Below are positions 1-64,000 of a stretch of 64,000 bases of DNA, in pieces. The stretch covers positions 10,168,001 through 10,232,000 of the forward strand of contig CM119377.1 of NCBI GenBank assembly GCA_051294905.1, written 5' to 3'. Positions within the stretch are counted from its first letter, which is position 1; each line of letters starts with the position of its first letter. The notes below the pieces were generated by a model, which saw only the letters and a program-made list of their open reading frames with translations, was not told where the DNA came from and ran no database searches. A program made the translations under genes and the position numbers. The stretch is from Botryllus schlosseri. Lineage: Eukaryota.

Positions 1-1153
1 ACTATATTTCCGTGAAGTCGTTGTCTGTGAAGCGTTAAGTGATAACTAAAAACTGTGAACGCACTATGGTAACGGCTAGACCCACAGTATTTCGTGTAAA
101 TCGCTGTATATTCAATTGTTCCAATTGCACGGTATCACGGCACAATGACAAAATCATAGTCCAGTACACCTAAATTCGTGACGTCCCTCAACCAAGCACC
201 CATAATGATCATTCAGATGGACAATTGGCCATAGTAAAATAAAGATACCTGGACTAGATCCAATTAAGTCTATTGGGAGTCAAAATAATCTTTGAGCGTC
301 ATGAAGCCGTTACACATACGAGAACTGTCACAGCAGTGCGGATTTAGGCTATACAGAAATAACTCGTCATAAGGAATCGTCATGGTTGGTGGTAAATCGT
401 ATGTTTGGATGCGATAGGTGCAGCTTCAATTCATGTCGGATATTGTCACGGGGGCAATCTCAATCTGACAAAAAAGCTAGATTTGCGGGTAAAAATTTCA
501 AACATTACGCGACGCTTCATTTCCGCGTCGACGTCATCGAAAATGCGTCACAATCATAAAAGCTGAAGTTCGTGATATTGGAGCGATAGATTCGTTCAAC
601 TTTTAAATCTCACATGCATAACTATACCTAGTCCTAGTAGATTCTGTCTGTTATTGGCAAAGTTAAAACAACACCATAAAGATTATTTGCCATAGTCGAA
701 AAATCTGTCCAGTTTAATTATGATCGGAAAATGATATTGGTAGTCACACAAAGTAATTACGAAGCAGTATTCTGAATTTTATCGCCCATCAGTCCAATAA
801 TCATAATTTGTAGTAAGAACCGGCGTTGAGGTTTGATGTACGATTGTATTTCTGAAATTGCACAGAGCTTGGTCGATAATTATTGATCACACGAGTGTCG
901 CAGCCATGAAATATGATGACTCATCCTAGCAGCGTCCGAAAGCGTCTTTCGCGAATCTTTCAAGTCGCCAAAAATCGGAGCGATCAGAATATGTATTTTG
1001 ACGATTCTAATCACACAAGCTTGTCGACAGTACGCTGTAAATCTCGCAAATACACCGGCATTGCACAGTGTTTGCTTAGTATGATGCCGGGTGAATCGTA
1101 AGCGACAACGTCATAAGCCAAGTCATTTCATTTGTCATTCAACCGGTACGCGA

Positions 1154-1182
1154 TTACCGGAACTGAGCATTGCTTCGGAGAA
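1154..1182. promoter_or_regulatory. Tandem STAT/GAS-like sites upstream of a putative first exon
   Basis: TTACCGGAA (1154-1162) and TTCGGAGAA (1174-1182), 20 bp apart, in a CpG-rich stretch 120-150 bp upstream of ATG 1304. Confidence 0.4.
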
Positions 1183-1303
1183 AAATAAACATCCCGATAA
1201 CGCGAACCGTCTTTGCTAAACAACGCATACGTCAGCAGCAGCTAACAAAATGCTCCCAACTCTTCGCACATTCAATGCTGTAGCGGGAGTTCAGGATCTA
1301 GCG

Positions 1304-1363
1304 ATGTCTCTGACAGGATTTTGCTTCAGAAGGAAGGGGAAATCTAAACGCCGCGATACAGAG
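1304..1363 (+). CDS. Candidate first coding exon (MSLTGFCFRRKGKSKRRDTE), possibly of the long SOCS-A isoform
   Basis: ATG at 1304, 20 codons, then donor GAG|GTAAAT at 1364. Phase 0 matches the acceptor at 2091. Confidence 0.35.
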
Positions 1364-2091
1364 GTAAATGAAAAACAACGTATAGACGCAGAAATTTGTT
1401 TAACATGTTTAGCGAATATTATCTTGGACACTATGGCAATGAATTTGTAGATGCCAAAGATAAAGAAGAAGCAAAGCGAAAAGTTAGTCCAGAAAGTGCG
1501 ATCGTGTATTATTGCTTCGTTTGTTTGTAGATGTTTTATTGGCTTTCGAATCGAGAAAGGTGACACGCGGTGACTTATAATATAGATAGAAACCACGAAA
1601 TGAAAACATTCGATTGTGGGGAATGCTGTACTCCTATGCAATGGACATGTGTGGGCGAAAGAATCTCACTCATCACTCCAAAATAAAAGTGTTTGTCTGA
1701 AAATCGGGATAGTCACGGAATTATGATTGTATGCAGACCGATATCGGAATTCTGGACCGATAGTGAGGAAAATAATTTTGCCGATAAAACGATATTTTAT
1801 TCCAATATCAAAATCTGACATATAGCTCAAATTGAACTTCTAATTAGTGACAGTAATTTGAAAAATGAATTCCATGTCAACATCATCCATATACGATGAA
1901 ACTGCAGCATAATGAAAAATAGCATATCCGTTTAAAAGGTGCTTATTGTACGATAGTTAGGAAACGTAACTTTTCTGCATTTTCTCCTAAAACTGAACTT
2001 CTATAATATTCATAGATAAGTCATCTCATATCGGCGCCGAGTTAGTCATAGGAATGAAGATGCGGCCTTTATTCATTATTTTTATCAACAG

Positions 2092-3028
2092 AATTTTCCC
2101 GTTGTCCAAGACAATCAAGTCGCGCAACCGAACGACTACTACAAAAGCTCAAACAACGATGATTCGAAAGTGGGAACAGACGCAAGGCCGCATAAAATTC
2201 AAATTGATGATGACACGATGGATCAAACGCAACCAATGCCCGAGAAAGAAGCGGTACATAACAATGGAGTTGTGACACCAGCCCTGAATGCTACCCCGGA
2301 GAAGATTCGACCTTTATCTTCTTTACCTGCGAATCGCGGAAGGGCGAGATTCACAAGCGGACAAAATGATCAGGATCTTTCCGAACATCCACAATATAAC
2401 GAGCCTACCTCACGCCTATCGACGGATTTTCGAAGTAAACGCCATACTCCGCCAAAATTCAGCGATGAGTCTCAAGATGTTAGATCAGACGCAAAAGCAG
2501 ACTCTTGCAAAAAGGAATTCCCGTCGAAAAAGCCGCGACCAGCCCAGCAATGCGACAAGACCGCTCTAGCCGATCCTGCAATGATATCCTCGTCACCTAC
2601 CTCATTTATCCGTGACCGTTTCGGAGATCTTATCTACGAACAGCAGTGGGCGTCCAGCTCTCAGTGCACAAATCGCAGCCCAGACCACGCATTCGTGACG
2701 AATGACAACCATTTCACTTCAGACGAGCATGGTACATCACACACGAACAAATTATCGTTATTGCAACTTCATCGACACTGTCAGTCGCAGTCGCGTCCTA
2801 CTTATATCAATGACACACACCGCGTCGACGCCGGTTATCGCGAATCGGGTCAAAAACTCGCGTTCACCGTAACTGATAAAGAAGGCAAAGGTATCGAACT
2901 GACAATTGCAGTATACGGTGCTTCTCCTCTGCTCACTGCTGTAGTGCAACGAAAAGACGATTGTGGTCCAGTTAGCACGCCATCTTGCAACTCAGCGGAC
3001 GGAAATCGCTATCAGAATTTCGAATCTT
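2092..3028 (+). CDS. Large coding exon, Ser/Pro/Asp/Thr-rich and probably disordered; candidate N-terminal region of SOCS-A
   Basis: Open frame of more than 310 codons (contains ORF 2170-3036). Pyrimidine-rich acceptor TTTATTCATTATTTTTATCAACAG| ends at 2091 and donor T|GTAAGT starts at 3029 (phase 1). No recognisable domain. Confidence 0.6.
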
Positions 3029-3909
3029 GTAAGTAAACACTTTAGCTTGTACATGAAGCGCACATGTTGCGGGCGCCCATTCTTGTACCGTACGATGTAC
3101 AGATTGTACAATATACAAGTACACTTGCTTGTTGGCTTTATGTGTTGTTTAGCAGTTGGGTAGTACGCGGTAGTCGGTGAATAACGTCACGTATTTTGTA
3201 TTCGCGGACTTTTTAACCGAAATATGTTATAAATACTTTTGTTTCTGAAACTTGCCGAGCACTCATGCGAGCCACCGTTAAATGTTGCTACAAAATAGCA
3301 CGCCTCGGCCCAATCATGCTAGTCCGCTACGAAAATCTTTATTCGTAGATATTTAAAACAGGGGTCATTCTTGTGCAACAATTACCATTCCAAGTATAAG
3401 AAATGAAAAATACATTCGTATGTGTTTCACGTCGCACATCAGCGCGTTAACCAACTGCCCATAACGTCACCTTCGATATGGTTTGATTGGATGCATTTGT
3501 TCGTCATATTTTAAATACTGTTTAATAACGCATTCGATAGGATGACAATAATTACTAAAACACAGTCATAACCGCACGGCCGCAATTAATAATCATTACG
3601 AGCAATATTTGTACTGAAAACCACAGACCACGTTGACAGCACCAGATACACCCCATACTCGCATCGTACTGTTGTGTGGGACGTAACATCGCCTTTTCGT
3701 AAAGTTATAGCGAAAAGCTGCAGAAATAAACGAATGCTGACACCGCGGATTATGTGATTCTACATTATTCAAAATATGTTCAAAATAACTCAGGATTAAT
3801 GGCTGATTCGGAATGTCCTGTTGTCGCCACAGTACGCACTCGCACTGCGAACCATAGAAAAGCACTTGAATCGGAATATAAGGCCTATGAGCACAACCGA
3901 TCCAGATAA

Positions 3910-4006
3910 TTCCACGGAATTTACCGGATTCCAGGAACTGACTTTGGGAATGCTATCGGACTAACGAGCCGTATCCTATGCCTGACTTCCTAAGAATTTC
4001 GCAGAA
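3910..4006. promoter_or_regulatory. Cluster of STAT-type palindromes (2 x TTCN3GAA, 2 x TTCN4GAA)
   Basis: TTCCACGGAA 3910, TTCCAGGAA 3929, TTCCTAAGAA 3987 and TTCGCAGAA 3998 within 97 bp. Confidence 0.5.
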
Positions 4007-4342
4007 TTGTACTTCAGCGTGTTATTTTATCGCGTTGGCGCCTGTCCGCTGGTGAAATGTAGAAGTTGTACGTTAGTACATCGATGTAATTATGACTACA
4101 AGGCTGGACGAAATCGAGTAACTGAGTGATTTCTATCGGAATCGAGCATCTAGCTTCGCGTAGAGTAAATTAATATGTCACTGATTTTAACGCCATACGA
4201 GGTGGGAGGATGCGGAAATGTGTACCTTTTAAGCGACCACAAAAACTACATAAACACCACACCACATAAAAATAATTTGGTAGTTTTTCTACCATCACTA
4301 TCTAGTACCACTTTGAGACAATACTGTCGGTAGATCACTACT

Positions 4343-4393
4343 TCCCGGATATGCCATATCCCGGATATGCCATTTCCCGGATGTGCCATTTCC
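4343..4393. repeat. 16-bp tandem repeat x3 (TCCCGGATATGCCAT[A/T]), probably a MITE subterminal array
   Basis: Three near-identical 16-mers read directly from the sequence. Confidence 0.85.
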
Positions 4394-4972
4394 ACTAACG
4401 TGCGTAGATTGGTATTGGATTTGGAACGCATAATGTCAGTACGAGAATGTATCGCCTCTCATTGATGGACTCGGATCATTCGGGGGCCGCTCTAATTATA
4501 ACCGCACATTTTTACACGACTAGGTTGACCGGTTGAAAATCTTGTAATAATGAAAATTTGGAATCTTGAATGGGGGTGTCGTGATAACTTTGATTCCAAG
4601 CGAATCCCTTTGAAGCGTATTTGTCACTCAGCGCGCACGTAAAATGTCATTCTAACATTGCGGTATATAACCGCTTGCCGCAACATGAAATTCGATATAC
4701 CGAAACCGATTCTCAGCATTGATACAAATGATATGATCTTGTACCGGTAGCGACGCGATGTTCTGGGTTTCTTTGTACACCGAAACTACGCCGATCGGGT
4801 TGAAAATTAGCGAATAAGCTGTCCCTTCGAAAGTGCTTAATGGACGCGTCAAAGTGTTGGAAATTGGATCGTGTGTACCGAAGGGATTAGCATTCAGCAA
4901 GATGTAAGAATGGATTTGGATTTAAAGATTTTGTCCGGGTTTAATTTGGACTTCGACATGGAATGTCTAATA

Positions 4973-5308
4973 CAGAGTTTCTCAACGTAAAAGTTGTTTT
5001 GCGGTTGTGTGGCCCCCCTAACTGCGAAACTTGGAAAGCTGATGACTGCAAAAAAGCTCACCACCTTCTGTCAGTCCTGATCACGACTTCAGTATCACCT
5101 GGTTTCTAGTTGATGCCTAAAAAGCTATCTCACAGCATGTCATAAATTTATTAGTGTTGGCATCGTCCGTGTCGCTATGTTGACCAGTAGCCTATAGTGA
5201 GCATTGTCAGAAATACGGACAATTTAGTTTTATGCACGTAGTTTCAACACTGACCTTTCATGACCATTTTAAAACTAGTCCGCGCACCCCCAAGGTTAAG
5301 AACCCTCG
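4973..5308. mobile_element. Degenerate hAT (Buster/Charlie-like) MITE
   Basis: Imperfect TIRs CAGAGTTTCTCAAC / GGTTAAGAACCCTCG; flanks GTCTAATA / GTCAAATG (6/8 TSD match). Confidence 0.5.
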
Positions 5309-5896
5309 GTCAAATGATTTCCAGCCTCTGCGAGGCTTTTACGGTACATAAATTTGAGTCATTGCCGATTTGGATTCGGATTCGGACATGACAAGACATG
5401 GACGCCGGATCAAGATTTGTTGGATTAGAATCTTCCAGTCAACTCTATTTTATGAGATTAAATTGTTGAAAATAGCCGCCAGAATTGCATTATTGACTTT
5501 TGTTACATCTGTGTTCTACTGTTGCCGCCAGCCGCGACCAATTTGCATACTAGTATAATACTCCTGTCGAAATTGCTTTTCTTAGAACGATTCGCCACAG
5601 GCGCTGTATAACAGCGCAAAGAGTCCGAAAAGTAAACAGATTGGCTCAATGTACATTTTAATCGTCATCCGCGGAGATATCTTATCGCTCTATACTATGG
5701 TACGTCGATTAGCATCGCAACAATAATGATATATCGATTTGCGATCATAGTGCGATATAGGATAATTTCCTCACCGCCACATCTACACTCCCTTCGTATA
5801 CGCGTGTGTCATATCGAAGAATGAGAAATACATTGTAGATGCAAATATTTCGCTAGTATGACCGGTAACTTTAGCAGTTGAAGAGCAGCCTAACTT

Positions 5897-5933
5897 CAGG
5901 GATTTCTAAAACTTCTAGTTTTAGAAATCCCTG
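5897..5933. mobile_element. 37-bp perfect palindrome: minimal hAT-type element made of two TIRs only
   Basis: CAGGGATTTCTAAAACT-TCT-AGTTTTAGAAATCCCTG, flanked by CCTAACTT / CCTAACCT (7/8 TSD). Confidence 0.75.
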
Positions 5934-8305
5934 CCTAACCTGCAGAGCATTCGTATGTGATCCAACCAATAGCGTCATGATTCGACTACACTGTAACTAT
6001 AGCAACAGATTATAAAATGGCGATCTCACTATATTTACCTAGTTATAAGGGTAATGCGAATACCCGAAAGGTTCTGTTTCGTGAGAACACGAACTTTAAA
6101 AAAAGTTCACTGCAATCATGAAACTATGGCGTTATGTGACGACACAATGCTAGTTACAAGCATTGCATTTCCTCATGCGAAAAACGCGTAATATTATCAC
6201 ATTTACGTTACGACGATGTCTACATAAATCTAAATTCTAGGTTTCTTTTATAAGTAAAATGGCGTGATATTTTAAGCAAACTTCTTGGAATCGGGGGGAT
6301 GTCTATTATTCTTTTTGTCGATGTCCCCTCCTTGTTGCTAAAGTAATGTAGCAAGTGATAGCAAATTGAAATTGCAGGAAATTTGATGTACAATGTTTTG
6401 ATTTTTGTTATTTCTCAAAATGTTCTCAGTGGCGAACTTACCAAGGTTGGTTTGCGAACTAGAACCTTTAAAATATCGAAGTTCAATACGAATCACGAAC
6501 GTGCACCAAGCGTTCGCACCACCCCTACCATATATATATCACAACGTCGGTTGAATGTGTATTGGCCAACATAGTTTTAATGTCAACGACGGCGCGGAAG
6601 TTGCAAATGATGGTTACTCGACAATTCTCTATCCGCTAGCTGGCGGTATTTGATCAAATTTTGTCATGCAGCAACGTACTTCATTAATTTTGAAAAGCTG
6701 ACTGGCGCGTAATTCAATAAATTTGCAATGCACTCGATATGGACGATATCATATAGTCGTGATAACTTTCGTCGATTCCAAATAGTACGTGTCCATATAT
6801 GTGATGTGCATTGTGCAATGCACAGAATTTCATACCTAATAACAGCCTGTACCGAATTTATGGTCTTTGAGGTGCATCGTACTTTTTTCAACTGAATTCA
6901 GCGCACATGCGGAATCAAATCTCACTCTAAGCTAGCTCGAAGGAATTTTCAATCTAGTAGAACTAATGGCAGTATATGCAATCATCTTAATATATTTAAT
7001 TTATCGTAACATAATGTCAAGTCTATGTTGTTTTTGGTGTTTTCGAGGATCTGATCCCAATCGCGTATTGACCAATAGGCCGCCACATCATGGCGCGACA
7101 TTCTACTCATGACTAATTCATCAGCGGCGAGTACAGAGATGATATCGGTCTCTCTTGCTGACAAATTTGCGTATAACGCAACTGATATTCCCAAATGTAA
7201 CCGCGGACCGGCGTCAAATATCTTAATAAGCATCGGAATATTCCAGCCACGTCCACAGCATTTCCTCAGCCGATTGATGTCGACAAGGTAATGACACCCT
7301 TCCCCGCCAGATACGCGACTGACAGGCAAAATGCAGATGCCGATGCATAAAATTTTAATGAAACGTGCTCAAGACTCGCTGCGGAATGTCGGTTTGTGCA
7401 AAGGTCAGGGTAATTATGGCTTGAGCGCTCGGGCACCTGCATCGCGGCGTGGAAATTAATTTGCATTGTACCTGTGGTACAGTGTACGGAACACGTACAA
7501 TAGTAGTGCGTATATTGCGTTCTACACGCGTAACGGAATGACATTAGCAGAGGTGACTCAAATTGGATAATTCCTCACGTTGGCAAATTGCCGTGAGATG
7601 ACAGCGTAACGAATGATGGAAGTGTGAAAATTCTATGTAACGATTTTGCATCACCTTCTTACATGACGCCACACTGGTTTGGCGTTCGAACAACTGTGAC
7701 ATCACTATATCCGGAATCCAACATCTGACAACTTGCCTGGTCCCGAGCGCGTTATGGATATTGTAAATTTTACGTTTTGCCTCCGTATGCTTTTAGTAGT
7801 TTGCGTATGGTCGGCAATTGCGATAGAGGTCGTACGATACGTTATAACGACCTTGTCAATATGTTATTCGGTAACAATATCCGGCAGATTTGAATTCCTG
7901 GAATGTGCTGTGTTTATGAGTGACAGAATATATTGTTGCCTTTGTGCCAATACCGTAATTGTGATAAACAATACTTGAAGCAGAGGAACAAGCAGTCATA
8001 TTAGGAACAATTTTTGATAATACTGTTTCATACATGAGACTCCTGGAGGGTCATATCATCAATATATACAATATACACTATTCATGCATAAATAAACCCG
8101 AATATTTTCGGACGAGACTCGCCAGGGGTAATCGTCAGCAACTAGTAGAGGATTGAAAAGGACAATTAAATATGAATATATTATTGAATTGTCTGTTTCA
8201 TACAAATTTAGCTTAATGCAAAATTTAGCTTGGGAATATTGGTTTCATTTGCAGCGCATTCGTCATAGGCATGAGAAGTCATTTAGACTAGAGAACCAGC
8301 TATTA

Positions 8306-8460
8306 CAGGTGATCTGGTCAGTAACGAAGTACCCTTATACTTTTTTGGGGTACCGAAGTAAGTGATTCTGTTTTTAGAATACTCCCACTTCTATTTTAAC
8401 AGTTTTTAGATCAAACTACATACTTATTACTCTTTAGATTTTGAATAGTAGAAAGTAGTT
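8306..8460 (+). repeat. Dispersed repeat family with CAGAGGTGGTCAGTAA-like terminus (copy 1; others at ~13130-13257 minus, 15848-16010 plus, ~44240-44366 minus, ~61701-61800 plus)
   Basis: Shared terminus (C/T)AGAGGTGGTCAGTAA and following TACTTGAGTA/TACTCAAGTA-rich body seen in five places. Confidence 0.6.
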
Positions 8461-9093
8461 TTGTGATAAGATTGCATTGCTTTTATGAGTGAAATTGTCA
8501 TAACAATCTCGTGAGCTAACCCCCCGTATCACAGTGACTGAATATGTATTTCCGAAGATTCCAATTATTTGTAGTGTCATCAGTCATCTTGCGTTAGTCG
8601 CGAAGTAGCCCATCCTCCGATTAATTGCTGAAAATATGTGACGCCTCGACCAAATCTATACTTACATGAGTATACTTTCCATGCATTTCGTTTTTATTTC
8701 CACTTGAAGGAGTTTTCATATGTCTCGGAAATTGTTATTTCGACTTGTACTTGAATTGCAACACTAACTGTAGTTAAAACATGCACTTTTGGTATCTACG
8801 CCTTTATCAAACGCAAATTTTCATCCCGTGTATACGCCTATTGGTAGACAGAATATTCAGCAGAATTCGTCCATATGCCAGAACCAACAATAACGTGTAC
8901 TCAAAATATCTCTCGGTTTCGCAGATCCAAGCAGTGTCATGTCATCGCCAACAGTCGCGGTTCTTTCCGAATTTAGTTTGTTAGAAAAACACTGTCTACG
9001 GACTGTTCGCGCTTTTGTTCCAAAAATAGCGCTCTATATCCCCAGGAGAGTATTCGTTAAAACACGCGGTGATGAAATGTGAACAACTGAGCA

Positions 9094-9304
9094 TTCCCGG
9101 AAACGTTGAGTTTCATCGAATTCCTACTTTCGTGTACGATTTGACCGCTGATTCATCTTTGTTAATGGCGCAGTGGAGTTAATCGCAGATGTCGATCTAT
9201 CGTGGTTAAACTTAACTTTCTATCGTTGATTATGTCATCACGGAGAAGGTATCCGCACGGATATAGGCTACTGAATTTACTTACGTCTAATTGGGTTCAG
9301 AGAA
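9094..9304. promoter_or_regulatory. STAT-type sites: tandem pair plus one
   Basis: TTCCCGGAA 9094, TTCATCGAA 9112, TTCAGAGAA 9296. Confidence 0.4.
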
Positions 9305-10550
9305 AAACTATTTCAAGTAAATATAGACTAGAGCTCGTATCTGGCTTGGTTGAGATCCTTTATACTCTTATACTAGCTATATACTAAGTATGTGGTAAAT
9401 GTCACCGCTACTGAGCCAGTTAATATTACTTTTATACATCGTGAGCACTCAAGCATCCTCGAATTCTACCGTATATTTAGTAGGTATATTTAAAGAATAA
9501 TTACAATTCTACTTTAACATGTCGAAATATATATATTTTCCACTTCCAACTTATTATATCTGTACGATTATGTCAAGCAGATAGAGCTAATGGATGTGTT
9601 TGCATCGTTCTATAATAATCTATATCATCGCAATTTTCGTGACCGGCCATAAGCTGCGGTCGGTGCTGCGTAACCACATCGCGAATAAGTTTGGGATCAT
9701 CTGCAAATCGTAAATTTGCAAGTAGGCATCGGCATTTGTGAGCTATCCTTTCTCCGTATTATACTGGGGTACTTCTACAACCACCCATTACCTATTGCTC
9801 GGAGTAACCTTGACCTATCTGCAGAAGCAGTACTCCCGGTCCCGGGGCGGGCGCAATATCTCCAAACGGAGGACAGGATATAGGAAAATTAGGTATCTGA
9901 CGGGCTGGACTCTTGAATCGATACGTTAATCGCGTATTTATCCTCGCATACAGGGAATAAATAATATTTAACTTCAAAATAACAAAAGTTTAAAGCATAG
10001 AGACCAAAAACAGTATTTAATGCATTTATAAACGTAATGTATTTCAATAGCTGTTGAAGTAAATGAGACATCTGTGGTCGAGCAAACTTGTCAACAATTT
10101 CTTTGCACGATGGCTGCATGTCGTACGTATATTAACTCTTAGTAAAGACAGCAAGTGAATATCAGTTAGATTGAAACACAACTTTGTCTTGTTCAGTTCG
10201 TGGTCCAAAATGTTTGCTCACATAGTAGACCCCAACAAGAACAAAAGTATACTATAGTTTCATGGCCATCTTTCTCACGTTGGCAAACTTGGATTCATTA
10301 AGTGACGCATATTGTTTGTCTGCGCTTTTTGATTGGACGTAGTAAGCAAGTAGTGGGGGTTTGCGGTAGACTGTGGCAGCGGCCCGGATTATCATGGGTC
10401 GGGGCGGCACGCGGGTTGTATATTTCCCTCCCCTGGGACCTATGTAATCTTACACTTTAGCAATATTGGTGATATGATCATTGCCATTGTCAAGCAAACA
10501 TTCTATATTCATTCGGATATCCCATGTTGCTTAGCGTCAATTAAGGCGGA

Positions 10551-10910
10551 TAGAACTGGGCAAAATCCGAGTTGAGTTGAGCATTCTAATATCACTCGTA
10601 AGGACGTCATATCACTATGAATGATGTGAAACCTTTCATGTGACCACAAATAATGCAATGCCATTTATACATCACATTAAAGACAATTTGGTACTTTTTC
10701 GGCCATACCTATATCTCATTTCACATTGTAACAACAATACTCTGGGTCGACCACGACTTCACTTCACAGATACGTCATTTTCACTCACGTATACGTAGCT
10801 TTGTACGACATATTTCGTACAGTAAGTTGCGATACCACGAATCGAGGTTCCAGGGCTTCCCAAGTGGAAAATAGTATCGAAACCACAATTCTCGTTGATA
10901 AATGAACTCT
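10551..10910. repeat. Diverged MITE-like repeat, homologous to 18870-19180
   Basis: Colinear blocks shared by both copies: TAG..CTGGGCAAAAT, CTTTCATGTG.CCACAAA, AATTTGGTA.TTTT, CCATACCTA, ATCGAGGTT.CA.GG.TTCC, TAGTAT.GAAA. Confidence 0.6.
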
Positions 10911-10948
10911 TTAATGGCAGGGAGCGTATAATTTCAGTACTCGAATAG

Positions 10949-11375
10949 CAGAGATGAGCGGATTTGAAATTTCTATGTCCTAATCCAATCCAAATCCGAA
11001 CCTTAAAATCCAAATCCGAATCCGAATCCATAACTTTTTCTTATTCAAGTCCATGTCCAATCCTAATCCGATTCCAACTGCAAATTCAGAAAAAATACTA
11101 ATTTATGCAATGGAGGGGTTCGAAAATTTTCTTTCACATCCAACGATTCACTTGATTCAAGATAACTTAGTAACCATAAGTACATTAATAACTGATCGGA
11201 ATAAAGTTTGTCGCCATTCGCCACACGACATTTCAATCTCCCAGAAAATAGGTAAATCCAATCCAAATCCTAATCATTTCTGAAAAAAATGTCTAATCCA
11301 AATCCAATCCAAATCCGACAAAATTTCACAAATCCTGTTTTTTCAAAACCTAATCCTAATCCATGCTCATCTCTG
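10949..11375. mobile_element. hAT-type MITE (427 bp) with AATCC(A/G) subterminal arrays
   Basis: TIRs CAGAGATGAGC / GCTCATCTCTG; perfect 8-bp TSD TCGAATAG (10941-10948, 11376-11383). Confidence 0.92.
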
Positions 11376-12914
11376 TCGAATAGCCGTAGTTCTGAGTGCC
11401 CTTTATGAAGTCACCAGTAAAACGACGGAGTCGATATTAATTGCCAAGTGTTATAAATTCGTACGGGTACATATTGGAACAATTCGTGCTCCTATACTCG
11501 TTAGCCGTCACGTGTCTTTTACGGGCCTTTGATATCAATTGCTATGTAAACTTGCGCAGTGTATTCTCATATACAATACCGTGTTCTCTTTGATTATAAC
11601 ATGACATTGAATCGCCGAGATCGTATATCTGTCCTGACGGATGCTAATGAAAGTCGATGACACATATCATTCATTACAATTCGGAAGATTTCACTGTTCG
11701 GGTGTTCGCGTACTGAATAAAGAATCGGAAATATAACGATTCACCGTAGCGGATGTTTGGATATAAATGTCACGCCACTGTTACGTCACCAACCTTAGAA
11801 TTATTTGAGTCACTAACTGCTAGCAACATGCCACAAGCGTCATTAGGAACACAGTCGAGTATTTTTAATGCATCGAGACAAGTAATAAGAGAATATTTTG
11901 TCGAGAACTGAAATTATACGACCCTTGCCAACGATAATTTTAGTTTCGATACATTCTTCCTGCCGTGGAAACCTAGAAATCAATAAAGGCTGCAATATAC
12001 CGCATCCAAAACACGTAGCAGAAAGCAATGTACTATATTGGAAGCGAAATTTATCTGAAGCATTGATCAATTCTAACATACAATCACAAAACAAAATGAA
12101 CATGGTCGGGAAACTATCATAACATCTCGGGATTGTTTTCATTGTGGTCACTTGCCAAATCACCCATGCCATACTGTTATTATGTCATTACTCAGCTCCT
12201 TGATTCTGCCCAAGTGTATATTCTCATGGTTGTACGCACGCCTTAGGTTTAGACGTGCATGATATGCATGACTGCATACGAACAAGTGATGAATAGGCAT
12301 CATATTCAGTAGAATACACGACTTTAAAATTATTTCACAGGCCGTTGCTTTGGCATAACGCGTTGCTTGTACCGAGAGTCCGAGACCGCAATACTCTTTC
12401 ACGCGTGCAATGAAGTGTAATTGTGTACGCGGAATCGTGTTTTCGTGAAACCCAGGCATAGATACCAGACGAATTCGCGAAAGTGATCTTGTCATTTACT
12501 GTGTGGTTTCGAGAATTATCAAACGAGGACGTAGAATAGTACGCTTTTCTCGAATGTCACGGTGGCCAACAGTGCGCGTTTTCATCCGCGCAACAAGCCG
12601 CCAACCCTGTTCAATGAAACGCCGAGGTCTGCAAAATGCAATTCTGCTTACATTATGGCGTGTCCGTTTTGAGTTCTAGCTCCTAAGGAAGAGGAGCATG
12701 TATGTTACATCGCGTCATTCTATCGCGTTTCGCAACTCATAACCCGACAACCTGACACTACTCGAGTCTCATCTTTGTAATCATTGAACGTACGTCGTAC
12801 GTCGGTGGTCCACGAACTATGGTAAGCGCGAAATTTGAGATTACATATAAATTTGTGACTTTCACCAAGTTATTAAAGCAAGATGTGTGATAAATGTCGA
12901 AGTTGCGTATGTAT

Positions 12915-12935
12915 GTTGTTGTTGTTGTTGTTGTT
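12915..12935. repeat. (GTT)7 microsatellite
   Basis: Direct read. Confidence 0.95.
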
Positions 12936-14149
12936 TATTGAACAATGTAATGCTCTGTGCTTTGAAAACCGGGCTGTAATATTATGGTATATCGGCTCAG
13001 AGCTGGTACAAATAGTCATCTTTGGCACACAAGTAGACGAAGCGTCGTTAATTTCCACTCAAGTAAAAGTCGTAGTAGAGATTTCCGAGTAAGTAAAAAA
13101 ATTGAAGCATTCCCGGGCTAGTTTTGCCAGAAAAACTGAAATCTGTTAAGTAGAAGTATTCTAAAAGCACAATCACCTGAGTAAGTAGTGTGAGTATAGG
13201 CAAAATCTATTTGAGTACTCTGAAAAAGAGGAAGCACTTTGCTACATACCACCTCTGTTTAGGGCTTTAGGCTATAGCATCTTAGCTCTCTTGCAAGGAT
13301 TTCTCAAAGTTGAAATCATCTGATGAGTAGGGCGAGGCATGATCTAATAACTCGTTGATTCGATTCACAATCAAGTATTTACCTTCGAGTCGACTTTCCG
13401 AGTATCACTCATATGTCATCATATATGCTAGTACTCACCGAAAAGCTGAAATAATTTTATATGTGACTGTACCATCAATGTAACATAACGCGTTGTTACA
13501 CCCCGCGGTACGGCCACTGATTCAAAGATATGTCGCTTTTATAGAGAGATTGGACGGACATGCGTATATGCTATAACCTCTATTGTTTATTTTCATGATT
13601 GCATACCCGACAATAAGACTTATTGAGACGAATATATTGCTTATGTGCATTGTCACTCGTCAGGCGTCATGATCGACCGGAATTTGCGGCGTCAACCTAA
13701 CGGGTAATGAGGCTATTCAGTCTTCACCTCTTTTGAGCATGAAACCACTGTTCTAAGTATAAATAACTTATATTGTACGTGTATCGCGTACACTGCACTT
13801 GCACAATAGACATTGGACAAAACCTTAAATTGGTACGCAAGTACCGACCGAGTAACAAAGACGAGTAATTACTGTTGTATGTACTTGAACCACAAATCAA
13901 GCCGACTTACGCTATGAAATAGCGGTTTCACTACACGTCTGTACGTGTACGGTACGTCTACGTACGTCGTACACACGTGCAGTAAATGGTAGGCGTCGCT
14001 ACTCATTTATGATTCATGCGTCTATCCTACAAGTAACGCTACGCCTGTCGATGGTGGATTCAAATAATATAAGCGCGCGTTTTCCAGGTGGCCGATTTTC
14101 GTTACCGAGAACTTGCTCATGGGAATAAGTATAAGGGATGGGGAATACG

Positions 14150-14282
14150 GGCGGCGGAAACTGCTTGATTTGCGTTTTGTACGCTATACAATACCCGTTA
14201 ATTCTGTGGCTGATTCGGCGGCGGAAACTGCTTAATTTGCGTTTTGTACGCTATACAATACCCGTTAATTCTGTGGCTGATT
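14150..14282. repeat. Tandem duplication, 2 x 67 bp
   Basis: GGCGGCGGAAACTGCTT(G/A)ATTTGCG...CTGTGGCTGATT repeated head-to-tail with one mismatch. Confidence 0.95.
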
Positions 14283-14505
14283 TGTATGCTTAGCTGGCTG
14301 TGACAGATGAATTTGAATTGGGTGTGATTTTACAATCTCCTTCCAAGTAAATACCTAGATTACCAGCAAGATAGCCAAGAAAGAACGCGTAAGACCCATG
14401 TTTATTTTCTGGGCATTTGCCCATGCGCAGTTTCCCTGTACGATGTATAGTATACGTAGTACGTACACGTGCATTTATCAAAACGGGATGTGTAATAGGA
14501 TAATG

Positions 14506-15247
14506 CGGGGCACTTCAACCGGGTATTTCGTACTACCTGGGGTGTACCAAAATTATAATAGGGTGTACCACCGCAGAGGAAAATGATTCACCCCATCAAG
14601 AAATATCAAGTCAGAATCGTGTGCGTTTCACGAATGAAGGTTTTTCTGCTACGTTTAGGTGATTCCAATATATATTTCGACTCTGTCTACAATCCTGATG
14701 GGACGTCAAAAATAACAACATGCAACAAAGTGATTATTAAAAACAAGAAGATGCATCATCATTAATTCTGTGTCCAAACTTTTCGAAGACACCCTCTACA
14801 TCAGCTTTCTTTGTTAGTTAATCTGATCACGTGGGCAAAGAATGGATAAACATTTGACAGCATTATATGAAACAACCAATAAAGTCGACGAAATTATTTT
14901 TCCAGGTTCAAAAGCAACCCAGATAACATTGCCTATCTAGCATTTAAACTCCCAGTTTGGGTGCATAGATATAGTAAGCCTCCGGCACAGTTAAAAATAT
15001 TCATACGCAAGGGCTATCCGCGGCGCCAAGTTTCCAGTAGCTAATTTATCATTAGTATATATGACGTCGAGATGCCGTGGCGGTTGTATGATATATATCT
15101 AATCGAAAAAGGCCGTGAATAGCGAAAAGGTTAAACACCCCTGGATTAGGCTTACTACGGAATCAGCGTGTTATGTGGCCAAGGGTGTACGAGTTTCAAA
15201 TATGAGTTAAAAGGGTGTACCACGATGAAAAAGGTTGAAGAGCACTG
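14506..15247. mobile_element. Old hAT (Buster/Charlie-like) MITE
   Basis: Right end GGTTGAAGAGCACTG; degenerate left end CGGGGCACTTCAACC; flanks GGATAATG / AAATAATG; GGTGTACC subterminal motifs at both ends. Confidence 0.6.
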
Positions 15248-16804
15248 AAATAATGTCAATTTTGTCATTCTATCTGCCACTCAGTACGCTTGCGGTCTAT
15301 GCATGGATCATTGTATTAGTCATTTTTTCGTATTAGGTCCTCTGACATTTAGAGACTACAATCACTGCAATTACTGTCAAGATTGTATGATCTGACATAG
15401 TTTCATAAGGAATTGTGATCAAAACACTGAAAGCTACACATATTACTCTGCCGTGATTGCAAATCTAATTAAACCGGGATATAGGCGGAATTATCTGAGA
15501 CGCGCGAGATCTGTGTGATTATTATTAGTCAGTTTCGAATGACGATTTTGGCAATTCCGATTCCCCGCCATCAATCGAAAGGTAGCAATTTCCTCGCGCG
15601 AGAATTTGTATGCCGAATTAAACGATAGCCTGTCAACCAATATTGGAGACGCATTTTTTAAACAATCGTTTCGATTCATTAAAGTTATTTGGCCGTGTTC
15701 GATAGGACTTTTATCACACCCCCTGTACACTATATCGAATACTATTAGAACTACTAATGCGATGTCCTTGCGAGTAAAATTTGCGATTACGCTAGTAGTT
15801 GTAAAATCCCATTCTGTAAAGGTACGCTATATAAGATACTAGTTGCGTAGAGGTGGTCAGTAACGAACTGCTTATACTTTGTTTAAGTAGCCTACTCAAG
15901 TAGGTTTTGCCCGCTTGTACTACGGACTCAACTGATCTCTCAAATCTACTTTTTGAATCTACTTGAGTATTTTTCAGATCTACATTTTCGACTTCTACTT
16001 GAAGTATTTCTGATATGGTTTTGAAATTTCTACACATTTTGTAAGATATACCGCTGTCACTTCTGCCTCAATTTTTAATAATATGTGGACTGTTCTCAAA
16101 AAATAAAATGTGAACACTTTCGGTTGTGACCATACTACATTACGGCAAATTCGGCATGTTTTCCCAGCTGTGTGCTAAAAAAAGCACCACTTTCGCTTGC
16201 GGCGACTTTGGGGTAAATCGATGAATTTGGCATGTTTTTCCGCGATCGGGCAGATGTCAACTGAAAAAGAAGATACATACTTCCATTAGCGGTCACGCTG
16301 TGATCGATTTGGCATGAATTTTTCCTTCTTAGGAACTATTTAGTCGATAGGTTATCGCGGGCCGCTCTTTGAACACCCCTGGCCTGGGATATACATATCC
16401 TGCTCTGAATCGCAGAATTCCCCTCTAGGAATGTGAAATTCCCCCGACTTGGGATCCTTTTGCCAAACGAGAATTGTGATGTCGTCTACTGAAATATCTA
16501 GCATTCCAATCAAGTAACATAAGGTATTTGGAACCGCCTAACGTAAATTATCAGTTGACATCTGAGAAGTAATCAAGATCCTTTGCGGGTAAACTATTAT
16601 TTCTAACCTGACAGGCGATGTAGTTTGGTTGCTCAGACCCAGATTGAGTTGGGCAACGCAGGTTGCAGTTGATGGTGTCCGGTTATATTTTCTACCATTT
16701 TGGCTTACTATCACGACCATCATGGTTCTCCTCTGGCAATTTAGTTCATAGACAGCCGACCTTACACTCTTACAGTGAGGCGAGTATTATATATTAGGCT
16801 ACAT

Positions 16805-17496
16805 CAGGGGTGGGCAGACCTGCTGTATGCGCGAGCCACAACACAAAAATTCAAAAATACGAATTTATGACGTCACAATGAAATATAGGCTATCGAATGA
16901 AGTTAATTATTGTGTGGTGATACGATGGGTCTCCACTTGGGCTACAAGGTCTTTGAAATCATGATATGACGTCGAAGCAGTGCGGAGCAGTTCCTTGAAG
17001 TGCTGGAAGATTACAGCTCGGTACGGTACGACATTTTCTTGGCCAAACTCAGCAGTTATTGCTGGCCTTTGCAAAGTGCCGTATTCACATTCCAGATTGG
17101 TAGCCCGGAAATGATTGTGACCTGAGCTGGCGTAATTAATTATCGAGTTCATTGTTGAAGACAATGATTTATAATTGATTGATGACCAGGCATCCATTGC
17201 TGTGGGTGGAACGTTTCTGTGAACTCCATTCGAGAGTTCAATTGCGAAGTTACAACCCTGTATTGTCACCTTCCCCTTAGTTTCACAAGTCTTGCGTAAA
17301 CCATAAGGAAAGAAGCAACACGACAACAATCCGCATATTGGTAATACTTGATAAAATACATCAATTTACAATCAGGTTAAACTTCCGTATCTAAATGTCG
17401 AAATGTATGTGCATATGTGCAATCAATAAAGAGCCGCAATCAAAGGCTGAAAGAGCCGAAAGCGGCTCGCGAGCAGCAGTTTGCCCAGCACCCCGG
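16805..17496 (-). mobile_element. hAT element remnant with a decayed Buster/Charlie-like transposase fragment
   Basis: Left end CAGGGGTGGGCAGACC; right end GAGCCG..GCGGCTCGCGAG..GTTTGCCCAGCACCCC; flanks share TACAT. Minus-strand ORF 16907-17329 contains IINYASSGHNHFRATNLECEYGTL, reminiscent of the VNFIR..GLNHRQF...EYGDL block of GTF2IRD2/ZBED5-type transposases (recalled, not searched). Confidence 0.5.
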
Positions 17497-18869
17497 TATT
17501 ACATTATATTGAACCGGGCCCGCGTATACTATGTACCCCCTTTCCTCTTTTTCCATTTCTCCCGTGTGCCATTTCCTTCGTGCGATATACGGAAATGCAG
17601 TTAAATGGCGAGGATATCATCACTCGTAAATATGTTAATAATATTTGCGTTGCAGCAAGTAATCATGTGTTGGCGCGAATACGAGAAATTTGTCATTGCG
17701 TCCATTATATTATTACGGGGGTCTTTTTTTGCAATGTAGGTGTGTATGAGTCACCAAATCCGAGCCGGCCAGGCCAGTAGCATCTCACTATAGCAGTCGT
17801 TCGTTACCCTCAAAACTATATAATCAACAGAAATGCAGATGTAGGGAAAAACACAGCATCATAAAAAATATTTTGGTAGTGCCGAGACGTGTAAATTTTT
17901 ACCCTGCTATCAAATGTGTTGCTCCATCCAGACGCATGATTATTGATTATGTCAATCACGATTACCATTTCATCACACGTTGCATCATTTCGAAGTATCC
18001 AGAAGGCGGATTCATCGTCGAAATCCGTTGCTATTGACTCGGATTACTGCGTGCGGTCGTAGAATTTAGGAATTAGGAATTGGAATGAACGAGTCATATT
18101 TACGTTAGCGAGACGTTGATGTTTTTGAACATCCAAAATCGAGTTTATTCGGTAATATTTGCTCACTTTAAACGGTGTCGACACGTACCGACATCTCGAA
18201 AAGCTCTTTGTATGGCCACAGTGCACACCTCTTTCTCGTGTCAGTATACGGTGACATGGTATTACACGCGATTATACCCGCTTAAAATGACATGCTTTGC
18301 GTTTCGTCCTGGTGTAATTATACACACTATACAAGAATGCACGCTTGTTGCTGTACTATATGTGATTAATATCCGCGTAATCAGACGTAGCATGCATCGA
18401 TAATCACGCTTGAGAGTTATTGCGGTGTACAATAAGGTAGCCCCGAATCAACAACAGCAAGGCGGGCACAAGAATCCGAGAATCATTCTTTCGTGAACCG
18501 AAAGGACACTGTATGACTTTACAACAGGATGCAATACAGACAGTTGAGCGAAACTTATTGTTTTCGTATCACCTAGTAGGGCGTAAACCTCCAGTTTTTG
18601 CATGTTGATCACGACGTCTGACATGATCCACAAAGCGTAGTTGACTTAACCGAATTCGATAATTTCAAATCCGAATACATTCGGATATATCCAAATACAG
18701 AGCTCCACATATCTCACTATCAGTATTACGCGGTTTTACAAGCAACACACCATTCTTACGTTACCAGATGTAGGATATTTATGGTTAATGGGTCTATAAT
18801 GAACGACAGATACGAACCGTATCTCTAAGATACCCGATTACTCTCAGGTCTAAAAACACAGTCATCCAT

Positions 18870-19180
18870 TAGGGATGGGCAAAATCGAATATTCTCTTAT
18901 TGCTCATTATGACGTCATAAGGGATGGATGACGTGTAAAATTCGAATATGTAGCTTTCATGTGGCCACAAAAATAATGCCAGTTGTACACCGCATAATGG
19001 TAATTTGGTATTTTTTTGTCGACCATACCTAATTAGGCTGCTTAATTCATCGCACTTTGTGGCTATATCGATCACGACATCACAGTTCACAGTTATGTCA
19101 TTTCCACCAACGCACGTAGATCGAGGTTTCAAGGTTTCCACGTTGGGAAACTAGTATTGAAATTATCATTATCGCTGAAT
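18870..19180. repeat. Diverged MITE-like repeat (TAGGGATGGGCAAAAT end), homologous to 10551-10910
   Basis: See 10551 entry; only one end recognisable. Confidence 0.6.
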
Positions 19181-19567
19181 AAATTGTTGTTTATTTGGTG
19201 CTTGTCGTGTGACGGCCTTTTGCACCACGGTTGATGAAATGCACAGTGTTTACCACGAAAAAAGGTCATGTGAAATAGCGATCAAATATCAGAATAACAT
19301 ATAAACATCCAGGTCAAAAATAGCGGTTACACGATGATAGTACAAATTCAACTACGTAAGGAGCTGTGCGACAGTTACTGAGCAAATTAGTATTACAAAA
19401 ATTCACTTTTATTTCGGCACATCTATCGATGAGAACATCTATAAATTAAAAATTATATTATATCTTAGTGGATAGCGGCGAATAATTTCAGTGCTCGAGT
19501 ATAGTCGTTTCATATTGCTCGATTCGTGTTCGAGTACTTGAATCATTGCGTCCAGACATACTGTTCA

Positions 19568-21357
19568 ATGTCCATACATCTCTTACCCACCGACCAAAAT
19601 TCACCGTCGCCACTTCAATTCATTACAGTTTCGGATCATTCTCACGATTACTTTGTCACAATCAACCGCGATCCAGCAAACACTGGACCAACTCGAGCCA
19701 CAGGCATTCGTGAAGACTCGAGCCTAGAAAAGACACCTGAAAGGCAACGGAGTACTCCTGTCGTGGAATCAGAAATAGCTGGCGACTCGGAATACTCGCA
19801 TGTCTCCAGTGATGAAATCGCCCTGCCTAAAGAAAGCTATAAACTAACGGAGGACTCAATCCGCAAGTTGAAGTCGTTTTGCGGGCGAAACGGGGACCAG
19901 ACTTTGGTTGATACCGTGTACTCCTCTCCCGATAACGTGCGGCTGGTCAACGACCTCGCGAGAGTTCTGGAGAGGGTGGAGGAATGTCCCTGGTACTGGG
20001 GCGAGGTCGGTCGTCAGGAGTCTAGCAGGGTCCTGTCCGGGACGAGCCCGGGGACATTCCTGCTGCGCTTGAGCAGCGACCCAAAGTAAGCATTTTTATT
20101 GAATTTGATGCAACATTTGCGGCGTTGTTGTGCATGTTCAGTGCATAGATCTCATACAATTATATAAAGATTGGTCAAAGATAGTCACCATTGCTTCTCA
20201 AGTAATAGTATAGAAGCAACGACGTAAACTTTTACTCAATTACAAGTATAATTAGCGATGTCCAAGACACTTAAAATGACTACAAGTGGAAGTAGAAAAT
20301 AAAAGGTCAGAAAAGAACCCGTGTAACTTGTTTCAAAAAGTAGATTTGCAAAGCAATTAATCGTAAGCGGCTATATACTTCCAAAATTTCAAGATTTCTT
20401 ATCGCGACCACTTCGTAATAACTAATGGGCCACTCTTGCAATCTTCGAAAATACATTCCGTTACAATGATACAGGAACAATTTGCACGCGGTGGAATCCC
20501 CGTATGCCCACTGCCCAGCATATATTAGGGATTTCATTCCATGCTGTATCATTATCACTGTACCTTTAAAGTATATTATTATACATTTGGATTGGAGTAT
20601 TTGATTATATTAAGCTTAATGGTGTAGAAATATGCACCTGAATAGGAGAATTTGGTTGTATAGTAACTTTAATCGTGTACAATTTTGTACTCATTTATAT
20701 CAACTCAAATATAGGATTAAGCCGAATGAAAGGAAATTAAACAAACTTAATCTAAACGTGCACTTGACACTACATGGTACCTAAATCTCTGCCGTCGTGT
20801 CCTCATTCACGTGTGACGATATGAGTCAATACCAAACAATCACCAGTGCCCCCTTTTGCAGATATCTCTTCAGTATTAGCGTGAAGACAATAGTCGGCCC
20901 GATGAGCATCCGAATCGTGTACGAAAAGGGGTATTTCCGATTCGATTCTGAGTTCACCAGAGCCCAAAGGCAGGCGAGACATTCCGCGCCCAACGGGCGC
21001 GGGGGACATCCCAACTACCTGCACAAGACCACAAAGAAATTTCCTTGCGTCATCCACCTGATATTATACCATACGAGACATTTGCAATCTTCTACAGAGG
21101 ACTCGCCAAGTCCAAACGCGGACGACCGCGCCGACGGGCATTTCATGTGTTACTGGCCCTCTAGAAACGGTAATCGTAAGGAAATACCAGTGTTGCTCGC
21201 TACACCTCTGCCTAAAAAAGGATATTTTCCATCTCTTCAAAATCTGTGTCGCGCGGCGTTGAGCAGAGAGCATAAACTTTGGCGGTCCGACAACGAAAAG
21301 GTTCTCGTCCACACGTCACTGCGAAGGTTTATCGCGCGATATCCTTATCCTGTTTAA
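19568..21357 (+). CDS. SOCS-A: suppressor of cytokine signalling, SOCS2/CISH-like (SH2 + SOCS box). Core exons 19568 (or acceptor 19629)-20085 and 20862-21357
   Basis: ESS-SH2 start LARVLERVEECPWYWG...GTFLLRLSSDPK; donor AA|GTAAGC at 20086 joins in phase 2 to TTTTGCAG|A TAT (KYLFSISVKT...IRIVYEKGYFRFDS...FPCVIHLI); BC-box PSLQNLCR; C-terminus RFIARYPYPV*. Confidence 0.92.
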
Positions 21358-21403
21358 CCCGCGTTGGGTTTCCACACACGTCTTCACTTTCTGTAGCTGC
21401 TTT

Positions 21404-21412
21404 TTATTTATT
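21404..21412 (+). promoter_or_regulatory. AU-rich element nonamer TTATTTATT in the SOCS-A 3' UTR
   Basis: 47 nt after the stop; mirrored at 30267-30275 in SOCS-B. Confidence 0.6.
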
Positions 21413-21422
21413 TGGTTACGAC

Positions 21423-21744
21423 TAGAGTTGGGCACAACGATTCGAGAAATCGAATCCGAGTCCAGCACAAATTGTAACGATCCGAGTCGAGTAATGACAG
21501 TTGATTTTTTTAAGTAATCGAAATATACGCCTTCACGAAAAGGAGAATACGTCAACTACGATACAATGACAATTATCCTTTCAATTCTCATATCTACCGT
21601 TGGAGCCTCGAAACCTCGGTTATAGCCGTACCTCCTGATTGAGAAACAAACATGCTGCATTGTTTCACGAGGCTACGAATGTTTAAGCAATGAATACTGA
21701 ACTCGGTATCGAATCTCCATGGTACTTGATTTTGCCCAACCCTG
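21423..21744. mobile_element. Old hAT-like MITE just downstream of the SOCS-A stop
   Basis: Ends TAGAGTTGGGCA / TTTTGCCCAACCCTG; flanks only 5/8 identical. Confidence 0.5.
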
Positions 21745-24153
21745 GTTTTTACTCCAAAGGTTATATATACCCACGCTTTGAAGAGTTTTCTGTTAGCGTG
21801 CCATTTGTTTACGTTGCAACGCCGGATGTTATCAGCGGATATCACCTCACATGTGTAGTCTTGGCGTGACTCGTTGATAGTACATAACATCTGATATATA
21901 CTGTTCCTCGGAAGAATAACGGTATTTCATTATTTGTGAAGAAGAAGTCGGTCTTGGTTTGGGATCATGTAATTTTTGAAATTAGTTTCAATGGACACTT
22001 TTATAGTCGTGTCGCGTATCATTCGTTGCAGAGCGCACATGCAAAACTGGCATTATTCGGGATAAATCGAGCTGAAATTCCAATTTCAGTTTAAAATTTA
22101 CAGGCACCATCCTAGACGAGTGCTCGTATTTACGCGAATAATACGTGATGAGTTATAGAGCTTTCCGAGACAGGCCACGACTATCTCAAGTAGAAACAAG
22201 AAATCGGCGCTGTATTCGTATGTTATTCATAAACTAATGTAAGGGTGATGATACGCTCGCATCGGTATTGCAAATGACACTAGTTTTACGGAAATTTATT
22301 CCTTAATTTGGGGATGAAACGGCTACGCTATAACATATCAGTAAACGCAACGCACGTAAAATCCACTTAGTTCCTATACTGACTTGCATTTTTGTTCCAT
22401 TTCAGCACGCAAAATCGCGCATTTTCTTTTGTTGCAGTCGTAAACATTTTTCGTGACCACCTGGAGACATCATTTCAACTGTAATACAATATCTGTCAGT
22501 TCAGTCGTGTTACCGCAAACGAAGGAGTAAGACAGAAACGAGTGTCTTATCAGCCGAATTTGACTATGAGGAAGATAAATCAATCGAGAATAGAGGTTCT
22601 GAGAATATGTATAAGTACTGGTGTTGAATTATTACGATTGATCAGACTATACTATCCTGTACCAATGATTTTCGATTTGGGATATCCTCTTTTTTCATTC
22701 AAGGGCATTCCAGAGTTCTGATAGTCGCTTCCGCCGGGCACTATTCCTCTGACTATAGACAGATGCACCCGCCAAATTTTCAGATTACACAAATTGTTGA
22801 CATTGATAACTCCATGACTGCCGCGTGATTGTCCGCAGAACAGACGATGTTAACTTTACAGCATCAAAACTAGGGCTACGGCTTTGGCGCCGGATCGGAC
22901 ATTAAACGATCGGGCGAGTATGATTTACAGCTATCGCGTATGGATGCGTTCTCGCATATATTGTTGGGAGCGGTAATTCTAGGACGAAATTTTTGTGAGG
23001 GCAGATGAAAATTTGCCACGGCGACAATTTTAATAATGATGTCACCCCAGGGAAAAATTGTAATGCAGTGGATAACTATGTCGTCAAAACGTCCAAACCA
23101 AGTGGGCCTTCTCCCTCCCACCTAGCCTGGCTACAGTAATGCAAATACAAAAGGATGCATGGCTTTACAAACATGAGCAACGTCGCGCAGCTGTTGAGTG
23201 CCTACTTCACATAATTGTTGTTTAAGAACATAATTTAACTTATCAGACGCTTCTATGGTTCATTTATCGATGTTTGCGCGACCATAATTGTGGCGGTGTC
23301 GGTCATGTCGACATTTTACATCGAATTTCCAACTGACGCTGGGGTACATCGGCCCTGTTATCTATTTGCTATTACGCAATTTCAATTTGTTTCATAATGA
23401 CTATAGCCCGGATACACAACACCGACGTGGTAACTAAGACGCGCTTACCGAGTATATAGACTATTCTGGCGTTCGTACGTTCAATTAATTAACAAATATC
23501 TGACCAGTATAAATCACACCGGTACGTATAATTTCCGTGCGTAATAGCAGCGTCACGTTGCTAGAGTTTGGAAAAAAATCAAAAATTACCGACGTCCTTA
23601 TCTTGTTTCTACGTTGGCTGCGCTGTCAGTTATTGTGTGACGGACACGGTGTACCTGATCGATATTGCGTGGATCTATTTGAAATCTGCCTCTTCTTGTT
23701 GCTCAGAAATTATAATCCTGTGATCACATTACGCAATCGCGATTAGAATATATCCATGTTTGTCTTTCACTCTACGGCTAAGCTACACGCATATCATATT
23801 CATGCGTTCATGATTCTAAATATAAAAATTAATCGTATCTTTGTGGGAGAAATCCGAAGAACATTCAGCTAATTTATGCGTGTAAATCAATCCATACGAC
23901 TTATTCACGTCCCGTCACATTATATCAATGATACGTATCAACAGACATACGACATAGATTACAACCAGAGAGCGAGTATCTTCATGATGTAATCTGTGGA
24001 TGTATATGTAAATAAGCGCATCACAGCCTACCGGCAAATACACCACTCCTGCGAATCCTTTCCCTAGTGTGTTTACTGTTTATCTAGGTCCCAGTCGCCA
24101 CCTGATCCGCGTAAGAGGTGTCTAAAAAAGGACTACGTCGTGCTGCTTCTAGC

Positions 24154-24790
24154 CGGCAGATACGGAATCATAATAATGAATATCGACCTGGTGTATATGA
24201 CCATTGTAGTCGAAAAAACACCATGAATACCACAAACAAGTGTCGACTCTAGAATTCTAACCTTTAAACAAGCGTATTTAAAAATAATTTTGTTTTTTCA
24301 AGTTGTAGAATTATGCCAAAATTGTGTAAATATTTTCAAAAAACCTGTTTTAATATCCTACAGACAATTATCACCCGGTATGGCCGACGTATATCGATGT
24401 GGGATGGTTGGAGCCCCCCAAATAGTCAGTTCAACTGCTATAGTACAGATATTCCGTAAAAGGAGCTATATTTTCCATTGCCAATGCCAAACCACTATGA
24501 CGTCACAATTAAATTTATGTGACGTCATGGCTAGAAACCAATAAAAAACATGTTTTAAACAAGGGCCTTTTTTTAAACATGTTTGTATTAAATTGATTTT
24601 TGTTTTGAATGCAACCCTAGTTGGAGGGTTAGCTATGGGCTCCTCCTCGCCATCTCATCGCGCAAGCGGTGTCTTGAAAAGCCTAGAAGTGGGCCGTGCT
24701 ATAAGTCGGCAGATACGGAATCAAAATAGAGACAATCGTCCTGGTGTAAATGACCATTGTAGTCGACAAACACCATAAATAACACAAACA
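24154..24790. repeat. Direct repeat of ~90 bp (24154-24240 and 24707-24790)
   Basis: CGGCAGATACGGAATCA...CCTGGTGTA.ATGACCATTGTAGTCGA.AAA.CACCAT.AATA.CACAAACAA occurs twice, 553 bp apart. Confidence 0.85.
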
Positions 24791-27262
24791 AAAACCACAA
24801 ACAACAATAACCGGTCCTATACGGAAGTGTCAGCCTATTGAACTGTAGCTCAGCATCGAATTTGTACAAGGGATTTTTCGTGGTCACTGGTCATAGTTTC
24901 GCGGGAATTTGACGCTTTTGGCGTATAGTTAAGTCGAATCTGCATGATTCGCAGCCTTCCTTCCTTCACATTACAAATTTGAGTTCACAGTATTCGTGCA
25001 CGAAACACAGAATATGAATTGAGAATTCGTACTTCGTAGTATACTATTGCAGAGCGGAGCTGACCTATATTTTGTGTACAATTGCATAGTATACTCCGGA
25101 AGGCAGTTCCAGTTTTATTCAATCCCCACACAATAATTCTAGATATCCCTGCCCACTGTCAATATATAACTAATTTGTCGTAACGGGTAAGGTGACCCAT
25201 TTCTGCCGTCCAAGGTATATTTGCATCGATCCTGTACTTCTACATCTCACGGTAATGATTTATTATGAATAGCGCAGTCAGCTGGAAGATGAACTGGATA
25301 CTAAGAATTACACTCTTAGCCACACAGTATTGTTGTGAATAGTTTTCATAACAGGACTATCAATATTGACCAATTCATATTTGTAGAGAATACTATCGCA
25401 TAGGTGAATAAACAAAGTCGAACAATGGACATTGGCGGTCACTAGAAATGATGAACGCTCGGAACGATAAATTCGGCAAACATGAGTAGAACGCGGCGTT
25501 ATTCCTTGTCATGATTCACAGCACGCCTTGCCATCCGGAGGAGATGCTATAGGAAGCATTCCTTTCCGTTTACAAGGCGTAATGAGCGAGACGCCGGTTT
25601 GCATCAAAATTGAAAACACATTGGCTTCCGCGGGGTAACATTGTAGCAGCAGAGTGTCTTGCAATTCAATATCCGATACCTGTATGGCCTTGGCCGTATA
25701 TGCCTTTACCGGCGCCATCGTTATTGTAGCAAGGACGCAAGCATGGACAAATCTCGAAAGTTTTAATGTCGACACGTTATGCCGTTCCACAGATATCATT
25801 GAAACTCTCGCGACAGCGAAGTGTGAACGTAAGCAAGTTGATCGTGCAACCCGCTGTTGCCATAGATCACGATTCGCACTCTGCAATTAGCGCTTTCAAC
25901 GATTCGTATGCCTTAGCAATCATATTCATTTGCAGGCCGACTATTTTGAAAATATCGGCATTATTGAATAAGCCGCCAATTTTCATTGCTACTGTCACTT
26001 CTCTTTTTTCTGACTGTCCAGTATCCTAGATTTTCATTTCTGCGGAAAGGAGGTCTGCGAAGATTCGAGAAGATCATATGCACATTCGCCGTTTTCCAGA
26101 ATATTCCGTTATACCAAATCATACGTCAACCAGCTACGTAATAACAAATTAATGATGGTATACGACAAGCCGTACTATAAACGTGACAAAATGACGCCGT
26201 CTATCTATTCAACACTAAATATCACAGCATTTACACTGCGCATGTGCGCCGGTGCTCGGGTGCTCGTATACGACGATCGCTCTAATCGCAGTATTCGTGA
26301 AGATATACAATTGATCAACCAATTATTTTCATTACTTTTCTTTTCTCGGCAAAATTATTTTCATTGGTAGCAAAATTGGGAAGACATATTTCATAGTCTA
26401 TCGTTCAGGTAGTCAATATATTAACTGTTGTGTCCTTCAAAAATTCTTTCCACTGGATGTTTCAAGGATATATCTAGCTATGTGAACTGTGACGGCCCAT
26501 AGACTTTCATAATATACACACTGATCAAATTGATTCGATATGGTAGTATACAACCGAAGCCATACCTACCTCGTTAGCAATATGATTTTTCACGAAATAT
26601 AATATAATCCGGACACCTTTATTCGTTTATACCTCCCCCTTCCTCAGCCGGCACGATTACATGGATTCACTGGAATCGAATTTTTAGTATAATAGTATTT
26701 TATTACCTCGATTTTACGGTTTCTTTCCATCTTGTGAATCGCCAGTCATTAGAACTTTGACTCATGGGGTGTTTAGATTGCAGCTGATATTGTCCTAAAA
26801 TTCATGCCATAGTAAGTGATATTTATGAAGCAAACAGCGAGGCCAGGAATCAGTATCGGAAGCGCGACGCCTCTCTCTCTCGTTTGCTTTTTTCAACTTG
26901 TTCATGCTGTGGTATATAAATTGACGTCAGTGTTACCTACTCTACAAAAGCTAAACGTCTGCGCAAGCGAAAAAGCCGGCAGATGTCTTGTTCCAGGGAT
27001 GGTATCACTATGATGATAGTTGAACGTGTTATGTATTGTGGAAGGTGGTACATTGTGGTGGTTAAGCTTATAAGTCATTTTGATCAATAGTTACCATCGC
27101 TGTAGTTAAGATGAGATGAGACTACGAGATGAGGAAATAGCTAAAATATGTCATGAGGTAACTAAAAGTGAGAGATCTCCATTTATGTTATCGTCTCATA
27201 TATCGATACCTTTTGACAGATTCTAACTATAGATTTATATACAAAGCCAATAGTTCTTCGCG

Positions 27263-30213
27263 ATGAGCCCGAATCCCGAAGCCATGGCCTCAATTCCACA
27301 CTCAAACCGAATCGAGTACTTACCGGATACGAAACATATTGATGAGGGATTTGCTAACAGACGCCCATATCCCGAACCAACGCCAGTACAGCGACAAGTC
27401 ACAGACGCAGAAAGATCTTGCGATAAACATGGAACGAATCCACATCTTGCCAACACGAGAATCAATATGCCCAAGAAAGGTTACAAATTATCAGCGGACT
27501 CTTATCGCAAGCTGAGATCATATTGTGGACATAAAGCTGCGGACGCTGTATCTTGTACGCGCGACCATATATTTAATGAACTGGCGAAAGTGCTGGAAAG
27601 GGTAGAAGAATGCCCCTGGTACTGGGGCAATTTGAGCGGTCAGGATTCAATAAAAATACTTGCCGGAACTTGCCCTGGGACTTTTCTCCTGCGTCTGAGT
27701 AGCGATCCAAAGTAAGCAAATTCCTTATTATAATTATAACAGTTGAACAGTGAACACATTCCCATATATTTATACTAATATGCACCTGACTTATATGGAT
27801 GATTAGCTTAATAGTTGTGGGCGAAACTAAAAACATACATAACACTGAACTTTTGACATTCAAGGTTGGGCTTGACTGTTTAGTTATCTGTATTTCATCA
27901 GCATTCGCGATTTACGTTGCCACCGGCGCTCCCACCAAACCGCGAGCGTAGTCTTTTCCAAGACTTGCCATTCGCGACTCGCGTCGAAAGCTATAGAAAG
28001 TATTAGCTCAAAACCACCAAGATTTATCGAATTTCGAGTATCATTCACAGTTCATAGACAGCTCAAAGCCCGAAATCTTAACCCATGTGGCGTCGACACC
28101 GTGAAGGTCATTGCGCACGCTCCAGGAAAGATATTTAAGCGTTAATAATGACAAGTGTCAATCAAAATTAAATGGATATTCATTATTCAATCTGTGTGTT
28201 GACATTTCTGACTGTATGACACAAATTACGATGTGGTGTTAGTCAAATATGTGACTGCACTATGCACATTGTGCACAAGATATTGAATTGATGCGATTGA
28301 CCATACCATGCCGATTCGATTTAGTAAACATGCCTTAGCAGTCGGTTTGATTTGTTTGTCGGATAAGTTGCGCGGTCAGGTTAGTCCTTTCACTGGCGGT
28401 TCTTTCTAAGAATATGGGTTTATCAAGATAGTGCTCTTTCTTCGTGCGTTATCTCACATATTTGAGGATGCTTGTGTCGATTCTCGGGACTGTGGGCAAT
28501 TTAGAATTCGTCGTAACGCGATGACGGGCGACGTGACATTTAACGTGACTCCTGCTAGATATTATTGACTTTATTAGGCTACCCGTTCCGGAGGTCGTAG
28601 GTTTTTCGGGAGCCGTAGTCTAGATATAAAACATCGCGATGAGTGGTAGCGACTCTGGCACTTCATTTCAACAACGTACTTCCACCAGTGATCTCCTCAA
28701 TTTTCGCCAGAGTATTACCGTATATCTTACCGAGAACTATTTCCGGCAACGTCCAATACTAAATCTATATTTATAATCGACTATAAGGTAAATTTTCCGC
28801 CCGTACATATCATGTAATACCGTGTCTCATATCATTACACGCACTTTAATAAGACTGCTGCAGCGCAACAAGTAGGACGATTCCTTGAACCATGCAATCA
28901 CGTATGGCTTCTAATACAGCTTCCAGCCATTTCGGCGCATTCTATCTGCGAAATTCATCGAAGGCGCTTGATTAGAAATTTCTCTGTTTCGATAATTACC
29001 ATGTTATCCGCATGCGCGCATTAGCAATCGAATCAAATTAGAGACATGAGCAATTGAGCATTGACATGATGCTAATATAGGCTACCTTCGTTTGTACTTG
29101 TTTTTTGCCTTTGCCCATTCCCAGAAACAGTTATTGACACGGATCCGCGCCGGAACCGTGTTATGTAAGAACGGCACAAAATACCTCAATCAGCGCTCTC
29201 GGGTTATCCGCGAATTTCTCAGAATGAAATGACGCTATCGTCGATAAAAAGTAGAGAGTGAAATTCCAAATTTATGTAACACGAGCTTCGAGGAAAAGTT
29301 CTTATCGCGGTCCCAATATTCATGCGCGATTTAAACAGCTCTCAAATAATCGCTATTGCATCATTGAAGCGTAGTGTGTCGGCTAATGTGCGTGGCCTTA
29401 GCTGCAGTGCTTCGAGTTTGCCAAATGAACGAATAGTTCGTGTTGATCATGAACATGTGATTTGCGATTATATATCATTGTCATTATGTTAAGATCGCAT
29501 TACTGGTACACAAAATAGGTTAGAGGTTACTGTGACATCATTATATTCCTACCTCTTACATATCTTGCCACGCCCCACTTATAACCCCTACTTCACACAA
29601 TATTCTGGATTATTGAGAACTAGAAATGAACTAAATATCTCTGTTTCATTACAGATATATCTTCAGCCTCAGCGTGAAGACAAAGTACGGCCCCACCAGC
29701 ATTAGAATCGTTTACGAAAGCGGCCATTTTCGATTCGACTCAGAACTAACGGACGCGCAAAGACAGGCGCGAGATTCGATTGCCAGCGGAAACGCTGCCG
29801 GCAGTCGCAAGGGTCATCCGAACTACGTGCACAGAATTACGAAGAAGTTCACTTGCGTCATCCATTTGATATTGTATTACACGAAGCATCTACTGCAAAC
29901 AGACGGCGAATTGGGAATAACGGAAAACGGGGCAGCTGACGAAGACACGGCAGCCGTCGTCAGTCGAGGCGACAGGCCGGGTGAACTTTTCATGTGCTAC
30001 TGGCTTACGAGAAGCGGTCGCCGCGAAATACCTGTGCTGTTATCTACTCCTTTGCTAAAAAGAAAACTATGTCCCTCGCTTCAAAATATATGCCGCGCCG
30101 CTCTGAGCAAAGAGTATGAACTTTGGAAGCCCAGCTCCCGCGAAGCGGCTATTCGTAAAGACTTGCCGACGTCACTACAGAGGTTTCTCGCGCAATATCC
30201 GTATCCTATTTAG
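27263..30213 (+). CDS. SOCS-B: suppressor of cytokine signalling, SOCS2/CISH-like. Exons 27263-27711 and 29655-30213
   Basis: LAKVLERVEECPWYWG...GTFLLRLSSDPK; donor AA|GTAAGC at 27712; acceptor TTTCATTACAG|A TAT (KYIFSLSVKTKYGPTSIRIVYESGHFRFDS); SOCS box PSLQNICR...LPTSLQRFLAQYPYPI*. Same intron position and phase as SOCS-A. Confidence 0.93.
28404..29295. promoter_or_regulatory. Intronic cluster of six TTCN3GAA (STAT/GAS) sites in SOCS-B
   Basis: TTCTAAGAA 28404, TTCCTTGAA 28881, TTCATCGAA 28954, TTCCCAGAA 29118, TTCTCAGAA 29216, TTCGAGGAA 29287. Confidence 0.7.
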
Positions 30214-32587
30214 AACGAGCACAAGCCGAACCAGCACATCTTCACTTTGTAACTTATGTTCTATTTTTATTTATTCGCCCGATTTGTTGGTTGAATCTGA
30301 AAGCGCTCGGCGCTGCGTTGAAGAGTTTCCGTTGTAAACGTGTTAATAACTTTGTGACGTCATATTGTATCCGTGAGCACAGGTAACATTGCAATACACT
30401 GCTGTTCACATGTAATATGTTTCAGTGCCACTTTTGTGCTAGTACTATCTTCGTGAAAGTATCTGATATTCAATTGCAATACCGACATGCATTTTGTTCC
30501 ATTTTCGCACTCAGATTCGCAAAACTTCTTTTGTTGCCATAATGAAATTCTTGACCTTACCGTAGCGGGTACCTGTCTGTCTGTTCTAACCGGGGTTCGG
30601 ATACTTTGTCTAGCTAGGCCAGCAGGATAGGCCTATATGCATAGTTGCACACTAGTTCCATAGTATAGTTAGCGAGGATATCAGGCAACATGAACCCTGC
30701 AGTAGAGTGTAATGAAGCTTTTTATCCATGGTTTCCATAATAGTAGACCAACCATGTCGCTGAGCTATGACAAAAACGATAATTCAGCATAGCATTATTA
30801 TATTTAATATTGATAATGACATGACGTGACAACGTTCCTTTTATCATCTCATCAGACTGGTACACAACTATTCAGTATGCCGTAAATTGCGGAAGGTGAA
30901 CATTACTGTACAAGTAATGTTCAGCTGCAGGTATACAGTTTACCAGTGTACGAACAAACAACTTCCGAGGGCGTTATCAGAATGAAAACTAGGAAAAGAC
31001 AAAAATTGAGCCTTAGTTAAAAGGTATGCACTTACAGGCTGATCAAACATAGACAGAGATATACAATATACATCTAAAATACCATGAGCTTATGAAAAAC
31101 ATTTATGCAAGACAGCATTATGTGCCGAACGAAACCGGAGACAAGCGGAAATATTGCACTCGCTTTAACCGTAGGAAAGTAACGGACTATAGGCTACTCC
31201 TTTTCTAAAAATATATATCCTGGGGTCGCGTGTGCAATTAGGAATATACCGCCGGATAACGCCATAAAACTAATTTTAATTCGCTATAAAACGAATTATA
31301 ATTCTCCATAAACTTTAAGAAGCTCATCTCCGTTAACATCTGGTTCTAAAGAATCTATAGGCGCATATATATATTCTATATGTAGTACAAACATCATTTG
31401 CGTAAATGGTGCGTCAAGGTCAAACATGAATGCCTTGCATGTCATATACGATAGAAACCAGTTTCGGTGCTTACTCTGCGGAAGCAGAACATATAGACTC
31501 AATATTATAGAGCTATAGCTCCGCGCTCAGTGATTCCTAGTATACGGATATACTATTTACCAGCAGACAAACACAGCATCTGTGAAATTTTTTACAGGGA
31601 AATGAAAATTGCATCGTAAGTGATGAAATATATAGCTAACTAAGATAAACCGACTCCGGAATAGTATTGGTTGATAATGCATATAAAGCAGTGGTTCCCA
31701 AACGGTGGGGAACGGTGGGGCCCACTGATGGGGAATTCAATGGTTTCTGGTGGGGAATAGACGCATTTGTTCAAAATCATATACAGGACAGTCTACAAAT
31801 TCACGGAGACACATACGCAATTACCGTTAGTTAACTGCTCTGGAATGTATGTATCGAATAATATTTTGCGTGTTGTTCACAAAACCTCATTTCTAACTCT
31901 GGATGGCCAATCATGGCGTCACAAACGCATCCAGCACGACTAGTTTGACGTGAAATAACGCTTTTGCGAAATTTTGACCGTTACTGGTATTGGTTCAGAA
32001 TACGTTTTATGTTGCAGCTATAGGCGATTGTCTTGCGTACTGGTGTGGTTGTATGTCTTGTGTAGTCAAACCAGACATGGGGTGATTACCTTATGAATGT
32101 AATCGATTGCGATTACGATTACTTCGGAATCACGCGATTACGATTACGATTACGATTACAGCAAAATCAGGAAGTAGTCGATTACGATTACGATTACATT
32201 GTAAAAGTAATCACGATTACTCACGATTACATTTGTTTTGCTTCTTAGAACTATACTCTTAAATAATATATTGGAAGACAATGCAAGGATTGCGATGAAA
32301 AGGCCTAATGAGATATCAACTCTCTTCATACATCATGCGTCATTTGCTTCATACGTCATAATATACCAATTGCCCAATTTTATAGTGGATGATTTATCGC
32401 ATCCAACAATTTGCATTATTGCCAGGTCTTTACCTGCCGCACCCCAAATTCCTTAATAGGGTGGGGAACGTGCTCGAAGGGGACTCAAAATTATTTCGTA
32501 AACCAACATAAATTATAGAGTACATTCGAGAATTAAATTAATTCTTGGACATGTTCTTCGAGCTTTGCGTTTCAAATGTCTCTAGTA

Positions 32588-33067
32588 CAGTGGTCACCAA
32601 CGCGTACCAAATGAGTCGACCGCAGTCGCTGTAGCAAACATCCAAATGAGAGATTTGAAAGTTGAAGCTGGTTTCATATGAGCAGCAGTTGAACATGGGT
32701 CGGCCGACCCCAAGGAACTTACGAACGCAGTCGCTCGGGGCATTACTTTTCTTTGCCCACGCGGCGGCTCAACGGGAATCTATAGTTAATATTTCCGAGT
32801 CTCGACGCGGAGATTGGTGCTTCGGCGCGCACTGCAGCAACGCAACTGAGCCCGGAGGAGCTGGTGTGAGTTCCGGCGAGTGAGCGTTTTTTGTTCTTGG
32901 TAAGGAGCGGAAACCCGGCCCAGTGCTCTGATTGTCTTACTCTAAGTGACGAAATCCAATGGAACACGGATAATCGGCGGGAGTAAGTGGTAACCCGTCG
33001 GTCGTCGCAATAATCAGTACACTACACATGAAGTAGCTTTTTGTTTCAAAACGGTTGGTGACCCCTG
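32588..33067. mobile_element. hAT (Buster-like) MITE, 480 bp, nested in the 32072 element
   Basis: TIRs CAGTGGTCACCAAC / GTTGGTGACCCCTG; TSD CTCTAGTA / CTCCAGTA (7/8). Confidence 0.85.
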
Positions 33068-34239
33068 CTCCAGTAGATAGCTGGGTTTGAAATGCATACC
33101 TCTTCCCCTCAAAAAAACATTCATAGGCTATTTTATGCGAACAATCATTTCGGAGCCGGTTATTACCGCGCCACGATCACACAACACACCAAAAGACATG
33201 CAGTTTCGGACAACACGAAACTCCACGGGATGTGATACCAAAGAAATACCTTGACCGAAACTTAGGGTATTCGTCCATTGTCAATAGCCGCGCTGGGTGG
33301 GCGTGACTAATAACTCCTGTCCTTCCAATCTGGGCCCACAATGCAAATGTCACCCGGCGCATCCACAAAGGAATATAGCCATGACAATTTGTGTGTGCGT
33401 CTCACAAAAGGTATTCTTTTAGTATGCTACGTTTGGGCGAGAACAATATCTTTTGATTATACAACAGACTGGAGGTCGCGAATTAACAACATACAATAAA
33501 GTAAATATAATACCATACCAGATGCTACGATTATGAATTACGTGCCCCAGCTCTACAGGTAAATCTAACACTCTGGGCTGAGAGAGGTTATAAATGAATA
33601 GTAATATAATGCAATTACGAATATTATTGACGAATTCAGTTTTAAAAATTAACCAACGGTTGGACAGGGGAACGAAGTGCTGTTTTGGCTGAATTGCTGA
33701 TTCTAGCTACAACCCACGCTAACATGTCAGGCTATATAAGCGGATGGTTATGGCGGCAGGTCCAAATGCTAAGTAACGAACTGTGACATAACGATTGACG
33801 CCCGTTTCAAGTAGTTATATGAGAATGAGATATAGTGAACATAAAAATTCTGCCTTCTACTTAATACTTATGCTGCGAGCTGCTGTTACGAGAAACGGCT
33901 AAACACGGCTCGGATATGATATATATCAGCAGCTGTTTATTTGTAATGCTTCGTTGTGGAAACTGCAATGTTTTATTCGACGAGTACAAAATTCCGAATC
34001 TTCGTCAGGTGCACGTGCGTACGTAGGCCTCCTTCTCGCCAAGCAGCAACGGTAAACTGCGTTTAACTAAGCACAATCAAACATCAAAACATAAGTTACT
34101 ATTTGAAACTATAGGCAGAGTGGCGATCAATATCCTGCTGCGAGGTAGGGGCTTCTGTAGTGTATTGATAACCTGATATACACCACGGGAGGTGTTCTTA
34201 CAATAACACTACATTCGCTTAAACTCGCTTCACCCGGCC

Positions 34240-35148
34240 TTGCAATTCACAATAGAAAAAGAACGCAATAACTCATTATCATTTCTGGACGTATTAGTTG
34301 AAAAGCGCAATACCAACAAATTTGAAACGTCTGTTTTCAGAAAACCGACATTCACAGGCCAATACCTTCGCTGGAATTCATTTAGTCCTCGGCGCAGAAA
34401 AATTAACCTCATAGGCACACTCGTGCATAGAGCGTTGATGATATGTTCGGGTAACAAACTGAGTTTAGAACTTGACTACATCCGAAAAATCTTACTTGAT
34501 AATGGTTACCCTGAACACGTCATCAGCCGCGGCATGGAGAGGAAATTAACGCAATTCAACGCAGAAAAACGAACAGAGCCCACCGCACGAACAATAAAAG
34601 ATGTTTATATCCATCTACCTTGGATTGGCCCCATTTCCACCCGCTTTGAAAAACAATTGATTTCTGCTGTCGGTAAATGTTACGATACAGTCAAAACCAA
34701 TGTGATTTTTACAACAACACAACTGCTCCCTTCAACACGCAAAGACGTGCTTCCTGCACTTCAACAAAGTAATGTAGTGTACGAATATAGGTGCCACTGT
34801 GATTGTGGCTACGTGGGAAGAACGTCAAGACGTCTGCAGGACCGCATAAACCAACATGTCCCCAGATTTATCAGAACACGTGCGTCACGCGATGTGAAAA
34901 GCTCACCCTTAACTCATCCACTTAAGATTGATGCTGATCGATCAAAGGCAATTAATTCTGCCATCGGCAAACATTTGTTGGATAATCCGATTTGTGCGAA
35001 TAATTATCGAGACGACCGATTTCGAATCGTAGGTCGAGGCCGTTCACAATTCCATTTGTGTGCCTTGGAATCAACTTTTATCAAAATACACCAACCAAAA
35101 CTCTGTCAACAAAAGGAGTTCGTGTATCACCTAAAAATAGTACATTGA
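34240..35148 (+). CDS. PLE ORF fragment: reverse transcriptase C-terminal/thumb region + GIY-YIG endonuclease
   Basis: LQFTIEKE...LSFLDVLV...VFRKPTFTGQYL...NGYP; VVYEYRCHCDCGYVGRT...INQH...SAIGKHL...LESTFI. No internal stops. Confidence 0.9.
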   Translation: MQFTIEKERNNSLSFLDVLVEKRNTNKFETSVFRKPTFTGQYLRWNSFSPRRRKINLIGTLVHRALMICSGNKLSLELDYIRKILLDNGYPEHVISRGMERKLTQFNAEKRTEPTARTIKDVYIHLPWIGPISTRFEKQLISAVGKCYDTVKTNVIFTTTQLLPSTRKDVLPALQQSNVVYEYRCHCDCGYVGRTSRRLQDRINQHVPRFIRTRASRDVKSSPLTHPLKIDADRSKAINSAIGKHLLDNPICANNYRDDRFRIVGRGRSQFHLCALESTFIKIHQPKLCQQKEFVYHLKIVH

Positions 35149-35249
35149 ACGCTCTCTCATTCGAAATTTCATGCTGGTGACGTCATATTTTGTGATACGA
35201 TTGTTGATATACAATGTTCTTTCCAATTCTCTACTAGTTGCTGACGATT

Positions 35250-35283
35250 ACCCCTGACGAGTGTCAGCCGAAAATATTCGGGT
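35250..35283 (+). ncRNA. Minimal type I hammerhead ribozyme in the PLE 3' terminal repeat
   Basis: ACCC-CUGACGA-G(UGUCAGC)C-GAAA-AUAU-UC-GGGU: stem I ACCC/GGGU, 1-bp stem II, palindromic AAUAUU stem III, predicted cleavage after UUC at 35279. Confidence 0.8.
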
Positions 35284-35735
35284 TCATTTCAATATGAATA
35301 TACTATTTAATAATAACACTACAATGTCCATCGCATGTCTGTTTACTATGTGTGCGCATTTGCGCAATGACGAGCGGAGCTAATACTTCTGACGTAATAA
35401 TGAGTCAGTGGCGTTTGAAAACAGACGCCTATGGGCTATCGCTAACGTTGTATATTATCTCATTCTTGTTCACGAATATTCAGTTTATGTCATAGTCCTT
35501 GTACAAACAAAAAGTAATCGTTCTTTCACAAAATAATCGATTAGATATGGGAAGTAGTCGATTACGATTACGATTACTTCGGATTTTTTTCGAATGTAAT
35601 CGATTGCGATTACGATTACTTTAAAATGCTGTAATCGTCGTAATCGATTACGATTACTAATCGCGATTACCCCATGTCTGAGTCAAACCAGCAAATAGCT
35701 GCTCTGTGACGACAAAAGTGCTGGGTAGTGGGGAA

Positions 35736-36695
35736 CAGGACCGTAACTGCCGCACCCCAAACCCCCCAATTGGGGCGGGGGCGAGCTCGAAGGGGCCCAA
35801 AATTATTTCGTGAATTAACATAAATTAAAGTATTTTTTTTTAAATTTATGCCACGTTTTCAAAATTTTTCGCGCTGGATGCGCGATTCAATATTGCCGAA
35901 TATCTGATTATTGGGTACCCTTCCCCCACGAAAATACTTAGAATTTTTAGAAATGGAGACTTCGGCGTGGGCCATTACTGCGCCACGACGCACCAAGGCA
36001 TATGAAGTTATAGGCCATGTAACATTCAACTCCGAGAAGTGTGCCAGAACGATTAGCAGCGAGAAGACCTTGGCCGAGAAGGAATGCCCTTGTGGAGACC
36101 CCAAAACTTCGATGTATATGCAATATACATATGTGTTTAATTGGCTAAGTGGCTGGCGCCGAATGTTCCTGTCCTGGTGATCTGAGCGCCACAGGACAAA
36201 TGTCATCCCGCAGGAAAAATTATTTGCCAGTAAAGCAATACTAATTTGAAATCGTGTGTGCCTTTTAGTTTTGGCTATTTCCATATCTTTTGACATAGCA
36301 GATACAGGAGGTCACGAAATAGCATAATGTAACGAAGTCAATATACAAACGGGTCCGCCCGAAGATGTTCTATTCCTATTTAGGCGCCCTACCTTTGCCA
36401 GCACACCTCACTCAGCTCTACCGGTAAATCTGATTACGTGAGCAGAGAGGGGATAAAAATTGATAGCAAAATACATGCAATTCCCGATCATATTGGCCGA
36501 TTCAAACACGAATTATATGAATTTATCGGGCTTCGCGTGTTTGGTCGAAATAAGGCGACGCGCTAAACATAAGACCCAATGTAGCTGATAAGTCGTAGGG
36601 GGAAAAGCGTACAGGCTCAGCGGGGCTGAGAGGGTCCCGGGGGCCCAAGACCAACGTTTATTTGGCGGGGCTAACAAAGTGATGTTACGGTCCTG
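35736..36695. mobile_element. hAT-type element, 960 bp, second insert in the 31689 element
   Basis: Perfect 12-bp TIRs CAGGACCGTAAC / GTTACGGTCCTG; perfect TSD GTGGGGAA. A related 5' fragment lies at ~32424-32520. Confidence 0.92.
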
Positions 36696-36801
36696 GTGGG
36701 GAATGAAGGCTCGGAATAAATCTGAAGTAGGGAATGAAGACAAAAAGGTCGGGAACCACTGATCTAAAGAGCAAGCACGAATGCAACAACAAAATCTAGA
36801 C

Positions 36802-37105
36802 CAGCGGTTCTCAACCTTTTTTAGACACGCTCCCTTTATGATAGTGAAATATTTCGCGCCCCCTTATCGTCATATCACAAAATCCAACCGGGATGCTAGC
36901 AACCCCAACCGATTGTTTGATGGCATGGAAGGTTATGACTGTTGATGAGAGAATTCAAAAATATGAAATTCGGTCTATATAGAGAGAAACACGCGTGAAT
37001 TGGAGGTAAATCGCGCAAAGCGCGAAAAATATTTTCAATTGACCACTTCTTTAGGCCCCCTTCAGATGATTTCACGCCCCCCCCCCCCCCGGATGATAAC
37101 CCCTG
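36802..37105. mobile_element. hAT (Buster-like) MITE, 304 bp
   Basis: TIRs CAGCGGTTCTCAAC / GATGATAACCCCTG; perfect TSD ATCTAGAC. Confidence 0.88.
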
Positions 37106-38858
37106 ATCTAGACCTTACAAAGTCAATTTGAAGGAATCGTAATCATAATCGGCGGTTCTATCACCGTTATCCGCAAAAGCATCACCTGCCATCATACTAG
37201 GAGAACACCGTCATTTTTGGGTATATTCGTTTTGGTTCATGTCGAACACAAGGAAATGTATTTCCAGTAACTATATACAATATGCCGTATACATTTTTAG
37301 CTTTACATCTATAGACAACAAGATATGACCCCCAGAAAGACTATACGCAAAACGCTCTAACAAACACCGTTTTGTTATCTAATGCAATAATTTAAAAAGA
37401 TTCATGAAATACATTTATGTGGTCTTCAGAAAAGTATATATCCGACAAAACGTTAGTTACACAGATTGAACTTCTGGACACATAAGAGTGGAATGAATGC
37501 TTAAAAACGAATCAATATCCTTTTGTTCCTTACATTGTGACTCATTATGGAAACATTTTTTAATAAAATAATGTCATGCATTACTTTTCTTCTCGGGTCG
37601 ACGTTTGATGAACAGTTTTTGTTGTCAATAAGAAAAGCGGATTTTCAAATCATCGAATTCTTCGAATGGCATATGTTGGGATTCCAATCTTGACCTTTAT
37701 GTCAGTATAGAGAATCGACGAGAATTTTCTAGCAAAATTACTATGAGGTCTCCTGCCATCTTGCGACAAGATATAGGTCCAACTTCTCGAGACATATATT
37801 TATTTACATATATTGTGCTCAATTAGGTACAGGGTGTCATAGACACTACGAATCTAGCAAGCCTGGAATAAATATCCCTGCTCGAAGACGTAAAATGTGC
37901 TATGCATGCTCTTACATGACATGGATTGAGCACAATCTCATGGTCATTTTATTATGGTGATTCCATTGCACGGTCGCAAGATGTGAGCAATTTCATTAAC
38001 AATTACATAATAGAACAAGGATTAAGGCAAAGTTATTTACAAATTCAAATTCCACGATGAGAGACGGTAATTGAGATGTAACTTGCAGCATTACGTGTTT
38101 GGAAAACTATAAATGTCCCTAAATTCATTCGCGCGAATACATCCGCAATTGTTCTTTTCTGAATTTGCACGCCATCAACGTAATACCGCGTCAAAAGCCC
38201 AACTACACCCAACCTTGCACGTTGTATTGCGACAGATAATACGTAACTTTGACAACTACAGATGACAAATTGCCTGACACGAAGGAGAATAAACACAACT
38301 TACAAAAATCAACTTCAGGATGTTATTTATTGCGCATTGCATTATGCATTGCATTACATAATATCACCTGATCGAATTGATGAGCTCAGTCTAAACACGG
38401 AAAAGAAGAGTCGGGAATATTGAACATTCAAATAAATTAACAAAGTTTAATTCCTTAATCACAAAACACGTCACAACAATGCAACAAGCATAACTGACTC
38501 AGTCAAAACGACGTTGAATCACAGCGAGACACCATAGGCGGGCTCATCCTTACTAATACTTGAACCAGTTAAATATGCAAATACATAACCGTGATGAGAT
38601 AGATGCCTGAGAAATTGGTACGCCTAAATGCGTAGTTCATCGAACCACATTCCCCTATTGTACGATGACGATCTCCTCACACACTTTTCTGAAGACGTGG
38701 GCGTATACACATATGCTTCATGAACTCAATTTGTGATCAGTCGTCCAATGCATGTCGCAACACTTGCAGTTCCAAGACGCCCAATTACACATTTAAGTCA
38801 CGAGATCCATAAGGTATAAATGTGCACGTCTTCATGAAATTAATACAGAAGACATCGC

Positions 38859-39923
38859 ATGCGAATTAAGTCAACAATGAAAGGCAAAGGATCCACTACG
38901 CTGTGCTTAATTTCCTCAGTCATATTATTATTATTCAACGGATCACAATCGACGAAATTCGCAGAGTGGACATTCGATAAGAATAACGGCACGGTCGTCT
39001 TCGCTGATTACCCGCTTTCGGAAAATTTCCAAGCCGACGTCTCCCCGTTAGGTGCTGACATAAGCATCACTTTACCTCAAGGAAGAAAGGGCAACTGTAT
39101 ATTTGTCGACGGGAAGAAGTTTAACCTCGCGACAAATCTCAGCAAATCATGTATCTTCGATCTTGACCTCTGCGTATCGGGATTGAGAATATCTTTCTAT
39201 CTGAAAGTAGTTAATTGGAATAATGCAACGGAACCGGTAATACTCAGCACGATGACAAATTATGGAGGCGTAGTGCTTCGGAAAATAAACGAAACCAACC
39301 AAATTACGTTTCGCATGCGTGGCTCGAGCGGAGCTGAGATCAACTCAATGCCAATTCAGGTATCTTTTGATAGATGGGTACAATTTACCTATGTGATTCC
39401 ATATCAGCGTCGTGTCAATTTCGATCACGAATCTGAACTTACAACTACCGCTACCCCGGCAAGATATTATAATATGTCAGTTGGGTCGGAAAATGGAGCA
39501 TCATTTTATTTGGATGAGCTCAAAGTGTATTATTCTACCAACGAGGACTACTCAGCCCCAACCAGTGCAGCCACTCACTCATCAAATACTGATATAGACG
39601 CAACCAAAATACCGTTATCAGAAATTTCGACATTGGCAATGCACGCTACGGGCAATTATTCAGAATGGACTTCCGACAGCGCCTTCGAAGATAACGCAAC
39701 CTCTACAATCGGATACATCGGTACAGATAATGAGCTCTCAAATCTATGGATCCCAATAGCGATTGGCATAGTTGCAACTTCAATGGGAATATGTATTATA
39801 TTTATATTGCGTCGACGCCGGACAAGAAAGAGAGTAAAGGGAATCGCGGATGGAAAAGGAATTCTTCTTAATTTCAAAGCAGATAAAGCAAACTATGTGA
39901 GAACATCCACAATTGAACCGTAG
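38859..39923 (+). CDS. Single-exon type I membrane protein: signal peptide, LamG/concanavalin A-like domain, Ser/Thr stalk, TM helix, short basic tail
   Basis: 354-aa ORF (start possibly at 38877). Hydrophobic TTLCLISSVILLLFNG; WTFD...CIFDLDLCVSGLRISFYLK...W.QFTY...FYLDELKVY; TM LWIPIAIGIVATSMGICIIFIL followed by RRRRTRKR. Confidence 0.8.
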   Translation: MRIKSTMKGKGSTTLCLISSVILLLFNGSQSTKFAEWTFDKNNGTVVFADYPLSENFQADVSPLGADISITLPQGRKGNCIFVDGKKFNLATNLSKSCIFDLDLCVSGLRISFYLKVVNWNNATEPVILSTMTNYGGVVLRKINETNQITFRMRGSSGAEINSMPIQVSFDRWVQFTYVIPYQRRVNFDHESELTTTATPARYYNMSVGSENGASFYLDELKVYYSTNEDYSAPTSAATHSSNTDIDATKIPLSEISTLAMHATGNYSEWTSDSAFEDNATSTIGYIGTDNELSNLWIPIAIGIVATSMGICIIFILRRRRTRKRVKGIADGKGILLNFKADKANYVRTSTIEP

Positions 39924-40943
39924 CCAGTCATTTTAAGGTGAAAGCCGACTGCAATCAAACTGATAAGGACAAGACTTGCAGAATTCCTTGAACACCTAGC
40001 TGCATCCTGCATATTGACAAGATTGATGCTGCGACAAATTACAAGTGTCAAATAAGACAAGCGATGATAGCATCCACTGGCGTGGCGAGGATAAAATTTT
40101 TGTAGCCTGGGCGGAAATTTAGGGAAAAGCGAATCCTCATTTTTCCAATTCGACTCCCGAGAGACCCGCTCCCACGTAAAATCCGTACGAGTTTATATTT
40201 ATGTTTAAAAAAAACCTTGCCTTCACTGTCGTCAAAATCCAGATTTCGCGTCATTTATGGTATTTTTGTTGTCCGTGTGTACGTACAATCGCCTGGCTCT
40301 CAAACCTATAAAGGAGGACAAAAAGGAGGGCGTCCTCGGAGGACATTTTAAATTTCTTTAAAAAGGAGGGGTGGATGAGCGCCTTTCGATCCGGGGCTAC
40401 GCTGCTGAACAGACTGACGGCAGCTCCGAACTGACTGACGTGCGCCTTCTTGCGTATGCACTACTGTACACGTACTGTGCGATCATTTTACTAATGCACT
40501 CGCGATCGCTAATGTAATCCGGGATGTTATTATACACACCTATAATTGATATGTATACATGCAATATTATTTCTTTTTGTGAATATCCTGTATAATATCA
40601 TGATTACGAATCCTTTTCTTTCAATCGTTATTAATACACAATGTCATGCAGTTGGTTTATTTTTTGCAGGAGTGATTGTATTATGAAAAAAAGCACATTT
40701 CAAACGTAGGAAATACAGAACAGAACAATCCCCGTAGTTCAGCAGTTACCACTGAGCTGGTAGTTGTTACCATGTAAATCAACGTTATGCATCGATAGCC
40801 ATAATGCAAATGAGCAACGGTTGTCGCTTGCCCAGCATATTTACTTGAGATTGCGGAAGTTTGTTGTGCTGCTGTCTGCTGTGGTGAGTCGTGGCGGAAC
40901 TGGGTTTCTGTCATTGTAGTTCTGCATTCTCAAGGTATTGACT

Positions 40944-43900
40944 ATGGCTGGCTTGAATGTAGCGCCTCCGAATAATGAAGTTACAGTTGACCAGATGGAC
41001 TATGCTTATATTGAGAAGTGCTCCAACGAAAAGGCAAGGCAATGGTACTTTTGTTATTTCGAGTCGTCTCGTGACTAAGCTTTCGTTCCATTCCAGGAGC
41101 TTGTCAGAATTCTGCGCGCTCTCCGTTCGGGTCGTGAAGGATTCTATCCAGATTTGATCAAGTTTTGTGAAGACAAAATTCGCAAAATGAATCCGGAACA
41201 CAGAGCACTGAGAAAGGAGCAGCCTATTTTGAAGGCATGGTAGGTTATCAGAATATTGAAATTCTCGTATTTTCTATGGCACCGGCAGCATGTCACAATT
41301 CGACAGGGACCTAGACAAGGACAATCTGAAAAATCTGAATAATGATCTGGAAAGTTGGACCTCAGAGATGAAGAAAATGGGTGAGGGAGTTACGGACAAG
41401 AAGATGTTTGAATCGAATTTGCAGAGAAATCAAGTTAACGGATTTTCTGATCACGGAGATCTTCCACCGGTACGAGGTACACAAGTGCTTAAAGGTATGT
41501 TCGGAAATTTACTATCAATGTCTGTAACTCCTTAAAAACCGAGCTGTCGCAGCGTGCTAAGATGGGCAAGGGCATGTACCGTGCCCATCAATATTCAAGT
41601 CTGTGCTGCTGACAGTATGCAAGTTGGCGCCAGGCGGTGGCAACATTGAACATGTACCAGAACAGTGGTTTTCAACCTAGACTCTTTGACCCCTAATTGG
41701 CCATGATTATATTTTGGACAACTGTAGACCACAAGCTCATTTATGTTGTTGAGATTTTAGTTGAACATAAACCGTTACCATGTTGTCTGAATTTTGTCAG
41801 TGTTGTAAGGGCTGTTCTTGTTCCCTTGCACCTGATTCTATCATGTTTCACTAGTTATCACTCTTTGCTGCCAGGGTCCAGGACTGTCAAAGGTTGGGAA
41901 TTACTGTACTGCAGTCACTGTTCATTGCTCTTTTTCATTTAGATATTTATAGTTTTGTCAGTTCGAAGCACCACAACATTACGATACAGTCCTGCAGTAG
42001 AAAGATAGGAAGGTGTCAGAAAATAGATAAAAACATATTAACAATTAGTGATGCACGCTGAATGAGAAATGCTAGCTAAAATACACTGGCCAGTCTCCAC
42101 TGATTAGTTAGATGCCACCATTTCATCACAGCAAACTTGGCATGATAGGCTTGTGAATTATAGTCTGTCGAAATATATGCTACTTACGACATGTGGAATC
42201 TTGTAAAACTGCTAATTTTAATCCAGAGGATGACAGATCTCTGGGATTAGCACGACTTTAGGTTTGAGACCACTTAAATTCACATCTCTCCTCCAATTAT
42301 TCATCCATCATTCACGTCAAGGCATGCAAATGCATGAAGAATATGAAAATAGCAATCGACATATCTGTGATTGCACTGCAGTATAACTTCGGACTCCAAT
42401 TAGGTCCTGGCCTTACAAACCATTAGGTCAATTTCTGTCCATCAAATGTGCCGCTTGAAATTATGTTGGTTGTGGAAAAAGTATTTTCCTCACTTCCCTT
42501 TGTTTTATGTGAGGAGTTGATTCAGTGTCGGTGGCTCCGTAGCCCTTTTTGCCGTGAGTCAAAATCGTATGCATGTAAACCCGAGTGGTGATACAAGAAT
42601 AATAATGCGCCAAATTTGAAGCTTCTGCTGGCGTGCAGTTGCATCTCTTGTGATCCTCGCAACCCAAACGTAGGGTCAACACCGCATAACAAATAAGTGC
42701 AAGGGAGCATAAAAGTCTACCAACTAATGTTGTTGTGTTCGACACGACTGACTGGAGACTGGAGACTTCCGTGCAACTGCCTTGAAATGAATTTACATTA
42801 CATCAATATTATAATGCTTGATTAGAGAGAGATAGTATTTCAACTTCTCATGCGTGTGGGCTTGCCACAGCAAACTTGCGTTCACTTCTCAGCGATCTAC
42901 ATCATGGCTTGATTAAAGTTTTCCACACGATGCCCTTTGTTCTACAACCCTGCCCATATACCTGACCTCAGGGCCGGCACTGGTTTTTCTCACTATCAAC
43001 GAGAGGGCAGCATCGGGGAATGAAACCGGGGACCTTTCCATCTGTGCAATATTCCTTCTGTCAAAACTGAATTTGAATGTGTATTTTTCGAGACCAAAAT
43101 CAACGTATTTGTGCTGCAGGTACTGCAAAGAAAAGCAATAAAGGTAAAGAGCCAAACCCTGATCGTATAAAAAGTTCAGACTACAGGTCATGGGAAAAAT
43201 TCAATGTGGATGAAGAGTGCAATAAGATAGACAAGGAAGAAAGTACCCCCGCATCTGGACCTAAGGTATAACAAATAATATGATCTATATTTACTGTGCC
43301 CAGCGCTCCGGCTCCTATATATTCTAATGCGCAGATCTACCCTTGATTTGATGCTTAGTGAAAGATCACATGCACGCGATCTAGCAAAAAAAAATTGCAC
43401 AAAACAAGTCAAGTACTTTTATCGTACCAAGATTTGAGTCATACTGTACTTGAGGGCCTGCTGAATCCTTTCTCAAAGTTCAACTACTTTCGGTGCACAA
43501 GACACATTGTTAGCAGAAAAGTGAAGTAATCACAAATTTGAGTATATGGTATATGGAATCTGTTCAATTTGAAACCCGAGAGTCATTTCTGACCATATTG
43601 ACTTGAATAGGTCCCAGGCTATTTATTGAACCACAGACCTGTCTAGATCCTTTTATTTATCCAGAATATTTGAACCAATTCATACACAGGCCGTTAACAT
43701 CCCTCGAAATATCGATGTCACGAATTTGAGCGAAGAAGAGAAAATGCTCAAATCGGTGAGAGAAAAGGAAAAGGGCAACGAGGCTTTCAAATCTGGTGAG
43801 TTTATTTCGTAATCTAGCAATTATGCATGCGGTTTGTGAGAGCGTGACCCGTGTCTTTTTTCGATCCATTCAGGCGATTACGAAGAAGCCCTGTCGTACT

Positions 43901-46900
43901 ACTGCCGAAGCATCACGCTTCTGCCGATCGCCGCTTCATACAACAACAGGGCACTCGTATATCTGAGGCTTGAAAGATGGGAGGTGAGGACGTGCTCGCT
44001 AAAATGATATTCAGACTTTTGATCGGGCGTGTGTGTTGTGGATTTCGAACGTATTCAAATTTTGTGGTTTCCTGTGGGCCAGATCAAATTTGATTGTGTT
44101 CGATTGAGAGGTGGTCATCGTCTGCACTCAAGTAGAAGTAGAATTGACGTCGTAAATTTCTGTTACAACACGAAAGGAAATGGCGATTTCCAAGTAAGTT
44201 TTCAAGGCCTAGCTTTGCCTAAAACTGCAAACTGTCGAGCACAAATGGAAGTAAGCACTCTAAAGGCACTCATGGCCACTTGAGTGAGTAGTGTGAGTAG
44301 TGCAAATAGTCTAAACCTACTTGAGTGCTCTGAAAAGTAGAAGTACATTCTTACTGACCACCTCTGGAGGTGATAGAGTGATGAGAAAGAACTCGCTACA
44401 TTACAAATGAAGTTCGATATTTTTTGTCCAAAAATTTTAATCCCGTTTTGATTCCGACTCTATACCATTTTGTACGTTATCTGCTGAATAACACCCTAGA
44501 AAAATGCTGTAGTGTCAGACTGTACAATAAGCTTGAACCGAATCTTCATTATCAGGACGCGATAAAAGATTGCAACACCGTACTGCAGTTCGAGGGCGAA
44601 CAAAATAACTTGAAGGCTATGCTGCGGCGAGCGACTGCGCACAAATCTATGAAACGCTACGCTGAAGCCGCGGCGGACGTAGAATTCGTGCTGAGCAAAG
44701 AGCCGAACAATGCACGTGCCAAAGGTATTTTGGAGGACGTTGCGAAATTGAGGGAAAAGGAAAATGTGTCGAGAGAGAAGGACAGGCCGGAGGCGAAAAA
44801 AGGGAAAAAGATGGTGATCACGGAAGTCGATTCGTCCGATGAGGATACGGAACCGGAAATTAAGCCGGTAAAAACGCAGTCGGAAAAATCTGAAGTTGTG
44901 ACGAAAGCGAAAGAAACGAACGAATCGAAAGCGGAAGAGGTCTCGTCTATTTCTACTGTGTCTCCGGAGTTCCCCGTCAAAACTGCAGAGTTAAAAACGA
45001 AGGCCGGCGACCTGTTCAAGTCCGGCAGGTATGGTGACGCAGGTGAACACTACACAAAAGCAATCGCCAGCATGTCGTCGTATGTGAAACCGGGCGGCAC
45101 AGACCCGGGACACACCGCGGCACTGGCGGTACTGCACAACAACCGGGCCGCGTGCAGGTTAAAGCAAGGAGATGACAGGGCTTGTGTTGCTGATTGCAAC
45201 GAAGTGTTGAAGGTGAAAAAGTGGGACGCGAAAGCCTTGATGAGGCGCGCGATGGCGTATGAAAACATGGAGAAGTACGCGAAGGCGTGGGCCGACTATC
45301 AGACCGCGTACGGCATGGACAGAGGCAACGTGCTGGCCCAAAATGGCGCCAACCGCGTCGGACAGCATCTGCGTGATATACACGGCAGTCGGTGGAGGGA
45401 GAAAGTTCCTAAAATTGAAACGCCCCCAATGCCTGCTTTGGGTGATATGCACAAATATGCAATACCTGACAATAAAGAGGCACCGAAACCTGTAAATATT
45501 TCCGATGTTCGGAAGGATGGGGAGAGTACAGTAGGTCCCGCGGAAAATCTCAGGGCGCCGTCAGGAATTATCAAAGAGGGTAAGAAGCAGAAAACCAAAG
45601 TCGACACCGTAGCTCCCGCAGAAAAGCTCAGTGTGCCATCGGAACTTCCCAAAGATGGTAAGAATCAGAAAATGAACAGTGATGATGTGAACGCCGTCGC
45701 TCCCACGGAAAATCTCGGCACGCCATCAGAATTTTCAAAAGAGGGCAAGAAGCAGAAAAGCAAAAAACGGAACAGGCCTAAATCGCCCCGAAAAGTGGAG
45801 GTTCCGTCTCCGACAAAGGAGGAAGCCGCAATTGAAAGCAAAAAAACAAAAATACGGCAGGACCTCTTCCAAAAACTGAAAGCAGACGGTAACGAGAACG
45901 TAAAGCAAGGCAAGTACGATGATGCCATCGATTGCTACACCAGATGCTTGACGCTGTGTCCGAAAGAACCGGCTAGTTACACTAACCGGGCGCTGTGCTT
46001 TTTGAAACTGAAAAAACATGTGTCCGCGGTCAACGACTGCACAGAGGCTATAAAGCTAGACCCGGTCAACACGAAGGCGTATTACAGACGCGCTCTGGCG
46101 CGTAAAGCAGAGGGCTACCACGGTGACGCGCGCCGTGATATTACTAAACTGCTCGAGATCGATCCGGGCAATAAAGCAGGACGTGCGGAGCTGGAGGCTT
46201 TAAAAAAATTGATGGGCAATACCAAGAAGGAAGTGAAACCGGTGCATAAAAAGCGGATGGTCATCGAGGAGGTGGACAGCAGTGAGAGTAGCGACGAGGG
46301 TGAGTTTGTGCTACCCGCCGAAGATAGCCCGGAACGAACCGAAGAGGTTAAAATCAAGGTTATTGGAAACGAAAATAAGACTCTAAACGCGACCGCACCG
46401 CTCCGGAAAACTGGCGATAACGAGTCACCAAAATCTGCAGATAACGAGTCTACAAAATCCGCCAAAATCACTGATAACAAGCTATCAAAAGCTACAGATA
46501 ACAAGTCTGCAAAATCTGCCAAAGTCACTGATAACGAGTTGGCCAAAGCTGCAGATAACAAGTCTGCAAGATCTGCTGAAGTCACTGATAAAGTGTCAGC
46601 AAAATCTGTTGAAACCACCGATAGCGAGTCGACGAAATCTGTCAGAGCCAGACTCTCGGCTGACAGGCAATTGACACCTTACGAGTTTGGGCACTTGTGG
46701 AGCGCGATTGCCAGCAAGAAGAACCACGACGAATACAAGGCCCTGCTGGGTAGAATAAGGCCCGAACAGTTACCGGCGCTGTTGAGTAACAAAATCGACG
46801 ACCACGTGATACGGATGGTGTCGCAGGTGGCTAGGGAGCACGCGACGAAAAGCGGGGATTGCCGGTACGCGTACGATTTATTGCGTTGCTTGACCAAAGC

Positions 46901-47042
46901 AGAACGATTCGGAGTCGTGGCTATGTTCTTGTCGGATTCGGATAAAAGAATCCTGAAAGATACGTTCGACGCTATTCGTGGTGACGATTCCTGCGTTGTC
47001 ACGCAGGACGATATTAGCGAATTGGAAAAGAAATATGCGTAA
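40944..47042 (+). CDS. SPAG1: Sperm-associated antigen 1 (TPR co-chaperone with RPAP3-like C-terminal domain), ~1095 aa. Exons 40944-41033, 41097-41239, 41289-41494, 43120-43265, 43690-43795, 43874-43983, 44556-47042
   Basis: DYAYIEKCSNEK|ELVRILRALRSGREGFYPDL; LPPVRG; DYRSWEKFNVDEEC; three TPR triplets (REKEKGNEAFKSGDY, LKTKAGDLFKSGRY, LKADGNENVKQGKY); TPYEFG...LLSNKIDD...AERF C-terminus. All splice phases consistent; total 3288 nt. Confidence 0.93.
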
Positions 47043-48863
47043 TTGGCTGATTCACGTCGGTGCGGGTGAGCTCCAGCAATTTTGGAATTATGAATGAAGC
47101 TCTTGCTGCTAGGGCTAGCGAGTCCAGTGCTCGAATTCAAATCTAGTGTCGATTTTGATGATTCCAGTTGGGTAATGAGAGTGGATCTTTTCGAGTACCG
47201 AAATTTGGAGCCCCTGATCTCAGTAATAGGTATTTTGATTATCAAATACTGAACTCCATTCAAGGCTTGGTACTCCATTCGAAATTGAATCACCCAGGTA
47301 CTCGATATTGCCGAGCGCAACTCGCCTGTTCCGATGCATCTAATATCAGGGATTTGCCATACTCGCTATTTTCTACCCTGATCGAATACATATCTTCTTG
47401 GAGTGAATCAGGATTTGTCGTTTTGCATTCGATCCTGGATATGGTACCCGTCGACTGTGTTCTCTCGTACTGACTGCGGTGTGTCTGTATACTCTTGTCT
47501 GTACTTTACGGCGCGGTTTAGTGAGAATATGCATTTACTGGGCTGAACAAATCCTTGTTATAGTTTCATGGAGGGTTGTAATGACTGAAATCGGAAGTCA
47601 CTATTTTTTGCAATTTCTCAAATCTAGAAAATGATTCGAATCAACTTGAGTAATATATTTAATCGACTCGTCCTCTACTCGAGTCATTGCGCTTGGCTCC
47701 ACACATTCTGTACGACTTGACTCCAGTAGCCTTTGTGTTGTGTCCCGTATTGTTCTGCATAGCATGTAATGCGTAATCTCGGCGCCGACGCTGTTGCATC
47801 ATTGTGTTTGTCATATTTTGAGAGCAAAGTTCTTTTGTAGTTTGTATACAATATGGCTATTCAGAAGTCAAAAAATTAACACTGAATACAAACAGTTATA
47901 GAACAGTGGACTTCGCTTACTTAGCAATACGTCAGGTGACGCATTCATGACCAAATAACAGATTTTGGTGGAATATCAATGCTCATTTGTTCATATGTGA
48001 TCTATAATATTATGAACCTACTAGCGCAGCCTCGCACAAAAACGTAGCCGCAGCAAACCCTGTCCTCAAAAGGATAGAAAGACTGGATGCCAGGTCTACT
48101 GTTGGGTTTGTGGACACTGAGTGCCGACTACAATAGGCCTCACACTGAATATGATGCATTATTATCTAATGACACAGTAAAATCATGAAAAATAACTCAA
48201 TTCAAAAGATCCGAGTCAAAACGAGAGCCCCCCCCCCCATCTAAATTGTGTGATTACTTGCCGTTCGACTGATTTAGATTACCTTTTTCAACCATGCTTC
48301 CACTCCACATACATGCAGGCAGTGCAATGCACATTATCTCCACAAAGGCACGCACGGGTTGTGTACTCATGCCTTATATAATTACATTGAGCTTGAAATA
48401 AGGTGCACAATTTTGATCATGCACACACTCTTCAATATGCAATCCAAGTAGTTGTCATTTCTCCAGCTTCTGGGCCATAGGGTTGCCGCACGTTCAAGAC
48501 AATATGATCGAGTAGTTTACTACCTGGTAGCCTGATGCAGTATCTTTTCAAGCCACCCCAGACATTCTAACAACCAGAACCTCTGAATTTCTCTTTTATT
48601 GATAGGGCGTATACATAATACACCCACAACATAACATACCAGAAACGCACCCAGGCTTTGAACTACATACATTCGAGTTTGTAGGCAAAATTTAGGATTG
48701 ACAACTAGCGATGTATTTACAAGTTCTCAAACAAGCATGAGAGTGGTGCACTGTTTACTGGTCAATTAGCAAATTGCGATGGCGAACAAACCGCCGAACG
48801 TCACTTGCAATTTACAAAATATGAAAGATATTCTTCAGTCAAATACAAATTTGCGAAAAACGG

Positions 48864-51800
48864 TTATGTCAGCTGTTTGGCCTTTTGATAGAGACTGTCC
48901 ACAACCAGCGACATGCTGCTGATGACATCGAGCGAGGTCTCGTACGTCCTGTCCACTACGGGCTCGTCAAAAAGAATAAGAACACCTTCCCCTTGTGATA
49001 ATATCCCTGAATGTAATTTGAGTGAATTAAAAATTTAGCTAGGGAATTGAACCAGATTGTAAACTCACCGTGAAACTTTTTATCGAGAATCATTTGAGAT
49101 AGTTTCTTCTCAACGATGCTCTAAATATGGAAATGTGTTTGTGATTCAAAGTCGCCAGAATGTATAAATTTATGACATTTTGAGCACAACTAGTCATATA
49201 CTGATATTAAACAGTTCACCATCTCTCATAAATGAACATTTCATGAAATTATTTATTTCAAAAGAATCACCAAAATCATTAGTACTCACAAGGTCGATAT
49301 TGATGATGCTGGCGACGTGCTCCACTTGCACTCTCGAGAACGGCTCGATAATCCTCAGCAGGTTCTGCTCGAGTAAATGATCGTACAGTTTATCCAAATG
49401 TGCGCAAATGATCGGATCTGCCTTCAGTTCTTTCTCGTAATCCGTCAACGCCTTTGAAAGAGTAACGTAGCACCACAATGCAAAGTATAGAAAACGTATA
49501 GAAATGTCACATTATGATCACATCAAAAAATATATCGGTATTGACTTGAAATTCTTTTGTCAGTCAAGCTCTAACCGTAATCATCGATACATACCAATTT
49601 TAATCCGGAAATGGAGCGGTCGTGGCTCGACTTTGCAATGCTTTTCATTGCCTCAATCTGACACAAAACGAAGGTTATAAAAAGCGCGAATGCCACCTAT
49701 AAATCCTCTTACTTCTCTGCCGGCGTATTTCAATGCCAGTTTTCCGCTGACGATGGATTGCACATCTTCGGGACTGAAACGTGAAAAAAGTATCGTTCCA
49801 AATGGTTGGGCTTATGACGAATCGTAGGTGACCCCAGTGAAAAAAATTGTCACAGGAGATTGTGTTATAGAATGAACAACTGCACATGGCACTAACTGTT
49901 CGGAGACAAATTACTTGTCTTATGAATACTTCTTATGAATACTCAAGTAGGCAGTACTAGCACTACACTCTAGTGGCTTTATTTAGATAACAATATTGAT
50001 AGGAACAAGACAAAGTCTGGACATCAACAAGTGATGACGTACCGGGATTGGTTTGAGTCCCGAACGTGATTGAACAATATATTAGATATCATTTAACTCA
50101 AACATCATTCAAATTCAACTGGACCAGACATGGAAACGTATCTGGGTCACATCTATACTTTCAGTAAAGTTCTGCGATTTTAGGGAGATCGAGATTGAAC
50201 CCAGCATAGCCCGAATGTGCCAGACAGTTCTACAATCATGTAATCAGATTTCACGTACTGTGCGATTGCTCTCACCTTTTAATCATGATCTTGCAGAGCA
50301 ACATGTACTTCAACGCTGAAATGGCACGTTTGCTTTCGATGGAATCATATCCCTCAAATGCTTCGTAGAAGTAGGAATAGGCCGTTTTCCAGTCCTTCTC
50401 CGCGGCAGCGTGTAAAATACCTAGAAATCAAATGGAAACTCATTGACCCTTGCAAAATTTGTAAATGCTTGCTTTTGATTACCCAACTCCAAATCGTAGC
50501 AATCACTAGAAAGTCACATACATCTCTTATTCTTCGGCTTGCTAGACAGTATCAGCTTATTAATATTTTCATTATTTCAGGACACTACAAAACTGCGATA
50601 CAATGAAAGATAGGAAGGTGTCGAAACGACCTGGTGAAGTCTTTGAAACCAGTATACACTATACAGTATAGTAATTAGTGTATCTTACGAAAATCAGTGA
50701 AACGCCGTCAAAAATCACTGACAATGATAAGACTAAAAATGGCGGTCAATGCCAATAACATTACCACCAATAGTGAGAATCGGTCGGGATGCAAAAATAA
50801 TAATGCACCTTCTTTGTGGTGAAGCTCAATATCAATGCACTCTCCTTCTGCTGGAGCTCAATATCCTCTTGTAGGTTTAATAGAGCTGGTTAAGACATAG
50901 TTCGAGAACTCCGCGATATAGAGACATTGCCATAACACTTATTCAACCACAACTATTTTCCAATACACACAAAAACATCTTGGGTAAGAGCAGAAAATGT
51001 TAGGGAGATCCGTTTAGTTGGGTAGGCGTACGGAAAGCAGTGGCCAGATCGACTTTTGCTGACCTGCTAATGTTCAGTGACAAGTTCTTTGAATTACATA
51101 AAGCAAATCTACCTGGCACACCACAGTTCATGTGACAAAGTTCGCTACAAAATTACCAATTAAGCTAGAAAATGGTAACTTAATTAACAAGAATCACACA
51201 CAGACAAAAGACTTTGACAGGACGACATTGTAAACTACATCTTTCGAACTCATCAGGGGTTGTTTTATAATTTCACTTCTATCCAAATAGAAATTTACCA
51301 TTGAGTAGCATTGAGTAGCAACACACCTCTTAGGAAATGGTAGAAGAGTTCAAACCAAACCTCTCCACATATATGAAACGGCCGTCCACATAAAATATAC
51401 ACAAATACAAATGAACATAATGTAAGCTTACCGGATTGAAGATCAAGAGCTGCCTGCATTTTTGGCGGGCAATAAATCGAGTTCGCTGTGGTTCGAGCAG
51501 ACGTGAGTGCGGCTCTGGCTTTTTGTAAGTTTCCAAGAGCGTGGTACGTTCTCGATTCTACAATTATACGGGGGCTGAGCATATTCGCATCAAACTCACG
51601 GAAACACTCGCGTACCTGTCAGCTGCACCTCCACCAACAGCTGTTTGTCGTCAAGTTTTTTCAGCTCTCGTAATAATGTAGATCCTGAAATATTAGCAAA
51701 CAGTTGGAGCTACTACGAAACGAGTTTTAAATGAAAAAAATAGTAGGTTACCTAATTTCAAAGCTTCTTCGTACCGTTCCGTGTCAAAGTATAATGCAAC

Positions 51801-53562
51801 AAGTCTCGCTTCCAAAGCTTGGCGTAAAAATGTTCGCTTCTCTTCCTTGGCCCACTCAATACACTCTTTACATAGTTGTACCTAGTAACGTTTTGCATTA
51901 TGCACCTGCAAGATATACTTGACCCAGTACCAGAAATGGAAATACCTCAAGCCCAGTACCAGCTTCCATATCCAGAAATAAATCCACTAGCGTTCGGACT
52001 AATTTGGCTGCTTTCGCTTTGCTGATAGATTTCAGGAAAGGGCGAACGCCTTTTACCAGCCCGCCTAGTTCTTCGGCATGACCCTGAAAGAGTTTTCAAG
52101 TTTCCAGCCATACTTATCAAACAGTTACAAGACCAGGCTAGCAATGGTGATGGAACAATTGCTGTCAAGTCACAATCTCAAGATCCATAAATATCGTGAT
52201 TAGAATACGTTACATTAATTTCAGTGCCAGCATTCATTCAGAGTCTGCCATACTTGAGCATTAGGGTTGTTCAAAAATTACTTTTTTCCAGATTCCAGGA
52301 TTCACCGACTAAATTGGTAGGTTGCCTGAAAAAAACGATGCAATTCCAACCAGCATAAGCGAAGTTATTTGAGTTTTTCGTTAATATTTCTGGGATTACC
52401 CATCATCAATCCTATTGGAATCTCGGTACGTTTTGCATAATATAACATGTGAGCAGCAATGATTTTCCAAATTAAAGTAATTTAATAAAAAATATTTAAA
52501 AAAATATAACATAGCGAGAGCACAGGACACCGATTCATACAGGCAACTTGACAATTTCATGCGGATGACAGTAAAATTTCAATTTTTTTCAATTTTTTTA
52601 ATAAATAAATGCAAAAATTGCAATTGGCTCAATTCCAACCGGTCGAAGCCGACGCAAATTTGGTGTGTAGCATTTTCCTTAGGCAACCTAGCGATTTTAT
52701 CAGTGCATCGTCGGAATCCGGAAAAATAGTTATTTTTGAACAATCCTATTGAGCGTGTTTCCAAAAAAAAAATTATTCATCATCGCAGAAAAGAAAAAGT
52801 AAGAAAAACTTCAGATACGTAAATAAACTACACATGATGCAAAAAAATATTGACCGGACGCATTAGTGAAATGAAGTTCAAAACAAAAGGATTGTGAAAT
52901 AAAATGTACAAATGTAGATGTAGGCTATACGCAAATGTATATGCATTTTCATTATGAGATGGAGCTGCACCGAAGTAATTTGTTGGTCATCGAGTCTACT
53001 GCCGTTGTCAGTAGTAGTTTGGTCTACATTGCGTACATCGCGCTCCAACAGTGAATAGTAACCCTGACATCTAATGTAGCTGTAGGTGTAAGAGCACAGA
53101 ACAAGTCAAATTGTGTTTTAAGGGAAATAGGAAATATCTATATCAAATGAACAAAATATGTTGGCTGGTACTAGTTCATATAGCCTACTAGGAGGACTAC
53201 AATCCGAATATCATTCAACAGTGCACATTCAAGACACATACCGGTAGCTCCAAGAATAAATAAGACACCACCAGCTCATTACGGTTAGTAGGGCCTACCT
53301 GTTTTTGTAATAAATTTCCCAGTTCTAATATGCTTTGTTCCTTGAGCTTGATGGCTTCTTCATCAGCAATGCTCACTTCACGTTTCACTGAAAAAGTTAT
53401 AACATACATCACAGTGACTTCAAGTTCCAATGGACGCAATGGTGGATACAACAATTAAATCAAATAGATGAATTTACCAATATCTTTGTAGATATTTATT
53501 GCTCCTTTTTGATCTTGCAAGCTCAATGACTGCGCGTGTTCTAGTTCCATTGAGGCTGCCAT
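48864..53562 (-). CDS. PSMD11: 26S proteasome non-ATPase regulatory subunit 11 (Rpn6), 420 aa. Exons 53562-53478, 53387-53299, 52083-51946, 51881-51752, 51684-51616, 51557-51432, 50420-50276, 49773-49713, 49657-49595, 49451-49290, 49120-49069, 49006-48864
   Basis: KEQSILELG; [12 protein letters not shown]; [15 protein letters not shown]; [18 protein letters not shown]; [16 protein letters not shown]; [16 protein letters not shown]; [22 protein letters not shown]. All introns GT-AG with consistent phases; total 1263 nt. Confidence 0.96.
52450..52543. repeat. Dispersed repeat; the empty-site paralogue of 55224-55629
   Basis: GTGAG.AGC.ATGATTTTCCAAATT.AAGTAATTTA.TAAAAAAT...ACATAG.G.GAGCA(C/T)AGGACACCGATT..ATACAGG is present twice; only the 55 kb copy is interrupted. 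Confidence 0.85.
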
Positions 53563-55303
53563 GGATGTCAGGTTATGTATCGACTATTAATTGAATTGTA
53601 TTAGTTATCTTAATCGCTGGTTCCTATAAATTCTGACACTTATGTAGAGCTGAAACAGATACGAATCGGTTTATATACCACTTTACCTTACACATCCCAA
53701 ACATTGTAGTAAGTTGACACTGACTATATTCACAATAATCAATCGAATAAAAGCCTGACCTGTAGAACCTAATATAGTAAAATTGAAATTTGATTAAAAT
53801 CAACTATATCAATGCAAGATGCAACTTGTAAGTAAGATTATAGTTATGGTATCATGAATAACTGCTGGCGTCTGCCGTCTAGAATTCATAACCTACATAT
53901 CAATATTTCTTACAATAGCATCCAATTATGTTCGGCAGTAAAATTATGAAATGGTCAGGGTTCTATCTTCTATCCATATTTATATATCATTAAAATGTGA
54001 ACACTACAAATATACCGTAGCCGATAAAACAGAATCAGCATCGGTAACAAGTTTTCCTTGATGCCCAGTACACACTACACAGTACACAAATAATATGTAG
54101 AAGTGTGGAATCACTCCGAATCGGCAAACGAACACCCTTTCTTTTCTACCATACTAATCAACGAATCAGCATAAAACGTACAGCAACACTGCGTGGATCA
54201 ATTTGAGCATTGTTAACGATATATCCTTTGTCATGAGCATGGTTAGACAATAGATAAGGTTGTGAGACATGAGCATTATCAAAATATATGCCATTGTAGC
54301 GTTATGATAGCAGTTTTAGATATTTTCTCCAAAGCTCATGAACATCGGTAAAACATGACTCGGTAGTATCTCAGAACTGCTGCGTCACTAATAAACAGAC
54401 ATGTCGATAAGCAGATTTTGAAATAATTGAACCTTCGAAATTTTACAATCATTTCGCCTGACAAAGGGTATGATATGGTGTTTGTATCGAAGAAATAAGT
54501 TCCTTCACATCTCACAAATATCAATAGCTAGATGCAACCCTCTCATATTGATTCGAATACATCGTGGTTTAAGACGGGCGGGGAAGAAGTCTAAAGAAAG
54601 ACACCCGAAAAGATCAGAGCGAGCACCAGGTATCGGTGGATCACCATCATAAACGGTGTTCAAGGCATGTACGTTATAGATTGCTCTTGGTGAATTGTAA
54701 TGAAGAGCAAGCCCACATTTTGTGCTGAACTGAAAGCTCTCAGCCATACTAGCGCGTGATGCGCCTCGATTACCATGGACGGCACCTGCACAAACAAGAA
54801 ACAACTGGAAACGACGCTACACGGCGATACTCGGAAAGAAAAAGTTCGAACTGGGCTTCTTTACGCTGACCCGTCGATTGAAATACATAGTGGCGTCATA
54901 AAGGGCTACATCGAAGAATTACTTGAGTGACGTCGAATGCGGTTTGCAGTACCACTTTTTTCAACAATCACTGTGAGTATACAGATTACAGATAAGTCTG
55001 CCATTGGATATCAATTGCCATTGGGTATAACCTAAGTCGATTTTACATCTGCCGTTGGCGATATACTGTAATGCCGTAAGTTGTAAATAGTAAGTGACGA
55101 TGTCATCTGATTAACACTGCTCACTAGAGGCGTTGGGAAATAATGAAAATATTAGTTATCTATATAGAATATAAGTTGTTGGTTCTTTACTGGAATCGCT
55201 GGCCGTTTTGCCTGATATATCAGGTGAGTAGCGATGATTTTCCAAATTGAAGTAATTTAGTAAAAAATAATGAAAAAGATGAAACATAGTGTGAGCATAG
55301 GAC

Positions 55304-55605
55304 GGTCCGTGGACATATGAGCATGCGACATTACAGCATGCGACGCTTCGGCATGCGACAATTTGGCATGCGACACATGAGCATGTGGGTTAAATTACGG
55401 GTTAGGGGTAGATTAGGTTAGGTTTATGGTTGGGTTAGGGTTAGAGTTTAGGTTAGGTTAGGCTAGGTTAGGTTAGGTTAGGCTATGTTTCGGGTTAGGG
55501 TAAGTTTTTGGGTTATGCAGTCACATGCTGAAGTGACGCATGCTGATGTGTTCCATGCTGAACTGTCGTTTTCCATTGTGTCGCATGCTCATATGTCGGG
55601 CAACC
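55304..55605. mobile_element. MITE (302 bp) with GCATGCGAC subterminal repeats and a central GGTTA/GGGTTA array
   Basis: TIR core GACATATGAGCATGCGACA (55312-55330) / TGTCGCATGCTCATATGTC (55579-55597); termini GGT...ACC; 8-bp TSD CATAGGAC. Confidence 0.9.
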
Positions 55606-56167
55606 CATAGGACACCGATTCCATACAGGGTTGGTGTCATGTGTCATGGTGTTTAGGCTGCATACGGTAACCACTGTAGTATGTATATGATATCAACAAG
55701 AAACAATGTTGCTATGTTTGGACTCATAAATCGTTTGAACTACGTGTGGATAAGAGCAAGGTCGCCTGTAGTCTTTCATCCCGTACCTGTACTCAATGTA
55801 GTTCAATTCTGTATGGTCAAGAAATTACTGCAAATGCATGGTTGCAACTTGTTGAGCTTCCACCTTGTACAGGCTGAAAGTGTGGCGCTTCTTGGTTTGC
55901 TCCCCGACATTTTTTGTTGACTAATTGATATATAGAAGCACACTTACATGGGTTACGTTATTATGAAGATTCCATACTTAGACCATGAGGTGGAAGGTAA
56001 TGTGAATCTGCCGATAGCTACCAAACAATGTCTAGGTCTAGGAATAACCGAAGAAGTGCCAAAAGTTGTGATTTTTTTAGTCTCAGGTAATTTATATGTA
56101 GACTAGCTTTCCCGTTTTTAAACATGCTACATTATTTCAGCTACTCAATACCTGAATTACATGAGAA

Positions 56168-56329
56168 ATGTTACGATTACTGGCACTGTTTGCGACAGGA
56201 CTGCTTAGTGGAGTGTACGTTGCACAAAATTACAACGTGCCCAAATCCTCCGTGATTTTGGAAAAACTGACGAAAACAGTGTCGGACGCTTCATCAAGTC
56301 TATCTGGAAACAAGAAAGATGACTCATGA
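56168..56329 (+). CDS. STMP1: Short transmembrane mitochondrial protein 1-like microprotein, 53 aa
   Basis: MLRLLALFATGLLSGVYVAQNYNVPKSSVILEKLTK...; matches the STMP1/C7orf73 signature G.Y.AQNY.(I/V)P after one N-terminal hydrophobic helix. Preceded by a 54-nt GT-AG intron (56087-56140). Confidence 0.85.
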   Translation: MLRLLALFATGLLSGVYVAQNYNVPKSSVILEKLTKTVSDASSSLSGNKKDDS

Positions 56330-56861
56330 CTTCTTCCGAATGCGGATTCAAACACACGGCTCTATGCATTATCATTACCAAGCTTCATGATTGATGTCAA
56401 ATAATGATTAATCCACTGTGCTGCGACTTGTTGAAAATTGACTGACTGGGTAGGAGTCCAATAACAACTGTTTTGCGATTGATAGGTTACATACAGCTGT
56501 CCGTGAAAGGGCAATCTTGTCACACAATTTAGATTTCCAACCTTGTGACGTTTGTGTGACTTTGCATAACTAGAAGTCAGATATCCATGTAAGTATTTGG
56601 ATTCATAGCCACAATTAATAGACAATGAAATTAAAGTCCAGCCATATATTTCAAGCTGTACTATTTAGCGATTCTGGTCAATGGTCTGCAATGATGAAGA
56701 CTTTGTGACTGAAGATTCTGCATACATAGGCCTACCACTTTGTAACTAATGAATATATTTGTGTTTCGGCTTAAATGTTGTTTACACTAACACAGAAACA
56801 TGTCACAATTTATAGAAATCGAATCACTGAAAATATGGCAAAGTGAAAGTGGTGCAACGTT

Positions 56862-59800
56862 TCAATATTGCTTATCCCAGTTGAAAATATATTTCAATGG
56901 CCTGTTGTGGATATAGTTTTCTAGATTTTCGATGAACCTTTTTTCGACAAGACCACGCCCTCCGGCTCCACTGACATGTGGTGTGATTGTAACATCTTTC
57001 AAATCCCACAACGGTGACTCCGGCGGTAAAGGCTCTTTTTCAAAAACGTCCAAGAATGCTTTTTCAATCCATCCGCTGTTGACTGCCTCGACAATGCTTC
57101 TCTCATCAATAATATCACCTCTACCTATATTGATAAATCTGATTGGTTTACTGGAACAAACCTTCAGAACGCCATTTGACAGAAGTCCCTTTGTATGAGA
57201 GGTGCTGGGCAGTATGTTGCAAATGTAATCACAAGTTTGCAAGAGTTCAGGCAATTCACTGCTAGTATAAATTTTCTTCACATGATCGACTGGTTCCCAA
57301 GTAGTTTTCAGGCCATACACTGTCATACCCATTGAGTTGCATGCTTTTGCCACGTCTTTCCCGATATCTCCTAGACCCAAAATTCCAATACTCAGTTTTG
57401 ACAGGGTTCGGTACCTTAAATGAAAGGACAACCACTTGAGGTGAAACAGCATTACATTATACATTACATACGGCATCCCTATGCTACTGAGGAGGATTTG
57501 TCCCGAGTGAAAGTTAGGAGAGAGGGAGAGTAGAAGAATATGGTGTGGTCAGGCAATACTACTGTACCATAGACTGCAATATCTGCAGATGTGGCCAATG
57601 TTGGTAGTTGGCTACTTATATCAGAAGTCTCAAATTTGCTCGAGGGGCATTTTCCTGGTTTTTGATGACGCCAGGGGCCGCAGAATCAATAATTGGGGGC
57701 TGAATGTCTTTTCAAGTAGGCCTTATTTGACGGGAGCAGACACCTATCGAGAAGATGTGATTCACTAAGTACCAATTCATGCTCTGCTCGAAAAAAATCT
57801 CATTTTTAGATATTTGAATAGAATACATGCGCTAGAGTGGTAGTAAAAATGAAGATCTGAGAAGTACCAGGGTAACTAGTTTCTGAAAGCTTATACACTC
57901 AGGCATAATATGCTATATACTTTTAGCAGTTAATTGGAGGTGATTAAGTTTCGAAATTGTCAGATAAGACTACCGGTAATGTGAAATGACATTCTACTTC
58001 ACGAAAATGCAGACACTCTAGATTTCCCTAAATAATTTGAGTAGAACTGGAAGTGTTCTGTCAACAGAAGTACTGGAGTAGGCCTAGGCGGTTGCCAGTA
58101 AACTCGCCCCAAAGTAAATTCGGCACATGAATTAATAACATAATTATACTATTATTAAGTGATTTGGATGTCAGGGTATGCGTAGATCGCGTAATCACGC
58201 GAGATAGCGCGGATATTCACGGGGACCGAATTTACCGACGGCCGAATTCACTGGTTACTCGGTCAATTCTGCCCTCGGAGAATTTTTTATAAAAATGTAT
58301 TACCAACTATTAATGTGAATTAATGTCATAATTATATTATTATCAAGCGATTTGGAGAACAGGGTATGCGTATAAATATATATATGTATATATATATGCC
58401 GATGTTTACGGGGCCGAATTTACCGACAGCCGAATTCAATCGGTATATTCGGCCCTAGGAGAACATTGTATTACGAACTAATAATGTGTATTATATTACA
58501 TAATTATAATATTATCAAGTGATTTGGAGGTTAGGGGTTAGGTTTAGGATTAGGGTTAGGTCTGGGTTGTAATGACTCGAGTCATGACTCGACTCGAGTC
58601 AGACTCGAGTCACGATTTTTTTATGACTCGACTTGACTCGAGTCATTTTCTTGAAATGGGAAAATGACTCGACTCGACTCGAGTCAATATTTGGATTGAC
58701 TCGACTTGTACTCGAGTCATTACGCATGACTCGACCCAAGTCATTGACTCGGCTTATTTTATATGACTTGAAGATGAAGAAATTTGCGAATCTTAATGGC
58801 TAGATCAACGCATTCGACGAATTCTGCCGACATCGCTATTTGTCACCACTGCTTTCGTTGCACTTGTCTGATATCAGATATGCCGCCGTAAAAACAACAG
58901 AAAATGATACATAGTAGCAATGCATTGTACAAAATCGTCCAGTGATGAAGAGGTAATAGATCCTCCGCAATTAAAGTACTCAAGACTTTTCAATTATACA
59001 AGCAAACAATTGAATCAAAGTTCAATTAGAGCCAATGAAATGACTCAGATGGTGAAGAGACTGATAAGCTCATGTGTATATTTGAAGGCGATGATTCTTT
59101 GCATTTTGGGCGACTTGAAAGAATGAGTATTCAATGCTCTTCAGTGTGGTTCAAAAATGCTTGTCAATTCCTGCATCTAGTGCACTAGTGGAACGTGTAT
59201 TCAGTAGATGTGGATTCATTCTACGGCCATGCCGCTTTAACATATTTGAGGATCTCCTTTCCACATTAGTATTTTTGAGGTGTAACCTCTTGATTTGATC
59301 TGCTGTCTGTGAAAACACACAATGCCCCTCGTCCATTTGACGTTTTGTTAGGTATGTGCATTGTGCACGTGAGTAATAATGAATGGCTAATGTTGTGTGA
59401 TGTTTGTACAATATGGCTGTTCTAAAATAACTTCTTTTTTATTTTACTGGGTGGTTACTTGATAAATTTGTTATGTTGCATAAAAGGAACACTGAATCTG
59501 GCTTAATTTGAAAAAAGTGGAATCAATGATGTGAGATGAGAATATTTTGGATTTGAATATAAATGGAGTATTTTAGTGAGAAATTCTTTCATATAATATA
59601 ATTACATAGTAGTAAGCCGACTGTTTTTTCATATCCAAAACATTCTACTCTAATAACTTCACTTTTTCTAGTTGGAATTGAGTCAAATTTGCTATGAATC
59701 ATATTTTTACACAATGTAACAATATCATGAGATAGCCGGTAAAATTCGAAAATCTCTATTTGTAATTAGTCTAAAATTTTCTTTCATAACATTGCTTTCT

Positions 59801-61287
59801 ACTGGTTGGAATTGAGCCACATTTGATTTTTTAGGCAATCTAGCAATTTTAAGAAGTAGCCGGAAAATTTGAAAAAATGTTTTTGAACAGCCCCATTGTA
59901 CAATTATTTCTCCAATGCTGTAACTGCGATGTAGTCTGTAATGCAATTGGGAAAACCTTTAGTATAATCAAAAGGTATCTGTTCTGTTGTCACTGCACAA
60001 TGCACATAGTTGCATGCACGCTTTTACAGCATGCTGGCCTGTTGTAAATACCTCTACATAAACATGCATCCATTGATTCTCTATCAACTAGTATCTTGAC
60101 GTGAATTTGTTGGTTCTCTATCAGATAGTACGTAGACGTGAATTCGTTGGTTCTCTATCAGCTATTCGTGAGCTATCGTCGACGTGTTCATAATAAAATC
60201 TGAATGCTTGTATTGGTGATGTATCAGACTGACAAGAGAGATATTTGATTATAAGTTCCAAGATTAGTAAAGTTATCTTTAGCATCAGTAAATGAGGCCA
60301 GGACCTGTCCGTTATCTGCCTAAATAAACACGTGCCAAGACTCTGATAGGGACAGAATGAGCATGTTTCGCAAACAGGGAATTCGATATCACCCAAGCAG
60401 GATTGAAAACATGAGTTGAACATGACTTCAATACTGTGACTTGGACTCGACTCGAGTCATAACACAATGACTCGGACTTGACCCTTTAACCTGTGACTTG
60501 GACTCGGACTCGAGTCTGTGATGAATTGAAAATGACTCGACTCGACTCGAGTCAAAACCACAAAAGTATGATTGACTCGTGACTCGGAACCATGTGAATT
60601 GGTTACAACCCTGGGTTAGGTTAGGTTAGGATTAGGGTTAGGATTAGGTAATGGTATTGTAACTGTTGTTGTTACTCTGGCCCTGGCCGAATTCACCGAC
60701 GACCGAAGTGACAGAGGGCCGAATTTACCTTGGGCCGAGTTTACTGGCAACAGGCCTAGGCATGTTTCAAAAAGGAAGAAATACTGGGTTTACGATCACC
60801 TACTGAAACTTCACTATATTATGATGTATACTTGCCCACAAACATCTTCAATTCTCTGCCAGTCTTTATTGAGACTTCGTTTGATGATCTTCGGCATGTT
60901 TCGCTCCATAGAAATGATAGCGCATATCACATAATCGGCCATTTCCAGATTATAGACAGCAGCACTTCTCGTCACGATGCATTGGCGGAAGCGCTTCTTG
61001 ACATCATCGGCGAGTGAATTCAACGGTTCTACACCGGCCCAGGCGCATTGTATCCATTTTAGCGATGGTGGTAGGCAATTGCCGACGGCTTCAAATAATG
61101 TGGGTAGAATGAGGGCTACTTCACAATCTCTTAGCTTTTCCGTCAGCTGTTGAACGTTGTCGTCAGCACCGACTGCTACTAAACCGGCCTTGACCCCAAC
61201 CCGATTTTCTATGTGCTGTACGTAACGCTCTGGATTGGTAAATTGTAATAGCTCTTGACTAATTGCTACTTTCAAGAATCGAGACAT
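56862..61287 (-). CDS. D-isomer-specific 2-hydroxyacid dehydrogenase (glyoxylate/hydroxypyruvate reductase A-like), ~334 aa. Exons 61287-60836 and 57414-56862
   Basis: LKWIQCAWAGVE; Rossmann GILGLGDIG; LPST..T; catalytic motifs FINIGRG, LDVFEKEPL, ITPHVSG intact. Confidence 0.9.
58562..60613 (+). mobile_element. hAT element (2052 bp) with GACTCGAGTC subterminal arrays, nested in the 58090 MITE
   Basis: TIRs C(T/A)GGGTTGTAA / TTACAACCCTG; perfect TSD GGTTAGGT (58554-58561, 60614-60621); carries a transposase C-terminal remnant. Confidence 0.92.
59101..59298 (+). pseudogene. hAT transposase C-terminal dimerisation domain remnant
   Basis: AFWAT*KNEYSMLFSVVQKCLSIPASSALVERVFSRCGFILRPCR...LVFLRCN: the SIPASS..ERVFS signature, with an in-frame stop at 59116-59118. 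Confidence 0.88.
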
Positions 61288-62660
61288 GCCCGCCACTCTC
61301 GTATCAATACACTGCACTGACTGCTAGTTGATATCGTCTCATTCGATTGGTAATAGCTCGCCAAAGAATTCTAACCCGTTATTGACAAATCGGAAATTTT
61401 AATCTGCGTCTACACTTTACATTGGAGACAGAATACGACTTGATAATGCAGGAAGTGAAGAGATTAAATTCCTGTCAATACAACTGGTTAATATCGCTGA
61501 GAGAATCACGAAAGTGAGAGTTCGTGAGCGTTTTCGACTCCACAACATTGCGCGTGAAGAGCGATGATATGAAATTTTAGAAATTAGCATGTGAACGATT
61601 GTACGTCAATAGCGAGGTTGGCAGCACCTCGTCCACGCAAATGAACATGCTAGCACCCGTTTCTAGTTTTGATCAAGTATAATAATGGCTGGCTATAATC
61701 GGGTAGTCGGTAACGAAATTCTACTCTTCGGAATACTTGAGTACTCAAGCCTACTTGTAATTGTTAAGTTACCATCATTTTAAACTACTTCCAACTAACT
61801 TCGGTAGTTTTTCAACCCAAACTACGTATTTTTTGTTATTGAGTTTTATTGACTTCTGGGAACTATTCGCACGAATTTTGTCACGGAAATACACATAAAA
61901 ACATCCGCTCATTGATAACAACTGATAATTTCGAAAATAAATTCACCTGTTCATGGCAGGAGTTGTCATTCTATGTTTGCCAGTAAAACCAGCAGAAGAC
62001 CGTGAAATGTCATCGCAATCTAATTCCTCGAGTGCTTTGGAATCATTTATTTTCCACTTCAAGTAGTACTGGCACGTCTTGGAAACAGCTAATATTACTT
62101 GTACTGAAGCAAGCTATCGTCAACGACTTCTCGACTACCTCTGGCAACAATACGAAATTCCGTCTACACATGTAATGTGGGACGTGGGTCCGTGGGTGTA
62201 TAATGACAGTTGACCTCACGTCATATCAATCGTTCCCAGTTTGATACCAAGTCCTGTACCTGAATTGTTTTGTATAGCCGTGTGTGAATTGTGTATCGCA
62301 GTTGGATGAAACTAAGCCTCTATCTTCATACACTTCAACTCTTTCTTCAAACAAGCGCTTTTGACCGCCTTGCTACCCGATATACTATAATATTCGTGGG
62401 AATTAAATGATAGAATTTCCATGGTCATTCAGATCACAAGCCAATGACAATAGATCACCAAAGATTTACCCCTTCTAAACAACATTCAACTGCAAAGACT
62501 CCAACCAAACATCCTCATACGTCATAACATTTTTGAAACAGTCACAAGTTTACTACCAGATAGCATGCAAAAAAACACTGACAATTTCGCCGCATTTCCT
62601 ACAAAGTACAAAACCGGAAACAGACACACGGATCGCATCTTCACCGACACAAGTATGCAT

Positions 62661-64000
62661 TCAATCGGCACCTTCTCCCGGGGATCTCACGTCATCAATC
62701 TTCAAAATCATACGCACAAGCTGTGTAGCTAGAGAGATCTGTTGCTTCTTGCCCATGAGCGTTTCAAGAACGTGCTGCTCTTTCATGTCGCAGGTGCCTT
62801 TGTTCAAGCAGTCGATTCCGAGATTAGAATTTCCTTCGTTGACTTGCCTCGAACGGACTGCGGATAAGGTCTGAATCGGATTGAGGCCACTGTTTTCAGC
62901 CAGAGCCAAGGGAACGGTTTCCAAGGCTTGAGCGTAAGAACGCATAGCATACTGCTCCAAAGTCGGATTTAATTCGGCCTCTTTTGAAACAGAGATAGCA
63001 CATGCAATTTCACATGCACCACCACCGTACACAACTCTGTTATCGCGGACCAAGTTACGAATAACACACAGAGCATCGTGGATAGAGCGTTTCGCCTCTT
63101 CGCATATCATTTTGTTACCTCCCCTCAAAAAGATGGTGACGGCCTTTGTGTTCTTGCATTTCTCGATAACAAGCATTCTATCTTTCGTCGTTCCAAAAGA
63201 GATTTCACGGACAATACCGGCGTAACCTAATTTTTCCGGTGTCAACTCCGAAAACCTTGGAACGATTCGGCCACCTGTTGCGATAGCGATAAGTTCGATT
63301 TCCGGTCCACCGACCCATCGTACCGCAGGTAACTCGTTTTGAAGAAGCAGGTGATTAGCTTCATCGTCAAATCCCCATTGGCAAATTGCTATGCTCGCGC
63401 CGGTGTCTTTCACTTGCTTTACCATTTCTGCAAACTTTTCTTTTTCGTAAGTCTGCAACTTTTTATAATCTTCAACTGATGTAACGTCGAGCTTATGCTT
63501 GGTTTTAGGCTTTGGCGGTTCAAAGGGACATGTCAAGATTGCGAGTTTCGCATCTTTGATCACTTTCGGCATTTGAGGATGGCTCATATCTTTATCGACA
63601 AGGACGCCCCTGATTAGCTGACTGTCCTCTAATTTACCACCGTTCTTCGATTCAACTTTGATTAATTCAAAGTCCACGTCTTTACGGTCGAAGTCCGCGA
63701 CAGCCATAACTGCATCGACTGCGATTTTTGCGAATTGCCTGTGACATTTATTGACGATTTTTGATCCAAGAGTCGTCATGGCTACTTCAACCAAATTTTC
63801 ACAGTCCTTGGGATCGACTTGGAAAACATCTGCAATTTCATCAAGTTTTTTCAAAGCAACATGCATGGCAGCTTCATAGCCATCAGCAACTCGTATAGGG
63901 TGGATTCCACGGTCGAGAAGTTGCTCCGCTTGTTCTAACAGAGCACCGGCCAACACCACAACGCCAGTGGTACCATCTCCAATCTCATCATCTTGAGATT
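62661..64000 (-). CDS. CCT5: T-complex protein 1 subunit epsilon, 3' part (5' end beyond the window)
   Basis: [34 protein letters not shown]...[25 protein letters not shown]...[14 protein letters not shown]...[20 protein letters not shown]. Frame is open to the window edge. Confidence 0.97.

What the first reader, a model, noticed from the sequence alone, without database searches (positions are those of the whole stretch)
28404..29295. Dense STAT response module inside the SH2-splitting intron of SOCS-B
Seen: six perfect TTCN3GAA sites in ~890 bp, five of them within 415 bp; three fit TTCYNRGAA. My rough chance expectation is ~0.3 sites per 900 bp. I saw none in the equivalent intron of SOCS-A. 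Known: SOCS genes are direct STAT targets forming a negative feedback loop. Inference: an intronic cytokine enhancer specific to one paralogue, implying regulatory partitioning: SOCS-A uses upstream clusters, SOCS-B this intron.
Basis: partly seen in the sequence, partly recalled or inferred. Interest (0 to 1): 0.7.

Follow-up and report, generated by a model that had tools for sequence, protein, structure and literature searches.

The report
Conserved STAT-site cluster in tunicate SOCS intron
An intron of a sea-squirt SOCS gene, which encodes a brake on cytokine signalling, holds a dense cluster of STAT-type binding motifs that recurs in the same intron of three other tunicates despite complete sequence turnover, so it is very likely the feedback switch that turns the brake on.

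Summary
Six perfect TTCN3GAA sites lie at 28404-29295, inside the 1943-bp phase-2 intron (27712-29654) that splits the SH2 domain of SOCS-B. SOCS-B is the second of two tandem CIS/SOCS1-3-class genes. Shuffles predict 0.64 sites in this intron (0/5000 reach 6), and the rest of the window is at chance (24 vs 22.9).

- **Same intron in other tunicates:** 7 vs 1.1 expected in L002, 8 vs 1.4 in L003, and 23 vs 3.3 in Styela clava.
- **Pooled with Clavelina:** 47 vs 7.1 (z=15), the top of 64 control palindromes.
- **Specificity:** only the N3 spacing and only perfect palindromes are enriched.
- **Positional conservation:** two window sites (28404, 29287) sit in the only intronic blocks that still align with L002, at 71-79% identity against 68% for the exon.

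Clavelina carries its clusters in the gene's flanks instead of this intron.

The best reading is a STAT-responsive feedback enhancer, analogous to the Drosophila Socs36E introns and the vertebrate Cish GAS clusters. It is a new member of a known kind.

The claim that SOCS-A uses upstream clusters fails (2 vs 1.7 in 5 kb). Regulatory partitioning remains untested. STAT binding itself is inferred, not shown.

The parts
19568..20085 (+). SOCS-A coding exon 1 (ATG to donor; N-terminal region plus first third of the SH2 domain)
   Evidence: Frame and WYWG...FLLRLSSDP; Pfam SH2 E=1.1e-4; donor AA|GTAAGC; the spliced product is 337 aa with no stop
20086..20861 (+). SOCS-A SH2-splitting intron, 776 bp, phase 2, no TTCN3GAA
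   Evidence: 0 observed vs 0.22 expected
20862..21357 (+). SOCS-A coding exon 2 (rest of SH2, SOCS-box-like tail, stop)
27263..27711 (+). SOCS-B coding exon 1 (MSPNPEAM... to ...FLLRLSSDP)
   Evidence: (SH2 E=1.2e-3); the N-terminus matches transcript-derived P0001
27712..29654 (+). SOCS-B SH2-splitting intron, 1943 bp, phase 2. It has no ORF of 50 aa or more across the cluster, no Rfam match and no repeat copy elsewhere in the window
28404..28412 (.). GAS site 1, TTCTAAGAA (fits TTCYNRGAA); positionally conserved with L002 position 224 (TTCCAAGAA)
28404..28504 (.). Conserved non-coding block 1 (about 71% identical to L002 224-324). It holds GAS site 1, a conserved TATCAAGAT word (28421-28429) and a GATA-type word GTTATCTC (28448-28455)
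   Evidence: BLAST E=1.2e-5; alignment A1
28881..28889 (.). GAS site 2, TTCCTTGAA; not alignable to L002
28954..28962 (.). GAS site 3, TTCATCGAA; not alignable to L002
29118..29126 (.). GAS site 4, TTCCCAGAA (fits TTCYNRGAA)
29216..29224 (.). GAS site 5, TTCTCAGAA (fits TTCYNRGAA); the aligned L002 sequence is not a full site
29238..29310 (.). Conserved non-coding block 2 (about 79% identical to L002 1509-1576). It holds AAGTAGA, AAATTCCAA, the PAR-bZIP/C-EBP-like word TTTATGTAAC (29271-29280), GAS site 6, and TTCTTATCGC (a GATAAG-type word, 29299-29308)
   Evidence: BLAST E=2.7e-7; alignment A2
29287..29295 (.). GAS site 6, TTCGAGGAA; positionally conserved with L002 position 1556 (TTCTTGGAA), with a 1-nt indel on each side
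29655..30213 (+). SOCS-B coding exon 2 (rest of SH2, linker, SOCS box, stop)
   Evidence: SOCS_box PF07525 E=0.002, 18.8 bits, below the 23.5-bit cutoff

Best explanation
The stretch 28404-29295 is a homotypic cluster of STAT (GAS-type, TTCN3GAA) binding sites. It forms an intronic cis-regulatory module of SOCS-B, a tunicate CIS/SOCS1-3-class gene. Proposed mechanism: cytokine-receptor/JAK activity phosphorylates STAT. STAT dimers then occupy the dispersed perfect palindromes in the intron, probably together with factors that read the conserved GATA-like and bZIP-like words beside sites 1 and 6. This raises SOCS-B transcription, and the SOCS-B protein (SH2 domain plus SOCS box) damps JAK/receptor signalling, closing a negative feedback loop. 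Shown here: the sites exist, they exceed chance, only the N3 spacing and only perfect palindromes are enriched, the same intron is enriched in three other tunicates although the intron sequence has turned over completely, and two sites lie in phylogenetic footprints. Inferred: that STAT is the binding protein, that the module activates rather than represses, and that SOCS-B is the gene it controls. The module is ancestral to the duplication that produced SOCS-A and SOCS-B. SOCS-B kept it, and SOCS-A, with a 776-bp intron, has none.
For: (1) Excess in the window: 6 vs 0.64 expected in the intron, 0/5000 shuffles. The window-wide scan gives P about 0.001. The rest of the window is at chance, 24 vs 22.9. 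(2) Specificity: TTC-Nx-GAA with x=0-2 or 4-6 gives 0 sites, GAA-N2-TTC (heat-shock type) gives 1, half-site density is not raised, and one-mismatch variants are at background, 6.7 vs 6.1 per kb. (3) Replication fixed in advance, in the same phase-2 intron after SSDP(K/R): L002 7 vs 1.08 (1/5000); L003 8 vs 1.40 (1/3000); Styela clava L004 23 vs 3.32 (0/1000), against 20 in the other 31.6 kb of that locus. (4) Pooled over five introns: 47 vs 7.1, z=15, rank 1 of 64 control palindromes. (5) The introns are otherwise unalignable and contain no internal repeats, so the sites are independent occurrences. (6) Sites 28404 and 29287 lie in the only two intronic blocks that align with L002, at 71-79% identity against 68% for exon 2. 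(7) The host gene is a SOCS: SH2 domain, SOCS box, and a clade with Ciona, Phallusia, Styela and Clavelina SOCS1/2/3/CIS genes. (8) Precedent: Socs36E introns hold multiple STAT92E sites and drive the STAT-GFP reporters (PMC3772120). Clusters of conserved plus non-conserved STAT sites predict STAT92E enhancers; for example the dome intron has 5 sites in 700 bp, 2 of them conserved (PMC2877871). Cish, Socs2 and Socs3 are direct STAT5 targets through GAS motifs (PMC3378893). Ciona has one JAK, two STATs and one socs1/2/3/cish gene (PMC3296744).
Against: There is no binding, chromatin or expression data for any of these species; everything is sequence statistics. In Clavelina lepadiformis the SH2 intron is only marginal (3 vs 1.0, 69/1000), and the excess sits in the 5' and 3' flanks, so the intronic location is not universal. 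Only 2 of 6 window sites are positionally conserved. The extended motif preference is weak: pyrimidine at position 4 is 60% vs 44% in all TTCN words (P=0.002), but this does not differ from background full sites (P=0.59). The window cluster was picked after the fact. L002 and L003 are partial introns from unnamed Logan assemblies, and L003's orthology rests on exon 1 and the intron position alone. The DNA-binding specificity of tunicate STATs has not, to my knowledge, been measured.
Confidence: 0.7

Rival explanations
1. Shared enhancer rather than paralogue-specific partitioning. The intronic GAS cluster is a STAT-responsive module, but it drives both tandem genes. SOCS-A's start and stop lie only about 8.6 and 6.4 kb upstream of it, so the two paralogues are co-regulated.
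For: SOCS-A has no GAS excess of its own in its intron, in its 5 kb upstream or in the A-B intergenic region. Both genes are on the same strand within 11 kb. STAT92E enhancers can act over tens of kb and across other genes (PMC2877871).
Against: Nothing direct. The module lies inside SOCS-B, and in species with a single gene it serves that gene. The A and B proteins have diverged to 57% identity, which is compatible with separate roles.
Confidence: 0.3
2. The palindromes are bound by a protein other than STAT, or by STAT acting as a repressor or insulator. Candidates include a zinc-finger repressor with an overlapping TTCNNNGAA-like specificity, as BCL6 has in vertebrates. The module would then be selected, but it would not be a JAK/STAT-inducible enhancer.
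For: The conserved feature is only the 3-N3-3 palindrome. The STAT-typical inner preference (TTCY..RGAA) is weak. No trans-factor data exist.
Against: The enrichment recurs specifically at SOCS loci of five tunicates and at a fish CISH locus. This matches the one pathway known from flies to mammals to feed back on SOCS genes through exactly this motif (PMC3772120, PMC3378893). Heat-shock-factor spacing (N2) is absent.
Confidence: 0.1
3. Chance or compositional artefact. The window cluster is a post-hoc pick from many windows, and the sites have no function.
For: At a window-wide P of about 0.001, a few such clusters are expected per genome.
Against: Three independent tests fixed in advance, in other species, each reach P of about 1e-3 or less in the homologous intron. 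Pooled z=15, rank 1 of 64 control motifs. The enrichment is spacing-specific with no half-site excess, no repeats and no tandem arrays. Two sites lie in footprints.
Confidence: 0.03

Closest known systems
Drosophila Socs36E intronic STAT92E site clusters (source of the 10xSTAT-GFP/luciferase reporters)
   Same: Multiple perfect TTCN3GAA sites inside an intron of a SOCS gene, read as the negative-feedback input of JAK/STAT (PMC3772120). The architecture of dispersed sites, some conserved and some turned over, matches STAT92E enhancers; the dome intron, for example, has 5 sites in 700 bp with 2 conserved (PMC2877871).
   Different: Socs36E belongs to the SOCS4/5 class, and flies lack the SOCS1/2/3/CIS class (PMC3296744). 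The two modules are therefore in non-orthologous genes and introns, which means parallel or very ancient logic rather than inherited sequence. STAT92E also uses N4 sites. Here N4 is not enriched except mildly in L003 (8 sites). Function is proven in flies and only inferred here.
Vertebrate Cish/Socs2/Socs3 GAS motifs bound by STAT5
   Same: Same gene class (the tunicate gene is the pre-duplication SOCS1/2/3/CIS gene), same motif and same feedback logic. Cish, Socs2 and Socs3 are among the very few genes truly controlled by GH-STAT5 (PMC3378893). The paddlefish CISH-like locus shows 3 promoter-proximal and 6 3'-flank GAS sites, like the mouse Cish promoter and 3' flank.
   Different: The vertebrate clusters are in the promoter and 3' flank, not in an SH2-splitting intron. 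In paddlefish CISH-like the whole SH2 domain from WYWG onward is in one exon and the introns hold no GAS site. Cish-type closely spaced tandem pairs, thought to support STAT5 tetramers, occur in paddlefish (sites 14 bp apart) but not in the window, where the closest pair is 71 bp apart.
Clavelina lepadiformis SOCS1/2/3/CIS locus (L006)
   Same: Orthologous tunicate gene with the same phase-2 SH2 intron and a locus-wide GAS excess (19 vs 6.7, 0/1000).
   Different: The excess is in the 5' flank (6 vs 1.4) and the 3' flank (5 vs 1.0). The SH2 intron itself is only marginal (3 vs 1.0), so the position of the module is evolutionarily mobile.

Membership tests
STAT-responsive GAS-cluster module of a SOCS gene (negative-feedback enhancer) | Several perfect TTCN3GAA palindromes clustered beyond chance | tested here: met
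   6 vs 0.64 expected in the intron (0/5000); window scan P about 0.001; only motif of 64 controls with a cluster of 6
STAT-responsive GAS-cluster module of a SOCS gene (negative-feedback enhancer) | Located in or next to a SOCS-family gene | tested here: met
   Inside the 27712-29654 intron of SOCS-B
STAT-responsive GAS-cluster module of a SOCS gene (negative-feedback enhancer) | Phylogenetic conservation of the cluster and/or of individual sites | tested here: met
   Homologous intron enriched in L002, L003 and Styela clava; pooled 47 vs 7.1, z=15; sites 28404 and 29287 positionally conserved. Clavelina carries flank clusters instead
STAT-responsive GAS-cluster module of a SOCS gene (negative-feedback enhancer) | STAT protein occupies the sites in vivo or in vitro | not testable with these tools
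   Needs CUT&RUN/ChIP, DAP-seq or EMSA with the tunicate STATs
STAT-responsive GAS-cluster module of a SOCS gene (negative-feedback enhancer) | JAK/STAT-dependent transcriptional activity that is lost on site mutation | not testable with these tools
   Needs a reporter assay with JAK inhibitor, STAT knock-down and site mutagenesis
STAT-responsive GAS-cluster module of a SOCS gene (negative-feedback enhancer) | The genome encodes JAK and STAT | not tested
   Not in this window. Ciona has 1 JAK and 2 STATs (PMC3296744). Unchecked scan notes s1-234273 and s1-291542 mention STAT and JAK genes elsewhere in this genome
SOCS family, CIS/SOCS1-3 class (host genes SOCS-A and SOCS-B) | Central SH2 domain | tested here: met
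   Pfam SH2 on the exon 1 ends: E=1.1e-4 for A (22.7 bits, above the 21-bit cutoff) and E=1.2e-3 for B (19.3 bits, just below it because only the first 30 profile positions lie in exon 1). The spliced orthologue P0001 gives SH2 E=4.5e-9
SOCS family, CIS/SOCS1-3 class (host genes SOCS-A and SOCS-B) | C-terminal SOCS box | tested here: inconclusive
   The SOCS-B tail hits PF07525 over 36 of 39 positions but at 18.8 bits, below the 23.5-bit cutoff. The SOCS-A tail gives no hit. The Ciona savignyi homologue passes at 25.6 bits, and the tails align with it
SOCS family, CIS/SOCS1-3 class (host genes SOCS-A and SOCS-B) | Groups with the tunicate SOCS1/2/3/CIS gene and vertebrate CISH rather than SOCS4-7 | tested here: met
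   Best named hits are Ciona savignyi SOCS2 and fish CISH. The tunicate clade has 98/98 support. Its members are named SOCS1/2/3/CIS in Phallusia and 'suppressor of cytokine signaling' in Ciona intestinalis
STAT5-tetramer-type tandem GAS pair (Cish promoter type) | Two GAS motifs, or one GAS plus a near-GAS, a few to about 20 bp apart | tested here: not met
   The closest perfect pair is 71 bp apart. One-mismatch partners at -10 bp exist for only 2 of the 6 sites and are at background density
Heat-shock element (HSF site) | Alternating nGAAn/nTTCn units with 2-nt spacing | tested here: not met
   TTC-N2-GAA 0 and GAA-N2-TTC 1 in the intron

The most novel reading that the evidence does not exclude
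The SH2-splitting intron of the single pre-vertebrate SOCS1/2/3/CIS gene has been the seat of a JAK/STAT feedback enhancer since before the divergence of stolidobranch ascidians and this lineage. It has been maintained purely as motif density, 3-4 GAS sites per kb, while every alignable base turned over. After tandem duplication in this lineage one copy (SOCS-A) shed the module entirely and escaped STAT feedback. That would be a clean natural case of regulatory subfunctionalisation of a signalling brake. The about 0.9-kb fragment would also serve as the first JAK/STAT activity reporter for tunicates, as the Socs36E intron did for flies.
Probability: 0.3. Interest if true: 0.65.

Novelty: new member of a known kind. 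Interest (0 to 1): 0.5.

Why it matters
STAT induction of SOCS genes is textbook in flies and vertebrates. For tunicates, the sister group of vertebrates, I found no description of any STAT-responsive element. JAK/STAT is now being linked to Ciona regeneration by correlation only (PMC13588380). A compact, conserved GAS cluster in the lone SOCS1/2/3/CIS-class gene offers three things. First, it is a ready candidate for a pathway-activity reporter in electroporatable ascidian embryos and juveniles. Second, it is a clear example of an enhancer conserved as site density rather than as sequence. Third, the tandem pair in this genome is a test case for how a duplicated feedback inhibitor divides or loses its feedback input. 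It does not overturn any concept.

Tried and rejected
- **Repeat or transposon origin:** rejected. There are no direct, inverted or tandem repeats of note. The intron matches only itself in the window, and the Styela intron has no internal repeats.
- **Compositional artefact:** rejected. Half-site density is normal, other spacings are absent and one-mismatch sites are at background.
- **Structured RNA in the intron:** no Rfam match at E<=0.1.
- **Hidden coding exon:** no ORF of 50 aa or more on either strand between 28048 and 29322.
- **Positional homology of the middle sites (28881/28954 vs L002 686/756, similar spacing):** the alignment is poor, so no homology is claimed.
- **Extended STAT5-type motif preference:** weak and inconclusive.
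- **Homology between the SOCS-A and SOCS-B introns:** none.
- **Timing of the A/B duplication:** the tree leaves the order inside the clade unresolved.
- **Shared intron position with vertebrate CISH:** not seen in paddlefish.
- **Loci that could not be read:** contigs for P0002, P0021 and P0055 returned no DNA because the files are too large. P0025 and P0026 (Ciona, Phallusia) are not on record as genes.
- **Species names for the Logan runs and assemblies:** a paper search found nothing. L004 and L006 were named through cluster members.
- **GCCN3GGC (AP-2-like):** it ranks second in the pooled introns, but with 6 scattered sites absent from two species it was not pursued.
Full report
**1. The observation**

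A pattern scan finds 30 TTCN3GAA sites in the 64-kb window (23.9 expected). Five fall within 415 bp, and three fit TTCYNRGAA.

As a window-wide scan statistic, six sites in 892 bp occur in 2 of 2000 shuffles, and in 0.12% of random placements of 30 sites. Real-sequence controls point the same way.
- Of all 64 palindromic 3-N3-3 motifs, only TTCN3GAA forms a cluster of six anywhere in the window.
- In the intron, TTC-Nx-GAA with x=0,1,2,4,5,6 occurs zero times.
- The heat-shock-type GAA-N2-TTC occurs once.
- TTC and GAA triplets are not over-represented.
- One-mismatch variants are at background density, so only perfect palindromes are in excess.

No direct, inverted or tandem repeat explains the sites. 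The intron has no other copy in the window, no Rfam match and no ORF of 50 aa or more across the cluster.

**2. Gene context**

The window carries two tandem, same-strand paralogues.

| Gene | Exon 1 | Intron | Exon 2 | Protein |
|---|---|---|---|---|
| SOCS-A | 19568-20085 | 20086-20861 (776 bp) | 20862-21357 | 337 aa |
| SOCS-B | 27263-27711 | 27712-29654 (1943 bp) | 29655-30213 | 335 aa |

The two proteins are 57% identical. Both introns are phase 2 with AA|GTAAGC donors. Both cut the SH2 domain between ...FLLRLSSDP and K-Y(I/L)FS(L/I)SVKT. Pfam finds the SH2 start at the end of each exon 1 and a sub-threshold SOCS box in the SOCS-B tail.

A spliced transcript from a relative (P0001/L001, 317 aa) confirms the exon join and shares the MSPNPEAM N-terminus of SOCS-B. 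The nearest named proteins are Ciona savignyi 'SOCS2' (43%) and fish CISH. In a tree the window's genes fall in a well-supported tunicate clade that includes:
- the Ciona intestinalis 'suppressor of cytokine signaling';
- Phallusia 'SOCS1/2/3/CIS';
- the Styela clava and Clavelina lepadiformis homologues.

The genes are therefore duplicates of the single pre-vertebrate SOCS1/2/3/CIS gene described for Ciona (PMC3296744). The window's species is an unidentified tunicate.

**3. The conservation test**

I fetched every genomic relative the tools could deliver and counted sites in the homologous intron. The hypothesis was fixed beforehand, so these counts are unbiased replications.

| Locus | Species or source | Region tested | Observed | Expected | Shuffles reaching observed |
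|---|---|---|---|---|---|
| Window | unidentified tunicate | SOCS-B intron, 1943 bp | 6 | 0.64 | 0/5000 |
| L002 | Logan contig, SOCS-B-like | about 2.5 kb of intron before exon 2 | 7 | 1.08 | 1/5000 |
| L003 | Logan contig, more distant | 2.7 kb of intron after exon 1 | 8 | 1.40 | 1/3000 |
| L003 | same | 3.7 kb upstream of the gene | 5 | 1.36 | 30/3000 |
| L004 | Styela clava chromosome | SH2 intron 24976-31735 | 23 | 3.32 | 0/1000 |
| L006 | Clavelina lepadiformis | SH2 intron | 3 | 1.01 | 69/1000 |
| L006 | same | 5' flank | 6 | 1.36 | 2/1000 |
| L006 | same | 3' flank | 5 | 0.98 | 2/1000 |
| L006 | same | whole locus | 19 | 6.7 | 0/1000 |

L003's exon 1 ends at the same ...SSDPR position with the same phase. 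In Styela the remaining 31.6 kb of the locus holds only 20 sites. Its intron has N3-specific enrichment, no internal repeats and no residual similarity to any other species' intron. Clavelina is the exception: its locus is enriched overall, but through the flanks rather than the SH2 intron.

Pooling the five SH2 introns (17.5 kb) gives 47 observed vs 7.1 expected (z=15). This is far ahead of the other 63 control palindromes, the next being z=6 on six sites.

**4. Footprints**

Between the window and L002, exon 2 is only 68% identical at the DNA level and the introns are otherwise unalignable. Two collinear intronic blocks still align:
- 28421-28504 with L002 241-324 (71%, E=1e-5);
- 29238-29308 with L002 1509-1576 (79%, E=3e-7).

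GAS site 1 (28404, TTCTAAGAA) matches L002 position 224 (TTCCAAGAA) in register with block 1. GAS site 6 (29287, TTCGAGGAA) matches L002 position 1556 (TTCTTGGAA) inside block 2.

The blocks also keep GATA-type words (GTTATCTC, TTCTTATCGC) and a PAR-bZIP/C-EBP-like word (TTTATGTAAC). I read these, as inference only, as candidate partner sites. The four middle sites have no aligned counterpart.

Two conserved anchors plus turned-over sites is the pattern described for proven STAT92E enhancers. One example is the dome intron, with five sites in 700 bp, two conserved, and the others still contributing (PMC2877871).

**5. Mechanism**

The most economical reading is a homotypic STAT-site enhancer that closes the JAK/STAT-SOCS negative feedback loop. 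Activated STAT dimers would bind the dispersed perfect palindromes and raise SOCS-B transcription.

The sites are at least 71 bp apart and lack near-GAS partners beyond background. This argues for dimer binding at multiple sites rather than the Cish-type tetramer arrangement.

The identity of the binding protein, the sign of the effect and the target gene are inferred. The inference rests on the motif, on the host gene, and on precedent in flies (PMC3772120, PMC2877871) and mammals (PMC3378893). Extended-motif evidence is weak.

**6. The paralogue claim**

SOCS-A's intron has no site. However, its 5 kb upstream (2 vs 1.74) and the A-B intergenic region (1 vs 2.06) are at chance. The triplet at 9094-9304, about 10 kb upstream, is unremarkable. 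'SOCS-A uses upstream clusters' is therefore not supported.

The intronic module is present in Styela and L003, so it predates the duplication. SOCS-B retained it, and SOCS-A lacks it. Whether SOCS-A is now STAT-independent (partitioning) or borrows the SOCS-B intron 6-9 kb away (shared enhancer) cannot be decided from sequence. The tree does not resolve when the duplication happened.

**7. Comparison with the known**

Functionally this is the tunicate counterpart of two known systems:
- the Drosophila Socs36E intronic STAT92E clusters, which sit in a non-orthologous SOCS class (PMC3772120, PMC3296744);
- the vertebrate Cish/Socs2/Socs3 GAS elements (PMC3378893).

A paddlefish CISH-like locus fetched here shows three promoter-proximal and six 3'-flank GAS sites, none in introns. 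Its SH2 domain from WYWG onward is in one exon. The SH2-splitting intron and its module thus differ from the vertebrate arrangement, while Clavelina's flank clusters resemble it.

I found no paper describing a STAT-responsive element in any tunicate. The held library is incomplete, so this is not proof of absence.

**8. Verdict**

The STAT-module interpretation is well supported by replication across species, though biochemically untested. The claims about SOCS-A are not supported.

It is a new member of a known kind. It is of moderate interest, with practical value as a candidate JAK/STAT reporter for ascidians.

Noticed in passing
window 28421-28504 and 29249-29308: Beside the two conserved GAS sites, the footprints keep GATA-type words (GTTATCTC at 28448-28455; TTCTTATCGC at 29299-29308) and a PAR-bZIP/C-EBP-like word, TTTATGTAAC, at 29271-29280. 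These are possible co-factor sites that could give tissue specificity (for example blood cells).
   Followed up: partly
window 9094-9304: Three TTCN3GAA sites within 210 bp (TTCCCGGAA, TTCATCGAA, TTCAGAGAA), about 10 kb upstream of SOCS-A. Triplets this tight occur in about 17% of shuffled windows, so the group is not significant on its own.
   Followed up: partly
window 19568-21357 and 27263-30213: Both SOCS proteins here are short (337 and 335 aa). The Ciona, Styela, Clavelina and Phallusia orthologues are 696-913 aa with a long N-terminal extension spread over extra exons. This lineage has either lost the extension or the upstream exons were not recognised.
   Followed up: no
window 34207-35145 (+): A 313-aa open frame with no Pfam hit. 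Its C-terminal part looks like a GIY-YIG-type endonuclease motif (from memory), as in Penelope-like retroelements.
   Followed up: no
window 44385-47039 (+): An uninterrupted 885-aa frame with TPR repeats and an RPAP3_C domain (an RPAP3-like co-chaperone), in the window's GC-richest and most skewed stretch.
   Followed up: no
window 56865-57548 (-) and 62664-63998 (-): Exons of a D-2-hydroxyacid dehydrogenase family gene (2-Hacid_dh_C, E=1e-42) and of a TCP-1/CCT chaperonin subunit (Cpn60_TCP1, E=1e-138).
   Followed up: no
L007 3347-3592 and 9035-10202 (paddlefish CISH-like locus): Three GAS sites lie within 650 bp upstream of the gene, two of them 14 bp apart. Six lie in a 1.2-kb stretch of the 3' flank, and none in the introns. 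This mirrors the promoter and 3'-flank GAS groups reported for mouse Cish.
   Followed up: partly
L003 1-7099: TTC-N4-GAA is also somewhat frequent in this contig (8, against 3-4 for other spacings). N4 is the STAT6/STAT92E alternative spacing. It was not seen in the other species.
   Followed up: no
pooled SH2 introns (window, L004, L006): GCCN3GGC, the AP-2-type palindrome, is the second most over-represented control motif (6 vs 0.72 expected). The sites are scattered and absent from L002 and L003.
   Followed up: partly
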